NCBI GenBank assembly: GCA_963734495.1
Contig: CAVTHK010000001.1
Coordinates: 32,001-96,000 of the forward strand
Origin: an uncultured Spirochaetota bacterium
GTDB lineage: Bacteria > Spirochaetota > Spirochaetia > SZUA-6 > CAVTHK01
Direction: 5' to 3'
DNA: 64,000 bases
Each line of letters begins with the position of its first letter. Position 1 is the first letter of the stretch. Position numbers and translations under genes: made by a program. The notes below the pieces were generated by a model. It was given only the letters and a program-made list of their open reading frames with translations. It had not been told where the DNA came from and searched no databases. Shown here one piece after another: positions 1 through 64,000 of this stretch.

Positions 1-241
1 CGCGGCCGGCCAGCTCGTCGAGCGTCGCGCGTGCCTCGGGCTCACGCACGTGCCACGCCCGCGCGGCCTGCCCCGCGGTGAACGGCCTGATGGGCAGCAA
101 CGCGACCAGGCGCGCCTCGCGCTCGCTGAAGAGAAGAGCGAGGATCTTGTACAGCACCTCGGAGGCGGGAGCGCCCTGCGGGAACCTGTTCAGCCGCTCG
201 ACGAGAGACGCGTAACCCGACCTGAGCGTCGCGTGGGCCAC
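1..241 (-). CDS. N-terminal part of a probable 4Fe-4S-binding (ferredoxin-domain) protein, runs off the window edge
   Basis: Manual translation from GTG at 241: MAHATLRSGYASLVERLNRFPQGAPASEVLYKILALLFSEREARLVALLPIRPFT..., open to position 1; resembles the N-terminus of a widespread 4Fe-4S dicluster protein family (cluster motifs lie outside the window). Confidence 0.6.
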   Translation of the reverse strand, partial: MAHATLRSGYASLVERLNRFPQGAPASEVLYKILALLFSEREARLVALLPIRPFTAGQAARAWHVREPEARATLDELAGR

Positions 242-296
242 TTCGGCAGCATGATAGCCGGAGCCCGCCGCGCGGTAAAGGCGCGGACAGGGACCC

Positions 297-890
297 TCAC
301 GAGCCTGAGCGCCACAGCCGCGGCGGCCGGCGCATGTCCCGCACCTCGGCTTCGGCCATGGCCGCCGACGCTCGAGCGAGAGCTTCCCCTATCCCTTCGG
401 TGGACGCGTCGGTCGCCTGTCCGTAGGTCAGAGACATCGCCATGCCGATCGTGAAGATCCACATCCGGTCGCACAGCCGGTCCACGGCGGCCGGAGGCAG
501 CCTCCGCGTTGCGGGCTCCGCCCGCAGGCGGTCGGCGAGGGCCGCGCGGAAGCGGGAGCGGAGCTCGAAGCGGTAGCCTCCCGCCTGGTGGATGGCGAGG
601 GAGAGCTTCGGCTCGTCGCGGCCGAACACGGCGACGCCGACGCCCAGGTTGAGCAGCGGGTCCGCGGCGTAGGTCCGCGACACGGCCGACTCCAGCATCC
701 GGGAGGCGGCCTCGAGCACGTGCCGCCTGAGCTCCGCCATCGAGCCGAACGCCGTGTAGACGGGCGCCACCGAGCACCCGATCCGCTGCGCGACGGCCCG
801 TGCGGTCAGAGCCTGCAGGCCCTCCTGGCGCACCAGGGCGAACGCCGCGGTTCCGATCAGGTTTTTCGAAAAGGCCACGCTTCTGGACAG
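297..890 (-). CDS. TetR/AcrR family transcriptional regulator
   Basis: N-terminal HTH (EGLQALTARAVAQRIGCSVAPVYTAF); ORF track starts at GTG 878, but in-frame CTG at 890 has AGGAG 7 nt upstream. Confidence 0.85.
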   Translation of the reverse strand: MSRSVAFSKNLIGTAAFALVRQEGLQALTARAVAQRIGCSVAPVYTAFGSMAELRRHVLEAASRMLESAVSRTYAADPLLNLGVGVAVFGRDEPKLSLAIHQAGGYRFELRSRFRAALADRLRAEPATRRLPPAAVDRLCDRMWIFTIGMAMSLTYGQATDASTEGIGEALARASAAMAEAEVRDMRRPPRLWRSGS

Positions 891-901
891 GCACCTTCTC
901 C

Positions 902-928
902 TAACATGCGTTATTATAACACCTGCTA
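902..928. promoter_or_regulatory. Probable TetR operator pair in the divergent intergenic region
   Basis: AT-rich tandem imperfect palindromes TAACATGCGTTA (902-913) and TAACACCTGCTA (917-928) just upstream of the TetR gene. Confidence 0.5.
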
Positions 929-1018
929 TTTTCAGCCTCAGGCCGCGGGAGAGGCTTGCGCGGCTCCGTGTCAGACTGCCCGCGATGGTCTATCCTTTGA
1001 TCAAGGAGACGACCGGCC

Positions 1019-1936
1019 CTGGAAGGCGAGCTTCAACTCGCCAGGATCGTCAACTCGCGGGACTTTGCGGCGGTCCTGGCCGAGACTCTGAGGATCTACC
1101 AGCTCCACTATCCTGAAAGCGGCGCGAAGACGCTGAGAGAGCGCTATCGGCACGCCGAGTCGCTGTACGCAGGCACGTTCCCGGGCTACCGCCAGTGTCT
1201 GGTCGAGTACCACGACTTCCGCCACACGATGGACGTCACGCTCGCCACGGCGCGGCTGATCGACGGCTACAACCTGGCGTCGGCGCCGCTCGAGGTCGAG
1301 GTGGCGAGCGGCCTGCTGCTCGCGGCCCTCCTGCACGACACCGGCTACATCCAGGAGGACTGGGACGCCGAGGGCACGGGCGCCAGGTACACCAAGGAGC
1401 ACGAGCGGCGCAGCGTGGAGTTCATGTGGAAGAACGCGGGCGTGTTCGGGATCGAGTCGGCCGCGCTTCCCGGCCTCGCGCGCATGATCCAGGCGACCGA
1501 CCTCAAGCTGGCTTTCGCCGACATCCCCTACTCCTCCGCGCAGGAGCGGACCGCCGGGGCGATCCTGGGGTCCGCGGACCTCCTCGGGCAGATGGCCGAC
1601 CGAGAGTACCTGGAAAAGCTGCTCTTTCTCTACTACGAGTTCCGCGAAGCCGGCATCCCGGGGCACAACACCGAGTTCGACATCCTGCGCAAGACGCGTG
1701 GCTTCTACGAGAGCACGCGGGAGCGCCTCGCGCGGACGCTGCTGGGCGTGCACGAGGTGGCCCGCCTGCACTTCCGGGAGCGTTTCGGCGACGATCGTGA
1801 CCTCTACGACGTGGCGATCGAGAGGCAGATGGCCTATCTCGACGGGATCATCGCGGACTCGACGACGAACTTCCGCCACAAGCTGCACAGGGGCGATCAG
1901 AGGAGGCTCCACGAGCGCCGCGCCCCGGCGGCCTGA
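1019..1936 (+). CDS. HD-superfamily metal-dependent phosphohydrolase
   Basis: Motifs YHDFRHT, LLHDTGY, HERRS, ADLLGQ; frame is open upstream of ATG 1229 back to TGA 998-1000; CTG at 1019 follows AAGGAG (1003-1008). Confidence 0.8.
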   Translation: MEGELQLARIVNSRDFAAVLAETLRIYQLHYPESGAKTLRERYRHAESLYAGTFPGYRQCLVEYHDFRHTMDVTLATARLIDGYNLASAPLEVEVASGLLLAALLHDTGYIQEDWDAEGTGARYTKEHERRSVEFMWKNAGVFGIESAALPGLARMIQATDLKLAFADIPYSSAQERTAGAILGSADLLGQMADREYLEKLLFLYYEFREAGIPGHNTEFDILRKTRGFYESTRERLARTLLGVHEVARLHFRERFGDDRDLYDVAIERQMAYLDGIIADSTTNFRHKLHRGDQRRLHERRAPAA

Positions 1937-2004
1937 GCCCGATCGCCGCGCGTCTCGGGCGCGGACCGACAGACCCCGACGCCCGAAAACAGCGGGGGCG
2001 CGGA

Positions 2005-2382
2005 TCAGGCGGCCGGCCGCCTGATCGAGTAGGTCATGCGGTCGACCGACCACTCGCGTTCGATCGCGCCCGTCCGCTCGAGCTCAAGAAGCCGCTCTGC
2101 GACGAGCTTCGCGGGAAGGCCGAGAGCGGCCGACACCGCGGTCTGGTCCACTTGGCCGCCTCTCTGGGCGATCAGCGCCGTCACCTGGGCCTCGAAATCG
2201 CCGAGCGTCTCCCGCTGAGCCTCCGAGAGCGCCGCGGCCGTCGCCTTTCGCTCCCTCGCCCGTGCGATCCACCACGCGGCCGCCGACGCGATGATCAGCA
2301 GCGTCGCGCCGGCGATCACGGGCACGATCCACGTTTCCCACCCGAAACCGAACAAATGGTATCCATAGTATCCGCCACGCAT
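2005..2382 (-). CDS. Small membrane-anchored protein with C-terminal winged-helix-like domain
   Basis: ATG 2382 with AAGGAG upstream; one TM helix (WIVPVIAGATLLIIASAAAWWI), then QTAVSAALGLPAKLVAERLLELERTGAIER wHTH pattern. Confidence 0.65.
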   Translation of the reverse strand: MRGGYYGYHLFGFGWETWIVPVIAGATLLIIASAAAWWIARARERKATAAALSEAQRETLGDFEAQVTALIAQRGGQVDQTAVSAALGLPAKLVAERLLELERTGAIEREWSVDRMTYSIRRPAA

Positions 2383-2407
2383 TTTCTGTGCTCCTTGCTC
2401 GATTCTG

Positions 2408-2423
2408 TGCACGCACCGTGCCA
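2408..2423 (-). promoter_or_regulatory. Candidate sigma-54 (-24/-12) promoter
   Basis: Minus strand TGGCACG-GTGC-GTGCA, one mismatch to TGGCACG-N4-TTGCW, 25 nt upstream of ATG 2382. Confidence 0.55.
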
Positions 2424-2619
2424 TGCCGACACGCACCTGGCCGCCGCCGACCAACTCTCCATGCAGCGGTGAATTGCGTAAGGTCACGGCGAGCACCGCG
2501 CGTCGTGGCTGATCGGGACGAGTGCGCGGATCCTGCGCGGTTCGCCGGGCTCGGCACTCGCTGCGCACACGGCCTCGACCGGGCGACTGCCTGCTCCGCC
2601 GGCGCGGAACATCCGCAGG

Positions 2620-3561
2620 TCACCCCTCGTCGCCGATGCCGTCCCGGGCGACCTTTGCCGGCGCAGGCGCGTCGGGCAGGAGATGCCGGGGCAGGAAAGC
2701 CATCCCCGCGATGAGCGTCGGCACGACGGCGCTCGCTATGACGACGGCCACGAGGAACGAGTACTGGCCCCGCGTTACGATTCCGTGCGAGAGACCATAG
2801 AGCGCGGAGATCGAGCCAAAGGTCAAACCCGTCGACATCATCAGCGTGTAGTACCATCGCTCACTGCGGTCACGGCGGAACCGCGAGACGACCGGGACGA
2901 GGCCGAAGATCTTTGAAAGCACCTTGCCCGCGAGAAGCGCGACAAACACCAACGGAGCGGCGACCAGGGCCGGCAGAGAGACAAAGGTTCCCGCTCGCAG
3001 AAAGTAGAACGGCGTGAGGAATCCGACCGTCAGAGTCCGCAGTCGGCGAATCCAGTGCGCGTCCGTGCTCGAGAACTCAGCCAGGATCATCCCGATCAGA
3101 TACGCCGGAAGCACCGCCTCGCTTCCCGACCACGCGGCAAGCGCGCCGAGCCCGAAGAGGACGAGGATGACCCACTTGGTCCGGATGGCGGCCGTGCGGT
3201 GGGCGTAAGTGCGGGCCAGCCTGCGCGTCAAGAGCGGAAGGAGCGCAAGCGCAACCGCCGTCGCCACGACAAAGACCACCGACTTCCAGGTGAACGGCGC
3301 GAACAGCAGTCCTAGGGCAATCACAGTCCCGAGGTCATTGACGAAGCAGGCGCCGAGGATGCCCTTGCCGAACGCAGTCTTGTTGAAGCCGGTCTCGATC
3401 ATGACCGAGTAGACCACGGCCATCGAGGTCGTGGAGAGCGCCACGCCGCAGAGCAGGCTGGCGCGGGCGTCCCAGCCCAGCAGGAAATGCGCGATCGCGG
3501 CGCACCCCGCGAACGGAGCGAGGAAGCCGACGAGACCGACCGAGATCACCTCCCTGGCCTT
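2620..3561 (-). pseudogene. Cation:proton antiporter (CPA2/Kef-type), 3' part, interrupted by RIT element
   Basis: Multi-TM protein with ALSTTSMAVV and ACFVNDLGT motifs; resumes KAREVISVGLVGFLAPF directly after the element end. Confidence 0.9.
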
Positions 3562-3566
3562 TGCGG

Positions 3567-3590
3567 CGTTATGCCGACATCGGCATAACG
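3567..3590. repeat. Terminal palindrome of the RIT element
   Basis: CGTTATGCCGA-CA-TCGGCATAACG, perfect 11-bp arms. Confidence 0.9.
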
Positions 3591-3591
3591 T

Positions 3592-3622
3592 GCATTATGC
3601 CGACCGCCGGATTATGCCGACT
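3592..3622. repeat. RIT terminal inverted repeat (ritC side)
   Basis: GCATTATGCCGACCGCCGGATTATGCCGACT, exact reverse complement of 6939-6969; holds two TTATGCCGAC boxes. Confidence 0.95.
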
Positions 3623-3688
3623 TCGGTGGTCCACGGCCTATCGGGTCGCGGTGAAGAACGGTTTTCTCGGCTTGGGCTGGCGGCATAA

Positions 3689-4684
3689 TCAAAGCGTGCT
3701 GAGAAAGGCCAGCAGGCGGTCAGGAGGTCGGTAACGGCGGGCGGCCGCGAGGCTGGGAGCTGTCTTCGCCAGGGCCCGTTCCTTCGCGGCGAGGTCGACT
3801 GCGAGATAGACGTGGGTGGTTTCCACCGACTCGTGTCCGAGCCACAGGGCGATGACCGCGGAATCGATGCCGGCCTCGAGCATCCGAACCGCTCTGGTGT
3901 GCCGAAGAACGTGGGGGGAGACGCGTTTGTTGGCGAGCGAGGGACAGGAGGCGGCTGCGGCCTTGCTGGCATGCCTGTGCAGCCGCTTTTCGACGGCGTC
4001 GCGGCTCATGAAACCGCCACGCTGGCTTGGGAAGAGCGGATCCGTGGGCTGAGCGGGCTGTGCCCTGAGCCAGGCTCGCAGGACGCCGACGGTCTCTTTC
4101 CTCAGCGGGGTCATTCGCTCCTTCCGCCCCTTGCCCATGCAACGGACGTGGGCCCCGGGCCCTTCGAGTTCCAAGTCGGCCTGCGTCAGCCGAGTGATCT
4201 CGGAGACACGCAGTCCGGTCTGCTCGGCGAGTAGGAGCAGAGCGTGGTCGCGGCGGCCGATCCAGCTGGAGGTGTCCGGTGCCGCGAGCAAGGCATTGAT
4301 CTCCTGCTGGGTGAGGAACTCGACTGTCTTTCGGTCGAACCGCTTCTGGGGGATCGCCAGCACGCGCTGGATCAATGCGCTGTGCTCGGGAACCTCGGTG
4401 GCCGCGTAGTGGAAGAAGGCGCGGATAGCCGACAGTCGCGCGTTGCGCGAGCGGGGGGAGTTGTTCCGCTCGGTCCCCAAGGAGTCGAGGAAGGCGGTGA
4501 CCATTGGGGCTTCGAGGTCGGCGAGCAGGAGGTCTGAGGGTTTCTTCCCCAGCTCTTTCTCCGCGAATCGGAGCAGCAGCCGGAAGGTGTCGCGGTAGGC
4601 GGCGATGGTGTTCGGGCTGGCTTGGCGTTGCTTGCCGAGCCGCACCAGGAAGAATGCCTCGAGAAGGGGTGCGAGGGCGCTCAT
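3689..4684 (-). CDS. ritC: Tyrosine recombinase, third of trio
   Basis: GLRVSE, GKGRK, HVLRH, LGH, THVY catalytic set; 331 aa. Confidence 0.92.
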   Translation of the reverse strand: MSALAPLLEAFFLVRLGKQRQASPNTIAAYRDTFRLLLRFAEKELGKKPSDLLLADLEAPMVTAFLDSLGTERNNSPRSRNARLSAIRAFFHYAATEVPEHSALIQRVLAIPQKRFDRKTVEFLTQQEINALLAAPDTSSWIGRRDHALLLLAEQTGLRVSEITRLTQADLELEGPGAHVRCMGKGRKERMTPLRKETVGVLRAWLRAQPAQPTDPLFPSQRGGFMSRDAVEKRLHRHASKAAAASCPSLANKRVSPHVLRHTRAVRMLEAGIDSAVIALWLGHESVETTHVYLAVDLAAKERALAKTAPSLAAARRYRPPDRLLAFLSTL

Positions 4685-5604
4685 GTGTGCACCTCATGGG
4701 AGCGCCGGCAGCGCTCGCTGACCAAGGCGAGAAGCTCCGGAACCGCGGTCAGATACCAGTAGGTCATGGTCGGGTTGAGGTGGCCCAGGTAGGTCGACAG
4801 CAGTGGCAGCCTTGATTCCACGTCGACACCGCAGCGATACCAGCCGATGAGCGTGCGGACGGCGAAGGTGTGGCGGAGGTCGTGGATGCGCGGGCGGCGT
4901 GGGCTGCGGTTGGCGAGACCCGCCCGGTCGATGAGGCGATGGAAGCGCAAATGGACGTTGGCGTAGATGAGCGGCTTGCCGGCTCGCGAGAGGAACAGAC
5001 GCGAGGAGTACTGGATGGGCAGGAGGCGGTCGCGATTGCGGGCATAACGGCCGAGGGCCTCGACGCTCGACGGGTGAAGCGGGATCTCGCGGGACTTGCC
5101 GAACTTTGACCCACGCACGACGAGCAGGCCTCGGTCGTGGTCGAGGTCACGGCGGTCGAGCCTTATGGCCTCGCCCACACGCATGCCTGTGACGGCGAGC
5201 AGGGCGAGAAGGGTCGCGTCGGTAAAGGCGCTGTGGTGATCCCGCTGTGAGCGCGCCGCCTCAAGGAGCCTGTCGATGTCGTCCTTAGAGTAGATGTAGG
5301 GCCTCAGGCGCCGGGATGCGGGCGGCAGAAGATGATGAGGCGGGACCTCGGTGCGGGGGTCAAAGGACTGTGCGTAAAGAGCGAACTGGCGGATGATGCC
5401 TAAGCGTGTGGCCCACCACCGGGGCGATGCCGCGGCCGGTTTGGTAGCCCACTGGAGGGCGAGCTTCGTCGTGATCGAGTTGCTGCCGGCAGCGAGCACT
5501 GAGTTGACGAACTCGTGCAAGCGCCTGCCGACGTGCTGGAGCTTGTACCCCGTGGCGTGACGGGTGGCGAGGTAGTCGTCGAGGATCTGGTGGAGGTTGC
5601 TCAT
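4681..5604 (-). CDS. ritB: Tyrosine recombinase, second of trio
   Basis: GMRVGE, SKFGKSR, HDLRH, LSTYLGH, TYWY; ATG 5604 overlaps the upstream stop (ATGA). Confidence 0.92.
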   Translation of the reverse strand: MSNLHQILDDYLATRHATGYKLQHVGRRLHEFVNSVLAAGSNSITTKLALQWATKPAAASPRWWATRLGIIRQFALYAQSFDPRTEVPPHHLLPPASRRLRPYIYSKDDIDRLLEAARSQRDHHSAFTDATLLALLAVTGMRVGEAIRLDRRDLDHDRGLLVVRGSKFGKSREIPLHPSSVEALGRYARNRDRLLPIQYSSRLFLSRAGKPLIYANVHLRFHRLIDRAGLANRSPRRPRIHDLRHTFAVRTLIGWYRCGVDVESRLPLLSTYLGHLNPTMTYWYLTAVPELLALVSERCRRSHEVHT

Positions 5605-6812
5605 GCCGCACCTCCGGGCCACGGCTGCGCGAGCTCGTGCAACCGGCAGTAGTCCACCTTGGCGTAGATCGCCGTGGTCGCGTGGTGGCGGTGACGGAGG
5701 GCCTGCGCGATCTCATCAAGGGTCGCTCCCCGGCGCAGCATCGTGGTGGCGGCGCTGTGCCGCAGCCGGTGAGCGCCGACCGGTGGCAGCTGGACGCGCT
5801 TGCAGGCGTCCCGGACGATAGAGGTAACAGCGCTGCTGCCGAGTGGGCCGTGGGGGACGTGATGGCCCAGGAACAAGGAGCGCCAGCTCGTCTTCCTGCG
5901 CCGCCGCAGATAGGAGGCGAGCGCGCTGCCCACCTCCTCCAGAAGCGGCATGCGGTCCTCCCGCCCGCCTTTGCCACGGATGAGCAGGATGCCCTCCCGC
6001 CAGTTCACGTCGTCGAGGCTCAGAGACGCGACCTCCTTCGCTCGCAGTCCCATACGAGCCAGGAGCAAGAGGACCGCGTAGTCGCGGCGGCCGAGGGTGG
6101 AGCGCCTGTCGCAGCTGTCGACGATGGCGTTTACTTGCTCGGGAGCGAGGTACTTCGGCAGTGAAGCCATGCGGCTGCCGGCGACCTTGGGGACGGCGCC
6201 CCTGAGGTCCATGGTGATGTCGCCCCGTAGCTGCAGATAGCGCAGGAATGAGCGAAGGCCGGTGAGCGTCGCCCGGGTCTGGTCGACGTTAGATCCCCGT
6301 GAACTGTCGAGGACGTAGCGCTTGACCGTAGCGCCGTCGAGCGAGGACAGATCCAACTCGCCAGACGGTGAGGTCTTCACCAGCAACTGCCGGGCTTCGG
6401 CGCGGTACTTCCGAGCCACACCAGGGGTGAGCCCCTGATCGTGGATCAGCGAGCCCTCGTACTCGCTCAACAGCTGCTCGAGTGGCGTCAGTGGGGAGAG
6501 TGGCGCGGCCGGGGAAGGCTCGGGTATCAGCCCCGCTCCGGCAAGGAAGCGGAGAACCGCAACGAGGCTTCCCCGGCTCAGGAACTGGGTGTAGCCTCTA
6601 TCTCGCCTCGCGCAAAGGAACGAATCGACCTGCTCATCGGACAGGTCCTGTAGCCCGAGACTCTGCTCCTCGAGCCATCGGCTCAGATGACTCGCCACTC
6701 CCAGCAGATTCCTGCACGAGAGGATCGCGTAGCCCTGTCGAAGCAGGTCTGACCTGAGCTCTCGGACGTGATGCGCCAGGGGTCCGGAAAACCGGACGGT
6801 AGGAAACCGCAT
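5601..6812 (-). CDS. ritA: Tyrosine recombinase, first of trio
   Basis: GLRAKE, GKG, HRLRH, LRH, IYAKVD; long N-terminal region; GGGAGG before ATG 6812. Confidence 0.92.
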   Translation of the reverse strand: MRFPTVRFSGPLAHHVRELRSDLLRQGYAILSCRNLLGVASHLSRWLEEQSLGLQDLSDEQVDSFLCARRDRGYTQFLSRGSLVAVLRFLAGAGLIPEPSPAAPLSPLTPLEQLLSEYEGSLIHDQGLTPGVARKYRAEARQLLVKTSPSGELDLSSLDGATVKRYVLDSSRGSNVDQTRATLTGLRSFLRYLQLRGDITMDLRGAVPKVAGSRMASLPKYLAPEQVNAIVDSCDRRSTLGRRDYAVLLLLARMGLRAKEVASLSLDDVNWREGILLIRGKGGREDRMPLLEEVGSALASYLRRRRKTSWRSLFLGHHVPHGPLGSSAVTSIVRDACKRVQLPPVGAHRLRHSAATTMLRRGATLDEIAQALRHRHHATTAIYAKVDYCRLHELAQPWPGGAA

Positions 6813-6938
6813 CGTGACCTCCCTTCCCAACCAGTGGTCGGGACGAGGTCACTATGTGCCAAGCAGCCCGGATTATGCCGCCAAGGGGATCGAGAAAAAC
6901 CCTATCCGCGGCAGGAAAACCGCAGACTCGACCGAGTG

Positions 6939-6969
6939 AGTCGGCATAATCCGGCGGTCGGCATAATGC
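6939..6969. repeat. RIT terminal inverted repeat (ritA side)
   Basis: AGTCGGCATAATCCGGCGGTCGGCATAATGC. Confidence 0.95.
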
Positions 6970-7224
6970 GCGCATCACCTCCGGTTCGAGCTCGGCGCCC
7001 GCGAGAAAAGTGAGCAGGACGGCGCCCGAGGAAGCGAGGAAACGCAGCCACTCGAGGTCCGCGCCGAGGGCCTGGCCCTTTCCGAGCGCCCCGGCCGCCG
7101 CCGCCGCCGCGACGCCGACGCAGATCTCCACGAGGGCGATCGAGACCCTCAGGTGGTAGGCGATGATCGCGGATGCTACGGCGAGCCCCAGCCAGAGGGC
7201 GGCCACGGTGAATGCCTGCTCCAC
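6967..7224 (-). pseudogene. Cation:proton antiporter, 5' part (86 codons)
   Basis: GTG 7224 with AGAGGAG; MEQAFTVAALWLGLA...SIALVEICVG...LLTFLAGAELEPEVMRA, a typical CPA2 N-terminus that ends at the inverted repeat. Confidence 0.9.
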
Positions 7225-7225
7225 A

Positions 7226-7903
7226 TCAGAACACTCCTCTGCGACCTGTCGCGACTTCGATGGCCCGCAGCCACGAGTCGCTCTCTTCCGCGTCCGCTTC
7301 GGCGGCGAAGCGGTAGTCCTGTTTTCTCTGGTACTCCTCGAGCATATGCAGCAGGACGGACAGTTTGGGACGATGGACCTCCATGAGCCGCGCTCGCCGG
7401 CGCTCGTCCGCCTGCCCGGCCGCGACGAGCAGGTGCGGGTAGCAGAGCCCGCCCGACCCCCGCAGCGCTTCGTGCATGTCCGCATCATCCAGCGCGTCCA
7501 GCAGCGTCCGCGTGTTGCGAGCGCGCGTCTGCTCGGCGAAACGGCAGGCAGGGCAGCGGGCGGAGCGGTCCGCAATCGAGGTCCGCCCGCGGCGGGCTTT
7601 CGCGGCTGCCGAGCCGTCTTTCTCCAGCGCGTCGAGGATCCTCCTGATCTGGTCCTGGTAGAGAATCGCCGTGCCCAGCCCGTCGCCGAGGTCGGCAAGC
7701 CGGTGGGCGTGGCGGGCGCAGAAGCCTCCCGACTTTTTCAAGTCGTCGCGGATCGACTGGTCGTTGACCTTCTCGTAGAGAATCCCTTCGAGGTAACGCT
7801 TGACGGCGCCGTCTTCCAGGGCACACAGCGCACAGCCCTTCGAGCCCTGGAGAGCTTCGAGCACCCGAAAGTAGGGCAGATGCTTCTCATGAATCCGCTT
7901 CAA
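7226..7903 (-). CDS. DUF6062-like protein with duplicated CxxC...CxxH motif
   Basis: CALC..YEKVND..GGFCARH and CPAC..GGLCYPH; probable TTG start at 7903 (GGAAGG upstream). Confidence 0.7.
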   Translation of the reverse strand: MKRIHEKHLPYFRVLEALQGSKGCALCALEDGAVKRYLEGILYEKVNDQSIRDDLKKSGGFCARHAHRLADLGDGLGTAILYQDQIRRILDALEKDGSAAAKARRGRTSIADRSARCPACRFAEQTRARNTRTLLDALDDADMHEALRGSGGLCYPHLLVAAGQADERRRARLMEVHRPKLSVLLHMLEEYQRKQDYRFAAEADAEESDSWLRAIEVATGRRGVF

Positions 7904-8013
7904 GTCGGTGGCCTTCCGGTTCGTGCAGGACACGGGCAGGGGAGGCAGGACGCAAGCGCCGGAGGCCGCTTCCGTACGAGAAAGAGCGCCTGCCTGTGCG
8001 ACGCGCCGGCCAA
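7900..8013 (-). CDS. Possible 37-aa leader ORF behind the fluoride riboswitch
   Basis: GGAGG (8019-8023), 5 nt, TTG 8013; its TGA overlaps the next TTG start (TTGA). Confidence 0.35.
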   Translation of the reverse strand: MAGASHRQALFLVRKRPPALASCLPCPCPARTGRPPT

Positions 8014-8035
8014 TGGAGCCTCCTACCACTGCGCG

Positions 8036-8090
8036 AGGTAGGAGTCATCAGCCTTGCGGGCGGTTGGACGAGGGGGACTCCATCCCCTGA
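8036..8090 (-). ncRNA. Fluoride (crcB) riboswitch
   Basis: Minus strand GGGGATGGAGTCCCC-ctcgtcc-AACCGCCcgcaaGGCTGATGACTCCTAC matches the GATGG..AACCGC..GCTGATGACTCCTAC consensus; GGAGT/ACTCC pseudoknot pairing is present. Confidence 0.92.
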
Positions 8091-8174
8091 GGGCACAACC
8101 TTACCGCGGCGATTCCGCGATCGTCAAGGCAGAGAGCGCGGCGCCCTCTTGCGCCGGGGGAGCGGAGCGACACA

Positions 8175-10874
8175 ATGAGAACCATGCAGACTCGCTCTGA
8201 ATGCAGGCCTGTCAGGCTGCGGTGCGACTGGCAGGAGAACCCCATCGGCACGGACAACCGCGGCCCGCGCCTGTCGTGGGCGCTCGAGGACGGCCGCATC
8301 GGCGCGCGGCAGACGGCTTACCGCGTGCAGGCGGCACGCGACCCCGCGGGGTTCGACGGCGGCGGCCTGCTCTGGGACAGCGGCCGCGCGCGGAGCGGGC
8401 GCGGCGTCGGCATCCGCTACGAGGGGCCGGCGCTCGCGTCCCGCACCCGCACCTGGTGGCGCGTGCGGGTGTGGGACGCGAGCGGCGCGGAATCAGCGTG
8501 GAGCGAGCCCGCGTTCTGGGAGACGGGGCTGCTCGATGCTTCGGAGTGGAAGGCGCGCTGGATCGGGCGAAAGCAGGCCGCCGAGGGCAGCGTGCCCTGC
8601 CCTCACTTGCGCCGCGTCTTTTCCCTCGGCGCCGCCCCGCGGCGCGCCCGCCTCTACATCACCGCTCGCGGGCTCTTCGAGCCCTGGATCAACGGGAAGC
8701 TCGCCACCGAAGACTGCTTTGTCCCGGGATGGACCGACTACCGCAGGCGTATCGACGTGCTCGCGTACGACGTGACCGCGCTGCTCCGCGAGGGAGACAA
8801 CGCGATCGGCGTGATCCTCGGCGAAGGGTGGTACAGCGGCTACCTGCTGTGGTACGGCACGAAGAACCACTACGGGGACACCCCTGCCCTTCTCGCGCAG
8901 CTCGTGGTCGAGGCCGCGGACGGCCGCACGGAGCTGATCGCGACGGACGAGCGATGGAAAGCGGCCTCCGGCCCGCTGCTCGCCTCGGACATCTACCAGG
9001 GCGAGACCTACGACGCGCGCCTCGAGATGCCGGGCTGGAGCGAGAGCGGATTCGACGATTCGGCGTGGCGTCCCGCCGAAGTGCTGCCGGCCCCGCAGCC
9101 CGCGCCGGCCCTGAGCAGCAGAAGCACTCCCGCGGTGAGGCGCATCCAGGAGCTTGCGCCGCGGTCGGTGAGCGAGCCGGTCCCGGGCGCCCGCGTGTTC
9201 GACTTCGGGCAGAACATGGTCGGCCGGGTCCGCCTGCGCCTCACAGCGCCCCGCGGCACGGAGGTGACGCTGCGGTTCGCCGAGATGCTGAACCCGGACG
9301 GCACGCTCTACACGGCGAACCTGCGCACGGCGCGGGCGACCGATCGATACATCTGCCGCGGCGGCGGCGAAGAGGTCTACGAGCCGCGCTTCACCTTTCA
9401 CGGGTTCCGCTACCTGGAGGTAAAGGGCCTGGCCTCTCCGCCCGCCGAGGCGACGGGAGTCGTGCTGCACTCCGCGATGGAGCCGGCGGGCGAGCTCGCC
9501 ACCTCCGACCCGCTGCTCGACCGGCTCTGGAGCTGCATCGTCTGGGGGCAGAAGGGCAACTTTCTCGAGCTTCCCACCGACTGCCCGCAGCGCGACGAGC
9601 GCCTCGGGTGGACGGGCGACGCGGAAGTCTTTATGCCGACGGCGGCCTTCAATTTCGACGTCTCCTCCTTTTTCGCGAAGTGGCTGCGCGACCTCGAGGA
9701 CGCGCAGAGCGCGGACGGCGCGTTCCCTCACGTCGCCCCCGACGTCCTCACGCCCACGGTCGGCCGCTGGAGGGATGCCCCCGCCGCCGGCGCCGCCGCC
9801 TGGGCGGACGCGGGCGTGATCTGCCCGTGGACGCACTACGTCTACTACGGCGACGCCGCCGTGCTCGAGGCGCGCTACGAGAGCATGAAGCGCTGGATCG
9901 GGTTCCAGGAGCGCACGAGCCGCGGGCTGATCAGGCCGTCCGACGGCTTCGGCGACTGGCTCGACCCGGACGTGACGAAGCCCGGCATCGCGCCCACGCC
10001 CAAGGACCTGATCGGCACGGCGTACTTCGCGCACACCGCCGGGATCATGGCGAAGGTCGCGCGCGTGCTCGGCCGCTCCGAAGATGCGAGCGCGTTCGCG
10101 GAGCTCCGCGGCCGCGTCGTTCGCGCGTTCCGCCGCGAGTACGTGAGCCCGGCGGGACGAGTCGTGGGCGACACGCAGACCGGCTACCTCCTGGCGCTCG
10201 CCTTCGACCTGCTGCCCGCGGCCATGGTCGAGACGGCGTTCGCGCACCTCGTGCGGCTCGTCGAGGCGCGGGGCCGGCACCTCGCCACGGGCTTCGTCGG
10301 CACTCCGCTGCTGCTGCCGGTGCTCACGCGCTTCGGCAGGCATGACCTCGCCTTCGACGTGCTCTTCCAGAAGGACACCCCCGGGTGGCTCTACCCCGTG
10401 ACCAACGGCGCGACGACCATGTGGGAGAGGTGGAACAGCTGGACAAGTGAAGGCGGATTCGGCGACGTCGGCATGAACTCCTTTAACCACTACGCGTACG
10501 GGGCGGTGGGGGTCTGGATGGCGGCCGCGATCGGAGGGATCGCGGTCGACGAGCGGCACCCGGGCTTCGGGCGTTTCGTCGTCGAGCCGCTGCCCGATAA
10601 ACGCATCACGAGCGCGCGCTGCAGCCATCGCTCGCCCCTCGGCGAGATCCGCACGCGGTGGGAGCGCGCGGGCGGCGAGCTTTCGCTGGAGCTGACCGTG
10701 CCGCCGGGAAGCGGCGCGGAGGTGCGCCTCGCCGCGAGCGACCCTGCCGCGGTCCGCGTCGGCGGCCGGCCCCTCGCCGAAGCCGAAGGGGTCGCCGCGC
10801 GCCGCGCCGAGCCGGGGCTGGCGGCGTTCGCCGTGGCAGCCGGCAGCTTCCGCATCACCTGCCCCGAGCGGTGA
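8175..10874 (+). CDS. Alpha-L-rhamnosidase (GH78)
   Basis: PTDCPQRDERLGWTGD, GATTMWERW, MNSFNHYAYG, DFGQN motifs; start could be ATG 8184. Confidence 0.93.
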   Translation: MRTMQTRSECRPVRLRCDWQENPIGTDNRGPRLSWALEDGRIGARQTAYRVQAARDPAGFDGGGLLWDSGRARSGRGVGIRYEGPALASRTRTWWRVRVWDASGAESAWSEPAFWETGLLDASEWKARWIGRKQAAEGSVPCPHLRRVFSLGAAPRRARLYITARGLFEPWINGKLATEDCFVPGWTDYRRRIDVLAYDVTALLREGDNAIGVILGEGWYSGYLLWYGTKNHYGDTPALLAQLVVEAADGRTELIATDERWKAASGPLLASDIYQGETYDARLEMPGWSESGFDDSAWRPAEVLPAPQPAPALSSRSTPAVRRIQELAPRSVSEPVPGARVFDFGQNMVGRVRLRLTAPRGTEVTLRFAEMLNPDGTLYTANLRTARATDRYICRGGGEEVYEPRFTFHGFRYLEVKGLASPPAEATGVVLHSAMEPAGELATSDPLLDRLWSCIVWGQKGNFLELPTDCPQRDERLGWTGDAEVFMPTAAFNFDVSSFFAKWLRDLEDAQSADGAFPHVAPDVLTPTVGRWRDAPAAGAAAWADAGVICPWTHYVYYGDAAVLEARYESMKRWIGFQERTSRGLIRPSDGFGDWLDPDVTKPGIAPTPKDLIGTAYFAHTAGIMAKVARVLGRSEDASAFAELRGRVVRAFRREYVSPAGRVVGDTQTGYLLALAFDLLPAAMVETAFAHLVRLVEARGRHLATGFVGTPLLLPVLTRFGRHDLAFDVLFQKDTPGWLYPVTNGATTMWERWNSWTSEGGFGDVGMNSFNHYAYGAVGVWMAAAIGGIAVDERHPGFGRFVVEPLPDKRITSARCSHRSPLGEIRTRWERAGGELSLELTVPPGSGAEVRLAASDPAAVRVGGRPLAEAEGVAARRAEPGLAAFAVAAGSFRITCPER

Positions 10875-10957
10875 GCTCGGGCGACAAAAATGCCCGCAGC
10901 GGACGGGCGGGGTCGGTGTCCGACCGCATGCGGGCGGGGCTCAGCCGGGCCCGTGAC

Positions 10958-12251
10958 TCAGGAGCTGAACGACACCTCGTTCGAGTACGTGCTCTCGGTC
11001 CCTCCGGAGTTGTACGAGGTGGCGACAAAGTAGTAGGTGACGCCCGGCTGGAGCCCCGTCACCGTGACGCTCGTCGAGGGTCCGGCGTCGACGACCTGGT
11101 CGTAGACGCCGGCGGTCGTGCCGTAGTGCACCTTGTAGCCGGCCACGCCGGTGGTGTCCGCGGGCGCGATCCCAGGCCAGCGCGACCAGGCTCGCCGCGG
11201 GCGCAGGGGTCACCGTGAGCGAGGTCGTGGCGCTCCCCGCCCGCAGCCCGTCGGCGGTAAACGCCGCCACGTCGATGCGGTAGGTGCCGGGGGTCAGGGT
11301 CGCCGGCACGGCATACGAGGCCCCCGTGCTGCTGAAGCCGCCGTTCAGGTACCACGAGTAGACGACTCCGGTGACGCCCGCGACGGAGGCCTGGAGCGTG
11401 AACCCCGTGCCTTGCACGACCGACGCCCTCTGGCCGGACAGGGTGACCGTGAGAGGATTCGCCATGCTGGGCGTTATGCTCACCTGCATGTTCCCCGGCG
11501 CCGGGTTGACCTGGCTGAAGGCGAACGTGCCCGCGGTCGTCTGGTCCTTCAGGATGCGGACGATCTCGATCGCGCCCGCGACGGGCACGGTGCCGTCCAG
11601 CACCTGGAGCGACAGCGTGTGGTAGCCGACGGGGATGCTGGTCGTGGCCGAGCCGGCCGTCCCGGAACCCAGAGTGAAGGTCAGCGCCCGCGTGGCGCCC
11701 GCCGCAGGCACGAGCTGGGCGGTGACCGAAGCGCTGGTCACCAGGGCCGCCGGCCAGTTCACCGTGAGCTGCAGCGTTCCGTACCCGCTGAGCGGCTTGA
11801 CGGTGATCGAGACGTTGCTCTGGTTTCCCGCCGTGAGCGTCACCGTCGTCGTTCCATCGCCGATGACTGTGGCCGCGGCGTTGAGGGCCTCGACGGTCAC
11901 GCTCCAGGCGCCGGCGGCGAGGTCCTTGATCTGGACGGGCGCGGTGGCGGTCGTCTGAACGAAATTGGCCCCGCTCGGGCCGCGGCCCGTGATCGTGTAG
12001 GAGGCTGCGGTCATGTCGAGCGCCGGGACGAGCGTGTACGCGAGCTGGTTGTCAAAGGCGACCACCAGTACCGCGGGGCCCGTGCCGCTCGGGTCGTTGC
12101 TTTCTATGCCCAGCTGGTTTGCCGCCCACACCAGGGCAGGGGGAAGGCATCCGTTGAGCGTGAGCGAAACAAGCATCAGGAGAACCGCGCACAGAATGCG
12201 CAGCCTATTGCCCGGCCGGATCGGCAGGCGGGTGTTTGTCGTTTGGGTCAT
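10958..12251 (-). CDS. Thr/Ser/Val-rich surface lipoprotein with Ig-like modules and C-terminal FN3 domain; one frameshift near 11168
   Basis: Signal peptide with LNGC lipobox; beta-rich modules; LAWD continues in another frame as APADTTGVAGYKVHYG...GLQPGVTYYFVATSYN..ES.YSNEV (FN3). Confidence 0.75.
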
Positions 12252-12312
12252 AACGGCTCCTCCGTCTCGCAGGAATCACCGCTCGACGCAGGCACCGTTT
12301 TAGGAAGCCGTA

Positions 12313-12408
12313 TCGAGTCGGCAGCCGTGCAACCATTTCGGGTCCTGGACCCGAGGCAGGCCACGTGCTTTGCGCCCCCTCCTTTCGGAAGGTTCGCCTT
12401 TTTCGACG
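12313..12408 (-). ncRNA. c-di-GMP-I (GEMM-I) riboswitch
   Basis: Minus strand AAAGGCGAAC-CTTCC-GAAA-GGAGG-GGGCGCAAAG-CACGTGGCCT...ATGGTTGCACGGCTGCCGA: GNRA-capped P2, GCAAAG junction, P3 and GCTGCCGA 3' end. Confidence 0.85.
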
Positions 12409-12419
12409 TTGACTTCTAA

Positions 12420-12435
12420 AGCAAGCGACGTGCCA
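12420..12435 (-). promoter_or_regulatory. Sigma-54 (-24/-12) promoter
   Basis: TGGCACG-TCGC-TTGCT, exact consensus; predicted +1 falls at the riboswitch 5' end. Confidence 0.85.
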
Positions 12436-12589
12436 AACCGATGTTGTCCCTAACCTGCTCTTGGATCGTGAGTTACGGGATCACGGTCGGGAACTGTGCG
12501 ACGGAGGGGTTACAGATACGTTACCGGGGCGCGATCCCGGCGTTACGGCAGCGTGACCCCAGGGGTGGCCCCGGGTCGGGCCGCAGCCG

Positions 12590-15172
12590 TCACTGCTCGT
12601 GGTGCTCCGCATGGTCGTGCAGCGGCGCGTGGCGGTGGAAGGCCCCGGCCCGGTGCATCCGCTGGTGCAGCCGGTTGTAGGCCGACTCGAGCTCCGCGCG
12701 CAACCGCTTGTACGCTTGAGCCTCCGGCCGCGGCGCCAGGGTGTCCACGTAGGCGATCGCGCCCTGTATCTGGTCGAGCACGAGGTCCGCGTCCTTCTGC
12801 GAGAACAGCGGCGCGCCGCCAGACAACCACCTGCACGGCGCTGGTGTGGGCCGCGATCTCGCCGGAGCGGCCGCGGCAGCTGCCCCGCACGCGCAGCGCC
12901 ACCCACGTGGAGGCGCTCACGCGGAGGCTCGCGGTCCCCGAAGCGGCGAGCGCTCCGCCGGCGTTCGTCTGCTCGGCGGTGAGGCCGCCCGCGACGACCT
13001 CGACCTGCTCGATCGGGACGCTCACCGACTCGACGCTCCAGCTGACCGCTACGGTCCCTCCGCCGGCGGGCAGGTGGAGCCGGCCGCCGGGACGCACGCC
13101 TTGGACGGCGACCGAGGCGAGGGGACCGACGGTGACGAACGTGTCGCCGCCGCGGACCGCCTTGATCCAGCCTTCGTAGGTAAAGTCGTGCTCGCCGAGG
13201 AACGCGTACGTGCGGATGCCGCCTAACAGCGACGAGGCCTGCATCTTGTCCGAGCCGCCCACCACCGGGACGTGGTAGCCGAGGTTGAGATAGCGGTACC
13301 AGTCCGCGATCCCGTACGGGTTGATCTGGAGGTAGGCGGGGTTGAGCGGGTTAAAGGTGCTCATCTCGACCGCGCTGATGAGGTCGAGCACGATGTCGGC
13401 GGCCCGCTCGGCCTGCGGGTTGGGCGAGTGCGGGAGCACCGTGAGGCCGCCCTGCTCGAGGCAGCGGCGCGCCCACTCGCTCATCGTGTTCTCCAGCGGG
13501 TCGCCGATCGCGGACTCGGTGGGCCCTCCGGTGGTGAGCGGCTGGATCATGCGGCCGGAGTAGCCGAGCAGCGAGATGTGGCCGAGCACCTGCATGCGGT
13601 TCTCGGTGCCCACGCGCACCAGGAACTCGCCGCTGCCGCCCATCTCGCGCGAGCCGAGGGTCGTGGCGCCGTCGAAGTCGCCGACGTTGGTAAAGAGCTC
13701 GCCCCACTGGCTCGCGAGCAGGTTCACCACGTTGACGCCTTCGGCGCCGCCCTCGAGCAGCGCGGTGTGCGGGCTGAGGAAGTGCACGTGCGTGTCCGCG
13801 CTCACCCAGCCCTTCTCGCGCCAGTGCAGGACCTTCTCGAGGGAGAGGGTCACCCAGTCGGTGGCGGGCGTCACCTCGAAGCGGGTCCGCAGCGGCGTGA
13901 CCTCGTAGCCACGGCTGGCTTCGGCGTACACGGGGCCGAGCGGGAGGTCCACGACGCACTCGCCCGGAACGTAGCAGTACTGGTTCGCGCCGTTCACGAA
14001 CTCGGCGTAGTTGTCCTCGAACCAGTACGGGTTGACCCTGCGGTGGTGGCCGCGGGGCGGGAGGTATTCGCCGGACCTGCCATGAAGGTGAAGGCGGACC
14101 GGCACCGGCTGCCCCGTCGCCTTGTCGACGATGCGCAGCGTCACAGGCTTGTGCGCGGGGGCGATCACCTGCACGCCCGGCTGCGCGTCGCGGACTCCAG
14201 GGCGGCGATCTCGTACGAGACGAGGCTCGACGGGCCGGTGCGCACGTACAGGAGCGCCGCGGGGTGCGCGGCGTACTCGACGATCACGTCGCGCTCGCTC
14301 CGCGCGGGCTGCACCTGCGGCGCGCCGGGCTTCCACGCGGCCTCGTCGTAGTCGAGCGCCGCGCGGGCCGAGATCACCGTGCCGAGGTCGATGCCGATCT
14401 CCTCGAGCTCGCCGAGGGCGTTGAGCGACGCCCCGGCAGGCAGGGTGAGGCGCAGCTTGCGCCGCACGCCGGGCCGCAGCGGGTGCTCGGCGAGCTGCGT
14501 GAGGGACACCGCGTACACGACGGAGCGCTCGGCGCCAGGCGCGAGCTGCACGCTGCGGATGGGGCGGTCCGCGTGCCGCAGCGGCAGCGCGTACACCCAG
14601 AGCTTCTCGGGCGTGCGATCGCGGCCGGAGCGGTGACGCGTCTCGCCGCGGCCCCAGGCCTCGCCCCCGAGGCGGCCCAGCTCGTGCTCCTCGGTGGCGC
14701 TCGGGAAGACGAGCGGCGAGGCAGCCGGCATCGCGGCGAACGCGCTCGCGCCCCAGCCGGTGCGGCTCTGCTGGATGCCGAAGCGCCTGTAGACCGGGGT
14801 CGCGTCGCGCGAGCCGTCGGCGTACTCCACGGTGTAGTCCGAGACGCGGCCGCCGAGGTCGTTGCCGTGGACGCCGGAGTCGGCGAGCCCCTCCTGGTAG
14901 GCGTCGGGCCGGTCCTCCACCGCGTGCAGGAAGATGATGTACGAAGCGGTCGCACCGCCGAGATCGATGGTCACCGGCGCTTTGTCGAGCAGGATCACGT
15001 CGGGGCTGCCCGGCTCGCCGAGCCGGAACGGGATGCCGAGGAACGCCTGGCTGCCGTGGCCCGGGTCCATGTTCGCCGGCGTTCGCAGCGCCTCCGGCAG
15101 ATCCGTGCGGCGGGCGTTGAACGCGTCGTCGAGACGGACAGGGGTAAAGTGGGGCGAAGGCGGGATCGTCAT
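12590..15172 (-). CDS. CehA/McbA-like PHP-fold metallohydrolase with long N-terminal extension; frameshifts near 14190 and 12821
   Basis: SADTHVHF, GTENR..LGHI, PHSP, WYRYLNLG, GGSDK, G.TFVTVGP; three ORF pieces join into one gene; GGAGG before ATG 15172. Confidence 0.75.
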
Positions 15173-15301
15173 GCGGCCTCCATCGCGGGCGTGGGACATC
15201 ATAGCGCTCCGCGGCCGCCGGCGCGAGCACGTGCGGGTGCCATGCGGCCACATGCGCGCCCGCGCTGGTGCCCGGGCCGCGGCGCCGGTATACTCACCGT
15301 C

Positions 15302-16129
15302 GTGCGGCGCAGGGGCGTGGCGGCTGCCTTCCTTCTATTTATAGTCTCTGTCGCTCCCTGTGCCTTCGCGGACACCGACACCGAAGACCAGGGCGACCGC
15401 AAGATCCGCGACACCGTCGACCGCGCGAAGGAGGCGGAGGACCGGGCGAAGGACAAGAAGCGGCCTCCGGCCGACGCGGACGACCCGGACGAACGGGACG
15501 ACGACGAGCCGGGGCTCCTCGGGATCATCGCCCGCGCCTTCTTCGAGGCGCTCTTTCAGGTCACGTTCGAGAACGCCGCGACGCTGCGCTTTGCCGCGTA
15601 CCCCTACTCGATCGGAAGCCGGTACATCCACAACACGTCCACCTGGCTCCTGCCGGAAGAGCGCAAGTGGGTGTCGCTCGAGATCGCCTCCAGCGCGGCG
15701 ACCCACCTGGACGGCACCTGGGGCGTCAGCAGCCGCGCCGTGGCGCAGCTCGCCGGGCTGCACGTCAACGCGTACGACCTCGAGATCTTCTCAGCCTCCG
15801 AGGCGTTCACCGTGCTCTCGGCGAACGCGGGCATCACGTTCTTCGTTCCCGACTTCATGCTCAGCGCGTTCGCGGGCGCCTACGCGCTCGACGCCCTGGA
15901 CTCCGCGCATCTCTCCTTCGGCTTCCTCTGCCAGCTCTTCCTGCCTCCGCGCGTGCACGTCGATCTCTTCGACCTGAACGCGGTGGTCGGGGACCAGATC
16001 TTCAGCCACTGGGAAGCGACCGTCGAGCTCTCGCTCTGGCGCTTCGCGCTGGGCGCGGGCTGGCACCACAACGTGATCGCGGGCACGCTGTATTCGGGCC
16101 CCTGCCTGCGGGCGAGCTTCTGGCTGTAG
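15302..16129 (+). CDS. Hypothetical exported protein, possible outer-membrane beta-barrel
   Basis: Signal peptide (..APCAFA), acidic linker, alternating beta strands, aromatic C-terminus RASFWL; TATACT 7 nt before GTG. Confidence 0.6.
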   Translation: MRRRGVAAAFLLFIVSVAPCAFADTDTEDQGDRKIRDTVDRAKEAEDRAKDKKRPPADADDPDERDDDEPGLLGIIARAFFEALFQVTFENAATLRFAAYPYSIGSRYIHNTSTWLLPEERKWVSLEIASSAATHLDGTWGVSSRAVAQLAGLHVNAYDLEIFSASEAFTVLSANAGITFFVPDFMLSAFAGAYALDALDSAHLSFGFLCQLFLPPRVHVDLFDLNAVVGDQIFSHWEATVELSLWRFALGAGWHHNVIAGTLYSGPCLRASFWL

Positions 16130-16276
16130 GCCGCGGCGGGCGGCACGATGCGGGTGGCGGCGGACGGCGACCGTGGCAGACCGTGGCCTTTACGAGCGGC
16201 CCTCCAGCCTTTAGACTCCCGAGTTGGACAAAGGGTTTTCGCCGCAACGGACGCGGCGGAGGGCAAGGAGGTCTGT

Positions 16277-17911
16277 ATGCTGATGAGAGTTGTTTTTGCG
16301 CTGCTGGCGCTCGCGCTTGCGCAGGCGCCGCTGATGGCGGGGCCCCAGGCGGAGAAGCCGGGGCCGGCTGCCGCGGCCGCAACCGCCGCGGGGGCGCCGG
16401 AGCCGCTCACGCTGCCGATCGTCAAGGAGCCGCTCACGCTCACGTTCTTCAGGTCGCTCGACGGCAAGGTGGCGGCGACCATGAAGAGCCAGGAGGAGCA
16501 GGCCGCCTATCGCGAGATGGAGAAGCGGACCGGCATCAAGGTCAAGTTCATCCATCCCCCGATCGGGCAGGACAGGGAGCAGTTCAACCTGATCCTGGCG
16601 TCGGGCGACCTGCCGGACATGATCTTCTGGAGCTGGATGAGTCTTCCCGCCGGACCCGCGGGCGCGCTCGCGGACAAAGTGATCATCCCGTTGAACGACC
16701 CGATCGCCAGGTACGCGCCGAACCTGTCGAAGATCTACGCCGACTACCCGGAGGCCAACCGCCAGGTCATGCTCGACGACGGGACGAAGTTCAATTTCCC
16801 GATGCTGCAGCTCGACGACTACATCAAGGCGGGCGGTCCGATCATGCGCAAGGACTGGCTCGACAAGCTGGGCCTGCCGCTGCCCAGGACGGTCGACGAC
16901 TGGTACGCCATGCTCAAGGCCTTCAAGACCAGGGACCCCAACGGCAACGGCAAGCCGGATGAGCTGCCGCTCGTCGCGATGAAAGGCAACCCGCTCGAAG
17001 GAATCACGAGCTTCACGGCCCCCTGGGGCGTGATCCAGGGCTTCTACCAGGAGAAGGGCGTGGTCAAGTTCGGGCCCGTGGAAAAGGGCTACGCCGACTA
17101 CCTCGGGACGATGGCCAGGTGGTACGCCGAAGGCCTGATCGACCCGGACTTCCCCGCCACCGACCAGAAGGGCTTTGACGCCAAGGTCACGGGAAGCCGC
17201 GGCGGCGCCTACATCGGCCGCGTCAACAACACCCTCGGCCGCTACCTCACTCTGGTGCGGCCCAAGGACCCGAAGTTCAACCTGACCGGGTCCGGGTGGC
17301 CGATCGGACCCGCGGGCAAGCCCTACAACATCCGATCGAACATGGTCGCCATCGCCGACGGAACGGGAGCCGCCGTCAGCACCAAGAACAAGCACGTCAG
17401 GGAGACCGCCAAGTGGCTCGACTATCACTACAGCCCCGACGGCCACCTGCTGATGAACTTCGGCATCGAGGGCGAGAGCTACGTCATGGACAAGGGCTAC
17501 CCCCGCTACACCGACCTGATCCAGAAGAACCCGCAAGGGCTGGCCAACCTCGACGCGCTCGCGCGCTACGCGCCGTCGGCGTTCAGCGGGCCCATGGTGC
17601 AGGACCGCCGCTATTTCGAGCAGACCCTGACCTGGCCCGAGCAGAGGGCCACGATCGACCTCTGGGCCTCCGGGAGCGACGTGTCGCTGCTGCTGCCGCC
17701 GATCACGCCGACGATCGAGGAGAGCAAGAAGACCACCTCCGTGATGAACGACGTGAACACCTACGTCTCCGAGATGTCGGTCAAGTTCATCATGGGCACG
17801 GAGCCCCTGTCCAAGGTGCCTGACTTCGTGGCGAACCTGAAGAAGATGGGCATCGACGACATCATCAAGCTCCAGCAGGCGGCCCTCGACCGCTACAACA
17901 AGCGGAAGTAG
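16277..17911 (+). CDS. Carbohydrate ABC transporter solute-binding protein (LplA-like)
   Basis: LILASGDLPD, RKDWLDKLGL, DPNGNGKPDE, NFGIEGESY; AAGGAGG SD. Confidence 0.92.
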   Translation: MLMRVVFALLALALAQAPLMAGPQAEKPGPAAAAATAAGAPEPLTLPIVKEPLTLTFFRSLDGKVAATMKSQEEQAAYREMEKRTGIKVKFIHPPIGQDREQFNLILASGDLPDMIFWSWMSLPAGPAGALADKVIIPLNDPIARYAPNLSKIYADYPEANRQVMLDDGTKFNFPMLQLDDYIKAGGPIMRKDWLDKLGLPLPRTVDDWYAMLKAFKTRDPNGNGKPDELPLVAMKGNPLEGITSFTAPWGVIQGFYQEKGVVKFGPVEKGYADYLGTMARWYAEGLIDPDFPATDQKGFDAKVTGSRGGAYIGRVNNTLGRYLTLVRPKDPKFNLTGSGWPIGPAGKPYNIRSNMVAIADGTGAAVSTKNKHVRETAKWLDYHYSPDGHLLMNFGIEGESYVMDKGYPRYTDLIQKNPQGLANLDALARYAPSAFSGPMVQDRRYFEQTLTWPEQRATIDLWASGSDVSLLLPPITPTIEESKKTTSVMNDVNTYVSEMSVKFIMGTEPLSKVPDFVANLKKMGIDDIIKLQQAALDRYNKRK

Positions 17912-17929
17912 CAGACCTGGTGAGGTGCG

Positions 17930-17965
17930 CTCCCCCGGGCCTCCGCTCGGGGAGCCCGGGGGAGC
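17930..17965 (+). other. GC-rich stem-loop between SBP and permease genes
   Basis: CTCCCCCGGGC...GCCCGGGGGAG arms; no U-tract; probable mRNA-stabilising hairpin. Confidence 0.5.
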
Positions 17966-17974
17966 CTGTTTCCC

Positions 17975-18937
17975 ATGAGAGCCGTCAACGCATCGTCCCG
18001 ACCCGGCCGCGCCGCGGGCGCGCCGGCCCGCTGGCTCGCCTGGCTCGGGCGCGACCTCGCGCGCAACCGCACGGTCTACCTCCTCGCGCTGCCGATGGTG
18101 CTGTACTACCTGCTGTTCCACTACCAGCCGATGTACGGCGCGATCATCGCGTTCAAGGACTTCGCGCCCGGCCGCGGGATCTGGGGCAGCCCCTGGGTCG
18201 GGATCGAGCATTTTCAGAGCTTCTTCCGCAGCATCTACTTCGTGCGCGTCGTGCGCAACACGGTCCTGCTGAGCGTGCTCAACCTCGTCTTCGGCTTCCC
18301 GGCGCCGATCCTCCTCGCGCTCCTGCTGAACGAGGTCCGCAACCGCGCCTTCAAGCGCACGGTGCAGACCGTGAGCTACCTCCCGCACTTCGTGTCGATC
18401 ATGGTGATCTGCGGGATGATCATCGACTTCACGTCGCGCGACGGGCTGGTCAACGACATCGTCGCCTTCCTCGGCGGCGAGCGGGTCACGATGCTGCTCA
18501 AGCAGGAGCTGTTCCGGCCGCTCTACGTGACCACGGAGATCTGGCAGCGGGTGGGATGGCAGTCCATCATCTACCTGGCCGCGCTCACCTCCATCGACCC
18601 GCAGCTCTACGAGGCGGCGACCATCGACGGCGCCGGGCGCCTGCGCCAGACCTGGAGCATCACTTTGCCCGGGCTCCTGCCGACGATCGTGATCATGCTC
18701 ATTCTGCGCATCGGACAGATGATGAACATCGGCTTCGAGAAGATCATCCTGCTCTACAACCCGACGATCTACGAGACCTCGGACGTGATCTCCTCGTACG
18801 TCTACCGCAAGGGGCTGCTGGACTTCAGCTTTTCGTTCTCGACGGCGGTCGGGCTGTTCGACTCGGCCATCAACTTCGGGCTGCTGATCTCGGCGAACGC
18901 CCTGAGCCGGCGGGTCAACGAGACGAGCCTCTGGTAG
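17975..18937 (+). CDS. Carbohydrate ABC permease (LplB-like)
   Basis: SPWVG, SYLPHFVS, LYEAATIDGA EAA motif. Confidence 0.93.
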   Translation: MRAVNASSRPGRAAGAPARWLAWLGRDLARNRTVYLLALPMVLYYLLFHYQPMYGAIIAFKDFAPGRGIWGSPWVGIEHFQSFFRSIYFVRVVRNTVLLSVLNLVFGFPAPILLALLLNEVRNRAFKRTVQTVSYLPHFVSIMVICGMIIDFTSRDGLVNDIVAFLGGERVTMLLKQELFRPLYVTTEIWQRVGWQSIIYLAALTSIDPQLYEAATIDGAGRLRQTWSITLPGLLPTIVIMLILRIGQMMNIGFEKIILLYNPTIYETSDVISSYVYRKGLLDFSFSFSTAVGLFDSAINFGLLISANALSRRVNETSLW

Positions 18938-18945
18938 GAGGACGA

Positions 18946-19824
18946 ATGCCCGCCCCCACCGCCGCCCAGCGCGCCTTTACCGTGGTCAACGCCGTCGCGA
19001 TGGTCCTGCTGATGGTGGCCACCGTCTACCCGTTCGTCCACGTGGCCGCCAGCTCGCTCAGCCTCCCATCGCGGCTGATCAGCCACCAGGGTCCGGTGAT
19101 CTGGCCGCTCGGCTTTACAACGGGTGCCTACAAGATGGTGCTCGAGAATCCGATGATCGTGACAGGCTACGGCAACACGCTCGTCTACGTCCTCGCGGGG
19201 ACCGCGGTCAACATGATCGTCACCTGCACCGGCGCGTACGTGCTCTCGCGCCGCGGGCTCGGCCTGCGCAACGTGCTGATGTTCATGGCGGTCTTTACCA
19301 TGTTCTTCTCCGGCGGCCTCATCCCGTACTACCTGCAGGTCAAACGGCTCGGGCTGGCGGACACGCGGTGGTCGCTGATCTTTCCGCCGGCGCTGAACAC
19401 CTTCAACCTGATCGTGATGAGGACCTACTTCCTCGGGCAGCCCGAAAGCCTGGAGGAGTCGGCGCGCATCGACGGCGCCGGCGACCTCACGATCCTCCTG
19501 CGCATCGTGCTGCCGCTGGCCATGCCGGTCGTGGCGGTGATGGTGCTCTTTTACGGCGTCGCGCACTGGAACTCGTGGTTCAACGCCATGATCTTCCTTC
19601 GCACCCGCGACCTCTACCCGCTGCAGCTCGTGCTGCGCGAGATCCTGATCGCGAGCAGCACCTACGACATGACCACCGAGGTCTCCGGGACGGACAAGGA
19701 GCTCGTCGGCGAGACGGTCAAGTATGCGACGATCATGGTCGCGACCCTGCCCATCCTCTTCGTCTACCCCTTCCTGCAGCGCTACTTCGTGCAGGGCATG
19801 ATGATCGGCGCGCTCAAAGGCTGA
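18946..19824 (+). CDS. Carbohydrate ABC permease (LplC/UgpE-like)
   Basis: FSGGLIP, LEESARIDGA, YPFLQRYFV..GALKG; ATG 18946 after AGGAGG. Confidence 0.93.
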   Translation: MPAPTAAQRAFTVVNAVAMVLLMVATVYPFVHVAASSLSLPSRLISHQGPVIWPLGFTTGAYKMVLENPMIVTGYGNTLVYVLAGTAVNMIVTCTGAYVLSRRGLGLRNVLMFMAVFTMFFSGGLIPYYLQVKRLGLADTRWSLIFPPALNTFNLIVMRTYFLGQPESLEESARIDGAGDLTILLRIVLPLAMPVVAVMVLFYGVAHWNSWFNAMIFLRTRDLYPLQLVLREILIASSTYDMTTEVSGTDKELVGETVKYATIMVATLPILFVYPFLQRYFVQGMMIGALKG

Positions 19825-19888
19825 GGGTCAACGCCGCGACGCCGTAGACGCCGTTGACGCCGCGCCCGGGGGCGCCTAGACTCGGGGC

Positions 19889-20728
19889 GTGAGGCACGGT
19901 ATGCGCGGGGGGACACGTGCTCGCCTGCACTTCCGGCGCGGCGCGGCTGTCGCGTCGGCGCTGCTGGCGCTGGCGGCTTGCGCCACGCAGCAGGCGCGCG
20001 ACCCGGGCGTGGTCGCGGTCAAGCCGGTGACCGGCCTCAAGGTGCCCGAGGAGAGCAGGAAGGTCATCTCGGTGATGAAGTTCGACGATCGCACCACCGA
20101 GAGCGGCCAGTACCGCGCGTGGGAGCTGGGCATCCCCGACATGATCATGGAGGCCCTCGGCGCGATCCCTTACTACAAGGTGATCTCCCGCGACTCCCTG
20201 GTCGAAAAGGTGCTCGAGGAGCAGCAGTTCCAGCTCGCCGGCGTGACCGACGCCGCCACGGCGGTCAAGGTGGGCGGGCTCCTGAACGCGCAGCTCATCG
20301 TCGTCGGCTCCTATCTCGTGCTTGGCGACAAGCTGCAGATCAACGCGAAGGTGCTGGACGTCCAGAGCGGCGAGATCGTCGCACAGGCAAGCTCCGATGG
20401 CCCGGTCGGCAGCTTCTACACCCTGCACAACGACATCGCCATCCGGATCACCCAGGCGTTGAACCTCGAGCTCGATGAGAGCGCGAGAGAAAAGCTGCGC
20501 GAGCGCCGCGACACGACGGTCGTCGCCGCGTCCCTTGCGAACTACGAGGGGCAGGACAGGATCGAACAGATGAAGGCGCTCGAGCAGCAGAAGCGCGCGG
20601 CCGACGCGGCCAGGGCCAGGGAAGAGGCCCGGAAGCTGTTCGAGACGGCTGTCCAGTACGACTCGAAGTACGAGAAGGCGAAAAAGAACCTCGCGAGGCT
20701 CAGCCTCGCGATCCCGATGACGCTATAG
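19889..20728 (+). CDS. CsgG/FlgO/TolB-N-like lipoprotein with C-terminal TPR-like helices
   Basis: LAAC lipobox; KVISR..LEEQQFQLAG..ATAVKVGGLLNAQLIVVGS..QINAKVLDVQSGEIV; promoter TTGACG-17-TAGACT just upstream. Confidence 0.8.
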   Translation: MRHGMRGGTRARLHFRRGAAVASALLALAACATQQARDPGVVAVKPVTGLKVPEESRKVISVMKFDDRTTESGQYRAWELGIPDMIMEALGAIPYYKVISRDSLVEKVLEEQQFQLAGVTDAATAVKVGGLLNAQLIVVGSYLVLGDKLQINAKVLDVQSGEIVAQASSDGPVGSFYTLHNDIAIRITQALNLELDESAREKLRERRDTTVVAASLANYEGQDRIEQMKALEQQKRAADAARAREEARKLFETAVQYDSKYEKAKKNLARLSLAIPMTL

Positions 20729-20859
20729 GAGCCTGTCGGACTTTCGGCAGGCCTTCGCTCGCGCCGCTGCCGGTTGTCTGGCTGCGGCGGACCGCGGCCG
20801 GACTGGCGCGCGGCTGCGGGGCCCGCGGCGGCCCGGGGGACGAGCCCGGAAGGCGCCCG

Positions 20860-21657
20860 TTACCGGTGCAGGTAGACCACCGCCAGCACCGGACCGTGCG
20901 CCTGGTCGTCGACGCCGAACTCCATGCCGTTGCTCTTGGTCGTGATGTGGAGCCATTCGTATCGATATCCCGCCTGGACGAACAGCCGTTCGAACGCGAG
21001 GTAGTTCAGCGTGGCCTCCGCCGCAAGACCCCAGGGGTTCCGGACGCTGCCCGGGTCCTGACGCTGGCCCGACTTGTTGTCGATCAGGTCGATCGTGTAG
21101 AACGCGTAGCGGCCTCCGGCCTGCCCGCTGACGGACAGTTGCTCGGTCAGCGGGTAGCTGAACCCGGCGCCCAGCACGGGGATCACGGCCGTCACGGGCT
21201 GACTGAACCAGCTCGCCGTCGGACTGTAGTCAACGAAGATGTCGAACGACGACTGCATGTACTTGCACCCGGCGTAGAGCTTGAGGTAGCTCGACACGCT
21301 GTACGTGAAGGCCAGGTCGACGTCCGTACGCTTGAGGCGGGTGAAGATCTTCATCGGGAGGCCCAATAAATCGGCGCTGGCGTTCTGATCGAAATTGCTG
21401 ACGAGCATCATGGCGAGGCTCAAGGACCATCGGCCCGAAGGCGCCTGGTACCCGTAGACCGGCCCCATCAGAAAGCCCGTTCCCGTCGGCGCGTCTGCCT
21501 CGAACCCCTGCTCCTCCAGCGTCTGCTTGAGGTTGTCCATGACGACCGAGTCCCAGAACGTCCACCAGACCTTGACGCCCTGGTAGAAGGTGCCGGTCTC
21601 GGCTTCGAGGCCGAAGATGCTCGCGACGAGGAACACACCCAGCAGCGCACGCCTCAT
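20860..21657 (-). CDS. Hypothetical outer-membrane beta-barrel protein
   Basis: Signal peptide; amphipathic strands (DVDLAFTY, GAGFSY, QAGYRYEW); GGGGAGG SD; TTGACC-16-TATACT promoter upstream. Confidence 0.7.
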   Translation of the reverse strand: MRRALLGVFLVASIFGLEAETGTFYQGVKVWWTFWDSVVMDNLKQTLEEQGFEADAPTGTGFLMGPVYGYQAPSGRWSLSLAMMLVSNFDQNASADLLGLPMKIFTRLKRTDVDLAFTYSVSSYLKLYAGCKYMQSSFDIFVDYSPTASWFSQPVTAVIPVLGAGFSYPLTEQLSVSGQAGGRYAFYTIDLIDNKSGQRQDPGSVRNPWGLAAEATLNYLAFERLFVQAGYRYEWLHITTKSNGMEFGVDDQAHGPVLAVVYLHR

Positions 21658-21755
21658 GCCGACGCCTCCCCGACGATCGGCTTTCAGTATAGGTCGAGCT
21701 CCCGCGCGGTCAAGCAAGCATCGCGCGTCCCGTCGCGTCGCGCGTCCGCCCTGGC

Positions 21756-24329
21756 TCAGCGCGCCTCTGCCGGCTCCAGCCTCAGCTCGCCGCGCGCCAT
21801 GCGCCGCAGGCTCTCCGCACCCCAGCCGGCGGCGTGATAGGTATGCCTGCGCCACGGCGTCATGAAGTCGCTGTAGTGCCGGCTGGCGGGATGCCCGCTC
21901 TGCCCCGGCACGTGGACCCAGAGCGACCGGTCCAGGTCGCCGAGGTCGATGATCTCGCGCAGCATCGCGATGTGGATCACGTCGAAAGGCTTGTCCGGGC
22001 TCCAGGCCGAGACGCTCAGCTCGCTCAGCCCTCCGCCGACGGGTACGGCCCTGTTGAACAGGGCCTCCACCGGCTTGATGCCCGAGGAGCCGAGGGTCGC
22101 GCTGCGGAACGTCGCCTTGTGCAGCTTGCGCCACTGCCAGCGCCGCTCATCCTTGCCCAGCCTTTTCGTGGCGAGCTGGTAGCCCTTGCGGAAGGCGCGG
22201 CCGAGCATGTCGTCGCGTCGCTCGCGGACGCTCGGGGTGCGGTTGTCGTCCCACCAGGCGTTCGTCTCGTCCTTGAGCAGGAACCAGAAGTCGTTCTTGA
22301 GCCGGCTGCGGTCGGTCGCGGGCCAGCGCGACTCCGGGTACTGGTCGCGGAAGACCTCTTCGATGAGCTTCTGGAAGACGCAGGCAAAGAGGGCCGCGTC
22401 GCCGCTCTCCTCGGCCATCCTGCCGTCCCAGGCGAGGAGCCGCTCCCGCGCCTTGTGCATCGCCGCGATCTCCCTGCCGTCGGCCTCCGCGGCCTTGCGC
22501 CGCTTTGCCTCCGAGAGATCCTTGCGATCCTCCTCGCGCTGTTTGAGCTCGACGGCGTCGGGCTCCAGGCTCACCGGGCGGAAGTACGGCAGGACTTCGA
22601 GCGCCCACGTGTCCAGCACGTCGGCCTGCATGCCCTTCATGTCGTCGACCGAGAAAGCGCCGCCCTTGGCCTGGATGAGCTGGACGATGCGGCGCGCGCG
22701 GTAGCCGTAGTCCGCTTCCGAATCGATCGGGTAGCGGTATTCGGGCGCGGCAACCGCGTTGTTCGCCGAGACGATGTAGCCCTTGGCCGGATTGTAGGTG
22801 CGGGGCAGCGTGTCGAAGGGGATCATGCCGGACCAGTCGTAGGTGTCCACCCAGCCCGGCACCGGGGTGCGGCCGTCGCCGCGGGGCCTGATCGGGTAGC
22901 GGGCCACGACCTGGAAGCCAATGTTGCCATCGATGTCCGCATAGGAAAAGCTCTGCGTCGGGCCGTCCCAGGTGGAGAGCGCCCGGCGGAACTCCTCGAA
23001 GTTGCGCGCGCGGTCGAGGCGGAGCGCGGCCGCGACGGCGCCTCCCGGCGCGAGGCCCGGCCACCGCAGCGCCACTGCGGTCATGGTCATGCCCTGCGGC
23101 GGGACCTTGTCCGGACGCAGCTCGTAGCCCTGCAGCACGTCGTAGGACCCGTGGTCGCTGATGATCGGCCCGTGCCTCGTGGAGCGGACGCGCAGGACGT
23201 AGGGCTCCGTCTCCTTGCGGATCTTGATCGTCTCGTAGGCGACATCCATGTCGACCCAGCGCCCGTTGTGCTCGTACTGGTCCGGGTTCTCCGGGTTCAC
23301 CCGTTCCATGTACAGGTCCTGGACGTCGCCCGCGCAGACCGTCAGACCCCAGGCGATCCGCTCATTGTGCCCGATGACGACTCCCGGGACGCCCGGCAGC
23401 GAGAACCCGCGCACCGTGAAGCGGTCGGACTCGGCGGGGGCGTCGCACTTCAGCTGCACCTCGTACCAGAGCGACGGCATCGAGATCGGAAGGTGCACGT
23501 CGTTGGCGAGGATCGGTTTGCCTGAGCTCGTAAGCCTGCCTGACAGCACCCAGCAGTTGGAGCCCAGCCCGCCAGGGTCGCCCGCGGGCGCGGCGCCGGG
23601 CGCGCGGCGCGCAAGGGGCGTTCCGCGCAGCTCCGCCGGCAGCTCGCTCGCCGCGACCACGACCGGCATCTCCGGCCGCAGCGGCGAGAAGAAGTCCGCT
23701 GCGGCGCGCAGCCCCGCGGAGCGGATGAGCGCAAGGTGCAGCCGCTCGATCGCCTTGTAGCCGGCCAGGCTGTCGTTCATGATCTTCGACCAGACGATGG
23801 TGTCAGGGCCGGTCCAGGGCCTGACCTTCGCCTTGACCCCCTGCAGCCGCAGCAGGGCGAACTCGAGAGCCAGGCGGGAGGGCGGCCGGCGCGATATCCA
23901 GGCGTTGACGCCGGCGGCGTACGCATCGACCTCGCGCCTGGTTCCCGCGTCGAGAGTCTCGTACTCCCGCGTCGCGGTTCGCCGGAAGCCCATGGTCCGC
24001 AGGTAGATGTCGGTCTCCTTGAGCTTCGCGCCGAAGAGCTCGCTGAGCTCCCCGTTGCCAGTGCGCCGGTTCATCTCCATCTGCCAGAAACGGTCCTGGG
24101 CGTGCGCGTAGCCCTGAGCGAAAAAGAGATCCTCGGCCGACTTCGCGGTGATGTGAGGCACGCCGTAACGGTCCCTCACGATCGTCGCACCGGAGCCTAT
24201 TCCGCTCACCTTGACCCGGCCGCGGGTCGCCGGCAGCGGAGCCATCCAGAACCATAGGCTGATTCCTGCGACGAGCAGCAGCACGACGAGCAACGTCAGT
24301 CCTACGATTCGGCCGACAGTTCGTTTCAT
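21756..24329 (-). CDS. Penicillin acylase family Ntn-hydrolase, N-terminal membrane anchor
   Basis: RDRYGVPHI, AQGYAHAQDRFWQM, GSNCW (catalytic Ser), ANDVHL, TRHGP, SANN, PGQSGHP. Confidence 0.93.
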   Translation of the reverse strand: MKRTVGRIVGLTLLVVLLLVAGISLWFWMAPLPATRGRVKVSGIGSGATIVRDRYGVPHITAKSAEDLFFAQGYAHAQDRFWQMEMNRRTGNGELSELFGAKLKETDIYLRTMGFRRTATREYETLDAGTRREVDAYAAGVNAWISRRPPSRLALEFALLRLQGVKAKVRPWTGPDTIVWSKIMNDSLAGYKAIERLHLALIRSAGLRAAADFFSPLRPEMPVVVAASELPAELRGTPLARRAPGAAPAGDPGGLGSNCWVLSGRLTSSGKPILANDVHLPISMPSLWYEVQLKCDAPAESDRFTVRGFSLPGVPGVVIGHNERIAWGLTVCAGDVQDLYMERVNPENPDQYEHNGRWVDMDVAYETIKIRKETEPYVLRVRSTRHGPIISDHGSYDVLQGYELRPDKVPPQGMTMTAVALRWPGLAPGGAVAAALRLDRARNFEEFRRALSTWDGPTQSFSYADIDGNIGFQVVARYPIRPRGDGRTPVPGWVDTYDWSGMIPFDTLPRTYNPAKGYIVSANNAVAAPEYRYPIDSEADYGYRARRIVQLIQAKGGAFSVDDMKGMQADVLDTWALEVLPYFRPVSLEPDAVELKQREEDRKDLSEAKRRKAAEADGREIAAMHKARERLLAWDGRMAEESGDAALFACVFQKLIEEVFRDQYPESRWPATDRSRLKNDFWFLLKDETNAWWDDNRTPSVRERRDDMLGRAFRKGYQLATKRLGKDERRWQWRKLHKATFRSATLGSSGIKPVEALFNRAVPVGGGLSELSVSAWSPDKPFDVIHIAMLREIIDLGDLDRSLWVHVPGQSGHPASRHYSDFMTPWRRHTYHAAGWGAESLRRMARGELRLEPAEAR

Positions 24330-24419
24330 GACTGTCCTCCTCCTCGTACTCGCGGACACGTGCGCGGGGGCGCGTTCGGCGGCCTGGTTGATCCGTTGTC
24401 GCACGGGTTCCAGCTCATG

Positions 24420-26177
24420 TCAATCTTGCGAGACCGCTGGCGCCGCGGGGCGCATCCGGTAGATCCAGACATCCTCCCCGGGTCCCATCACGATCTTCTC
24501 GAAGCGGACTCCCGGGAACGACCGCAGGTACTCCTCAGGGGCGAGGGTGGCGACCGCCTCGACCGTCGCCGAGGGGTCCTGCAGCAGGTAGAGCTGGTCG
24601 AGGACCGCCTTCTCCGGGTGCTCCGCGGAGGCGGTGAACACCGGCTCGCCGCTCGCAAGGCACCGGCGGAGCTCCTTCGCGACCCGCTTCGCTTCGACGT
24701 CCGTGAGCAGCGGGATGAAGAGCGAGTGGTACACGATATCCGTCCGCTCGTGCTTGATGTCCCGGTAGTAGTAGCGCAGGGGGTAGTCGGCGCGGCTGTC
24801 GGCGCTCAGGAAGTGCGCGCCCGCGGGCAGAAGCGCGAACAGCTTTTCCGCGTACCGGTCCACTCTGTCGTAGTGCCGCCGTTCCGGCCGCATCACGAAG
24901 TCGACCGCGTCGAACGTGCCCCTGGTCCACGCGACTTCGGGGTAGCTGTCGAAGTACCGCCGCACGATCCCGCCGTCCCTGTACCACGCCCCGATGCGCG
25001 GATAGACCCAGATCGGGAGCGCGAACGCGGGCAGGCACGCCAGCAGGATCGCCCGCCGGACTCTCCCTCCGCTGCGGAGCCATTCCACCGCGAGGGTGAG
25101 AGGCACCGCGAGCAGGACGAACACGGGAAGGGCAAACGCGTACATGTCCCAGATAAAGTAGTTCGCGGACCACGCGGCTTGCGCGAGGAGGCCGGCAGCG
25201 AAGAACACGAACGTGAGACGCCGGCTCCGCTGCCGGGCAAAGACGACAATCCCGAACCATGCGAGCGGCAAGGCGGGCGACGGGTAGTTCAGGACGTGCA
25301 GCACGAGGTAGTTGAGCCTCCAGAAGAGGATCCGGTCCGCGGGCATGCCACCGGAGAACATGTACTTCCTGAAGTAGCTGCCCGTGGCATCGTCCGCCGT
25401 CGCGGCGATCCCTCTCCAGAGCGCGGCGAGGCGCGAGCCGGGGGCGGCGCCGATCCTCGCGGCCGCATCGCGCGCGAAGACGAACAGGTAGAGGCCGAAC
25501 CCTGCCGCGAAACACAGGGCTGCGATCGCGAGGCGGGAAACAGCCGGTCGCCCGTCCTGGACCGCAACCGCAACGAGCAGAGCGCCAAAGGCGAATACAA
25601 ATAGCCCCATCAGCATGTGGTTGCTGCAGCCCAGACCGAAGAAAAGGAAGGCCGCAAACAGGAAGCACGGCCTGCGCGTCCTGTCGAAGCGCACCACGAA
25701 GTAGAGAAACACCGCCATCAACGCCGTGTTCAGCGTGTAGACCTCCACGGTCGTCGAGTGCCACCACAGCGACTGCGAGATCATCAGCACCAGGGCGCCT
25801 GTGCCGGCGCTGAGCGGGCTGGAGGTGAGCTCCAGGCCGGTCAGGTACACGAAGTGCACCGTGACGGCGCCCAGCAGGGCGGAGAGCACGACGACGGCGA
25901 AGTGCACGTTCGCCGGCCGGAGGACCGCGAGCCAGAGATGGCCGAGCAGGTGGAACAGGTTGTGGGTGTTGACCCACGAGTTCAGCTCGAGGTCGACGAC
26001 ATTCGAGACGATCATCGTGGCGTCGAGCCAGCAGGGCGTGCGGCAGGCGGTCGCAACGTAGAACGCCGCCGGAATGACCCAGAACGCCAGGCGCGACGCG
26101 CGACCCGCCGCCGGACCCAGACGCCGCAGTCGAGACAGCACGCCTTCTCCCGTAAAGCCCCTCATCGCTCCGTTCAT
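24420..26177 (-). CDS. DUF2723/TMEM260-like GT-C membrane glycosyltransferase
   Basis: Multi-TM; LWWHSTTVEVYTLN and GLGCSNH motifs; ATGA overlap with the upstream gene. Confidence 0.7.
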   Translation of the reverse strand: MNGAMRGFTGEGVLSRLRRLGPAAGRASRLAFWVIPAAFYVATACRTPCWLDATMIVSNVVDLELNSWVNTHNLFHLLGHLWLAVLRPANVHFAVVVLSALLGAVTVHFVYLTGLELTSSPLSAGTGALVLMISQSLWWHSTTVEVYTLNTALMAVFLYFVVRFDRTRRPCFLFAAFLFFGLGCSNHMLMGLFVFAFGALLVAVAVQDGRPAVSRLAIAALCFAAGFGLYLFVFARDAAARIGAAPGSRLAALWRGIAATADDATGSYFRKYMFSGGMPADRILFWRLNYLVLHVLNYPSPALPLAWFGIVVFARQRSRRLTFVFFAAGLLAQAAWSANYFIWDMYAFALPVFVLLAVPLTLAVEWLRSGGRVRRAILLACLPAFALPIWVYPRIGAWYRDGGIVRRYFDSYPEVAWTRGTFDAVDFVMRPERRHYDRVDRYAEKLFALLPAGAHFLSADSRADYPLRYYYRDIKHERTDIVYHSLFIPLLTDVEAKRVAKELRRCLASGEPVFTASAEHPEKAVLDQLYLLQDPSATVEAVATLAPEEYLRSFPGVRFEKIVMGPGEDVWIYRMRPAAPAVSQD

Positions 26178-27064
26178 CGAGATCCTCCGCAGGATGCGGC
26201 CCAGAAGAGCAGGACGACCACGCTGACGGTCCAGAACAGCACGTCCAGCGCGATCGGCCGGTCCTTCATGAGCGCTTCGGCAAGATCAGACTCCACGTCT
26301 CCCCGGTAGGCCAGGTAGAGGTAGCGGAACACGCCGAACACGACAAAGGGGATCGTGGCCGCGAATCGCTCCGACCCCAGCTCCCGCATGTTCTCCGACA
26401 GGAGCACGTACAGCACGTAGGTCATGATGGTCAGCGAGGCCGTGACGATGAGCAGGCAGTTGAGCAGCTCGCCGCTGAGTTGCTCGAGCACGGCCCGGTG
26501 CTCCTTGCACCCGTTGGTCGCGATCATCTCGCCCCGCCTCTTGCTGAAGCCGAGGAAGAGCGAGAGGAAATACGTGGTGAGGAGCATCCAGCTCGAGAGC
26601 GCGACGCCCGCGGCGGCCGCCCCCGCGGCGATCCGCAGCAGGAAGCCCACGGCGACGATCATCACGTCGACGAAGAGCTGCTTCTTCAGCAGCAGGCTGT
26701 AGACCAGGTTCATGGCGATGTAGGCGGCGACGACAAAGGCCGGGGCCGCGCCGAGCGACAGCGCCGCCGCAAGCGCGAGGATCGCGAGGACGACGGCGAG
26801 CGCGAGCGCCCCTTTGACCGGAACGGCGCCGCTGGCGACCGGCCGGTTCCTCTTCTGCGGATGAAACCGGTCGCGGACGCGGTCGGTGACGTCGTTGACG
26901 GCGTAGACGCACGATGCGGCGAGGCAGAACGCGACGAGCATCACGGCGGTCCTGCGGACGGGGCCGGGCGCGCAGAAGTTGAGCGAGAACGCGACCGGAG
27001 CGAGAACGAACGCGTTCTTGATCCAGTGCCTGATGCGCATCAGCCGGACGTAGTCCGCAAGCAT
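26174..27064 (-). CDS. UbiA-family polyprenyl-phosphate phosphoribosyltransferase (DPPR synthase type)
   Basis: MRIRHWIKN, YAVND..DRFHPQKRNRPVASG, YSLLLKK..DV, GFSKRRGE, FRYLYL. Confidence 0.9.
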   Translation of the reverse strand: MLADYVRLMRIRHWIKNAFVLAPVAFSLNFCAPGPVRRTAVMLVAFCLAASCVYAVNDVTDRVRDRFHPQKRNRPVASGAVPVKGALALAVVLAILALAAALSLGAAPAFVVAAYIAMNLVYSLLLKKQLFVDVMIVAVGFLLRIAAGAAAAGVALSSWMLLTTYFLSLFLGFSKRRGEMIATNGCKEHRAVLEQLSGELLNCLLIVTASLTIMTYVLYVLLSENMRELGSERFAATIPFVVFGVFRYLYLAYRGDVESDLAEALMKDRPIALDVLFWTVSVVVLLFWAASCGGSR

Positions 27065-27075
27065 CGCGCGCCCCC

Positions 27076-28113
27076 CTACATCAGCATCCGCACGAGCCGC
27101 AGGATGCCGTGCTTCCACGGCTCGCGGTGGGTCACGCCGCGACCGGTGGCCGCCCCGGCGCCGCTGCGGAGGTACCACTCGTAGTTGCGCAGCAGCGCCT
27201 GCCTGTTCGAGTACCGCGGGTCGAAGCCCAGCACGGAGCAGGCCTTCTCGATGCTCACGACGGAGTCCTTTGCGGCGGTTCTGTAGATCCAGCCGTAGAG
27301 CGGCGAGAGACGCAGCAGCTCCATGAGCCGCAGCGCGCTTGTCGCCAGCCGGCGCGGGGTCGCAACGATGCGTCCGCCCTTGCCGGCCGCGTCGAGGACC
27401 GACTGGAAATCCTCCGCGAGCGTCGCGAAGTCGCGCGCCCCGATGTTGAAAACATCGTTGACGCGCTCGCGCGGCAGCGTCAGGCAAAGGTGGATCGCCT
27501 GGCACAGGTCCTCGACGTCCAGGAGCTGGTACCGATTGCGGCCGCTGCCGATGACAGGAAAGCATCGCCCTTCGCTGGCCCAGCTGTAGAGCAGCTCGAA
27601 GGCTCCCAGCCTCTCGGGACCGATGAACGACTTGGGCCTGAGCACGCTGACGCACAGGCCCTTCTCGCGGAACCCGGCGCACAGGTCCTCGGCCTGGATC
27701 TTCGCCCGGCCGTAGACTCCGACGCCGGTCCGCCTGTCCGACTCGGAGATCGGGCAGCGATCGGGAACTCCGTAGACGGCCGTCGACGAGACAAAGACAA
27801 AGCGCTCCACGCCGCCGCGGTGTGCTTCTTCCAGAAGGATCCTCGTTCCCGTGACCTCGGTCGACAGGACGTCGTCCGCGCCGCACAGCGGAAGCGCGGC
27901 CGCCGCGTGCACGAGCAGGTCGGTCCCGGGGATCAGCGCGCTCACGAGCTCCCTGTCGCGGATGTCGCCGCTCACGAACCGGATGAGCTCTCTTTCCGGG
28001 TAGTCGAGCTCCGCCCGGTCGAGCGCCGTGATCGGCCCGCACCCTCTTGCGAGCAGATAGCGCACGAGATTGATCCCGAGAAAGCCCGCGCCTCCGGTTA
28101 TCAGCACGCTCAT
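27076..28113 (-). CDS. NAD-dependent epimerase/dehydratase (extended SDR)
   Basis: ITGGAGFLG, SSTAVYG, YGRAK. Confidence 0.9.
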   Translation of the reverse strand: MSVLITGGAGFLGINLVRYLLARGCGPITALDRAELDYPERELIRFVSGDIRDRELVSALIPGTDLLVHAAAALPLCGADDVLSTEVTGTRILLEEAHRGGVERFVFVSSTAVYGVPDRCPISESDRRTGVGVYGRAKIQAEDLCAGFREKGLCVSVLRPKSFIGPERLGAFELLYSWASEGRCFPVIGSGRNRYQLLDVEDLCQAIHLCLTLPRERVNDVFNIGARDFATLAEDFQSVLDAAGKGGRIVATPRRLATSALRLMELLRLSPLYGWIYRTAAKDSVVSIEKACSVLGFDPRYSNRQALLRNYEWYLRSGAGAATGRGVTHREPWKHGILRLVRMLM

Positions 28114-28138
28114 GTCGCACCCCCGCTCTCTGCATGAG

Positions 28139-28154
28139 AGCAAGGCTCGTGCCA
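28139..28154 (-). promoter_or_regulatory. Sigma-54 (-24/-12) promoter
   Basis: TGGCACG-AGCC-TTGCT, exact consensus, 25 nt upstream of ATG 28113. Confidence 0.85.
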
Positions 28155-28382
28155 ATCCTGTTTTCGGACGCCTAGCTAACTCACACCGGTATAATGAGTT
28201 AAGTTGAAGGCAACCATCCCGCCTTCGCGACCGGTATCAAAGGACGGCGCTCGTTCGGAGCGCGTCTGCTGTCCTTCTCGTTGTCGTGCAACGAGTTGGC
28301 GACGCGCGACGCGCCCGGCGGAACGACGGACGTTGAGCACGGTGGGTTGCCCCGCCGCCGCTCGCGCGGCATGATGGGCCGC

Positions 28383-29534
28383 ATGGACAGGATCCGCACG
28401 CTCACAAAGGGACCGCGGTCCCACTTCTACGGCTACTACGGCTTCAACCCGTGGGACGCGACGGGCCGCCTTCACCTCGCGCTCGAGACCGACTTCGACC
28501 GGAGGGCGCCGCTCGCGAACGACTCGGCGCGCGTGGGCGTGGTGGACCGCGACAGCGGCGAGTTCCGCGCGCTCGCCGAGACGAGGGCCTTCAATTTTCA
28601 ACAGGGGAGCATGCTCCACTGGATCGACGCGGGCTTTGGCGAGGAGATCACGTACAACGACTGGGACGCGGGCGTCGTGATCTCGCGCGCGCTCGACCCG
28701 AAGACCGGGCGCACGCGCCGCATCAGCCGCGCGGTCACCGACGTGGCGCCCGACCGGCGCACGGGGCTCGGCGTCGACTACCGCAGGCTCTACCACTGCC
28801 GCAAGGTCGTCGGCTACGCGAACACGGCCGACGGCCCGGTCGATCCCGCGCCCGAGGACAACGGCATCTGGCTGATCGACCTGGTGAGCGGCGCGAGCCG
28901 GCTCGTGCTCTCGATCGCGACGGTGGCCCGCGCCGCCGGCGTCAAGCCGACCGCCGAGACCCCGATCTGGATCAACCACGTCACGTTCAACCCGAGCGGC
29001 ACGCGCGTGCTGTTCCTGTTCCGCATGCGCACGGGACCGGCGAACAACGAATGGACCACTTCGTTCTGGACCGTGAACCCCGACGGCTCCGGGCTCGAGT
29101 GCCGGATCCCGCTCGGCGGCTGGGTCTCGCACTACGCCTGGCAGGACGACCGGCAGCTCCTCGTCACGACCGACATGCAGGGCGAGAAAGGCTTCCTGCT
29201 GATGGAGGACCGCACGCCCCGCTGGCGCCGCTTCGGGGAGGGGGCGATGCCCTCCGACGGCCACGCGTGCTACTCGCCCGACCGCCGCTGGGTCGTCTGC
29301 GACACCTACCCGCGCGGCTCCGGCCGCGAGCAGGAGCTCCTGCTCTACCACCCGGAATCGCAGGAGAAGGTGGTCCTCGGAAAGTTCGTCTCCGAGCCGG
29401 TGTTCACCGGTGACGTGCGCTGCGACCTGCACCCGCGGTGGTCCGCGGACGGCCGCAGCGTCACGATCGACTCGGTGGCGGGCGGCGACCGGCAGGTCGT
29501 GCTGATCGACGTGAGCGACATCGTGGCGCGATGA
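28383..29534 (+). CDS. Beta-propeller protein (oligogalacturonate-lyase/TolB-like), cytoplasmic
   Basis: HFYGYY..PW, AFNFQQGSML, INHVTFNPSG, SHYAW, DGHACYSPD, DTYP, RCDLHPRW. Confidence 0.75.
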   Translation: MDRIRTLTKGPRSHFYGYYGFNPWDATGRLHLALETDFDRRAPLANDSARVGVVDRDSGEFRALAETRAFNFQQGSMLHWIDAGFGEEITYNDWDAGVVISRALDPKTGRTRRISRAVTDVAPDRRTGLGVDYRRLYHCRKVVGYANTADGPVDPAPEDNGIWLIDLVSGASRLVLSIATVARAAGVKPTAETPIWINHVTFNPSGTRVLFLFRMRTGPANNEWTTSFWTVNPDGSGLECRIPLGGWVSHYAWQDDRQLLVTTDMQGEKGFLLMEDRTPRWRRFGEGAMPSDGHACYSPDRRWVVCDTYPRGSGREQELLLYHPESQEKVVLGKFVSEPVFTGDVRCDLHPRWSADGRSVTIDSVAGGDRQVVLIDVSDIVAR

Positions 29535-29625
29535 CCGCTTTTCCCGACCCCGCCCGCCGTGCTATTCTCGTGGGGCCCATGAAGCCCCATGACCCTGGGC
29601 GACCCTGCACCACGGGGCGGCCCTG

Positions 29626-30553
29626 ATGACCCTGCAGGAGCGCTGGCATCGCCAGCTCGCTCGCTACCGCTACTACAGGCAGATCTACCTGCTCTGCTCG
29701 CCTCGGGCTGATCTACTTCGCGGTCTTCAAGCTGGCCCCGCTGTGGGGGCTCGCCGTGGCGTTCGTGGACTTCAGCCCCTACAAGGGCGTGCTCGGCAGC
29801 CCCTGGGTGGGTTTCAAGCACTTCATCGACTTCTTCAACAGCCGGTACTTCCACGCAGATGCTGCGCAACACCCTGGTCATCAACCTGATGAACCTGGTG
29901 TTCTTCTTTCCCGCGCCGATCGCCCTCGCGCGTCCTGCTCAACGAGATCCGCAGCGAGCGCTTCAAGCGCCTCAACCAGACGCTGCTCTACATGCCCCAC
30001 TTCATGTCGTGGGTCGTCATCACCGGGCTCACCTTCTTCATCCTCTCGGTCGACGTCGGGCCTGGTGAACAAGGCGATCGTCGCGCTGGGCGGCGAGAGG
30101 ATCTCGTTCCTGTCCAACAAGCGTCTCTTCTGGTGGATCGTGCTCGCGCAGAACATCTGGCGCGAGATCGGCTGGGGCACGATCATCTTTCTCGCGTCGA
30201 TCTCGCAGATCGACCCTTCGCTCTACGAGGCGGCGACCATCGACGGCGCGGGGCGCGTGCAGCAGATCTTCCGCATCACGCTGCCTTCGATCCTGCCGAC
30301 GATCGTGGTTCTCTTCATCCTGCGGATGGGCCGCATCATGGAGGTGAGCTTCGAGCAGATCCTGCTGATGTACAACCCGTACGTGCGGGAGGTGGCCGAG
30401 GTCTTCGACACCTACGCCTACACCCTGGGCGTGCAGCAGGGCAACTTCAGCATCGGCGTGACGGTCGGGATCTGCAAGAGCTTGATCGGCCTGGCCATGG
30501 TGGTCGCATCCAACGCCGTCATCAAGCGACTCGGCCAGGAAGGCATCTACTGA
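29626..30553 (+). CDS. Carbohydrate ABC permease (LplB-like), several frameshifts
   Basis: SPWVG, MPHFMSWV, LYEAATIDGA found in different frames. Confidence 0.8.
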
Positions 30554-30580
30554 TGTTCCCGCTGAGGAGGGTCCGCTAGC

Positions 30581-31461
30581 GTGGCCGTCAGACGCTTTTC
30601 CCTGCTCGACCTCTTCGCGAACGTCGTGGTCACGGTGATCCACGGCTGGTGTGCATCGTGCCGTTCATCTACGTCGTGAGCGTGTCGCTGACCGATCCCT
30701 CCGTGTACGTGCCCTTCCGGCTGGAGATCATCCCGCGCAAGATCTCGTTCGACGATCTACCGCTACATCCTCTCGACGCCGCAGTTCCTGAGCGCGCTCA
30801 AGAGCACGGTCTACATCACGGTCGCTCGGGACGATCATCAACATCGTCGTCACCTTCTCCATGGCGTGGGGCCTGACCAAGCGGCGAGCTGCCTCACCGC
30901 AGGATCATCATGGGGGTGGTGATCTTCGCCCTGCTCTTCGACGTGGGGCTGATCCCGAACTACCTGCTCGTGCGCTCGCTGGGCCTGATGAACACCTACT
31001 GGTCCATCTTCCTGCCCGTGGCGACCAACTCCTGGAGCCTCATCGTGGCGCGGAGCTTTCTCGACAGCATCCCCGGCGAGCTCGAGGAGTCGGCCAAGAT
31101 CGACGGCTGCTCGGACATCACGATCTTCGCGCGCATCATCATGCCGCTGTCGGCCGCGGCGGTGGCGACGCTGACGCTGTTCTTCGCGGTCGGCCACTGG
31201 AACGTCTACGTGCGGCCGATGATCTACATCTCGGACAGCGCCAAGCGGACGCTGCAGGTCTACGTGCGCTCGCTCGTCGTGGACGCTTCCGTGGGCGGAG
31301 CGGGCAACGCCCAGTCGCTCGGTCTCGAGGAGGACGCGCTGCCGTCGGAGACGATCCGTCTCGCGACCGTCGTGCTGGCGATGCTGCCGATCCTCATCGT
31401 CTACCCGTTCCTGCAGCGCTATTTCATGAAAGGCGTGATGCTGGGCTCGGTCAAGGGGTGA
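30581..31461 (+). CDS. Carbohydrate ABC permease (LplC-like), several frameshifts
   Basis: GTG after GAGGAGG; LEESAKIDGC, YPFLQRYFMKGVMLGSVKG. Confidence 0.8.
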
Positions 31462-31710
31462 CCCCCAAGGGTCGAGGGACCGCGGATGCAGGGGCTGCCC
31501 GTGAGCCCGGACAACAGGACCGCCGGGGGTCCGGAGCGCCTTCGCGGCGCGCCTCGGAGGAGGGTAGGGGCAATCGAGCGCGCGCGAAATGCCCGCTCGG
31601 CGTCAACAGAGGGAAACCACCGGCTGTATAGCCGGGACTTTGAATCAAGCGGGCCTCCCGGGTGCGGGAGGCCCGGGACCTGGCGGGGACGCCAGGTCGA
31701 AGGAGGATTC

Positions 31711-33209
31711 GTGAACAAGGTACTCGCAGCGATCGTCTGCCTGTTCCTGGTCGCGGCCAGTTCGCCATGGCCGCGGGCAGCGGCGAGACCGCCGGCCGCG
31801 GGAGCCACGGGCGGACCGGTCAAGATCAGGGGAATGGCCAACCAGTACAAGTACGCGCCCGCCCAAGGACAGCGAGTTCTGGAAGGCCATGGAGAAGCGG
31901 TACAACGTCGACTACACGGTCGACTGGGTCCCCAACGACAGCTACAACGAGAAGGTCGACCTCGTCCTCGCTTCGGGCGACCTGCCCGACACCATGCAGG
32001 TCCAGGTTCTCACCCGGCCGAGCGTCCTCAAGGCGATCAAGGCCGGCGCCTTTACCGACCTCACGCCCTACCTCGGTGACTTCAGCAAGTACCCCAACCT
32101 GGCCAAGCTGAACCCGACCGGCTGGAACTACAGCAAGGTCGAGGGCAAGAACTACCTCGTCCCGCGCACGCGCGGCAACCTCGACAGCGCCCTGTTCACC
32201 CGCGGCGACTTCCTCAAGAAGCTCGGGATGCAGACGCCGACGACCATCGAGCAGTTCAGGGACTTCATGAAGAAGGTCGTCACCAGCGACCTCGACGGCA
32301 ACGGCAAGATCGACACCATGGGCGTGTTCCCGAACGAGGGCTACTTCTCCGCCGGCCTGGGGCACCAAGGACCCCGGCCTTCACCAAGGACGGCACGGGC
32401 ATCGTCCACAAGTTCCTGACCGACGGCCACGCGCAGTACATCGCCTACATGCGCGCAGCTCTACGCCGACGGCTCCGTCCCCAAGGAGTTCGCGCTCATC
32501 AAGGGCACGCAGCAGGAGGAGCTCTTCCTCGCCGGCCGCGTCGCCACCTGGATCAAGAACGCCTGGCACAAGTACCGCGCCGAGCAGGAGGTGAAAAAGG
32601 TCAATTCCGACGCCTCCGTGACGCTGCTCACGTACCTCGACGGCCCGAGCGGCTTCTCGCACATCTGGGACCTCGGCTACTTCGCGGGGCAGCTGCTCTC
32701 GTCCAAGGACTCCAAGGCCGAGGTCGAAGGCATCCTCAAGTTCTTCAACGCGACCTCGGCCGAGAGCGAGTACAACTTTGTGAACTACGGCATGGAAGGC
32801 GTGCACTACACGATCAAGGACGGGCTTCCCGTCGCTGACGGACAAGGGCAAGCAGGAGATCACCGCCTCCTTCAACGCGCCGTTCATCTATTGCACCGCA
32901 GGAGTTCGCCAGAGGTCGACAGCCCGCTCGCGCCGATGTCGTACAACCTGCAGACCCGCGAGGAGATGAAGGTCCTCTACAAGAAGCCGAGCAAGGTCAA
33001 CCTCTACGACGTGCTGCAGTCCGACGGATGGACCGCCTTCTGGGGCCGCACCGCCAACGAGTTCGGCGCCAAGGAGGTCGAGGCCATCACCGGCAAGATC
33101 AGCATGGACGATTTCCGCGCCTATCAGCAGTCGCTGCCTCAAGGACCCCGACGTGCAGAAGTCGTTCGAGGAGTTCCGCAAGAGCTACAAGGACATCTTC
33201 GGCAAGTGA
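31711..33209 (+). CDS. ABC solute-binding protein, several frameshifts
   Basis: GTG after AAGGAGG; LASGDLPD, DLDGNGKID, NYGMEGVHY in successive frames; ends YKDIFGK-TGA. Confidence 0.8.
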
Positions 33210-33285
33210 TCGCCGACGGCCGGCCGGCCGGGCCAGATGCCCGGCCGCCTCTTCTGAAGCACCGGTCAAAAGGAGACGACGCCTC

Positions 33286-34589
33286 ATGATCATCAAGGAA
33301 GTGGCCGCGAGCCTCTACCCGTGGGACCTCGCGGACGAAGGGATCGAGGGCTGCGGCACGCACCCTCGCCGAGAGGGCCGGCGTCAACAGCATCTACCTC
33401 GTGGGCATCATGCACCACGAGAAGCGGCCGCTCACCAGCCTGTTCTACACCCACGACCCGAAGCGCAAGTGGTACGCGCCCGAGAACAGCCGCATCTACT
33501 ACCCGATGGACGCCAAGAACTTTGCCGACACGCCGCTCAAGCCCATGTACTCCGAGCGCGACTTCCTCAAGGGCAAGGACTGGCTCAAGGTACTCACCGA
33601 CTGGGGCCGCAAGCACGGGCTGAAGACCGGGGCGGAGATCTCGCACACGTTCTACGACACGGACGTGGCGAAAAAGGACCACCCCGACGTGCTGCAAAAG
33701 GACATCAACGGGAAGATCCTTGACGGGTTCTTCTGCCAGAACAACGAGAAGGTCCGCGCCTACATGCGGGCGATCTTCTACGACACCGTCAAGAACCACG
33801 ACATCGACTTTATCCAGACCTGCATGATGCTGTTCAGCCACGGGACGCCCGGTGGCAGCGCCGTGGTTCTTCGACACCTGGATGAAGACGAACGACCCGG
33901 CCAACCGCCTGGCAGCGCTGCTGGGAGCGGCCCGGGGCGGCTGCTTCTGCGACAACTGCAAGAAGAAAGCTGCCGCCATGGGCTACGACTGGAAGGAGAT
34001 CGTCAAGGACATGACGGCCCTGGAGCAGCTCGCCAACGCCACCGCGTACCGCAACCAGGACCTGTCGATGGATAACGCCCTTCTCATGGGCTCCAACCTC
34101 ATGGAGAGCGGACTGATGCTGGAGTTCCCGGGCCTCTACCAGTTCCTGCAGTTCCGGGCGCGCACCATCACCGAGGCCTTCAAGGGGATCTACGAAGGGG
34201 TCAAGGCTGCCAACCCGAAGGTCGACCTCCGCTACAACAACTATCTGCGCTACCCCGAGCTCGCGGGCCTGGAGTTCAGGCTGGTAGCGCCCTACCTGGA
34301 CTCGGTGCGCGACTCGGACTACACGGAGCAGCTGCGCGCCCCGGACGACTTTGTCTACAAGCGCAACACGCTGATGAAGATCCGCCGAGGCATCGGGTTC
34401 GACAAGGCGCTGATCGCGGCCCTGGCTGTGCGGCCCAACGCCACCCCGGAGCTGCTGATCCGCTCGCTCGCCATCCTCGCGGAGCTGGGGCTGGACGGCA
34501 TCTCGCTGGGTCACTACGACGGCTCGCACATGGAGCACCTCGACGCGATCAAGCAGGGGATGAAGCAGGCCAACATCGTCGTGGCGTGA
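33286..34589 (+). CDS. Uncharacterised glycoside-hydrolase-like (TIM-barrel?) protein, paralog 1; frameshifts near 33355 and 33850
   Basis: YPWD, MHHEKRP, EISHT, GGCFCDNC, DLRYN, DYTEQ shared with 35700-36995. Confidence 0.7.
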
Positions 34590-34621
34590 GCAGCACTCCA
34601 GGCACCCCACCGAAATTGCAC

Positions 34622-34662
34622 CGGAACGGGTCGGGGCGGGTTTGCCGCCCCGACCCGTTCCG
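34622..34662 (+). terminator. Strong stem-loop after the operon
   Basis: 18-bp perfect stem CGGAACGGGTCGGGGCGG / CCGCCCCGACCCGTTCCG with 5-nt loop; weak U-tract. Confidence 0.55.
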
Positions 34663-34767
34663 TGGGTTCAGGTTACGGCCACCTCGAAGTCGGCGCGCCG
34701 GCGCCCACCGTGCGCTTGAAGTTGACCGTTTCAAATCAGTATTTTCGCGCAGCGGGGAGGCTTCAAT

Positions 34768-35544
34768 ATGAAATCTGGATTCAGGTTATCGCTGTCGTTG
34801 TCCCTGGCAGCAGGCGTGTTCTCGGCCCTTTCGGGCTGCGCGCTGATGGCTTATGCGGCAACGAACTCGGCCAACTCACAGAACAACCCCAACTCGCAGG
34901 GACAGTCGTCTCAGGCGCAAGGCACGGCCATGGCGTACCAGTACCAGTTCAACGCCGTCTATACCTCGGTCTGGAACCTGGGGTGGTTCGGCTACGGGGA
35001 GGCCGACTACTCGCCCGGGCAGGGCACTGTCTGGCACGTGACGAGCGCCGCCACGGGCTCCACGCAGCCGGTGACGGTCGAGCGGGCGTACCTGAGGCTC
35101 AACAGCGACGAGACTCAGTGGTGGCGGCTCGCCCTCCGAGGCGAGAAGGGCACGCAGGGCGAGCTGGCCTACGAGTTCCTCGTGGGCACGGACGGCGTCG
35201 TGCAGAAAGTCCGCTACAAGGACCCGATCTCGGGAACGATCGGCGAGTTCGTCCCGGCCAGGAATGACCAGCCGAGCGCCGTCGCGTCCCCGGTCACCCG
35301 CGCGCAGGTCGAGAGCTCGTTCGTCGGCAAGGATACGGTCAAGGTCCCGGCCGGAAGCTTTACGGCGGACCACAGCCGCTTTACGGATCCGGCCAGCGGC
35401 CACAGGAACGAGAGCTGGGTCAACAAGACCGTCCCGGGCGACCTCGTCAAGTTCGTTGACACCAACCCCATGGCGAACAACACGTCGAACGGCGAGCTGG
35501 TGCAGATTGAAAAGGACGTGAAGACGGCGCTCAAATCGTACTGA
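34768..35544 (+). CDS. Hypothetical lipoprotein
   Basis: GGGGAGG SD; LSGC lipobox; N/S/Q-rich linker; VKVPAGSF motif. Confidence 0.75.
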   Translation: MKSGFRLSLSLSLAAGVFSALSGCALMAYAATNSANSQNNPNSQGQSSQAQGTAMAYQYQFNAVYTSVWNLGWFGYGEADYSPGQGTVWHVTSAATGSTQPVTVERAYLRLNSDETQWWRLALRGEKGTQGELAYEFLVGTDGVVQKVRYKDPISGTIGEFVPARNDQPSAVASPVTRAQVESSFVGKDTVKVPAGSFTADHSRFTDPASGHRNESWVNKTVPGDLVKFVDTNPMANNTSNGELVQIEKDVKTALKSY

Positions 35545-35699
35545 GGCGGCTCTTTCTCACTGCGTCGGCGATTCGGTCGCGAGCCCTTCTGGACCAGGCG
35601 GCCTCCTCCGACTACACTGGCCCCCCCGCGTGACGCAGGCGGCCCTGCGCGTGCAGGGCCGCGCCAGGGGGCACAGCGATCGGGAACAGGAGGCCTGAG

Positions 35700-36995
35700 T
35701 TGAAGTACTGGAGAGAGCTGACCACGGGGATCTACCCCTGGGACATGCACGACGAGGGGATCGAGACGATCCTCGACAACCTGCAGCAGCACGCGGGCAA
35801 CAACGCAGCCTACATGCTCGGGGTGATGCACCACGAGAAGCGGCCGCTGCACGACAACTACTATCACCACAACCCCGCGCGCAAGCGCTACCTCGTCGAG
35901 GACAGCCGCGCGTACTGGAAACCGGATCCTTCCAGGTACAAGGGCTCGCGCATCAAGCCGCGGACCAGCGACCGGGACTTTCTGAAAGGCACCGACTGGC
36001 TGGACCTCTTCTGCAAGGCCCTGCGCAAGCGCGGAATGAAGCCCGGCGTCGAGATCAGCCACACGCCCCTGGACAAGGAGCGGGCGGCCGGCGAGTTCTC
36101 CGACTGCATCCAGCGCGACATTTACGGAAACCTGCTGCGCCCCCTGGTTCCCGGGCAGAGCAACACGCACACCGGGCAGCTCCTCTGCTGGAACTCACCC
36201 GACGCCCGCGCCTACGTGTCCGCGCTCATGGTGGACCTCGCGAGCAACTACGACGTGGAGATGATCCAGGCCTGCACCTACCTCTACTACGACGGCCTCC
36301 CGAGCCTGCACCCGCTGCTGGGAGTGACGCTCGGGGGCTGTTTCTGCGACAACTGCGCGCGCGAGGCAAAGAAGCAGGGGCTGGACTGGGAGGCGATCAG
36401 GCGAGTGGTCACGCGCTACGCCGACATCGTGATGCGAAAGAGCCTGGAGGACAACGAGGACTACATGCTCATCCAGCGCTCCGACGCCTCCGAGGTCATG
36501 TTCCTCATCGAGAACCCCGAGCTCTACCAGTGGCTCAAGTTCCGCTGCGAGTCGACCACCCGCTACTTCAAGGAGATCTCCGAGGCCGTGCACGCGGCCA
36601 ACCCGAAGATCGACCTGCGCTACAACACCTGCTGGCCGCGGCCCGACCACGTCGGGCAGGACTTTACCCAGTCGGCACGCTACCTCGACTCGATCCGGCT
36701 CATGGACTACGCCGAGCAGAGCGGCGACGAGCAGCGGGTGCGCAACAAGTACAAGTGGCTGTCCAACATCCGCCGGCAGGTGGGGGAGGACAAGCCGCTG
36801 ATCGCCGCGATAGCCCCGCGCGCCAAGGCCACGCCCGAGCTCATCAAGATCGGGATCAAGACCGTGTCCCTCGCCGGATGCGACGGGCTGTCGTTCGGAT
36901 TCTACGACGGGGCGACCATCGAGCGCCTCCGCGCCATCAAGGACGGGATGGCCGAGGCCGAGGTGGCCGTGGGCCCGCCGCCGCGACGCCAGTAG
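35700..36995 (+). CDS. Uncharacterised glycoside-hydrolase-like (TIM-barrel?) protein, paralog 2
   Basis: Intact 431 aa; TTG with AGGAGG; same motifs as paralog 1. Confidence 0.75.
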   Translation: MKYWRELTTGIYPWDMHDEGIETILDNLQQHAGNNAAYMLGVMHHEKRPLHDNYYHHNPARKRYLVEDSRAYWKPDPSRYKGSRIKPRTSDRDFLKGTDWLDLFCKALRKRGMKPGVEISHTPLDKERAAGEFSDCIQRDIYGNLLRPLVPGQSNTHTGQLLCWNSPDARAYVSALMVDLASNYDVEMIQACTYLYYDGLPSLHPLLGVTLGGCFCDNCAREAKKQGLDWEAIRRVVTRYADIVMRKSLEDNEDYMLIQRSDASEVMFLIENPELYQWLKFRCESTTRYFKEISEAVHAANPKIDLRYNTCWPRPDHVGQDFTQSARYLDSIRLMDYAEQSGDEQRVRNKYKWLSNIRRQVGEDKPLIAAIAPRAKATPELIKIGIKTVSLAGCDGLSFGFYDGATIERLRAIKDGMAEAEVAVGPPPRRQ

Positions 36996-37477
36996 GCGCC
37001 GCCGCGCCCGCGCGGACGGCCGCAAGGGCTTCCTCCAGGCGGGCGACGGAGCGTTTGAGCCCGCGCCTGGCGACGACGTCGGCCCAGCCGATCTCCGGCC
37101 GCACGATCCGGAAAGGAACGGCCGTCGGCCGACCGTCGCCCCCAGGCGCGGGTCCGCCGCACTTCGCCACGAAGTCCCGCAGGGACTCGCGCAGCGCGCG
37201 GTCCGGCGCCAGCGGCCCCAGCGACGCCACCAGCGACAGGGCGCTCTCGCGCGGGAGCGTGCCATCCCGTTGGCCCCCCGACCGTACTTGAGTTATCTTG
37301 TTCCTCGGCAAATAATAGGAAAGTGGCAAAGCCGCCGTGCGCCGCCGCCTGCCGTAACCACGTTTCCGCTCGCCTTCACCGCGGTCACGGCCGCCGCGCG
37401 CCCCTGAAATCCGCTTCGCCCGCGGGTAGCCTTGAAGCAGGCGCCGCAGTAGATCTGCCACGCCTTGGAGGTGACCG

Positions 37478-38650
37478 ATGAGAGCCCGAGCCCTGCTCAA
37501 GACCGCCCTGGCCGCGGCGGCGGCGCTCGCAGCCGCGGGCTGCGCCCTCACGACCGCGTCCACGACGCAGATGCCGGCCTTTATGCCGCCGGGCAAGCCG
37601 CCCGTGGTGTACGACGCACCACTTCCCCCGCTCGATCTGGCCGGGCTCCAGCCCGACGAGCAGGAGGGAGTGACGATCTACTACCAGTACACGCGCGCCG
37701 TGGTGAACGTCACCGCGTACGTGGCCGAGCGCAAGCTGCTGGGCGGCGAGCGCGTCAACGAGGGCACCGGCTCCGGCTCGATCATGGACCAGAAGGGCCA
37801 CGTGCTCACCAACTTCCACGTGGTGCGGGGCGCCGCGGCGCTCTTCGTCACCCTGTACGACGGAAGCGCCTACCCGGCCCAGGTGGTCGGCGTGGACGTG
37901 GAGAACGACCTCGCCGTGATCCACTTCGAGCCGGCGGGACGCAAGCTCACGCAGATCAAGCTCGGAAGCGGCCGGGTGATCGTCGGCCAGCGCGTCTATG
38001 CCCTCGGCAACCCCTTTGGCCTGGAGCACACGCTGACCACCGGCATCGTCTCGGCGATCGGCAGGCCCCTGCCCACGGAGCAGGGCTTCCTGATGAAGGA
38101 CCTCATCCAGACCGACGCGGCCATCAACCCCGGCAACTCGGGCGGGCCGCTGTTGAACTCCAGCGGGGAGATGATCGGCATCAACACGATGATCATCTCC
38201 CCGGCCGGCGGCTCGGTCGGCATCGGCTTCGCCGTGCCGATCTCCACGGCGCTGCGCGTGGTGCCCGACCTGCTGCAGTACGGCCGCGTGGTGCGGGGAT
38301 GGATCGACATCATCCCCGTGCCGATCTTCCCGATGATCGAGCGCCTCGGCGGCCTCCCTGTGAGCCAGGGCATCATCGTCTCCGAGGTCAAGGCCGGGAG
38401 CCCGGCGGCGGCCGCGGGCCTGCGGGGCGGCAACCGCGCCGTCTCTCTCGGCTTCTGGAGCCACACCATCTACGTCGGCGGCGACATCATCCTCGAGATC
38501 TCGGGCAACCCGGTCACGAACATCAGCGAGTACCTGGGCGCGCTGGAGGAGACCAAGCCCGGGTCGACGCTGACGCTCACCGTCCTGCGGGGGAATGACA
38601 AGGTGAAGGTGGACGTGCGGCTCAGCGAGCGGCCCACGCCGACGAGCTGA
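37478..38650 (+). CDS. HtrA/DegP-type trypsin-like serine protease with PDZ domain, lipoprotein
   Basis: GSG, TNFHVV, DLAV, GNPFG, QTDAAINPGNSGGPL; AAGC lipobox. Confidence 0.93.
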   Translation: MRARALLKTALAAAAALAAAGCALTTASTTQMPAFMPPGKPPVVYDAPLPPLDLAGLQPDEQEGVTIYYQYTRAVVNVTAYVAERKLLGGERVNEGTGSGSIMDQKGHVLTNFHVVRGAAALFVTLYDGSAYPAQVVGVDVENDLAVIHFEPAGRKLTQIKLGSGRVIVGQRVYALGNPFGLEHTLTTGIVSAIGRPLPTEQGFLMKDLIQTDAAINPGNSGGPLLNSSGEMIGINTMIISPAGGSVGIGFAVPISTALRVVPDLLQYGRVVRGWIDIIPVPIFPMIERLGGLPVSQGIIVSEVKAGSPAAAAGLRGGNRAVSLGFWSHTIYVGGDIILEISGNPVTNISEYLGALEETKPGSTLTLTVLRGNDKVKVDVRLSERPTPTS

Positions 38651-38689
38651 TCGCGCGTCCGCCGGCGACGGCTCGCAGCGCGGGAGCCC

Positions 38690-39538
38690 ATGCACTACGA
38701 TCCGACCTTCTACAAGGGCAGCGCGCGATTCTACGCGCGGGGTCGTCCGCCCTACTCCCGCGATCTTCCGACGACGCTCGCACGCGCCGTGCCCCTCGAC
38801 GGCCGCGGGCGGCTCCTCGATGTCGGCACCGGCCCGGGCGTGCTCGCTATCATGCTGGCGCCGTCGTTCGAGAGAGTGCTGGCCGCTGACCCCGATGACG
38901 ACATGCTCGCCGAAGGCCGGCAACGGGCTCGCGCGGCGGGAATCGGAAACATCGAATGGGTCCGCAGGCGCGCCGAGGAGCTCGACGACCTCGCGCCCGG
39001 CACGTTCCGTCTGGCGACCTTCGGCCAGTCGTTTCAGTGGACCGAACGCGAACGTGTCGCGGAGACCGTCTACGACCTGCTCGAGCCCCGGGGTGCGATC
39101 GGGTTGATTTCCCACGCCGTCAAAGGACGTCCCATCCCCGAAGGACCCGGCGAGCCGCCGATCCCCCATGCCGCCATCCGCGCCCTCATCGAGCGCTTTC
39201 TGGGCCCGAGGCGCCGCGCGGGGCAGGGTTTCGCGGCAGCGCCGCTCGACCGCTACGAGGATGCGCTGGCGCGCACGCGGTTCGGCGAGCCGGAGCTCTT
39301 CTACGCCCCCGGCCGCCCCGATCTCGTGCAGGACATCGACGGCGTGATCGCGAACACCCTGTCCATGTCGTACTGCGCGCCGCACCTGTTCGGCGACCGG
39401 CTCGCGGAGTTCGAGGCAGAGATGCGTCGCGAGCTCGCGGCCCGCAGCGCGAGCGGCCTGTTCTGGGACTGGCCAGGCGACACGGAGGTCCTTCTCGCGC
39501 GTCGCATCGACGCCTCCGGCGCGCGGCTCAAGCCGTGA
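38690..39538 (+). CDS. Class I SAM-dependent methyltransferase
   Basis: YARGRPPY, LLDVGTGPG, AADPDDDML, GQSFQW. Confidence 0.88.
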   Translation: MHYDPTFYKGSARFYARGRPPYSRDLPTTLARAVPLDGRGRLLDVGTGPGVLAIMLAPSFERVLAADPDDDMLAEGRQRARAAGIGNIEWVRRRAEELDDLAPGTFRLATFGQSFQWTERERVAETVYDLLEPRGAIGLISHAVKGRPIPEGPGEPPIPHAAIRALIERFLGPRRRAGQGFAAAPLDRYEDALARTRFGEPELFYAPGRPDLVQDIDGVIANTLSMSYCAPHLFGDRLAEFEAEMRRELAARSASGLFWDWPGDTEVLLARRIDASGARLKP

Positions 39539-40187
39539 AGCAGGAAAGCAGATCCGCCGGCCGTTCGATCGTGACGGCTGCGCCGGTCCGCTCCAGCTCG
39601 TCGCGCGGACGGAAACCCCACAGGACGCCGACCGTGTACATACCTGCGGCATGGCCCGTAAGCATGTCGGCGTCGCTGTCTCCGGCGTAGAGGACATCGG
39701 AAGCCGGCACGCGCCACGCCCGCGCGATCTGCAGGGCCGCCTCCGGATCCGGCTTGTGCGGCCGGCCCTCGCGCGATCCGATGACGGGATCGAAAGGCCA
39801 GGCGGAGAAGAACCGCGCGGCGATGAGCCTGGTGAAACGATCCGGCTTGTTGGATAGAATGCCCAGGCGCACGCCCCTGATTGCCAGTCCTTCGAGCATC
39901 TCGGCGATCCCCGGGTACGGCCGGCTCGCGTCCGCCCAGTGCGCCTCGTACTCCGCCTGCATCTCGCCCATCAGCCGCTCGACGAGACCGCTGTCCTCCC
40001 GCCGGTTCTCCGGCAGAACCCGCTGCGCCAGCAGCCTCACCCCGTTGCCGATGAACCTTCGATAGGCATCGACCGGGTGAGCCGGGAAGCCGTTGCGCCG
40101 CAGCGCCCGGTTCATGGAGTCGGCGACATCCTGCAGCGAGTCCAGAAGCGTCCCGTCCAGGTCGAAGATCGCGCCGGAGTAAATCAT
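39528..40187 (-). CDS. HAD-family phosphatase (phosphoglycolate-phosphatase-like)
   Basis: FDLDGTL, LSNK, KPDP, GDSDAD, LWGFR. Confidence 0.9.
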   Translation of the reverse strand: MIYSGAIFDLDGTLLDSLQDVADSMNRALRRNGFPAHPVDAYRRFIGNGVRLLAQRVLPENRREDSGLVERLMGEMQAEYEAHWADASRPYPGIAEMLEGLAIRGVRLGILSNKPDRFTRLIAARFFSAWPFDPVIGSREGRPHKPDPEAALQIARAWRVPASDVLYAGDSDADMLTGHAAGMYTVGVLWGFRPRDELERTGAAVTIERPADLLSCFTA

Positions 40188-40327
40188 CGATCGGGAGCAT
40201 ACCGCGTCACCCGGCCGACGCGCCACAGGTCGGGGCGCCTCGCGAGCGGAGGGTAGCAGCCGCCGGCTCGTCCGCAACCCGCTTGACTCGCTCGCGATCA
40301 CGCATCAAAGTAAGGCAGCTGGTGCGA

Positions 40328-40933
40328 ATGGGCAACAACGATATCGTAGCGGGATTCGACGACGAGGCAGATGACAGGCTCGCGATCCGCCTGGAGAAGG
40401 TGGACGGCGTAGACGCCTGCCTGCTTATCTACCTCGACGGCAACGTCGACACGTACAATGCCAACACCTTTCTCAAGCGCGTCCGCAAGGCTATCGAGAC
40501 CGGGTACACCAAACTGATCCTCCACTGCGCCGGCCTCGGCGTCGTGTCATCGGACATCTTCGGCTGCTTCGCGGACTTCCTCAAGAAGGTCAAGCCCAAG
40601 GGCGGCGACCTCGTCCTGCTGCAGATCCAGCCCAAGGTCTACGAGGTCTTTCAACTGCTGGGCCTGTCGCGCTTCTACAACATCAGGGACACTCTCGATG
40701 AAGCGGTGGCCTTCTTCAAGGGCGGTGCCGGAGCAACGGACGGGGCACCGCCCCGAGCCACGGGCGGACCCGCGAAACCGGCGGCCTCCGGGAAGGCGGG
40801 GACCGTCCCCAAAGTCTTCACCTGTCCCGTCTGCGAAACCAGGTTGAAGGCGTCGGGTCCCGGACGATTCCGGTGCTCCAGCTGCAAGACAGTGCTCGTC
40901 CTCGACCAGGACGGCCGGGTCGCCCGGGCATAG
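40328..40933 (+). CDS. Anti-sigma-factor antagonist (STAS) with C-terminal Zn-ribbon
   Basis: YLDGNVDTYN, VVSSD, GGDLVLLQIQPKVYEVFQLLG; CPVC..CSSC. Confidence 0.85.
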   Translation: MGNNDIVAGFDDEADDRLAIRLEKVDGVDACLLIYLDGNVDTYNANTFLKRVRKAIETGYTKLILHCAGLGVVSSDIFGCFADFLKKVKPKGGDLVLLQIQPKVYEVFQLLGLSRFYNIRDTLDEAVAFFKGGAGATDGAPPRATGGPAKPAASGKAGTVPKVFTCPVCETRLKASGPGRFRCSSCKTVLVLDQDGRVARA

Positions 40934-40989
40934 TCCGGGCGCGCTCCGCCGCGCCCGGTCCGGCGGGAGCGGCGCGAGCTGCGGCCTCC

Positions 40990-41577
40990 GTGACCCGCCT
41001 CGATCGCGACGCGTTCAACCAGCCTACCTTGCGAGCAGCGCAGAGCCTCCTCGGCAAATTCCTCGTGCGCGCTGTCCGCGGCAGGCAGATCTCCGCGATG
41101 ATCGCCGAAGTGGAAGCGTACAAAGGGCCGGCCGACAGGGCATCGCACGCCTGGGGAGGGCGGAGGACGCCGCGAACGGAGGTGCTCTACACCGAAGCAG
41201 GCAGGGCGTACATCTACCTGGCTTACGGCATCCACTGGCTGCTGAACCTGACCACGGGCGAGCGAGGCAGGCCCGAATGCGTCCTGATCAGGGCCGCCGT
41301 CGCGGAGCAGGAGGGGAGGAAGATCATTCTCAAGGGACCCGGCCTGTTGACCAGGCACCTGAAGATCGACGGGAAGCTGCGCGGCGTCGATGTCACGGGA
41401 TCGCGCGAGCTGTGGGTCGAGGACCGGGGGATACTCATCCGCGCTCGCGACGTGAGGAAAGGGCCGCGCGTCGGCATCGACTACGCGGGAGCCTGGTGGT
41501 CGTCGCGACCGTGGCGATACTGGATCGACGGAACGCCCGGCCTGCGTCGAAGCTCACCCGGGCGCGAGACGCGTTGA
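40990..41577 (+). CDS. mpg: DNA-3-methyladenine glycosylase (AAG/MPG family)
   Basis: LLGK, EVEAY..DRASHA, YIYLAYGIHWLLN, VLIRA, GPGLL, PRVGIDYA. Confidence 0.9.
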   Translation: MTRLDRDAFNQPTLRAAQSLLGKFLVRAVRGRQISAMIAEVEAYKGPADRASHAWGGRRTPRTEVLYTEAGRAYIYLAYGIHWLLNLTTGERGRPECVLIRAAVAEQEGRKIILKGPGLLTRHLKIDGKLRGVDVTGSRELWVEDRGILIRARDVRKGPRVGIDYAGAWWSSRPWRYWIDGTPGLRRSSPGRETR

Positions 41578-41647
41578 CCGCGGGGAAGCCGGCCGGGCGC
41601 GGCCGGGCGGCCCGAGAGCCGTGCAGCCGCGCCGCGAACGCCTTCTC

Positions 41648-42091
41648 CTACCACAATCTGGGAAGTGCCTTCCCGACCTCCATCAGGCTCTTGAGGCTGG
41701 AGAGCACCTTGGGCCATCCGTCCGAGATGCCCTCGAGCATCTCCGCGTCCCCATCGAGCCGGTCGTGCGTCACGGTCAGGCGGACGACGTCGCCCATCGG
41801 CTCGAGCTCGAGGGTCACGCGCGAGTGCTTCTCCTCCCGCGCCTCGTCGGCCGGGCGACCCCACGTGAGCACGAGGCGCCGCGGCGGCGAGAACTCGATG
41901 ACTTTGCCGACCATGAGCACTTCGGCCGTGCCGTCCATGGTCCGATGCTCCCACCTGGCACCGGGCTTCCAGTCGGCGAAGTTCGCGTTTTGCCAGTACT
42001 TGGTCGTCGTCTCGGGCTCGATGAGCGCCTTGAATATCTTTTCCGGCGAAGCCGAGATGTAGGTGACGTATACGAATTGGGGCTTATCCAT
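41648..42091 (-). CDS. SRPBCC (AHSA1-like) protein
   Basis: FVYVTYI, ADWKPG, PPRRLVLTW, GWPKVLSSLKSLME. Confidence 0.88.
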   Translation of the reverse strand: MDKPQFVYVTYISASPEKIFKALIEPETTTKYWQNANFADWKPGARWEHRTMDGTAEVLMVGKVIEFSPPRRLVLTWGRPADEAREEKHSRVTLELEPMGDVVRLTVTHDRLDGDAEMLEGISDGWPKVLSSLKSLMEVGKALPRLW

Positions 42092-42407
42092 GCGGATCTC
42101 CTTCCACCCTGGTTTTGAGGTCACGCAAGGCGTCCAGGCGATGAAGCTCGTACCGTTCGATCCAACGGACGTATATCTCGTGAATGGGGACCGGGTTGAG
42201 GTAGTGCAGCTTTTCACGGCCCCGGCGGATGGTCGCAATCAGGTTGGCGTCCTCCAGTCGCCCCAGGTGCTGCGTCACCGCCTGGCGGGTCATGTCGAGG
42301 TTTCTGCAGAGCTCTCCCAGGGTCTGCCCGCTTTCTGCCCGTAGAGCGTCCAGGAGACGCCTTCGTGTCGGATCGGCGAGTGCCTTGAACACCTTGTCGA
42401 TGTCCAC
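42084..42407 (-). CDS. ArsR/SmtB family regulator
   Basis: FKALADPTRRRLL, MTRQAVTQHL, RRGREKLHYLN. Confidence 0.9.
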   Translation of the reverse strand: MDIDKVFKALADPTRRRLLDALRAESGQTLGELCRNLDMTRQAVTQHLGRLEDANLIATIRRGREKLHYLNPVPIHEIYVRWIERYELHRLDALRDLKTRVEGDPHG

Positions 42408-42413
42408 TCACGA

Positions 42414-42443
42414 AATATATGCAAGCATATACTTGCATGTCAA
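42414..42443 (-). promoter_or_regulatory. Sigma-70 promoter with ArsR operator in its spacer
   Basis: TTGACA-18-TATATT; palindrome ATGCAAG-catata-CTTGCAT (42419-42438); GTG 6 nt after the -10 box. Confidence 0.75.
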
Positions 42444-42508
42444 GTGCAGGGGCGGCGATGACGTAGAGGCCACGCGCTTCAGGGGCAGGTTGAAGGTATT
42501 CTGGCCGC

Positions 42509-43387
42509 TCAGCCCTTGAGGGCACCGACCATGACGCCCTTTACGAAGTAGCGCTGCAGGAACGGGTAGAGCGCGAGCACGGGAAGCGACGCGATGATGA
42601 TCAGCGAGTACCGCATGAGGTCCGCGACCCGCTGCATCTCCTGGAGGGTCTTGGCGTCGTCCACGGATCCCGTTACCTGCTGACCCAGCAGGATGTCGCG
42701 CAGGACGAGCTGCAGCGGGTACTTGTCGTAGTCGCGGAGGTAGATGAGGCCCTGGAAGAACGAGTTCCAGTGGCCGACCGAGTAGAAGAGCGCGAGCACC
42801 GCTATGATCGCGCCGGAAAGGGGTACGGCCACGGACCAGAAGAAGCGCGTGTACGAGCAGCCGTCTACGAGCGACGCCTCCAGGAGCTCCTGCGGGATGT
42901 TCGACTGGAGGTACGTGCGGGCAATGATGAGATTCCAGGCCGAGACCGCGTTCGGGATCACCATGGCCCAGAGCGTGTTCGTCATCCCGAGGCCCTTGAC
43001 GATCAGGTAGACAGGAATGAGACCGCCGCTGAACAGCATCGTGAATACGATCAGACGCATGATGAGGTTGCGGCCGTACATCTCGCGCCGCGAGAGCGCA
43101 TAACCGGCGGTCATTGTGAGGGTTACGTTGATGCAGGTGCCGAGCCCGGTGTAGACGATCGTGTTCCTGTAGCCGGCCCAGATCTTCGATTCCCGGAACG
43201 TGCGAGTGTAGCCTTCGAGCATCATCTCACGCGGATAGAAGATCACCTTGCCCGTGTTGACGAGGTCCGGGTTGCTGAAGGACGCGATGATGACGAAGTA
43301 GAGCGGGTAGAGAATCGTCAGAAAGAAGACGGTGATCAGAACGTAGTTGACGGCGTCGAAGACGCGGTCGGACGCTGACTGCTTCAT
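42509..43387 (-). CDS. Carbohydrate ABC permease (LplC-like)
   Basis: FSGGLIP, LLEASLVDGC, YPFLQRYFVKG. Confidence 0.93.
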   Translation of the reverse strand: MKQSASDRVFDAVNYVLITVFFLTILYPLYFVIIASFSNPDLVNTGKVIFYPREMMLEGYTRTFRESKIWAGYRNTIVYTGLGTCINVTLTMTAGYALSRREMYGRNLIMRLIVFTMLFSGGLIPVYLIVKGLGMTNTLWAMVIPNAVSAWNLIIARTYLQSNIPQELLEASLVDGCSYTRFFWSVAVPLSGAIIAVLALFYSVGHWNSFFQGLIYLRDYDKYPLQLVLRDILLGQQVTGSVDDAKTLQEMQRVADLMRYSLIIIASLPVLALYPFLQRYFVKGVMVGALKG

Positions 43388-43400
43388 GCCCGCTCCAGTA

Positions 43401-44348
43401 CTACCACAGGCTCGTCTCCCCGAACGAGCGAGCGACGCGGTTGACGATCAGGATCATGATCAGGTTCACCGCCGAGTTGAAGACGCCGACCGCCGCGCCA
43501 AAGCTGAACTGCGCGCCCACCAGACCCACCTTGTAGACGTAGGTCGAGATGATCTCGGACATGTCCAGGTTGAGCGGCGTCTGCATCAGGAACGCCTTTT
43601 CGAAGCCGATCGACATGATCGTTCCGGTCCGCAGGATCAGCAGGACGGTGACGGTCGGCAGGATCCCGGGGATGTCGATGTGGAGAATTCGCTGAAGCTT
43701 GCCAGCGCCGTCGATGGTGGCCGCTTCGTAGAGCTCCGGGTTGACGCCCGCCAGGGTCGCCAGGTAGATGATGGCGCCCCACCCAGTCTCCTGCCAGACG
43801 TCCGAGATCACGTAAACGGACCGAAACCACGCGGCGCTGCCCATGAAGTAAATGCGCTTTCCGCCCAGCGCGTCGATGAGGATGTTCACGATACCCGTGG
43901 AGGGAGAAGTAAAGATGAAGATGATCCCGACGAACACCACCGTGGAGATAAAGTGAGGCGCGTAGGAGATCGTCTGGACCATCTTGCGGTACCGGCCCTG
44001 CCGCATCTGGTTCAGGAGCAGCGCAAAGACCACCGGCACCGGAAAACCGAAGACCAGGTTGAGGAGGCTCAGGACGACCGTGTTGGTCAGGAGAGGCCAG
44101 AAGAACGCCGAGTTGAAGAAGCGCTTGAACTGCGCGAGGCCGACCCAGGGGCTCCCCCAGATGCCAAGCGCCCCGAGGTAGTCCCGGAACGCGATCTGCA
44201 CGCCGTACATCGGACCGTAGTGGAAGATGAGGTAGTAGAGCAGCGTCGGAAGCAGAAAGAGATACAGCTCGTAGTGGCGCCGGATCTCCTTGACCGCGCT
44301 GAGGCGCGCCCTGGGGGCGGGTTTCCGTGCTTCGCTGCGTGACGACAT
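43401..44348 (-). CDS. Carbohydrate ABC permease (LplB-like)
   Basis: SPWVG, YAPHFIS, LYEAATIDGA. Confidence 0.93.
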   Translation of the reverse strand: MSSRSEARKPAPRARLSAVKEIRRHYELYLFLLPTLLYYLIFHYGPMYGVQIAFRDYLGALGIWGSPWVGLAQFKRFFNSAFFWPLLTNTVVLSLLNLVFGFPVPVVFALLLNQMRQGRYRKMVQTISYAPHFISTVVFVGIIFIFTSPSTGIVNILIDALGGKRIYFMGSAAWFRSVYVISDVWQETGWGAIIYLATLAGVNPELYEAATIDGAGKLQRILHIDIPGILPTVTVLLILRTGTIMSIGFEKAFLMQTPLNLDMSEIISTYVYKVGLVGAQFSFGAAVGVFNSAVNLIMILIVNRVARSFGETSLW

Positions 44349-44440
44349 GACTGACTCTCGGCCCTTCCGGAGGCACAGGCAATAGCCCGGCACCGCGAGG
44401 GCGGTGCCGGGCCGTGTCGCTTACGGAAACAGGCGAACCC

Positions 44441-46027
44441 CTACTTCTGGCGGTCGAACCCTGCCTGGCGGATCTGCAGCATCTTGTTGACGCCAAGCTT
44501 GTCCATCTGCTTGAGGTAGTCGTCCCACTCCGCCTCGACACCGCCCTGGGTGATCCACTTGGCCTGCGTCTTGGTGAAGTAGCTGCGCAGGTCGGTGTCG
44601 ATCTGGTTCAGCTGCTTCATGTCCTCGGGCGCCATCAGCGGGTAGGTCCAGAACTCCTTGGGCCAGTAGGGCACGTAATTCTGGTCGATCGTGGTGCCCT
44701 TGACCTCATAGAGTGGTGCCGGGAAGATCGTGCGGTACATCTCCATCGTGGCGGCCAGCGGCACGTCGGGCTGGGTCTCGGCGAAGCGCCACTGCTGCGT
44801 GGTGACCCCAGCGGGCGGATCCTTCATCGTCACGACGCCGTTGGCGTCCTTGACCAGGCGGCTGCCGATCATGCCCTCGATCCACTCCATCGAGGCGTAG
44901 GGGTCGTAGATCGCGTCGACCCAGCGCACCGTCACCTCGGGGTACTTGTCGACCTTGGTGATGGCCATGTGGTTGCGGTTCCAGCCGGGGTAGGGCTGGC
45001 GGTAGACCGCCGGCTTGGAGACGCCGGGAGCCGTGAAGAACTGCAGGGGCGTGTAGTCCTTCTGCCGCTGGTCGGTCGGGCTGAAGATGTCGTTCAGGTT
45101 CCAGTGCGAGATCACGCCATAGGTCGGCGGCATGGCCTGGATCTTGGCGTTGATCTGGTTGTAGGTCAGCGTGTAGGCCTCCGGCTCGATGAGCCCCGCC
45201 TTCCACAACTTGTTCAGGTAGGCCGTTGCCAGCTTGAAGCGCTCGTCGACGGGGCCGAACTTGACCTTGCCGTTCTCCACGAACAGGTGGGCCGTCCCGG
45301 GGTCCGTCGAGTCGGCCGTCGGCAGGCCAAAGGCGTAGTAGACGAACCAGGGCTGCGACTGTTTGACGGCGTTCGCGTCGCCCAGGGCCATGGAGATCGG
45401 AACGATCCTGGGATCCATGCGCTTGAAGGCCACCATCAGGTCGTAAAACTCGTCGGTGGTCTTCGGCATCGCCTTGCCGAGCTTGTCGACCCAGGGCTTG
45501 TAGATACCGTGGATGCTGAACTGACGCATCCAGCTTCCCTCGTTCAAGCGCGCAAAGGTGTACGTGTTGCCGTCGGGAGCCATGGTGAACTTCTTGATGT
45601 CCGGCTTCTGCGCGATGACCTTTTTGTAGTTGGGCGCGTACTTCTCGATCAGGTTCTGCAGCGGGATGAACACCTTGGCCGCGCCGTACGTCACGATGTC
45701 AAAGTCCGTCAGGTTGGTCGCAAAAGCGTCGGGCAGGTCGCCGCTGGCCAGTATCAGGTTCTTCTTCTCGTTGACGCCGGCGGCCGGGACCTCGATCCAG
45801 TCGACATGGACGTTGGTGAGCTTCTCATACTTCATGACGACCGGAAGCTCGTTGAAGGGTTTTACGTGCAGCGGGCCACGCACACCGAATATCTTGAGCG
45901 TCACCGGCTTATCCACTATGGGATAGCCGGTCTCATGGAACCCGGCCTTCGTCGCCTCGGTGCTGCCTTCAGCAAAAGCGGGGATCACGAGGGCGAGGAG
46001 GGCGATAGCGACTACGAACCTTCTCAT
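44441..46027 (-). CDS. ABC solute-binding protein
   Basis: Signal peptide; GYPIVDKPVTL, LILASGDLPD; AAGGAGG SD. Confidence 0.92.
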   Translation of the reverse strand: MRRFVVAIALLALVIPAFAEGSTEATKAGFHETGYPIVDKPVTLKIFGVRGPLHVKPFNELPVVMKYEKLTNVHVDWIEVPAAGVNEKKNLILASGDLPDAFATNLTDFDIVTYGAAKVFIPLQNLIEKYAPNYKKVIAQKPDIKKFTMAPDGNTYTFARLNEGSWMRQFSIHGIYKPWVDKLGKAMPKTTDEFYDLMVAFKRMDPRIVPISMALGDANAVKQSQPWFVYYAFGLPTADSTDPGTAHLFVENGKVKFGPVDERFKLATAYLNKLWKAGLIEPEAYTLTYNQINAKIQAMPPTYGVISHWNLNDIFSPTDQRQKDYTPLQFFTAPGVSKPAVYRQPYPGWNRNHMAITKVDKYPEVTVRWVDAIYDPYASMEWIEGMIGSRLVKDANGVVTMKDPPAGVTTQQWRFAETQPDVPLAATMEMYRTIFPAPLYEVKGTTIDQNYVPYWPKEFWTYPLMAPEDMKQLNQIDTDLRSYFTKTQAKWITQGGVEAEWDDYLKQMDKLGVNKMLQIRQAGFDRQK

Positions 46028-46161
46028 GAGCGTTTTCCTCCTTCGGATGGGCTACTCACGTACCATCGGGTATAGCACCGATGCGCGCGACGGGCAAGTG
46101 CGGGCACGGGCAGGCGCAGATCCCCTTTTCGGGGCCCGCGCCTGCCGCGCCGCCTTTCCGT

Positions 46162-47460
46162 CTACTTCGGCAGCCTGGCCAGCTCGTCGTTGAGCTTGGC
46201 CGTAGCCTCCTTGAGCGCCTGCTCCGCCGGCTTGGTGAGGCTCATGACCTCCTCGTAGGCGGTGTAGGCATACTTGCTGAACGTCGTCACCCAGGAAACG
46301 ATCGGGCGGCCCTTGCCGAACTTGACGTGCTCGATCGCAGCCGCGTTGAACTCGGGATCGGCCGTGATGAACTTCTGCTCCAGTGACTGCCTGATCGGCG
46401 TGTGTGCGAACTGCGAGAACCGGTCCCACATGTTTTCGGGGGAGAGGTAGAACTTGACGTACTCGAACGCCTCGTTCTTGTGCTTCGAGGAGGCGCCGAC
46501 CAGGAACAGCCGGTAACCGCAAAAGGAGGCCTGCTGCGTATTGCGCAGCACGGGCCCGAAACCGACCTTTTCCTTGAGCGCGGGGTTGTCCTTGAGCAGC
46601 GCGCGGATGCTGCCCTGCGAAACCATGCCCATGGCGCCGCGGGAGTTCCTGAAGGGCATCTCCCCGCCTTTCTGGGTGTCGTAGGGGAGGATGAGCTTGC
46701 GCCTCGCGTACTCGGCCATGTAATTGTAGGTCTCGATGGCTGACGGCTGATCGATCAGCGGCTTCTCGTTGATCTCGTCGATCGCCGGGTTCCCGTTCAT
46801 CCGGAGAAAGGCCTCGATCACCGTCATGTTCTTGTCGACCAGCGGCATGTCGAAGCCGGCGCGGGTGACCACGCCGTTCGGGTCCCTGACAACTGCCTTT
46901 TGCGCGGCCTCGAGGAGTCCCTTCCAGTCCCTGGGCGGGTTGGCCGGGTCGAGCCCCGCGTCCTTGAAGAAGTCCTTGCGGTAGACAAAGATCTCCGGCA
47001 CCGGGTACACGCCCATCCCGTACTGCTTGCCCTTGATCTTCCCAATGTCGACCGAGCTCTGGTAGAAGTCCTTGCGGTCCGCCATCCCTTCGACGTACGA
47101 GGTCAGCTCGGCGAGCTCTCCCTTGAACCCGTGGCTCCCCAGCATGATCAGCGGCACCAGCAGCAGGTCCGGGTACTGGCCGCTCAGCGTAAGGGCGTTG
47201 AGCTTCGCCTCGTTCTCCTGGATGTTGGTCATGTTGGCGATCTGCTCGACCTTGATGTTCGGGAACTTCGCCTCGAACTCCTTCTGCGTCTTGTCATAGT
47301 AAGCTTCCATCGCCGGGTTGCCGACCTCGGTGTTGTAAAAGGTCATCGTCACGGCCTGTTTCCCGGCCGCCTCCTGGCTTCCCGTCGCCATCGCCGCGCC
47401 CGTGCCGAGCAGCACGAAGACCGCGGCCGCAGCCGCAATTGCCCCGATTCCCCGTCTCAT
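46162..47460 (-). CDS. ABC solute-binding protein (UgpB/MalE-like)
   Basis: ATG 47460 after AGAGGAGG; YRKDFFKDAGLDP..PRDW. Confidence 0.9.
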   Translation of the reverse strand: MRRGIGAIAAAAAVFVLLGTGAAMATGSQEAAGKQAVTMTFYNTEVGNPAMEAYYDKTQKEFEAKFPNIKVEQIANMTNIQENEAKLNALTLSGQYPDLLLVPLIMLGSHGFKGELAELTSYVEGMADRKDFYQSSVDIGKIKGKQYGMGVYPVPEIFVYRKDFFKDAGLDPANPPRDWKGLLEAAQKAVVRDPNGVVTRAGFDMPLVDKNMTVIEAFLRMNGNPAIDEINEKPLIDQPSAIETYNYMAEYARRKLILPYDTQKGGEMPFRNSRGAMGMVSQGSIRALLKDNPALKEKVGFGPVLRNTQQASFCGYRLFLVGASSKHKNEAFEYVKFYLSPENMWDRFSQFAHTPIRQSLEQKFITADPEFNAAAIEHVKFGKGRPIVSWVTTFSKYAYTAYEEVMSLTKPAEQALKEATAKLNDELARLPK

Positions 47461-47525
47461 GCGATTCCTCCTCTCGAAACAGAATGTGCGCGCCGGCCCT
47501 GTTGGAGGGCTCACGCGATCCCTCA

Positions 47526-48419
47526 TCATCCCTTGACCCCTGTCGTGACGATCCCCTCCACGAAATACTTCTGCAGCGCGACGAACAGTATGATGATCGG
47601 CGCGACGATCAGCGCCGTCGCGGCCATGATGCTGTTCCACTCGACGGTGAACTCGTTTCTGAAGAACGAGAGCGCGAGCTGCACGGTCCTCAGCTCCCGC
47701 CTGTTGATCAGGAGCAGGGGCATCGTGTACTCGTTCCAGGTGTAGGTGGCCTTGAGCGCGATGAGCGTCGCGATCACCGGTGTATTGAGGGGCAGGTAGA
47801 TCCTGCGGTAGATGCCGAACCGCGAGAGCCCGTCGATCGTCGCCGCGTCGTCGAGCGCGGCCGGGAATCCCAGCATGAACTGCCGGAACAGGAACACCCC
47901 GAAGGAACCCGCAATGTTCGGCAGGATCAGGCCCATGTAGCTGTCGATAAAGCCCTTCCCGCCCTGCCCCAGCAGGTCGTTCCCGCCGGCGAGGGGAAAG
48001 AACTTCAGGATCACGTAGACGGGCAGCATCGTGACCTGCTGGGGGACCATGAGCCCGACGAGCGTGATGACAAAGAGCAGGTCGCGCCCGCGAAAGTGGA
48101 TGCGGGCGAACGCGTAGCCCGCCATCGAGTTGAGGACGAGGCTCGCGACCACGGCGGCGACCGTGACGATCAGGGAGTTCTTGAAGTACACCGCCCACGT
48201 TCCCGTCTTGAGCACGTTCAGGTAGTTGGAGAACAGGAGCTTCTTCGGAAAGAACGTGAAGGCGGGCGCCGTGATTTCCGCCATTGTCTTGAACGACGTG
48301 GAGAGCATGATGAAGAACGGGAACAGCATGAGCAAGGAGAGCAGAAACGCCGACGCGCTCAACGCCGATACGCTCAAAAGAGGTCGTCGCCTGCGGACCC
48401 GCGCGCTCGAAACCGGCAT
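47526..48419 (-). CDS. Carbohydrate ABC permease (UgpE/MalG-like)
   Basis: AGYAFAR, LDDAATIDG, QKYFVEG. Confidence 0.93.
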   Translation of the reverse strand: MPVSSARVRRRRPLLSVSALSASAFLLSLLMLFPFFIMLSTSFKTMAEITAPAFTFFPKKLLFSNYLNVLKTGTWAVYFKNSLIVTVAAVVASLVLNSMAGYAFARIHFRGRDLLFVITLVGLMVPQQVTMLPVYVILKFFPLAGGNDLLGQGGKGFIDSYMGLILPNIAGSFGVFLFRQFMLGFPAALDDAATIDGLSRFGIYRRIYLPLNTPVIATLIALKATYTWNEYTMPLLLINRRELRTVQLALSFFRNEFTVEWNSIMAATALIVAPIIILFVALQKYFVEGIVTTGVKG

Positions 48420-48429
48420 CTCTCGCTCC

Positions 48430-49362
48430 TCAGCGGAAATCGGAGTCCATCTTCTCGCTGCCGATGCGGAAGTTGAGCAGTGTCATGAGCAGCATCACCG
48501 CGATCAGCGCCACGGCGATCGCGGCGGCATACCCGATGAGGAGCTCCTGGAACGCCCTGATGTAGATCTGGTGCACGACCGTGGTCGTGCGGTTGAGGGG
48601 CCCGCCCGAGGTCATGACGTTCACCTGCTCGAAAACGTTGAAGGCCCCGATCGTTCCCGTCACGAACAGGAAGAAGATGACCGGCCGCAACATGGGCACG
48701 ACGATGTGCCAGGTCTTGGCCGCGCTCCCGGCGCCGTCGACTTCGGCGGCCTCGAGCATCTCGCGGGGTATGCCCTGCAGCCCCGCGAGAAAGATGATCA
48801 TGTTGTACCCGAGAGACTTCCAGACGCTCATCGCGATGATGCTGCCGAGCGCGAGCGAAGGGTTGTAGAGCCACTGCTGGGGCATCATGCCTAGAGCCGC
48901 CAGGACCCGATTGAAGATGCCCATGGACGGCTCGTACATCCAGATCCAGACGACGGAGACGGCCACCATCGAGGTCACGTTGGGGAGGTAGAATGCTGCG
49001 CGCGCGAACTTGATGATCGCGAGAGGCTTGTTGAACAGCAGCGCTACGAAGAAGCTGAGCACCATCGTGAAGGAGACGGTGAAAAGCATGTAGACAAAGG
49101 TGTTGGCGAAGGCCTTCTTCACCAGCTCGTCCTGGAACATGAACAGGTAATTCTTGAGCGCGATGAAGCGGATGCTGTGCAGGTCGTAGCTCGTGAAGCT
49201 GAGGACGAAGTTCACGAGCACCGGCAGGAAGACGAAGATGAGGAAGAAGGCATAGAACGGCAGGATCATCAGGTAGCCGGACATCGTGTCGGACTGCGTC
49301 CGCGAGAGCCTCACGCGTTTACCTCGCCGGGATACGATCTCACCTGCGGCGGCGCGCGTCAA
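48430..49362 (-). CDS. Carbohydrate ABC permease (UgpA/MalF-like)
   Basis: FLAGLQGIP, MLEAAEVDGA, MTSGGP. Confidence 0.93.
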   Translation of the reverse strand: MTRAAAGEIVSRRGKRVRLSRTQSDTMSGYLMILPFYAFFLIFVFLPVLVNFVLSFTSYDLHSIRFIALKNYLFMFQDELVKKAFANTFVYMLFTVSFTMVLSFFVALLFNKPLAIIKFARAAFYLPNVTSMVAVSVVWIWMYEPSMGIFNRVLAALGMMPQQWLYNPSLALGSIIAMSVWKSLGYNMIIFLAGLQGIPREMLEAAEVDGAGSAAKTWHIVVPMLRPVIFFLFVTGTIGAFNVFEQVNVMTSGGPLNRTTTVVHQIYIRAFQELLIGYAAAIAVALIAVMLLMTLLNFRIGSEKMDSDFR

Positions 49363-49374
49363 GAAAGCACCGCG

Positions 49375-50976
49375 TCATTCGCGGATCTTCTTGAGCTCGC
49401 GCTGCACGTCCTGCCAGGGCGCGACCCGGGCGCGCCCCGCCCAGTCTTCGTAGAGCGCGCTCAGCTTCCGCACGACATCGGGGTAGCGGGCGGCCAGGTC
49501 GCTCAGCTCCGACCGGTCCTTCTCCATGTCGTAGAGCTCCCAGGAGCCGGGGTGGCGCGTGACGAGCTTCCACTGATCCTGGCGGACGGCCCGATTGCCT
49601 TCGTGCTCCCAGAAGAGGAGGCGCGACGACATGGGCTTGTCACGAAGGAGAGGCTCGAGCGTGGCGCCCTCAGGCGGCGTGACCCGGACGCCGGCGCGCT
49701 CGGCGGGGTACGAGGCGCCGGCAAGCGAGACGCAAGTGGCCATGATGTCGGGGAGCTGCCCGGGCGCGTGACAGGCCCTGCCCGGCTTCGCGATGCCCGC
49801 GGGCCAGTGGGCGATCAGCGGCGTGGCGATGCCGCCTTCGTGCACCCAGTGCTTGTAGTAGCGGAACGGCGTGTTGGACAGGTTGGCCCACGGCACGCCG
49901 TAGCTCTGGTAGGTCTCCTCGGCGCCGGGCATCACGCGCGGGTCGTTGCCGTACGCCACGGGCCGTCCGGTGCGCGCCATCTCGGGCACGGCGCGGATCC
50001 TCCGCAGCGGCGCCAGCCAGTCGGGCCGCAGCTCCTCGGCGCAGCCTCCGTTGTCGGAGAGAAACAGGATCAGCGTGTCGTCGAGCTGCCCGGTGTCCTC
50101 GAGCGCCCCGACGACCACGCCGATGCCCCGGTCCATGCGGTCGATCTGCGCGGCGTAGACCTCCATGCGCCGCAGCTGCCAGGCCCGCTCGGGCGCCTCC
50201 TCCCACGGCGGCTGCGAGGGGTCGCGCGCCGAGAGGCCCCAGCGGGGGTCCAGCACCTCGAGCGAGCGCATGCGCTCGAGGCGCTCCTCCCTGAGGCGGT
50301 CCCAGCCCGCGTCGAACCGGCCACGGTACGTCTCGACGTCCTCCGGCAGCGCCTGAAGCGGCCAGTGCGGAGCGGTAAACGCGACGTACGAAAAGAAGGG
50401 CGTGTCCCGCCTGCTCTCCGCGTGCTCCCTGATGAATCCGGCCGCGCTGTCGGCGATCGCGTCCGTGTAGTAGAAGGGACCTTCAGGTGTGCGGATCCGT
50501 TCGTTATCGCGAGTGAGCGTGTCCGGGTCGAAGTAACTGCCGGCGCCCGTGATCGTGCCCCAGTAGCGGTCGAATCCCCTCTGGCGCGGCCAGTTGTCTT
50601 TGGGCGAGTCCAGGTGGCGCGACACGTGCCACTTGCCGCTCATATAGGTGCCGTATCCCGCGGCGCGCAGGACTTCGGCGATCGTCACGCACCCGGGCAC
50701 CAGGTCGCCGCGGTAGCCTGGCAGGCTGAGGTCGCTCATCATGTGGCCGACTCCCGCCTGGTGCGGGTGCAGCCCGGTGAGCAGCGACGCACGCGACGGG
50801 CAGCAGCGCGCGGTGTTGTAGAACTGCGTGAAACGGACCCCGTTGGCCGCCAGACGGTCCAGGTTCGGCGTCCGTATCTCGCCGCCGTAGCAGCCGATAT
50901 CCGAGAAGCCCATGTCGTCGTTGAGAATCAGCACCACGTTCGGGCGCCGCTTCTTCCGGGATTCCCCTCGCCGCAT
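49375..50976 (-). CDS. Arylsulfatase (Cys-type)
   Basis: DDMGFSD, CCPSRASLLTG, GKWH, APHWP, SDNG, EGGI. Confidence 0.93.
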   Translation of the reverse strand: MRRGESRKKRRPNVVLILNDDMGFSDIGCYGGEIRTPNLDRLAANGVRFTQFYNTARCCPSRASLLTGLHPHQAGVGHMMSDLSLPGYRGDLVPGCVTIAEVLRAAGYGTYMSGKWHVSRHLDSPKDNWPRQRGFDRYWGTITGAGSYFDPDTLTRDNERIRTPEGPFYYTDAIADSAAGFIREHAESRRDTPFFSYVAFTAPHWPLQALPEDVETYRGRFDAGWDRLREERLERMRSLEVLDPRWGLSARDPSQPPWEEAPERAWQLRRMEVYAAQIDRMDRGIGVVVGALEDTGQLDDTLILFLSDNGGCAEELRPDWLAPLRRIRAVPEMARTGRPVAYGNDPRVMPGAEETYQSYGVPWANLSNTPFRYYKHWVHEGGIATPLIAHWPAGIAKPGRACHAPGQLPDIMATCVSLAGASYPAERAGVRVTPPEGATLEPLLRDKPMSSRLLFWEHEGNRAVRQDQWKLVTRHPGSWELYDMEKDRSELSDLAARYPDVVRKLSALYEDWAGRARVAPWQDVQRELKKIRE

Positions 50977-51121
50977 CTGCTCCCCCTCCGCCATTTCGCG
51001 GTGGAGTCGATCGTGTCCCCTTCGCCGCACGGTGTCAACGCGTTGCGCCGCTTGCGCCGGCGAATTCGTTTGACAGTGCATGTCGCCCGTGTGACAATCC
51101 CGCTATTCTACGGAGGCCCGC

Positions 51122-52588
51122 GTGTCCGGACTCGAGATCGACCCCACTCCACGATTCGAACTGTCCCCGAACCTGTACATGCAGTTCATGGAGCCGCTCG
51201 GCGTGACGGACGGCTCCGTGGAGGCGGCCTGGGACCACGAGCGCGACCGGTGGCGCGAAGACGTGATCGAGGCCACGCGCGAGCTCGCCCCGCCTCTGAT
51301 CCGCTGGGGAGGCTGCCTCAGCTCCTATTATAGATGGAAGGAAGGCATCGGCCCGCGCGACAAGCGTGTTCCGTTCCTCAACCTCCTCTGGGGGGGCGTG
51401 GAGAGCAGCCAGGTCGGCACCCACGAGTTCGTCGACTTCTGCCGGCAGGTGGGCGCCGTGCCGTTCTTCGCCGTCAACTTCGAATCCGACGGCCGCGGCC
51501 GCTGGGCGCACCCCGCAAAGGGCGGCCCGCGGACGGCAGGGCCCGACGAGGCGGCCGCGTGGGTCGACTACTGCAACAACCCCGGCAACCGCGAACGGAT
51601 CGCCAACGGAGCGCGTGAGCCCTTCGCCTTGCGCCTCTGGCAGATCGGCAACGAAACCTCCTACGACCCGACGGGTTACGACGTGGAGACCGCGGCCAGG
51701 CGGACCGCCGCGTTTGCCGCTGCCATGCGCCAGAGCGACCCGGGCATCGAGCTCATCGGCTGGGGCGACTCCGGGTGGGCGCGGCGCATGCTCGAGATCG
51801 CCGGCGAGCACCTTCAATACATCGCCTTCCACCACATGATCAGACCCGAGCGCGACCCCGACTCGCCGCTCAAGGGCCAGGAATCCCCGATCAACGGGTC
51901 GCGCTTCCGCAGCGACCCCGCGGCCACGTGGGACTATCTCATGGAGATCCCGAAGATCCCCGCGCGCAAGATCGCGCGGATCCGGGAAGAGATCGCGGGC
52001 TACGAGGTCAAGCTCGCCAAGACCGAAGCCCACTTCGCCCTCGACGGCCGCAACCGCAACGAGGTGCTCTCCACCTGGGCCGCGGGCGTTTCCAACGCCC
52101 TGATCCTCAACGTGCACGAGCGCAACGGCGACGTGCTGAAGATCGCGACGCACGCCGACTTCTGCGGCAACCGCTGGCTCGTGAACGCGCTCATCATCCC
52201 CACGCCGAAGCACAAGCTGCGGCCGTACCTGCTGCCCACCGGTCGGGTGATGGCGCTCTACCGCGCTCACGCCGGCGAGCGCGCGGTCACGGTCGCGGGT
52301 GCGCCCGAGGGCCTCGACGTGACCGCCAGCCGCACCGGCGACCGGCTCTACCTGCACGCCGTCAACACGCGGCGGGCTAAAGCCCTGCGCGCGACTCTCG
52401 CCGTCAAGGGCTTTGCAGTCGCGCGCGCCCGCGCCTGGGAGATCGCGCAGGACCCGATGGCGGAGATCGACGAGCTCGCCCCGGACCTGTTCAACCCGAA
52501 GGAGCGCGCGGCCGAGAATCCCCGCGAGTGGGAGTTCCCCTCCGCGTCCGTCACGGCGCTGGAGCTGGAGCTCAAGGCGCAGAAGTAG
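51122..52588 (+). CDS. Alpha-L-arabinofuranosidase-like (GH51)
   Basis: QFME, IRWGGC, YRWKEGIGP, GTHEF, WVDYCN, WQIGNE, TE nucleophile region. Confidence 0.85.
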   Translation: MSGLEIDPTPRFELSPNLYMQFMEPLGVTDGSVEAAWDHERDRWREDVIEATRELAPPLIRWGGCLSSYYRWKEGIGPRDKRVPFLNLLWGGVESSQVGTHEFVDFCRQVGAVPFFAVNFESDGRGRWAHPAKGGPRTAGPDEAAAWVDYCNNPGNRERIANGAREPFALRLWQIGNETSYDPTGYDVETAARRTAAFAAAMRQSDPGIELIGWGDSGWARRMLEIAGEHLQYIAFHHMIRPERDPDSPLKGQESPINGSRFRSDPAATWDYLMEIPKIPARKIARIREEIAGYEVKLAKTEAHFALDGRNRNEVLSTWAAGVSNALILNVHERNGDVLKIATHADFCGNRWLVNALIIPTPKHKLRPYLLPTGRVMALYRAHAGERAVTVAGAPEGLDVTASRTGDRLYLHAVNTRRAKALRATLAVKGFAVARARAWEIAQDPMAEIDELAPDLFNPKERAAENPREWEFPSASVTALELELKAQK

Positions 52589-52622
52589 CAGGAGAGCGTC
52601 GGCGCGGGCGACGGGCGAGGCG

Positions 52623-53762
52623 ATGCTTCCGTACTCCGAGCGCATCACGATGATCGAGGGCCTGGTAGTGGATCTCAAGCGACCCCGGATGGTCGGGCGC
52701 AACGCGCGGCTGGGCCTCCACGGCGACACGATGCACGATCCGATCGTGCGCATGCACACTTCGGGCGGAGCGGTCGGGATCGGCTGGTCGCGCCTCAAGC
52801 GAGAGCAGGCCGAGGCTCTCCTCGGCTCCACCTTGGGCGAGCTGTTCCAGCTCCCCGCGGGTTGCACGCCGGCCGGACGGATCGTCGACCCCGTACTGTG
52901 GGACCTCGCTGCCAGGATGCTGGGGAAGCCGCTGTACCAGGTGATCGGCGAGCCGCGAGGGTCGCGGGAAGTCGAGGTCTACGACAGCTCGATCTATCAC
53001 GACGATTTCGGAGCGAACGACGACGAGGCGGTGAAGATTCTGACGCGCGAAGTCGAGGCAGGTCTCTCCGCTGGCTATCGCAACTTCAAAGTCAAGATCG
53101 GCCGCGGCGCCCGATGGATGCCCATGGATGAGGGGCTCGAGCGGGACATCCTGGCGATTCACACCGTGCGGAGGGCGGCAGGCCCGGACGCGAAGGTGAT
53201 GATCGACGCCAACGACGGCGGCACGCTCAACAGCGCGAAAGCGGTCCTGAGGGCCTGCGCCCTCGACAAGGTTCACTGGTTCGAGGAGCCTTTCGCGGAG
53301 GCTCGGCCGCTGAACGAAGATCTCAAGCAGTGGATGGACCACGAGGGCATTCGAACGCTGATCGCCGACGGCGAGTACCTGGCGCCGCCGGACTTTTTCG
53401 ATCTCATGCGAGACGGACTGGTCGACGTTCTGATAGCGGACTTCAGGCTCGAGGGGGCCTCCTGGTGGAAGGCTGCCGCGGCGAGGATCGAGCCCTGGGG
53501 CCGCCGCGCCGCGCCTCACTGCTGGGCGAGCGTCATCGACACGTACGCGCGGGCGCACTTCGTCGCAACCCTTCCCCACTTCGAGATCCTGGAGGTCGAT
53601 CCGGCGGACACCAGCCCTCTGGTGCTCGACGGGTGGGCGATGCGGAACAGCCGACTGATCGTGCCCGATACGCCCGGAATCGGCGTCGACGTGGAGCCGG
53701 CCGCGCTCGAGCGTGGGATCAGCCAGGGCGGCTACAGGGTCAGCCGCAGGAGCGCGCGCTGA
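52623..53762 (+). CDS. Mandelate racemase/muconate lactonising enzyme (enolase superfamily), probable sugar-acid dehydratase
   Basis: LWDL, KVKIG, IDAN, FEEP, ADGE, APH, PGIG. Confidence 0.88.
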   Translation: MLPYSERITMIEGLVVDLKRPRMVGRNARLGLHGDTMHDPIVRMHTSGGAVGIGWSRLKREQAEALLGSTLGELFQLPAGCTPAGRIVDPVLWDLAARMLGKPLYQVIGEPRGSREVEVYDSSIYHDDFGANDDEAVKILTREVEAGLSAGYRNFKVKIGRGARWMPMDEGLERDILAIHTVRRAAGPDAKVMIDANDGGTLNSAKAVLRACALDKVHWFEEPFAEARPLNEDLKQWMDHEGIRTLIADGEYLAPPDFFDLMRDGLVDVLIADFRLEGASWWKAAAARIEPWGRRAAPHCWASVIDTYARAHFVATLPHFEILEVDPADTSPLVLDGWAMRNSRLIVPDTPGIGVDVEPAALERGISQGGYRVSRRSAR

Positions 53763-53858
53763 CAGCGGCGGCGTCGCCGCGCCAAGATCGCCGTTGACGC
53801 ACGGCAGGGACCGTGTGAGAATATCATCGACACTGACCGCTTGCACAAGGAGGAATGC

Positions 53859-55451
53859 ATGAGGAAGACCGTATGCGCGCTCTCGCTGCTCATGGCGCTG
53901 GCTCTCGTCACCGGCGTCTTCGCTGCGGGAACGACCGACACTTCGAGCTCCGCGGGCTCGAAGTCCTTTAACGCGACCGGGTTCCCGATCGTCAAGGAAC
54001 CCGTCACCAAGCGCGTGATGATCAGGAAGCCGCCGCACATCGGCGACCCCGCCAAGATGGTCACGTTCATCGAATACGAGAAGCTGACGGGCGTGAAGAT
54101 CGCCTGGGACGCCGTGCCCACCGACGGCTGGAACGAGCGCGTCAACCTGGTCATGGCCTCCAACGACATGCCGGACGCCATCATCAAGGGGACCCCGAAC
54201 ATCACCAAGGCGTCGGCCGACGGCAGCATCATCAGCATAAGCAAGCTGATCGACAACTACTCAACCGGGCTCAAGGAGCTTTTCAAGCAGTACCCGGCGG
54301 TCAAGGTCGCTTCGACGGCCCCTGATGGCAACATCTACGCCATCCCCGCCGTCAACACCCTGATCCCGAACCTGACGGGACACCGCAACCTGTGGATCAA
54401 CAAGAAGTGGCTCGACAAGCTCGGGCTCAAGGTGCCGACGACCAACGACGAGCTGCTCACGGTGCTGCGCGCCTTCCGGGACAAGGACCCGAACGGCAAC
54501 GGCAAGGCCGACGAGATCCCGTACATCGTGGAGAACAGCAGCTCCGAGCGGAACGCCCCGACCAACATGGTCTCGGCCTCGTGGGGCCTGTACCCCAACC
54601 TCGGGTACCCGCGGGCGCGGATCGTGGGAGACAAGGTCAGCATCTACGCGACGGACCCCAAGTTCCGCGAGGTGCTCGAGTTCATGAACCTGATGTGGAA
54701 GGAAAAGCTGCTCGACAACATGATCTACACCCAGTCCTCCGACGTGAACCTGTCCAAGTTCAACAGCAACATCTCGGGCGTCTTCGGCCTGTCGTCGGAC
54801 GACCTCTGGAGCCGCTACGCCGACGACTACGTCCCCATGCCGCCGCCGAAGAACGGCAAGGGCGACCCGCAGGTCATCGGCCTCGGCTCCTCCTACGCCG
54901 GCAGCGCGGGCGTCATCACGAAGAACGACAAGTCGCCCGAGATCATGTTCCGCTGGATCGACTGGTTTTACACCAAGGAAGGCTCGATGTTCATCGGGTG
55001 CTTCGCCCCGCAGCTCGAGGGCAAGACGGGACGCAAGCTGCCCGACGGGACGTGGGACTACACCGAGGCCATGCTCAAGGACCCGCGCGGCATCTCGGTC
55101 GCAGTCGGAGAGGTCTGCCCCCTCCCGGGCGGCGGCTTCTCCTACTGGCGCAACGAGTTCAACTCGAACTACATCTATTCGCCGACGGTCAAGAAGGCGA
55201 TCCCGACGTACCAGCCCTACTATCAGAAGGACCAGGCCTACGCCTACCCGACGTTCAGCGTCGAGGACAACCAGAAGGTCACCGACATCCGCCGCGACCT
55301 CGATGTGTACCTCCGCGAGATGGAGGCCAAGTTCATCACGGGCGAGATGCCCTTCAGCAGGTGGGACGAGTACGTCAAGACCTGCGAGAAGATGAGGATC
55401 AAGGAGCTCGAGGCCCTCTTCCAGAAGGCCCTCGACGCCATGCGCAAGTAG
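53859..55451 (+). CDS. ABC solute-binding protein
   Basis: GFPIVKEP, WINKKWLDKLGL, DPNGNGKADE; AAGGAGG SD; TTGACG promoter near 53795. Confidence 0.92.
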   Translation: MRKTVCALSLLMALALVTGVFAAGTTDTSSSAGSKSFNATGFPIVKEPVTKRVMIRKPPHIGDPAKMVTFIEYEKLTGVKIAWDAVPTDGWNERVNLVMASNDMPDAIIKGTPNITKASADGSIISISKLIDNYSTGLKELFKQYPAVKVASTAPDGNIYAIPAVNTLIPNLTGHRNLWINKKWLDKLGLKVPTTNDELLTVLRAFRDKDPNGNGKADEIPYIVENSSSERNAPTNMVSASWGLYPNLGYPRARIVGDKVSIYATDPKFREVLEFMNLMWKEKLLDNMIYTQSSDVNLSKFNSNISGVFGLSSDDLWSRYADDYVPMPPPKNGKGDPQVIGLGSSYAGSAGVITKNDKSPEIMFRWIDWFYTKEGSMFIGCFAPQLEGKTGRKLPDGTWDYTEAMLKDPRGISVAVGEVCPLPGGGFSYWRNEFNSNYIYSPTVKKAIPTYQPYYQKDQAYAYPTFSVEDNQKVTDIRRDLDVYLREMEAKFITGEMPFSRWDEYVKTCEKMRIKELEALFQKALDAMRK

Positions 55452-55517
55452 CGCTTTCTGTTGCGGCGCCGCCGGGGCTCGCGCCTCCGGCGGCGCCTCT
55501 CTTCTGCGAGGGAGGCC

Positions 55518-56438
55518 ATGAGCGGGGCGACAGGCGAGCTGAGAAAGAGGATGATCCGCTGCCGCGAGCTCTACTTGCTGCTCGCCCTGCCGCTGCTCTG
55601 GTACGCGGTCTTTCACTACTTTCCGATGTACGGGATCCAGATCGCCTTTCGGGACTACTACCCGTCCAAGGGATTCCTGGGCAGCCCGTGGGCCGGCCTC
55701 AAGCACTTCAACCGGTTCTTTTCCTCTTACTACTTCGGACGAGTCCTGACCAACACGCTGTCGATCAACTTCTACGCCCTGCTGGTGGGATTTCCCATCC
55801 CGATCGTCTTCGCCCTGATGCTCAACGAGCTCAAGCGCCCGCGGTATAAGAAGTTCCTCCAGAACGTCACGTACCTGCCCAATTTCCTGTCCGCCGTCGT
55901 CGTCGTGAGCATCCTGCAGCTCCTGCTCAACCCGAGCAACGGCGTGGTGAACATGGTTCTCCTCGCCCTGGGCGCAAAGGAGCCGATCGACTTCTTCATA
56001 AACCCGAGGATCATCCAGCACCTCTACGTCTGGTCGGGGGTGTGGGAGCGAATGGGGTGGGATGCGATCATCTACATCGCGGCGCTCTCGGCCGTCGACC
56101 CGAGCCTCTACGAGGCAGCCACGATCGACGGCACCTCGCGGATACAGCGCATCCTCTATATCGCGATTCCGACCATCGTGCCGACGATCGTGACGCTCCT
56201 GCTGCTGCGCACCGGAGCCATCATGAACATAGGCTACGAGAAGATCCTGCTGATGCAGAATTCCCTGAACATGGAAAAGAGCGACGTCATCTCGACATTC
56301 GTCTACCGCAGCGGGATCCTGGATGCCGACTACTCGTTCTCGGCGGCCGTAGGCCTGTTCAACTCGCTGTGCAACTTCGCCCTGCTCGTGGTGACCAACA
56401 CGATCTCGAAGCGGACGCTCAATGCGAGCCTCTGGTAG
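55518..56438 (+). CDS. Carbohydrate ABC permease (LplB-like)
   Basis: SPWAG, TYLPNFLS, LYEAATIDG. Confidence 0.93.
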   Translation: MSGATGELRKRMIRCRELYLLLALPLLWYAVFHYFPMYGIQIAFRDYYPSKGFLGSPWAGLKHFNRFFSSYYFGRVLTNTLSINFYALLVGFPIPIVFALMLNELKRPRYKKFLQNVTYLPNFLSAVVVVSILQLLLNPSNGVVNMVLLALGAKEPIDFFINPRIIQHLYVWSGVWERMGWDAIIYIAALSAVDPSLYEAATIDGTSRIQRILYIAIPTIVPTIVTLLLLRTGAIMNIGYEKILLMQNSLNMEKSDVISTFVYRSGILDADYSFSAAVGLFNSLCNFALLVVTNTISKRTLNASLW

Positions 56439-56453
56439 ACGGAGAAGCCGCCC

Positions 56454-57362
56454 GTGACTTCGAGCGCACACGGCTCTTCGACGATACGCGAGACCCGGGC
56501 TGATTCGGCCTTCCTCGCGGCAGTCTACGTGCTCACCGTCCTCATCCTGTGCGCCGTCCTCTATCCGCTCGTCTACGTGCTCAGCGCGTCGTTCAGCTCG
56601 GCGGAAGCGGCAGCCGCCGGCAAGGTGTTCCTCTTTCCCGTGGACCTCTCCGTCGAAGGCTACAAGCTGGTCTTCGAGCGCGAGGACATCCTGGTCGGGT
56701 TCCGCAACACGATCATCTATACGCTGGTCGGCACCAGCATCAACCTCGTGATGACGGTCCTTCTCGCCTTCCCGCTTTCGCGCCGCGAGCTGCCGGGACG
56801 CAACATCATCACGTTCTTCGTCGCCTTCACCATGTTCTTCTCAGGTGGGCTGATCCCCACGTACCTGCTCGTGCAGAAACTCGGCATGGTCGACAAGCTG
56901 TGGGCGATGGTGATCCCCAACGCCATATCCACCTTCAACATGATCCTCATGCGCACCTACCTGATGACCAACGTACCCGACGAGCTGCTGGAGTCCGCCT
57001 ACCTCGACGGGTGCGGATACACGAAGTTCCTCATCGCCATCGTGCTGCCGCTGTCCACCGCCATCGTTGCGGCCCTCGTGCTCTACTACGCGGTCGGCCA
57101 CTGGAACGCCTACTTCAGCGCGCTCATCTACCTGCGCTCGGCCAAGCGTACCAGCCTCCAGCTCGTGCTGCGCAACATCCTGCTCGCCAACCAGATCAAC
57201 ACGGGGGGCACCGACTCGGCCGGCTTCGGGGAGCGCGCCATGATCGGCGTGACGGTCAAGTACGCGGTCATCATCGTCTCCAGCGTCCCCGTGATCATCC
57301 TCTACCCTTTCATCCAGCGCTACTTCATCAAGGGGATCATGGTCGGCGCTATTAAAGGCTGA
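56454..57362 (+). CDS. Carbohydrate ABC permease (LplC-like)
   Basis: FSGGLIP, LLESAYLDGC, YPFIQRYFIKG. Confidence 0.93.
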   Translation: MTSSAHGSSTIRETRADSAFLAAVYVLTVLILCAVLYPLVYVLSASFSSAEAAAAGKVFLFPVDLSVEGYKLVFEREDILVGFRNTIIYTLVGTSINLVMTVLLAFPLSRRELPGRNIITFFVAFTMFFSGGLIPTYLLVQKLGMVDKLWAMVIPNAISTFNMILMRTYLMTNVPDELLESAYLDGCGYTKFLIAIVLPLSTAIVAALVLYYAVGHWNAYFSALIYLRSAKRTSLQLVLRNILLANQINTGGTDSAGFGERAMIGVTVKYAVIIVSSVPVIILYPFIQRYFIKGIMVGAIKG

Positions 57363-57444
57363 AGGTAACCAGGCCGGCGGGCCGGCGCGAATCGGCGCAC
57401 CGACGCGCGTGGCGGCAAGCCGCCGCTGCGGCTATAATCGATCC

Positions 57445-58263
57445 ATGAAGCGAGTCCTCATCACGGGCGTTTACGGCCTTGTCGCGGGCGCCCTCTACGA
57501 GCATCTCGTCCAGGCGGGCGGGTACGAGGTCCACGGGACGGCGCGGCGGCGCCATCCTTCGGTGCGCGCTCCCGAAGGCCGGAACCTCGACGTGCCGGAA
57601 CCCCGGTTCCACCTCGTGGACCTGACGGATCTCGGGGGGATGCAGAAGGCCGTGCGCGGTATGGACGTCGTGGTGCACCTGGCCGCGGAGCCGGCGCCCG
57701 AGGCGCCGTGGGAGCGCATCCTCGCCAGCAACATCGTCGGCACGTATAACACGCTGGAGGCGGCGAGGCTCGAGGGCGTCCCGCGCGTCGTGTACGCGAG
57801 CTCGCTGCGGGTGAACTTCGGGTACCGGCAGGACGAGCCGTACAAGGCGATCGTCCAGCGTCGCTTCGACGCGGTGCCGCAGCCGATCCCTCTCGTGCGC
57901 GCGACCGACCCCCCGCGGCCGGCGGAGCCGTATTCGGCGAGCAAGGTCTGGGGCGAGGCGCTCGCGCGGGTGTACGCCGAGCAGCACGGTCTCTCGTGCC
58001 CGTGCGTGCGCATCGGTTGGGTCAACGCAGAGGACTGGCCCTCCAACGACGAGCTGATCAGCGTGTGGTGCAGCCAGCGCGACATCGCGCGGGCGCTGCG
58101 CGCGTGCGTCGACGCGCCAGAAACCTTGCGCTACGACGTCGTGTGGGGGCTCTCGGCCTCCCGCTGGTGCTGGGTCGATCTCGAGCACAGCCGCGAGGCG
58201 GTCGGCTACGCGCCGCTCGACAACAGCGACGAGGCTCGCGAGCGGGGGCGCGCCCGCAGATGA
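57445..58263 (+). CDS. NAD-dependent oxidoreductase (uronate-dehydrogenase-like SDR)
   Basis: ITGVYGLVA, VVHLAA, YASS, YSASK, VRIG. Confidence 0.82.
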   Translation: MKRVLITGVYGLVAGALYEHLVQAGGYEVHGTARRRHPSVRAPEGRNLDVPEPRFHLVDLTDLGGMQKAVRGMDVVVHLAAEPAPEAPWERILASNIVGTYNTLEAARLEGVPRVVYASSLRVNFGYRQDEPYKAIVQRRFDAVPQPIPLVRATDPPRPAEPYSASKVWGEALARVYAEQHGLSCPCVRIGWVNAEDWPSNDELISVWCSQRDIARALRACVDAPETLRYDVVWGLSASRWCWVDLEHSREAVGYAPLDNSDEARERGRARR

Positions 58264-59390
58264 GGAGCGAATCCGACGTCGTCGCCCTCCTGGGGGAGCT
58301 GGTGTGCATCCCCAGCCACGAAACCGAAAGCGCGGTCGTGGAGCTGCTCTGCCGCCGCTTCCGCGAGCGGGGCATCGCCTGCGAGACGCGCCTCGTCGGG
58401 CCTGCGGGCCGCGCGAACGTGATCGCGACCTGGGGCGAAGGCCCGCGCTCGCTGATCCTCAACAGCCACATGGACACTGTGGCGCCCGGCGACGCGGGAC
58501 AGTGGCACGCGCCGCCCTTCGGCGCCGAGATCCGTGACGGCAGGCTCTACGGCCGCGGCTCCGCCGACGCCAAAGGCCCCCTCGCGGCCATGATCGTCGC
58601 CTTCGAGTCGATCGCGCGATCGCGGGTCCGAGCAAAAGGCAGGCTCATCCTCACGGCCGTGAGCTACGAAGAGGAGAACGGCCGCGGAACGCACGCGGAG
58701 GTCGCGGCGGGAACGCGGGCGGACGCGGCGGTCGTCGGCGAGCCGACGAGCCTCCGGGTCTGCGTCGCGCACAAGGGAGTGCTGCGGCTGCGGGTGACGA
58801 CGCGCGGCAAGGCGGCGCACGCGAGCGAGCCGTGGGAAGGCGCCAACGCGATCTCGGCGATGGCGCCGGTGATCGGCGCGCTCGACTGACTCGCGCAGCG
58901 GCTCGCGCGGCGGCGCGACCCGCTCCTCGGGCGCGTGACGCTCGTGACCACGATGATCGAGGGCGGCATCGGCCGCAATGTCGTGCCGCCGGCCTGCAGC
59001 ATCCTGATCGACCGCAGGCTGCTGCCCGATGAGAGCGCGTCGGACGCGCGGGAGGAGGTCGCGGCGCTTGTGCGTCCGCTCGCCGCGGAGGTCGACGAAG
59101 TCTCGCTCGCCGAGGCGGCAGGCATCGAGCCGCAGGCCGCGATCGCGCGCGCCGCGCTTTCGGCCCGCGCCGCGGTCGTCGGCGAGCGTTCGGAGGCCGC
59201 CGGCTTCGGCGCCTGCTGCGACATGTGGCACCTCACGAAACAGGGCGGGATTCCAGCCGTAATCCTCGGCCCCGGGAGCCTTTCGCAGGCGCACAAGACA
59301 GACGAGCACATCGAGATCGCGGAGCTCGAGAAGGCGGTGGAGATCTACCGGAGGCTGGCCCTCGACTGGCTGGAGGCGCCGCGGGAGTAA
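58260..59390 (+). pseudogene. M20 (ArgE/DapE) metallopeptidase/deacylase with in-frame TGA at 58887-58889
   Basis: NSHMDTV, GRGSADAKG, EE, GEPT, GKAAHAS, NVVP, GPG..AH..DE all in one frame across a single stop. Confidence 0.8.
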
Positions 59391-59493
59391 GCGATGCGCG
59401 AACGAGCGCGAGCGGCTTTCCATGGGCCGCCGCCTATATTAAGCTTGCGGGGATCGAAACCTTGGGCGCCGAGCGCCGACGAAAGGAGCACGT

Positions 59494-60792
59494 ATGCATT
59501 TCCGCAGTCTGATGGTGGGCGTGCTGGTGGTCGTGGCGGTTGCCGGTCCGGTCTGGGCGGGGGGCCAGGGAGAAAAGGCCAGGGGCCCGGTCGAGCTGGT
59601 GTTCCGCCAGAGCGATCCCGCGGCGGAAGTCGTGGGACTCGTCAAGGCGATCGACGACTGGAACGCGTCGCAGCCGCAGATCAAGGTCAAGTTCGAAACC
59701 GTTCCCTGGTCGGACGCCCTGAACCAGTACGTCCGCGAGGCGCAGGCCGGCTCGGCCGTGCCCGACGTGCTGCAGGTGGCCTTTGTCTGGACCAAGGACC
59801 TGGCGACGACCGGCCTGATCCAGAAGCTCGACGATATCATCAAGAAGGACCCTCCCGGCAAGGGTATCGACGACTTCCTGGGCACTGACCTTGGCGTCTA
59901 CAAGGATGGCATCTACGGCATCCCCTGGACCGTCGACACCAATGTGATCGCCTATCGGCCGGACCTGTTCAAGAAAGCAGGCATCGACACCTTCCCGGAC
60001 ACCTGGGATGAGTTCTTCCAGACCGCCAAGAAGCTGACCATGGACACAACCGGCGACGGCAAGATCGATCAGTACGGTTTTGCGTTCCCGGCCGGCAGCG
60101 CCCCCGGCGGCACCATGTGGTTTCTCGTGACGTACTACCTCTGGAGCAACGGCAGGAACATGGTCGAGCCTGACGGCGCCGGCGGTTGGCGAGTCGGCGT
60201 CAAGGTCGATGACCTGGTCGAGTGCATGAAGTACTTTAACCGCTTCTTCGTCGAAGGCGTGACGCCCAGGTCCCTGATAGGCACCAGCGTGGCGGGCGAC
60301 CCGGAGATCACCGGGGGCATCGCGCGCGGCGAGTTCGCCATGGGCTTTTTTACGCCGAGCGTCTTCCGTGTCGCAGCCAAGCAGTCCCAGGTGCCGCTGG
60401 CATCGGCCAAGATCCCGAGGGGCCGGGTCATGAGGATCTCGCACCTCGGCGGCCGCGCCCTCGTGCTCAACACGAAGACGAAGTATCCCGAAGAGTCCTG
60501 GGTGCTGCTCAAGGCGCTGGTCGGCAAGAAGATTTTCGAGAGCTACAACCAGTTCCCCGCGCAGAAGTCGCTGCTCAAGGACATCGTGTACCCGGAACCG
60601 GAGAGGGGCTTCGCCGAGCAGCTTCCGTTCGCGGTTACTTTCAAGCGCTACATCGATTCGCCGGCACCGGTGAACACCATGTGGGAGACCGTGAACCGGG
60701 AGTTCGGGGCGTTCTACTCCGGGCAGAAGACGCCCGAGCAGGCCGCGGCCGACATCATCAAGGTCGTGCAGCCTCTGGTGACGAAGAAGTAG
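59494..60792 (+). CDS. ABC solute-binding protein (MalE-like)
   Basis: Signal peptide, YGIPW, YRPDLFKKAG, PDTWDE; AAGGAG SD. Confidence 0.92.
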   Translation: MHFRSLMVGVLVVVAVAGPVWAGGQGEKARGPVELVFRQSDPAAEVVGLVKAIDDWNASQPQIKVKFETVPWSDALNQYVREAQAGSAVPDVLQVAFVWTKDLATTGLIQKLDDIIKKDPPGKGIDDFLGTDLGVYKDGIYGIPWTVDTNVIAYRPDLFKKAGIDTFPDTWDEFFQTAKKLTMDTTGDGKIDQYGFAFPAGSAPGGTMWFLVTYYLWSNGRNMVEPDGAGGWRVGVKVDDLVECMKYFNRFFVEGVTPRSLIGTSVAGDPEITGGIARGEFAMGFFTPSVFRVAAKQSQVPLASAKIPRGRVMRISHLGGRALVLNTKTKYPEESWVLLKALVGKKIFESYNQFPAQKSLLKDIVYPEPERGFAEQLPFAVTFKRYIDSPAPVNTMWETVNREFGAFYSGQKTPEQAAADIIKVVQPLVTKK

Positions 60793-60875
60793 TTGTCCCG
60801 CTCTTTCCCGCGGCGGATCCCCTGCGGGTCCGCCGCGATTTCGTGGCCGCGCCACGGCGCTCGAAGGGATTGACC

Positions 60876-61805
60876 ATGGCGAAACGCTCGCGCGCCCCCT
60901 CGGCTGGGAGGCGTCGCAACCTCGATCCGCTGCTTCTGGTGCTTCCCTCCGTCGTCTTCCTCGCGGTCTTCTTCTTTTCTCCCGCTTTCTACAACGTTTG
61001 GTTGAGCCTGCAGGACATCAGCCTGTTTCAGCTCAGCAAAGCCGCCAGGTTCGTGGGCCTGGCGAACTTTCTCGAGCTTTTCCGCGATTCCCGCTTCTGG
61101 CTGGCCCTCGGGAACACCTTCTTCTGGCTCACGGCCGTCACCGTGGCCGCGCGGCTCGCTCTCGGACTGGTGCTTGCCCTGCTGGTCAACAATCCGCTGC
61201 TGCGGCGGCTGCGGCTCTCCTGGCTGGCGCGCAGCATGCTGCTCATCCCGTGGGTGACGCCGCCCGTGGTGGCCGTAGCCGCGTGGCAGTGGCTTCTCCA
61301 TCCCCGTTACGGCGCGGTCAACCAGTTCCTCGTGGGCACCGGGCTCGTTTCGGACGGGGTGCCTTTTCTGGTCCAGACTTCGACGGTCTGGCTCGCCATC
61401 GTCATCATCGTTGTGTGGCGCGAGGTGCCCTTTGTCGCCGTTTCGTTCCTGGCCGGGCTTCAGGGCATCCCGGAGGAGCTCTACGAATCGGCACGCGTAG
61501 AGGGTGCCGGCCGCGCCCAGATCCTGAGGCACATTACGCTGCCGCTTCTCAAACCCGTCGCCACGGTCGTGACGCTCCTCATCACGATCTGGACGTTCAA
61601 CAACTTCCTGTACGTCTGGCTCACCACCCGCGGCGGCCCGGGCAACTTTACCCAGGTGCTGGCCACCGAGATGTACACGCAGGCGTTCACCAATTTCCGG
61701 CTGGGCTACGGGGCGGCCGTGGGCATGGTGATGACGCTGCTCATGCTGGCGTTCTCCCTGGTCTACTTCAAGGGATTGTTCCGCAGAAACGTGGAGAATC
61801 GATGA
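60876..61805 (+). CDS. Carbohydrate ABC permease (MalF-like)
   Basis: FVGLANF, LAGLQGIP, LYESARVEGA, TRGGP. Confidence 0.93.
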   Translation: MAKRSRAPSAGRRRNLDPLLLVLPSVVFLAVFFFSPAFYNVWLSLQDISLFQLSKAARFVGLANFLELFRDSRFWLALGNTFFWLTAVTVAARLALGLVLALLVNNPLLRRLRLSWLARSMLLIPWVTPPVVAVAAWQWLLHPRYGAVNQFLVGTGLVSDGVPFLVQTSTVWLAIVIIVVWREVPFVAVSFLAGLQGIPEELYESARVEGAGRAQILRHITLPLLKPVATVVTLLITIWTFNNFLYVWLTTRGGPGNFTQVLATEMYTQAFTNFRLGYGAAVGMVMTLLMLAFSLVYFKGLFRRNVENR

Positions 61806-62644
61806 TGTGGCGCGCAGGACGCGATTGGTCGTACTTCGACGCGGCGCTGGTGCTGCTGACGTTCGTCATCCTGGCCGGTCTGGTGTTCCCCTTTGTGTGG
61901 GTCATCCTCACCTCCATCCGAACCGATGCCGACATGTTCACCCGGACCTTTCAGCTCGCGCCCAGGTCCGTGACCTTCGAGAAATACCGCGCACTCTTCG
62001 GGTCCGACTTCATCCGCTACATCGGCAACAGCATCATCGTCAGCACGGTTTCCACTTTCGTTGCGGTGCTCACGGCGCTGCTGGCCGCCTATGCGTTCTC
62101 GCGGCACGTCTTTCGAGCCAGGGGGTTCCTGCTCGGGACCTTCGCCTTCAGCCAGCTTTTTCCCTTTGTCGTCATCCTGACGCCCCTGTACATCCTGTTC
62201 TTCCGTCTCCACCTGGTGAACACGTTTGCCGGGCTGGTCATCGCCTATGTCGCGATCACGCTTCCCTACTGCGTGTACATGCTGATCGGCTACTTTCAGA
62301 GCGTGCCCGTGAGCCTCGACGAAGCCGCCAGAATCGACGGCTGCTCGACGATGCGGATCATCTTCCGCATCGTCCTGCCGATCGCCTGGCCAGGCATCGT
62401 TGCCACGACCGTGTACGCCTTCATACAGGCCTGGAACGAATACCTGTTCGCGCTGACCCTGATGACGGAGAACGAAAAGAAGACCATTCCGGTGGGGCTT
62501 GCGAATTTCTTTGGCGAGTACACCACCGACTGGGGCTCGGTGATGACCGCCTCCGTGATCGCAACGGTTCCCACGGTGGTCTTCTTCCTGTTCATGCAGC
62601 GGCAGCTCGTGTCCGGCCTCGCTGCCGGCGCGGTCAAGCAGTGA
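61802..62644 (+). CDS. Carbohydrate ABC permease (MalG-like)
   Basis: AAYAFSR, LDEAARIDGC, AWNEY, QRQLVSG; ATGA overlap. Confidence 0.93.
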   Translation: MMWRAGRDWSYFDAALVLLTFVILAGLVFPFVWVILTSIRTDADMFTRTFQLAPRSVTFEKYRALFGSDFIRYIGNSIIVSTVSTFVAVLTALLAAYAFSRHVFRARGFLLGTFAFSQLFPFVVILTPLYILFFRLHLVNTFAGLVIAYVAITLPYCVYMLIGYFQSVPVSLDEAARIDGCSTMRIIFRIVLPIAWPGIVATTVYAFIQAWNEYLFALTLMTENEKKTIPVGLANFFGEYTTDWGSVMTASVIATVPTVVFFLFMQRQLVSGLAAGAVKQ

Positions 62645-62654
62645 GGTGTCTGCC

Positions 62655-64000
62655 ATGAGTGATGTACCGAAAAGGCCCAACGTCCTCTTCCTGCTCACCG
62701 ATGATCAGCGCTTCGACACGATACGCCGCCTGGGCCGCCCGCGCATGCACACGCCCGGCATGGACTATCTGAGCGCGCGGGGCGTTGCGTTCGAGAACGC
62801 CTACATCATGGGCGGCACGTGTCAAGCGGTCTGCATGCCGTCGCGCGCCATGCTCAACACCGGAAGGACCATGTTTCACATCCAGGGAGACGGCGAGGAC
62901 GTCCCGGCCGGCCACGTCCTCATGGGTGAGCATTTCCGCAAGGAGGGCTACACGACCTTTGTGACCGGCAAGTGGCACAACGGACCCGCCGCCCTGGCGC
63001 GGAGCTTTTCCTGCGGCGACGAGATCTTCTTCGGTGGCATGGACGACCACTGGAACGTGCCGGCCTGCCGCTTCGCGCCCGCGGGGGCCTACCCGGTTCC
63101 CAGGCCGCACCGCTGGGACCCGGGCACGGGGACCGTCACCGAGATCCCCAAACAATACGACCACATCACGCCCGGCAGGCATTCGACCGACCTCTTCGCC
63201 GACGCGGCCATCGACTTTATCGGGAGCTGGGACGAGTCGACTCCGTTCTTCGCGTACGTGGCCTTTATGGCCCCGCACGACCCGCGCACGATGCCTCAAG
63301 CGTTCCTCAACCTGTACGACGCGGATGCCGTCGAGCTGCCCGACAGCTTCATGCCTGAGCACCCCTTTGACAACGGGGAGATGGACGTAAGGGACGAGCT
63401 GCTCGCGGCGAAGCCGCGGCAGCCGCGTGAGATCAGGCGGCACCTCGCGGACTACTACGCCATGATCTCGCACCTGGACGCCGCGATCGGGCGAATTCTG
63501 GACGCGCTCAAGGCGAAGCACGCGCTCGAGAACACCATCATCGTGCTGACGGGAGACAACGGTCTTGCGATCGGCAGGCACGGCCTGATGGGCAAACAGA
63601 GCCTGTACGACCACAGCGTCCACGTCCCGCTGATCATCGCCGGGCCCGGCGTGCCGACTGACGAGCGGCGCGCTCAGCCGTGCTACCTGATCGACCTGTT
63701 TCCGACGCTGTGCGAGCTGACCGGGATCCCCATCCCCGCCACTGTGGACGGGAAGAGCCTCGCGGGGGCGCTGCATTCCATCCGTGCCGTTCACCGCGAA
63801 TCGCTGCACTTCGCCTACCGGCATCTGCACCGCGGCGTCATGAAGGATGGCCTGAAGCTGATCGAGTACTGCGTGGGCCGGCAGCGGCACACCCAGCTCT
63901 TCGACCTGACCCGCGACCCCTGGGAGCTCGCGAATCTCGCACGGCGGCCCGAGCGCAGCGGGGAGCTCAACGAGATGCGGCGGGAGCTCGCCGCGTGGCA
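62655..64000 (+). CDS. Sulfatase (Cys-type, choline-sulfatase-like), runs off the window edge
   Basis: Manual translation MSDVPKRPNVLFLLTDDQRFD..AVCMPSRAML..GKWH..APHDP..GDNGLAIGRHGLMGKQSLY. Confidence 0.9.
   Translation, partial: MSDVPKRPNVLFLLTDDQRFDTIRRLGRPRMHTPGMDYLSARGVAFENAYIMGGTCQAVCMPSRAMLNTGRTMFHIQGDGEDVPAGHVLMGEHFRKEGYTTFVTGKWHNGPAALARSFSCGDEIFFGGMDDHWNVPACRFAPAGAYPVPRPHRWDPGTGTVTEIPKQYDHITPGRHSTDLFADAAIDFIGSWDESTPFFAYVAFMAPHDPRTMPQAFLNLYDADAVELPDSFMPEHPFDNGEMDVRDELLAAKPRQPREIRRHLADYYAMISHLDAAIGRILDALKAKHALENTIIVLTGDNGLAIGRHGLMGKQSLYDHSVHVPLIIAGPGVPTDERRAQPCYLIDLFPTLCELTGIPIPATVDGKSLAGALHSIRAVHRESLHFAYRHLHRGVMKDGLKLIEYCVGRQRHTQLFDLTRDPWELANLARRPERSGELNEMRRELAAW

Follow-up and report, generated by a model that had tools for sequence, protein, structure and literature searches.

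Recombinase-in-trio (RIT) elements are found in many bacterial phyla, and their gene set, ritA-ritB-ritC, is reportedly that of elements in Cupriavidus metallidurans CH34 and others (Van Houdt 2009/2012; Ricker 2013). Their length is given as 'around 3,500 bp' and the overlap between their reading frames as 4-8 bp (PMC3414803), with a terminal inverted repeat of 34 bp (PMC10214605, Table 1). PMC8138268 describes a pair of core-binding domains for RitA and, for RitC, an additional helix at the C terminus.

The locus described here lies in a 64,000-nt stretch of DNA from an uncultured Spirochaetota bacterium, hereafter the window, in which a 3.4-kb element with three tyrosine recombinase genes splits a cation/proton antiporter gene (3566-6970). 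It resembles known RIT elements in its three adjacent and overlapping recombinase genes in the order A-B-C, its length of ca. 3.4 kb, its 34-bp inverted repeat and its presence as identical copies within one genome (near-identical here), and no feature excludes its membership. To the RIT picture the locus adds an exact circular permutation between copies, two crossover hexamers and a cellular target, the antiporter. No description of permuted ends, crossover hexamers or a cellular target was found in those parts of the RIT literature that were available to the search, Ricker 2013 and Van Houdt 2009 standing outside this comparison.

An RIT element inside an antiporter gene

The features of the locus, in window coordinates, are as follows.

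2620-3565, minus strand: downstream part of the antiporter gene (third base of the split Arg codon, then 314 codons and the stop; PF00999, E 2e-20)
3562-3568: left junction spacer TGCGGCG, 7 nt (hexamer TGCGCG plus an extra G; read directly and compared with the second copy)
3569-3588: 'pal', a 20-nt palindrome of two back-to-back putative binding arms, centre CA
3589-3594: inner spacer Y (CGTGCA) at the pal/body boundary, candidate crossover hexamer of the second copy
3595-3622, plus strand: body left inverted repeat (direct 10-nt arms at 3595-3604 and 3612-3621)
3679-3688, minus strand: subterminal third arm of the left end, in inverted orientation (motif match; paired with 6873-6882)
3689-4684, minus strand: ritC-type tyrosine recombinase, 331 aa (PF00589, E 1.3e-34; PF02899; XerD 1A0P, E 3.6e-26)
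4681-5604, minus strand: ritB-type tyrosine recombinase, 307 aa (PF00589, E 3.7e-25)
5601-6812, minus strand: ritA-type tyrosine recombinase, 403 aa, ATG at 6812 (PF00589, E 9e-32)
6873-6882, plus strand: subterminal third arm of the right end (motif match)
6939-6966, minus strand: body right inverted repeat (arms at 6940-6949 and 6957-6966)
6967-6972: spacer X (TGCGCG), candidate crossover hexamer of the window copy
6971-7224, minus strand: upstream part of the antiporter gene (84 codons from the GTG start, then the first two bases of the split Arg codon)
7226-8029, minus strand: DUF6062 gene upstream of the antiporter (PF19538, E 8.7e-19; context)

The element had been identified as RIT in an earlier note made from the sequence, and this identification is supported by the PF00589 trio, the ATGA overlaps that join ritA to ritB (5601-5604) and ritB to ritC (4681-4684), the 34-nt inverted repeat and the catalytic hexad. 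The R-K-H-R-H-Y residues are indeed kept by all three proteins, as invariant columns R256, K280, H347, R350, H373 and Y382 of the RitA/RitB/RitC alignment (A1); RitC aligns with XerD 1A0P across the catalytic motifs (E 3.6e-26). RitA is extended by about 100 aa at its N terminus, its PF02899 match being weak (E 0.0016, below the cut-off), and RitC extends about 35 aa beyond the catalytic Tyr. The three genes lie on one strand in the order ritA (the longest), ritB, ritC, which was also obtained by tblastn for the elements of genomes G007, G032, G019 and G020. As a whole, gene trio and order, overlaps, catalytic residues, inverted repeats (34 nt, 97% complementarity), length (a 3404-bp unit) and near-identical copies all agree with an RIT transposon. 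A RitA search of a collection of genome contigs gave nine related loci, of which one is close (L043, 77%, on a 3.1-kb contig).

Concerning the target, deletion of 3566-6970 (3405 nt) rebuilds, as had been claimed, an in-frame minus-strand PF00999 gene of 399 aa with no stop. It comprises 84 codons (6973-7224, GTG start at 7224), an Arg codon split between bases 6972, 6971 and 3565, and 314 codons (2623-3564). Four homologous loci were compared with it (L009, from the same genus, L010, L011 and L012). In the three informative ones (L009, L010 and L011) no residue is lost or gained at the junction: the N part aligns to the 84 residues preceding the C part, and the two parts are contiguous with one residue between them, an Arg in each case. 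The alignment of the fourth, L012, begins only at residue 91 of the C part and is uninformative on the junction. In the same-genus homolog, the N part corresponds to residues 83-166 (81% identity) and the C part to residues 168-481; the C part also covers positions 72-367 of the 375 of the PF00999 profile. The stop of the DUF6062 gene lies one base before the antiporter start.

Both the RIT element and its in-frame insertion are thus confirmed by sequence reading and homolog alignment, and we infer that the antiporter gene is inactivated by the insertion. That this insertion is recent is supported by four observations: the two copies of the element differ by one synonymous base in 3404, the three rit genes are intact, both antiporter halves are stop-free, and a same-genus genome (G001) carries the antiporter uninterrupted. 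It is plausible that the window element may still be active.

A second, circularly permuted copy

What is new here is a second, circularly permuted copy of the element, found on contig C9 of the same genome inside a DUF222/HNH gene (DUF222 and HNH Pfam matches). The two HNH halves are contiguous in three of three paralogs of the same genome, and in both copies the interrupted target gene has kept all its codons and acquired none. Rotated by 26 nt, the C9 copy equals window positions 3569-6972 at 3403 of 3404 positions, the single difference being synonymous; the unit therefore behaves as a circle of 3404 bp. Its parts are a 3372-bp body (ritC, ritB and ritA between the 34-nt inverted repeats), X (TGCGCG), the 20-nt pal and Y (CGTGCA). 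The window copy is opened at X, which leaves pal on the ritC side, and the C9 copy at Y, which leaves it on the ritA side, so that the two are exact circular permutations of the unit. The spacer matches the target hexamer at 6/6 positions in the antiporter and at 5/6 in the HNH gene. Both copies might each come from a third, unseen copy.

At the ends of the window copy, the inverted repeat spans 3589-3622 and 6939-6972 (34 nt, 97%), and spacer X is identical to the hexamer required by the rebuilt antiporter target (Arg-Ala codons on the sense strand). The TGCG repeat that the earlier note had seen at both ends is present (3562-3565 and 6967-6970, by direct reading), and is better read as part of a spacer of 6 nt, which reads TGCGCG at 6967-6972 and, with one G too many, TGCG+G+CG at 3562-3568. 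The circle junction predicted in that note is one G too long, since the end junction preserved inside the second copy has a 6-nt spacer. The extra G of the left spacer may have arisen by mutation after the insertion or through imprecision of the event itself, or may reflect an assembly error in a homopolymer. X and Y are complementary apart from one G-T pair. As for the arms, the putative binding word TTATGCCG occurs ten times in the window, eight of them within the element ends, against an expectation of 0.76 (none of 100 shuffles reaches ten), and the third-arm layout recurs in one further locus (L068). In this genome only the two element copies carry pal, a genome search having found no stand-alone occurrence.

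The palindrome in other genomes and metagenomes

The exact pal sequence occurs in at least 119 metagenome contigs, usually flanked by mirror-image hexamers and beside mobile-element genes; the antiporter hit is unusual for this reason, and is the one insertion of this kind seen in a cellular gene. The survey rests on 82 instances in 80 loci, among the matches listed from these 119 or more contigs. Mobile-element families were matched by nine of the ten pal-side flanks tested. Among the matches listed, the hexamers flanking pal mirror each other at 6/6 positions in 27 of 79 instances and at four or more in 58; the far-end and pal-side hexamers are equal at 6/6 positions in seven of 13 comparisons and at 5/6 in four; and the outer spacers (n = 56) have C at position 5 in 35 and A at position 6 in 41. 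In none of the 79 metagenome instances among the matches listed is a single pal bordered by body arms both left and right.

The orientation of the pal centre relative to the body is as in this genome in 20 metagenome elements and opposite in 12 (32 scorable, among the matches listed). It is therefore a weak general discriminator of rotation and inversion, and its use as a universal test was dropped on account of this split.

Ten full copies in five genomes have pal on the ritC side in five cases and on the ritA side in the other five. An independent RIT lineage in genome G032 possesses both forms (L039 vs. L038 and L040), and these three copies keep pal and the adjoining hexamer in the same orientation to the body. 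Outer hexamers often differ in G007 and G032, L034, L037, L039 and L040 sharing at most 3/6 positions (compared by eye); spacer identity is therefore no general requirement. Within G007, one and the same hexamer stands on the pal side of L034 and in the left flank of L036, which fits a donor carry-over of the Tn554/SE type and is inseparable from spacer homology in the copies at hand.

How the element may move

The second, permuted copy suggests movement in a form whose ends are joined and which may open at either of two sites. The explanation that we consider probable is that an RIT transposon, recently inserted in the antiporter gene, moves as a joined-ends form that can be opened at either of two mirror-image cores. 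It would travel most simply as a circle, in which the joined region would be a near-palindrome of about 100 bp with two core sites, each made of a body arm, a 6-nt spacer and a pal arm. Either core would recombine with a target whose hexamer matches the core spacer, and the use of one or the other would yield the two integrated forms and either orientation of the body. The usual prey of the lineage would be conserved motifs in mobile-element genes, and the antiporter an off-target at a TGCGCG hexamer. This hexamer occurs 11,354 times in the genome, and its identity alone therefore cannot explain the choice of site. The 7-nt left spacer of the window copy is not predicted by the joined-ends model, which predicts 6 nt.

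Plain target-site duplication was rejected as the whole story, the hexamer being also kept as the unused inner spacer of the second copy, and the survey showing a third, inverted copy of it.

A different course, with no joined-ends intermediate, would be insertion with fixed ends followed by inversion of the body between the 34-nt inverted repeats. This is chemically plausible, as the inverted repeats at the ends of the body contain full recombinase sites, and the 20 vs. 12 split of pal-centre orientations (of 32, among the matches listed) would suit it. We nevertheless regard in-place inversion as improbable: the rotation is exact, the pal centre (two informative bases) misfits inversion, the hexamer at the pal/body boundary is Y and not the complement of X (one base apart), the far hexamer is X, both as rotation would have it, and pal with its adjoining hexamer in L038 and L040 vs. 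L039 also fits rotation. Moreover, the two copies lie at different loci, so that a transposition step would be required even under in-place inversion. Instead of an alternative, a single-stranded intermediate would be a refinement of the joined-ends explanation: one strand would be circularised, as has been proposed for SE elements, its palindrome of about 100 nt would form a hairpin that offers a single core site in duplex form, and integration would follow from the exchange of one strand and subsequent replication, as for the CTX phage and integron cassettes. The near-complementarity of X and Y (all but one G-T pair) is consistent with it, as is the rule of mirror-image spacers (the 58 of 79 instances with at least 4/6, among the matches listed). 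Further points in its favour are the exonuclease-protected RIT DNA, unmapped circle junctions and proposed hairpins reported in the part of Nielsen 2017 (PMC5737581) bearing on them, and the strand-biased circles and 6-bp carry-over of related multi-recombinase elements, as given in PMC10214605. The present sequences, however, do not separate single- from double-stranded DNA, and mirror spacers could also arise if both cores acted repeatedly on similar targets; we hold this refinement to be unlikely, if less than far-fetched.

The earlier note had also suggested that the insertion could serve as a reversible off-switch of the antiporter. The precise junction, the two intact antiporter halves and the intact recombinase genes agree with such a role, but with left and right spacers of unequal length (7 vs. 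6 nt), recombination by the element itself need not restore the gene exactly. Relatives, moreover, lie mainly in mobile-element genes, the antiporter being the only cellular gene seen to be hit, and an off-target hit is thereby indicated rather than a regulatory role. Neither empty-site nor circle joints were found among the assembled contigs of runs X1-X4, contigs being unable to show absence; all 20 sequencing runs listed are assembled contigs, and the best of them held a fraction of 0.28 of the sampled words. A switch thus appears very unlikely. Misplacement of the repeated 3.4-kb element into the antiporter by the assembler is conceivable, the assembly being 83% complete in 18 contigs and containing a near-identical repeat, and yet is hardly credible: each copy is bordered by the two halves of a single gene, and a 185-nt contig of run X1, possibly the source sample, spans the right junction (6818-7002) without a difference.

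Returning to the joined-ends explanation, a broader reading can be offered tentatively, as a possibility that we do not yet favour: RIT elements could be hexamer-guided integrating circles, in which the four variable bases of NNNNCA would be an exchangeable address, matched to the target and rewritable by it. In this same tentative reading, a conserved 20-bp arm pair would stand between two crossover sites in a palindrome of about 100 bp, a folded single strand being possible; either crossover site would be usable, so that the element would enter its target in either orientation. If it holds, these elements would provide a naturally retargetable tyrosine-recombinase integrase, possibly working on a folded single strand. 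Independently of it, the two permuted copies, one base apart, are a natural experiment that fixes the joined-ends junction, both crossover hexamers and both target sites, and that allows the direct design of PCR primers, reporter substrates and point mutants. The locus also indicates that an element that normally resides within other mobile elements is able to disrupt the gene of a cellular transporter where the hexamer happens to be present.

Comparison with known systems

Tn554, SE and GInt share with the window element several tyrosine recombinases and insertion without a classical target duplication, and the SE 6-bp junction sequence is able to travel from the donor site (as stated in PMC10214605). 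Tn554 has two tyrosine recombinases, TnpA and TnpB, and a third protein of another kind, TnpC, whereas all three genes of the window element match PF00589. SE and GInt need a fourth protein (Tfp/GinC, Srap/GinD); the 3404 bp of the window element, in contrast, hold three recombinase genes only, which span 3689-6812 and leave about 100 to 160 nt per end, largely arm and repeat sites. No description of a double mirror-image core with a central palindrome was found for Tn554, SE or GInt in the available parts of the literature searched.

The CTX phage attP(+) hairpin and the integron attC site are long imperfect palindromes that can fold into a duplex site on single-stranded DNA, as the palindrome of the window element might; they are served by host XerCD or by IntI enzymes, unlike the window element, which encodes its own trio. 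With Cre/lox, FLP/FRT and XerCD/dif, it shares inverted 9-10-bp arms around a 6-nt spacer and an apparent dependence of partner choice on spacer identity (6/6 and 5/6 here). It differs from these in that two cores stand back to back on a common palindrome, the recombinases are three and distinct, further arms of direct and subterminal type are present, and the targets have no recognisable arms.

Structure of the element and of the gene that it interrupts

An earlier note, made from the sequence alone, had read positions 3562-6970 as a RIT (recombinase-in-trio) element, and this identification is borne out by three PF00589 genes, ATGA overlaps at both boundaries between them and a 34-nt inverted repeat. 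The element interrupts a gene coding for a cation/proton antiporter (PF00999, Pfam) on the minus strand. The features of both are as follows.

7224 (GTG) to 6973, minus strand: upstream part of the antiporter gene, 84 codons (sequence, Pfam)
6972, 6971 and 3565, minus strand: split Arg codon of the antiporter, straddling the element
5601-6812, minus strand: ritA type, 403 aa from an ATG behind GGGAGG (PF00589)
4681-5604, minus strand: ritB type, 307 aa (PF00589)
3689-4684, minus strand: ritC type, 331 aa (PF00589)
3589-3622 vs. 6939-6972: inverted repeat of the element ends, 34 nt, 97% complementary
3589-3594: hexamer CGTGCA (Y), directly after pal
3569-3588: pal, a 20-nt palindrome formed by two arms standing back to back, present at the left end and without counterpart at the right end
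3564 to 2623, minus strand: downstream part of the antiporter gene, 314 codons (sequence, Pfam)

In a three-way alignment of RitA, RitB and RitC, the residues R, K, H-x-x-R, H and Y form invariant columns, and RitC matches E. coli XerD (1A0P) with an E-value of 3.6e-26 over an alignment covering all these motifs by XerD residue numbering. The inverted repeat is composed of the word TTATGCCG, found ten times in the window, eight of them in the element ends, vs. an expectation of 0.76 (none of 100 shuffles reached ten), and 37 times genome-wide, the two element copies accounting for 16. A second tyrosine recombinase gene cluster, 27-32% identical to RitA and RitC, lies on contig C2 of the source genome, at about 245,000-247,900.

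TGCG is present at 3562-3565 and at 6967-6970, as read directly from the window sequence, and deletion of 3566-6970 (3405 nt) gives a 399-aa antiporter frame. The two antiporter parts were aligned separately to homologs from relatives (L009, L010, L011 and L012), the last of which gave an alignment that starts only at residue 91 of the downstream part, and is thus uninformative on the junction. In L009 (same genus, 79-81% identity to the parts), L010 and L011, a single residue, in each case an Arg, separates the otherwise adjoining parts, which confirms the precise in-frame junction proposed in the earlier note. Since both parts are contiguous in L009, the antiporter is uninterrupted in the same-genus genome. 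The right junction is crossed without difference by a 185-nt contig of run X1, which may be the source sample. As a whole, the window element is a genuine RIT insertion of recent date, belonging to a known family; its recency, already claimed from the sequence, stands.

The stop of a DUF6062 gene and the GTG start of the antiporter are one base apart (TGATGTG, 7222-7228), an arrangement which suggests that both genes are co-transcribed, the element sitting in the second gene of an operon.

A second, rotated copy

A search of the source genome (18 contigs, 5.38 Mb, 83% complete) yielded one further copy, on contig C9 (L002), in which pal and CGTGCA are at the opposite end vs. the window copy, behind the hexamer TGCGCG. 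Once its last 26 nt are shifted to the front, the C9 copy (L002 1509-4912) agrees with window 3569-6972 at 3403 of 3404 positions; the sole mismatch (window 4544) falls in a Lys codon of ritC and is synonymous. The unit is therefore a 3404-bp ring made of the body (the recombinase genes between the inverted repeats), the hexamer X (TGCGCG), pal and Y, opened at X in the window copy and at Y in the C9 copy. The body-end junction of the ring is preserved inside each copy and, judged by it, the circle junction predicted in the earlier note is too long by one G. At its left junction, TGCGGCG, the window copy holds one G more than the ring predicts, hence an in-frame deletion of 3405 nt and not 3404.

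Target sites

The C9 copy splits a DUF222/HNH endonuclease gene (Pfam) between ...NLALL and CTFHH..., and the halves abut without gap in all three intact paralogs of the same genome.

C2, about 221.5-222.4 kb: intact DUF222/HNH paralog
C7, about 420.0-420.8 kb: intact DUF222/HNH paralog
C13, about 539.3-540.2 kb: intact DUF222/HNH paralog

The HNH target hexamer, TGCACC on the sense strand, is the complement of GGTGCA and matches Y at five of six positions. As for the antiporter, its frame and the conserved Arg-Ala/Thr/Ser call for the complement of TGCGCG as target hexamer, which matches X 6/6. Because TGCGCG occurs 11,354 times in the genome, the hexamer alone is insufficient to define the site. 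The C7 paralog carries the same TGCACC hexamer, unoccupied, at the equivalent site.

Related elements in same-order genomes

Same-order genomes contain diverged RITs built on the same plan as the window element. Over the ten full copies in five genomes, those of the source genome included, pal is on the ritC side in five cases and on the ritA side in five. The complete genome G007 holds three intact copies (L034, L036 and L037), all with pal on the ritC side and each within an HNH gene at N-L-[x-x]-x-C-x-x-H-H, as read by eye for L036 and L037 and from a tblastn match ending at the junction for L034. A fourth G007 copy, L035, is rearranged: it is without the usual pal-bearing end (G007:C1:3165800-3176100), and at a distance of about 2.5 kb there is an 87-bp piece identical to the L034 end, suggestive of a rearrangement between G007 copies. 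In G032, pal is on the ritC side in L039 and on the ritA side in L038 and L040, and the orientation of pal and its adjoining hexamer GAGTTG relative to the body is constant throughout, as expected from rotation but not from in-place inversion. Judged by eye, the six G007 and G032 copies all have pal facing the C-terminal side of their HNH genes. On G020:C121 as well as on G019:C124, the copy has its pal on the ritA side. In the same-genus genome G001, an HNH gene contains, at the same Cys codon, what is left of a decayed RIT, namely RitA residues 1-92 only.

Outer hexamers are often unequal in G007 and G032 (L034, L037, L039 and L040), so spacer identity is not universal. The pal-side hexamer of L034 is identical to the left-flank hexamer of L036. 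The arm word is shared by L068 (G019:C124), a low-GC relative by which a gene for a large P-loop protein is split (…SGAGKS…YYFGEDDLKN / KFIVIGEK…); one and the same hexamer flanks it on either outer side, and the complement of this hexamer is on the inner side of pal.

Distribution of the palindrome in metagenomes

The exact 20-nt pal was found in at least 119 metagenome contigs, and its survey was based on the 80 loci, with 82 instances, among the matches listed. Within these, the body lies on one side in 32 instances and on the other in 24, while three pals stand at a contig edge; no pal among them is flanked on both sides by body arms. The remaining class among the matches listed, 23 'orphans' without recognisable body, includes some diverged arms missed by the classification rule. 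Orphan pals may be footprints of body loss; some are probably misclassified diverged ends. L077, L080, L084, L090 and L110 are examples of pal standing between two hexamers without recombinase body, the hexamers being mirror-image in L077, L080 and L110 and direct in L084.

Among the matches listed, the hexamers flanking pal are mutually reverse-complementary at 6/6 positions in 27 of 79 cases and at 4/6 or more in 58 of 79. Far and pal-side hexamers, compared in the 13 complete-element rows among the matches listed (L126 and L130, with pal at both ends, counting twice), agree 6/6 in seven, 5/6 in four, 4/6 in one and 2/6 in one. Spacer positions 1-4 are variable in the matches listed, position 5 being C in 35/56 outer and 33/56 inner spacers, and position 6 being A in 41/56 and 40/56, respectively. 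The orientation of the pal centre to the body, scorable in 32 of the matches listed, is as in the source genome in 20 and opposite in 12, which argues against a simple picture.

Ten pal-side flanks among the matches listed were compared with Pfam: nine matched mobile-element families and one had no match.

Transposase_mut: 2 matches, same profile start position
Zincin-like MPTase-PolyVal domain: 3 matches, one weak
rve-type domains: 3 matches, one below cut-off
IstB_IS21: 1 match

L126 and L130 have pal and hexamers at both body ends, in direct orientation in L126 and inverted in L130. The two outer flanks of L130 read as downstream portions of IS256-type transposase genes in head-to-head arrangement, as though recombination had taken place between two copies. 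The pal-side flank of L122 (…RHAFAVH…LSAYMGH…) resembles a RitB-like tyrosine recombinase in its C-terminal part, which suggests that one RIT has entered another; this 70-aa piece had no Pfam match.

Proposed mechanism and comparison with known systems

In the two copies, a 3404-bp unit is seen precisely inserted and exactly permuted as a circle, with two crossover hexamers to which those of the targets match 6/6 and 5/6. We propose that the moving form would be one with joined ends, most simply a circle, either double- or single-stranded, whose junction would be a near-palindrome of about 100 bp. It would hold a pair of mirror-image cores, each composed of body arm, NNNNCA and pal arm and each usable, from which both integrated forms would result. 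In a hairpin, X would be paired to Y throughout but for a single G-T. Spacer matching would contribute to target choice, and the spacer might at times be rewritten by the target. The reversible off-switch envisaged in the earlier note found no support, and the unequal junction spacers argue against clean reversal. The value of the element lies in its pair of copies, near-identical and exactly rotated within one genome, which makes the proposed mechanism directly testable; with the antiporter, a cellular gene is among its targets.

Permuted copies, two crossover hexamers and target families found no description in the portions of the RIT literature searched, and an earlier account is possible. 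PMC5737581 reports raised mobilome coverage of ritABC, with circles that could not be mapped, and proposes that hairpins form from palindromes of 47 and 51 bp. As for PMC10214605, it counts target specificity, empty site and movement of RITs among the untested points, gives 34 bp for RIT inverted repeats and describes a 6-bp carry-over for SE and Tn554. A carry-over of the Tn554/SE kind would fit the hexamer common to L034 and L036.
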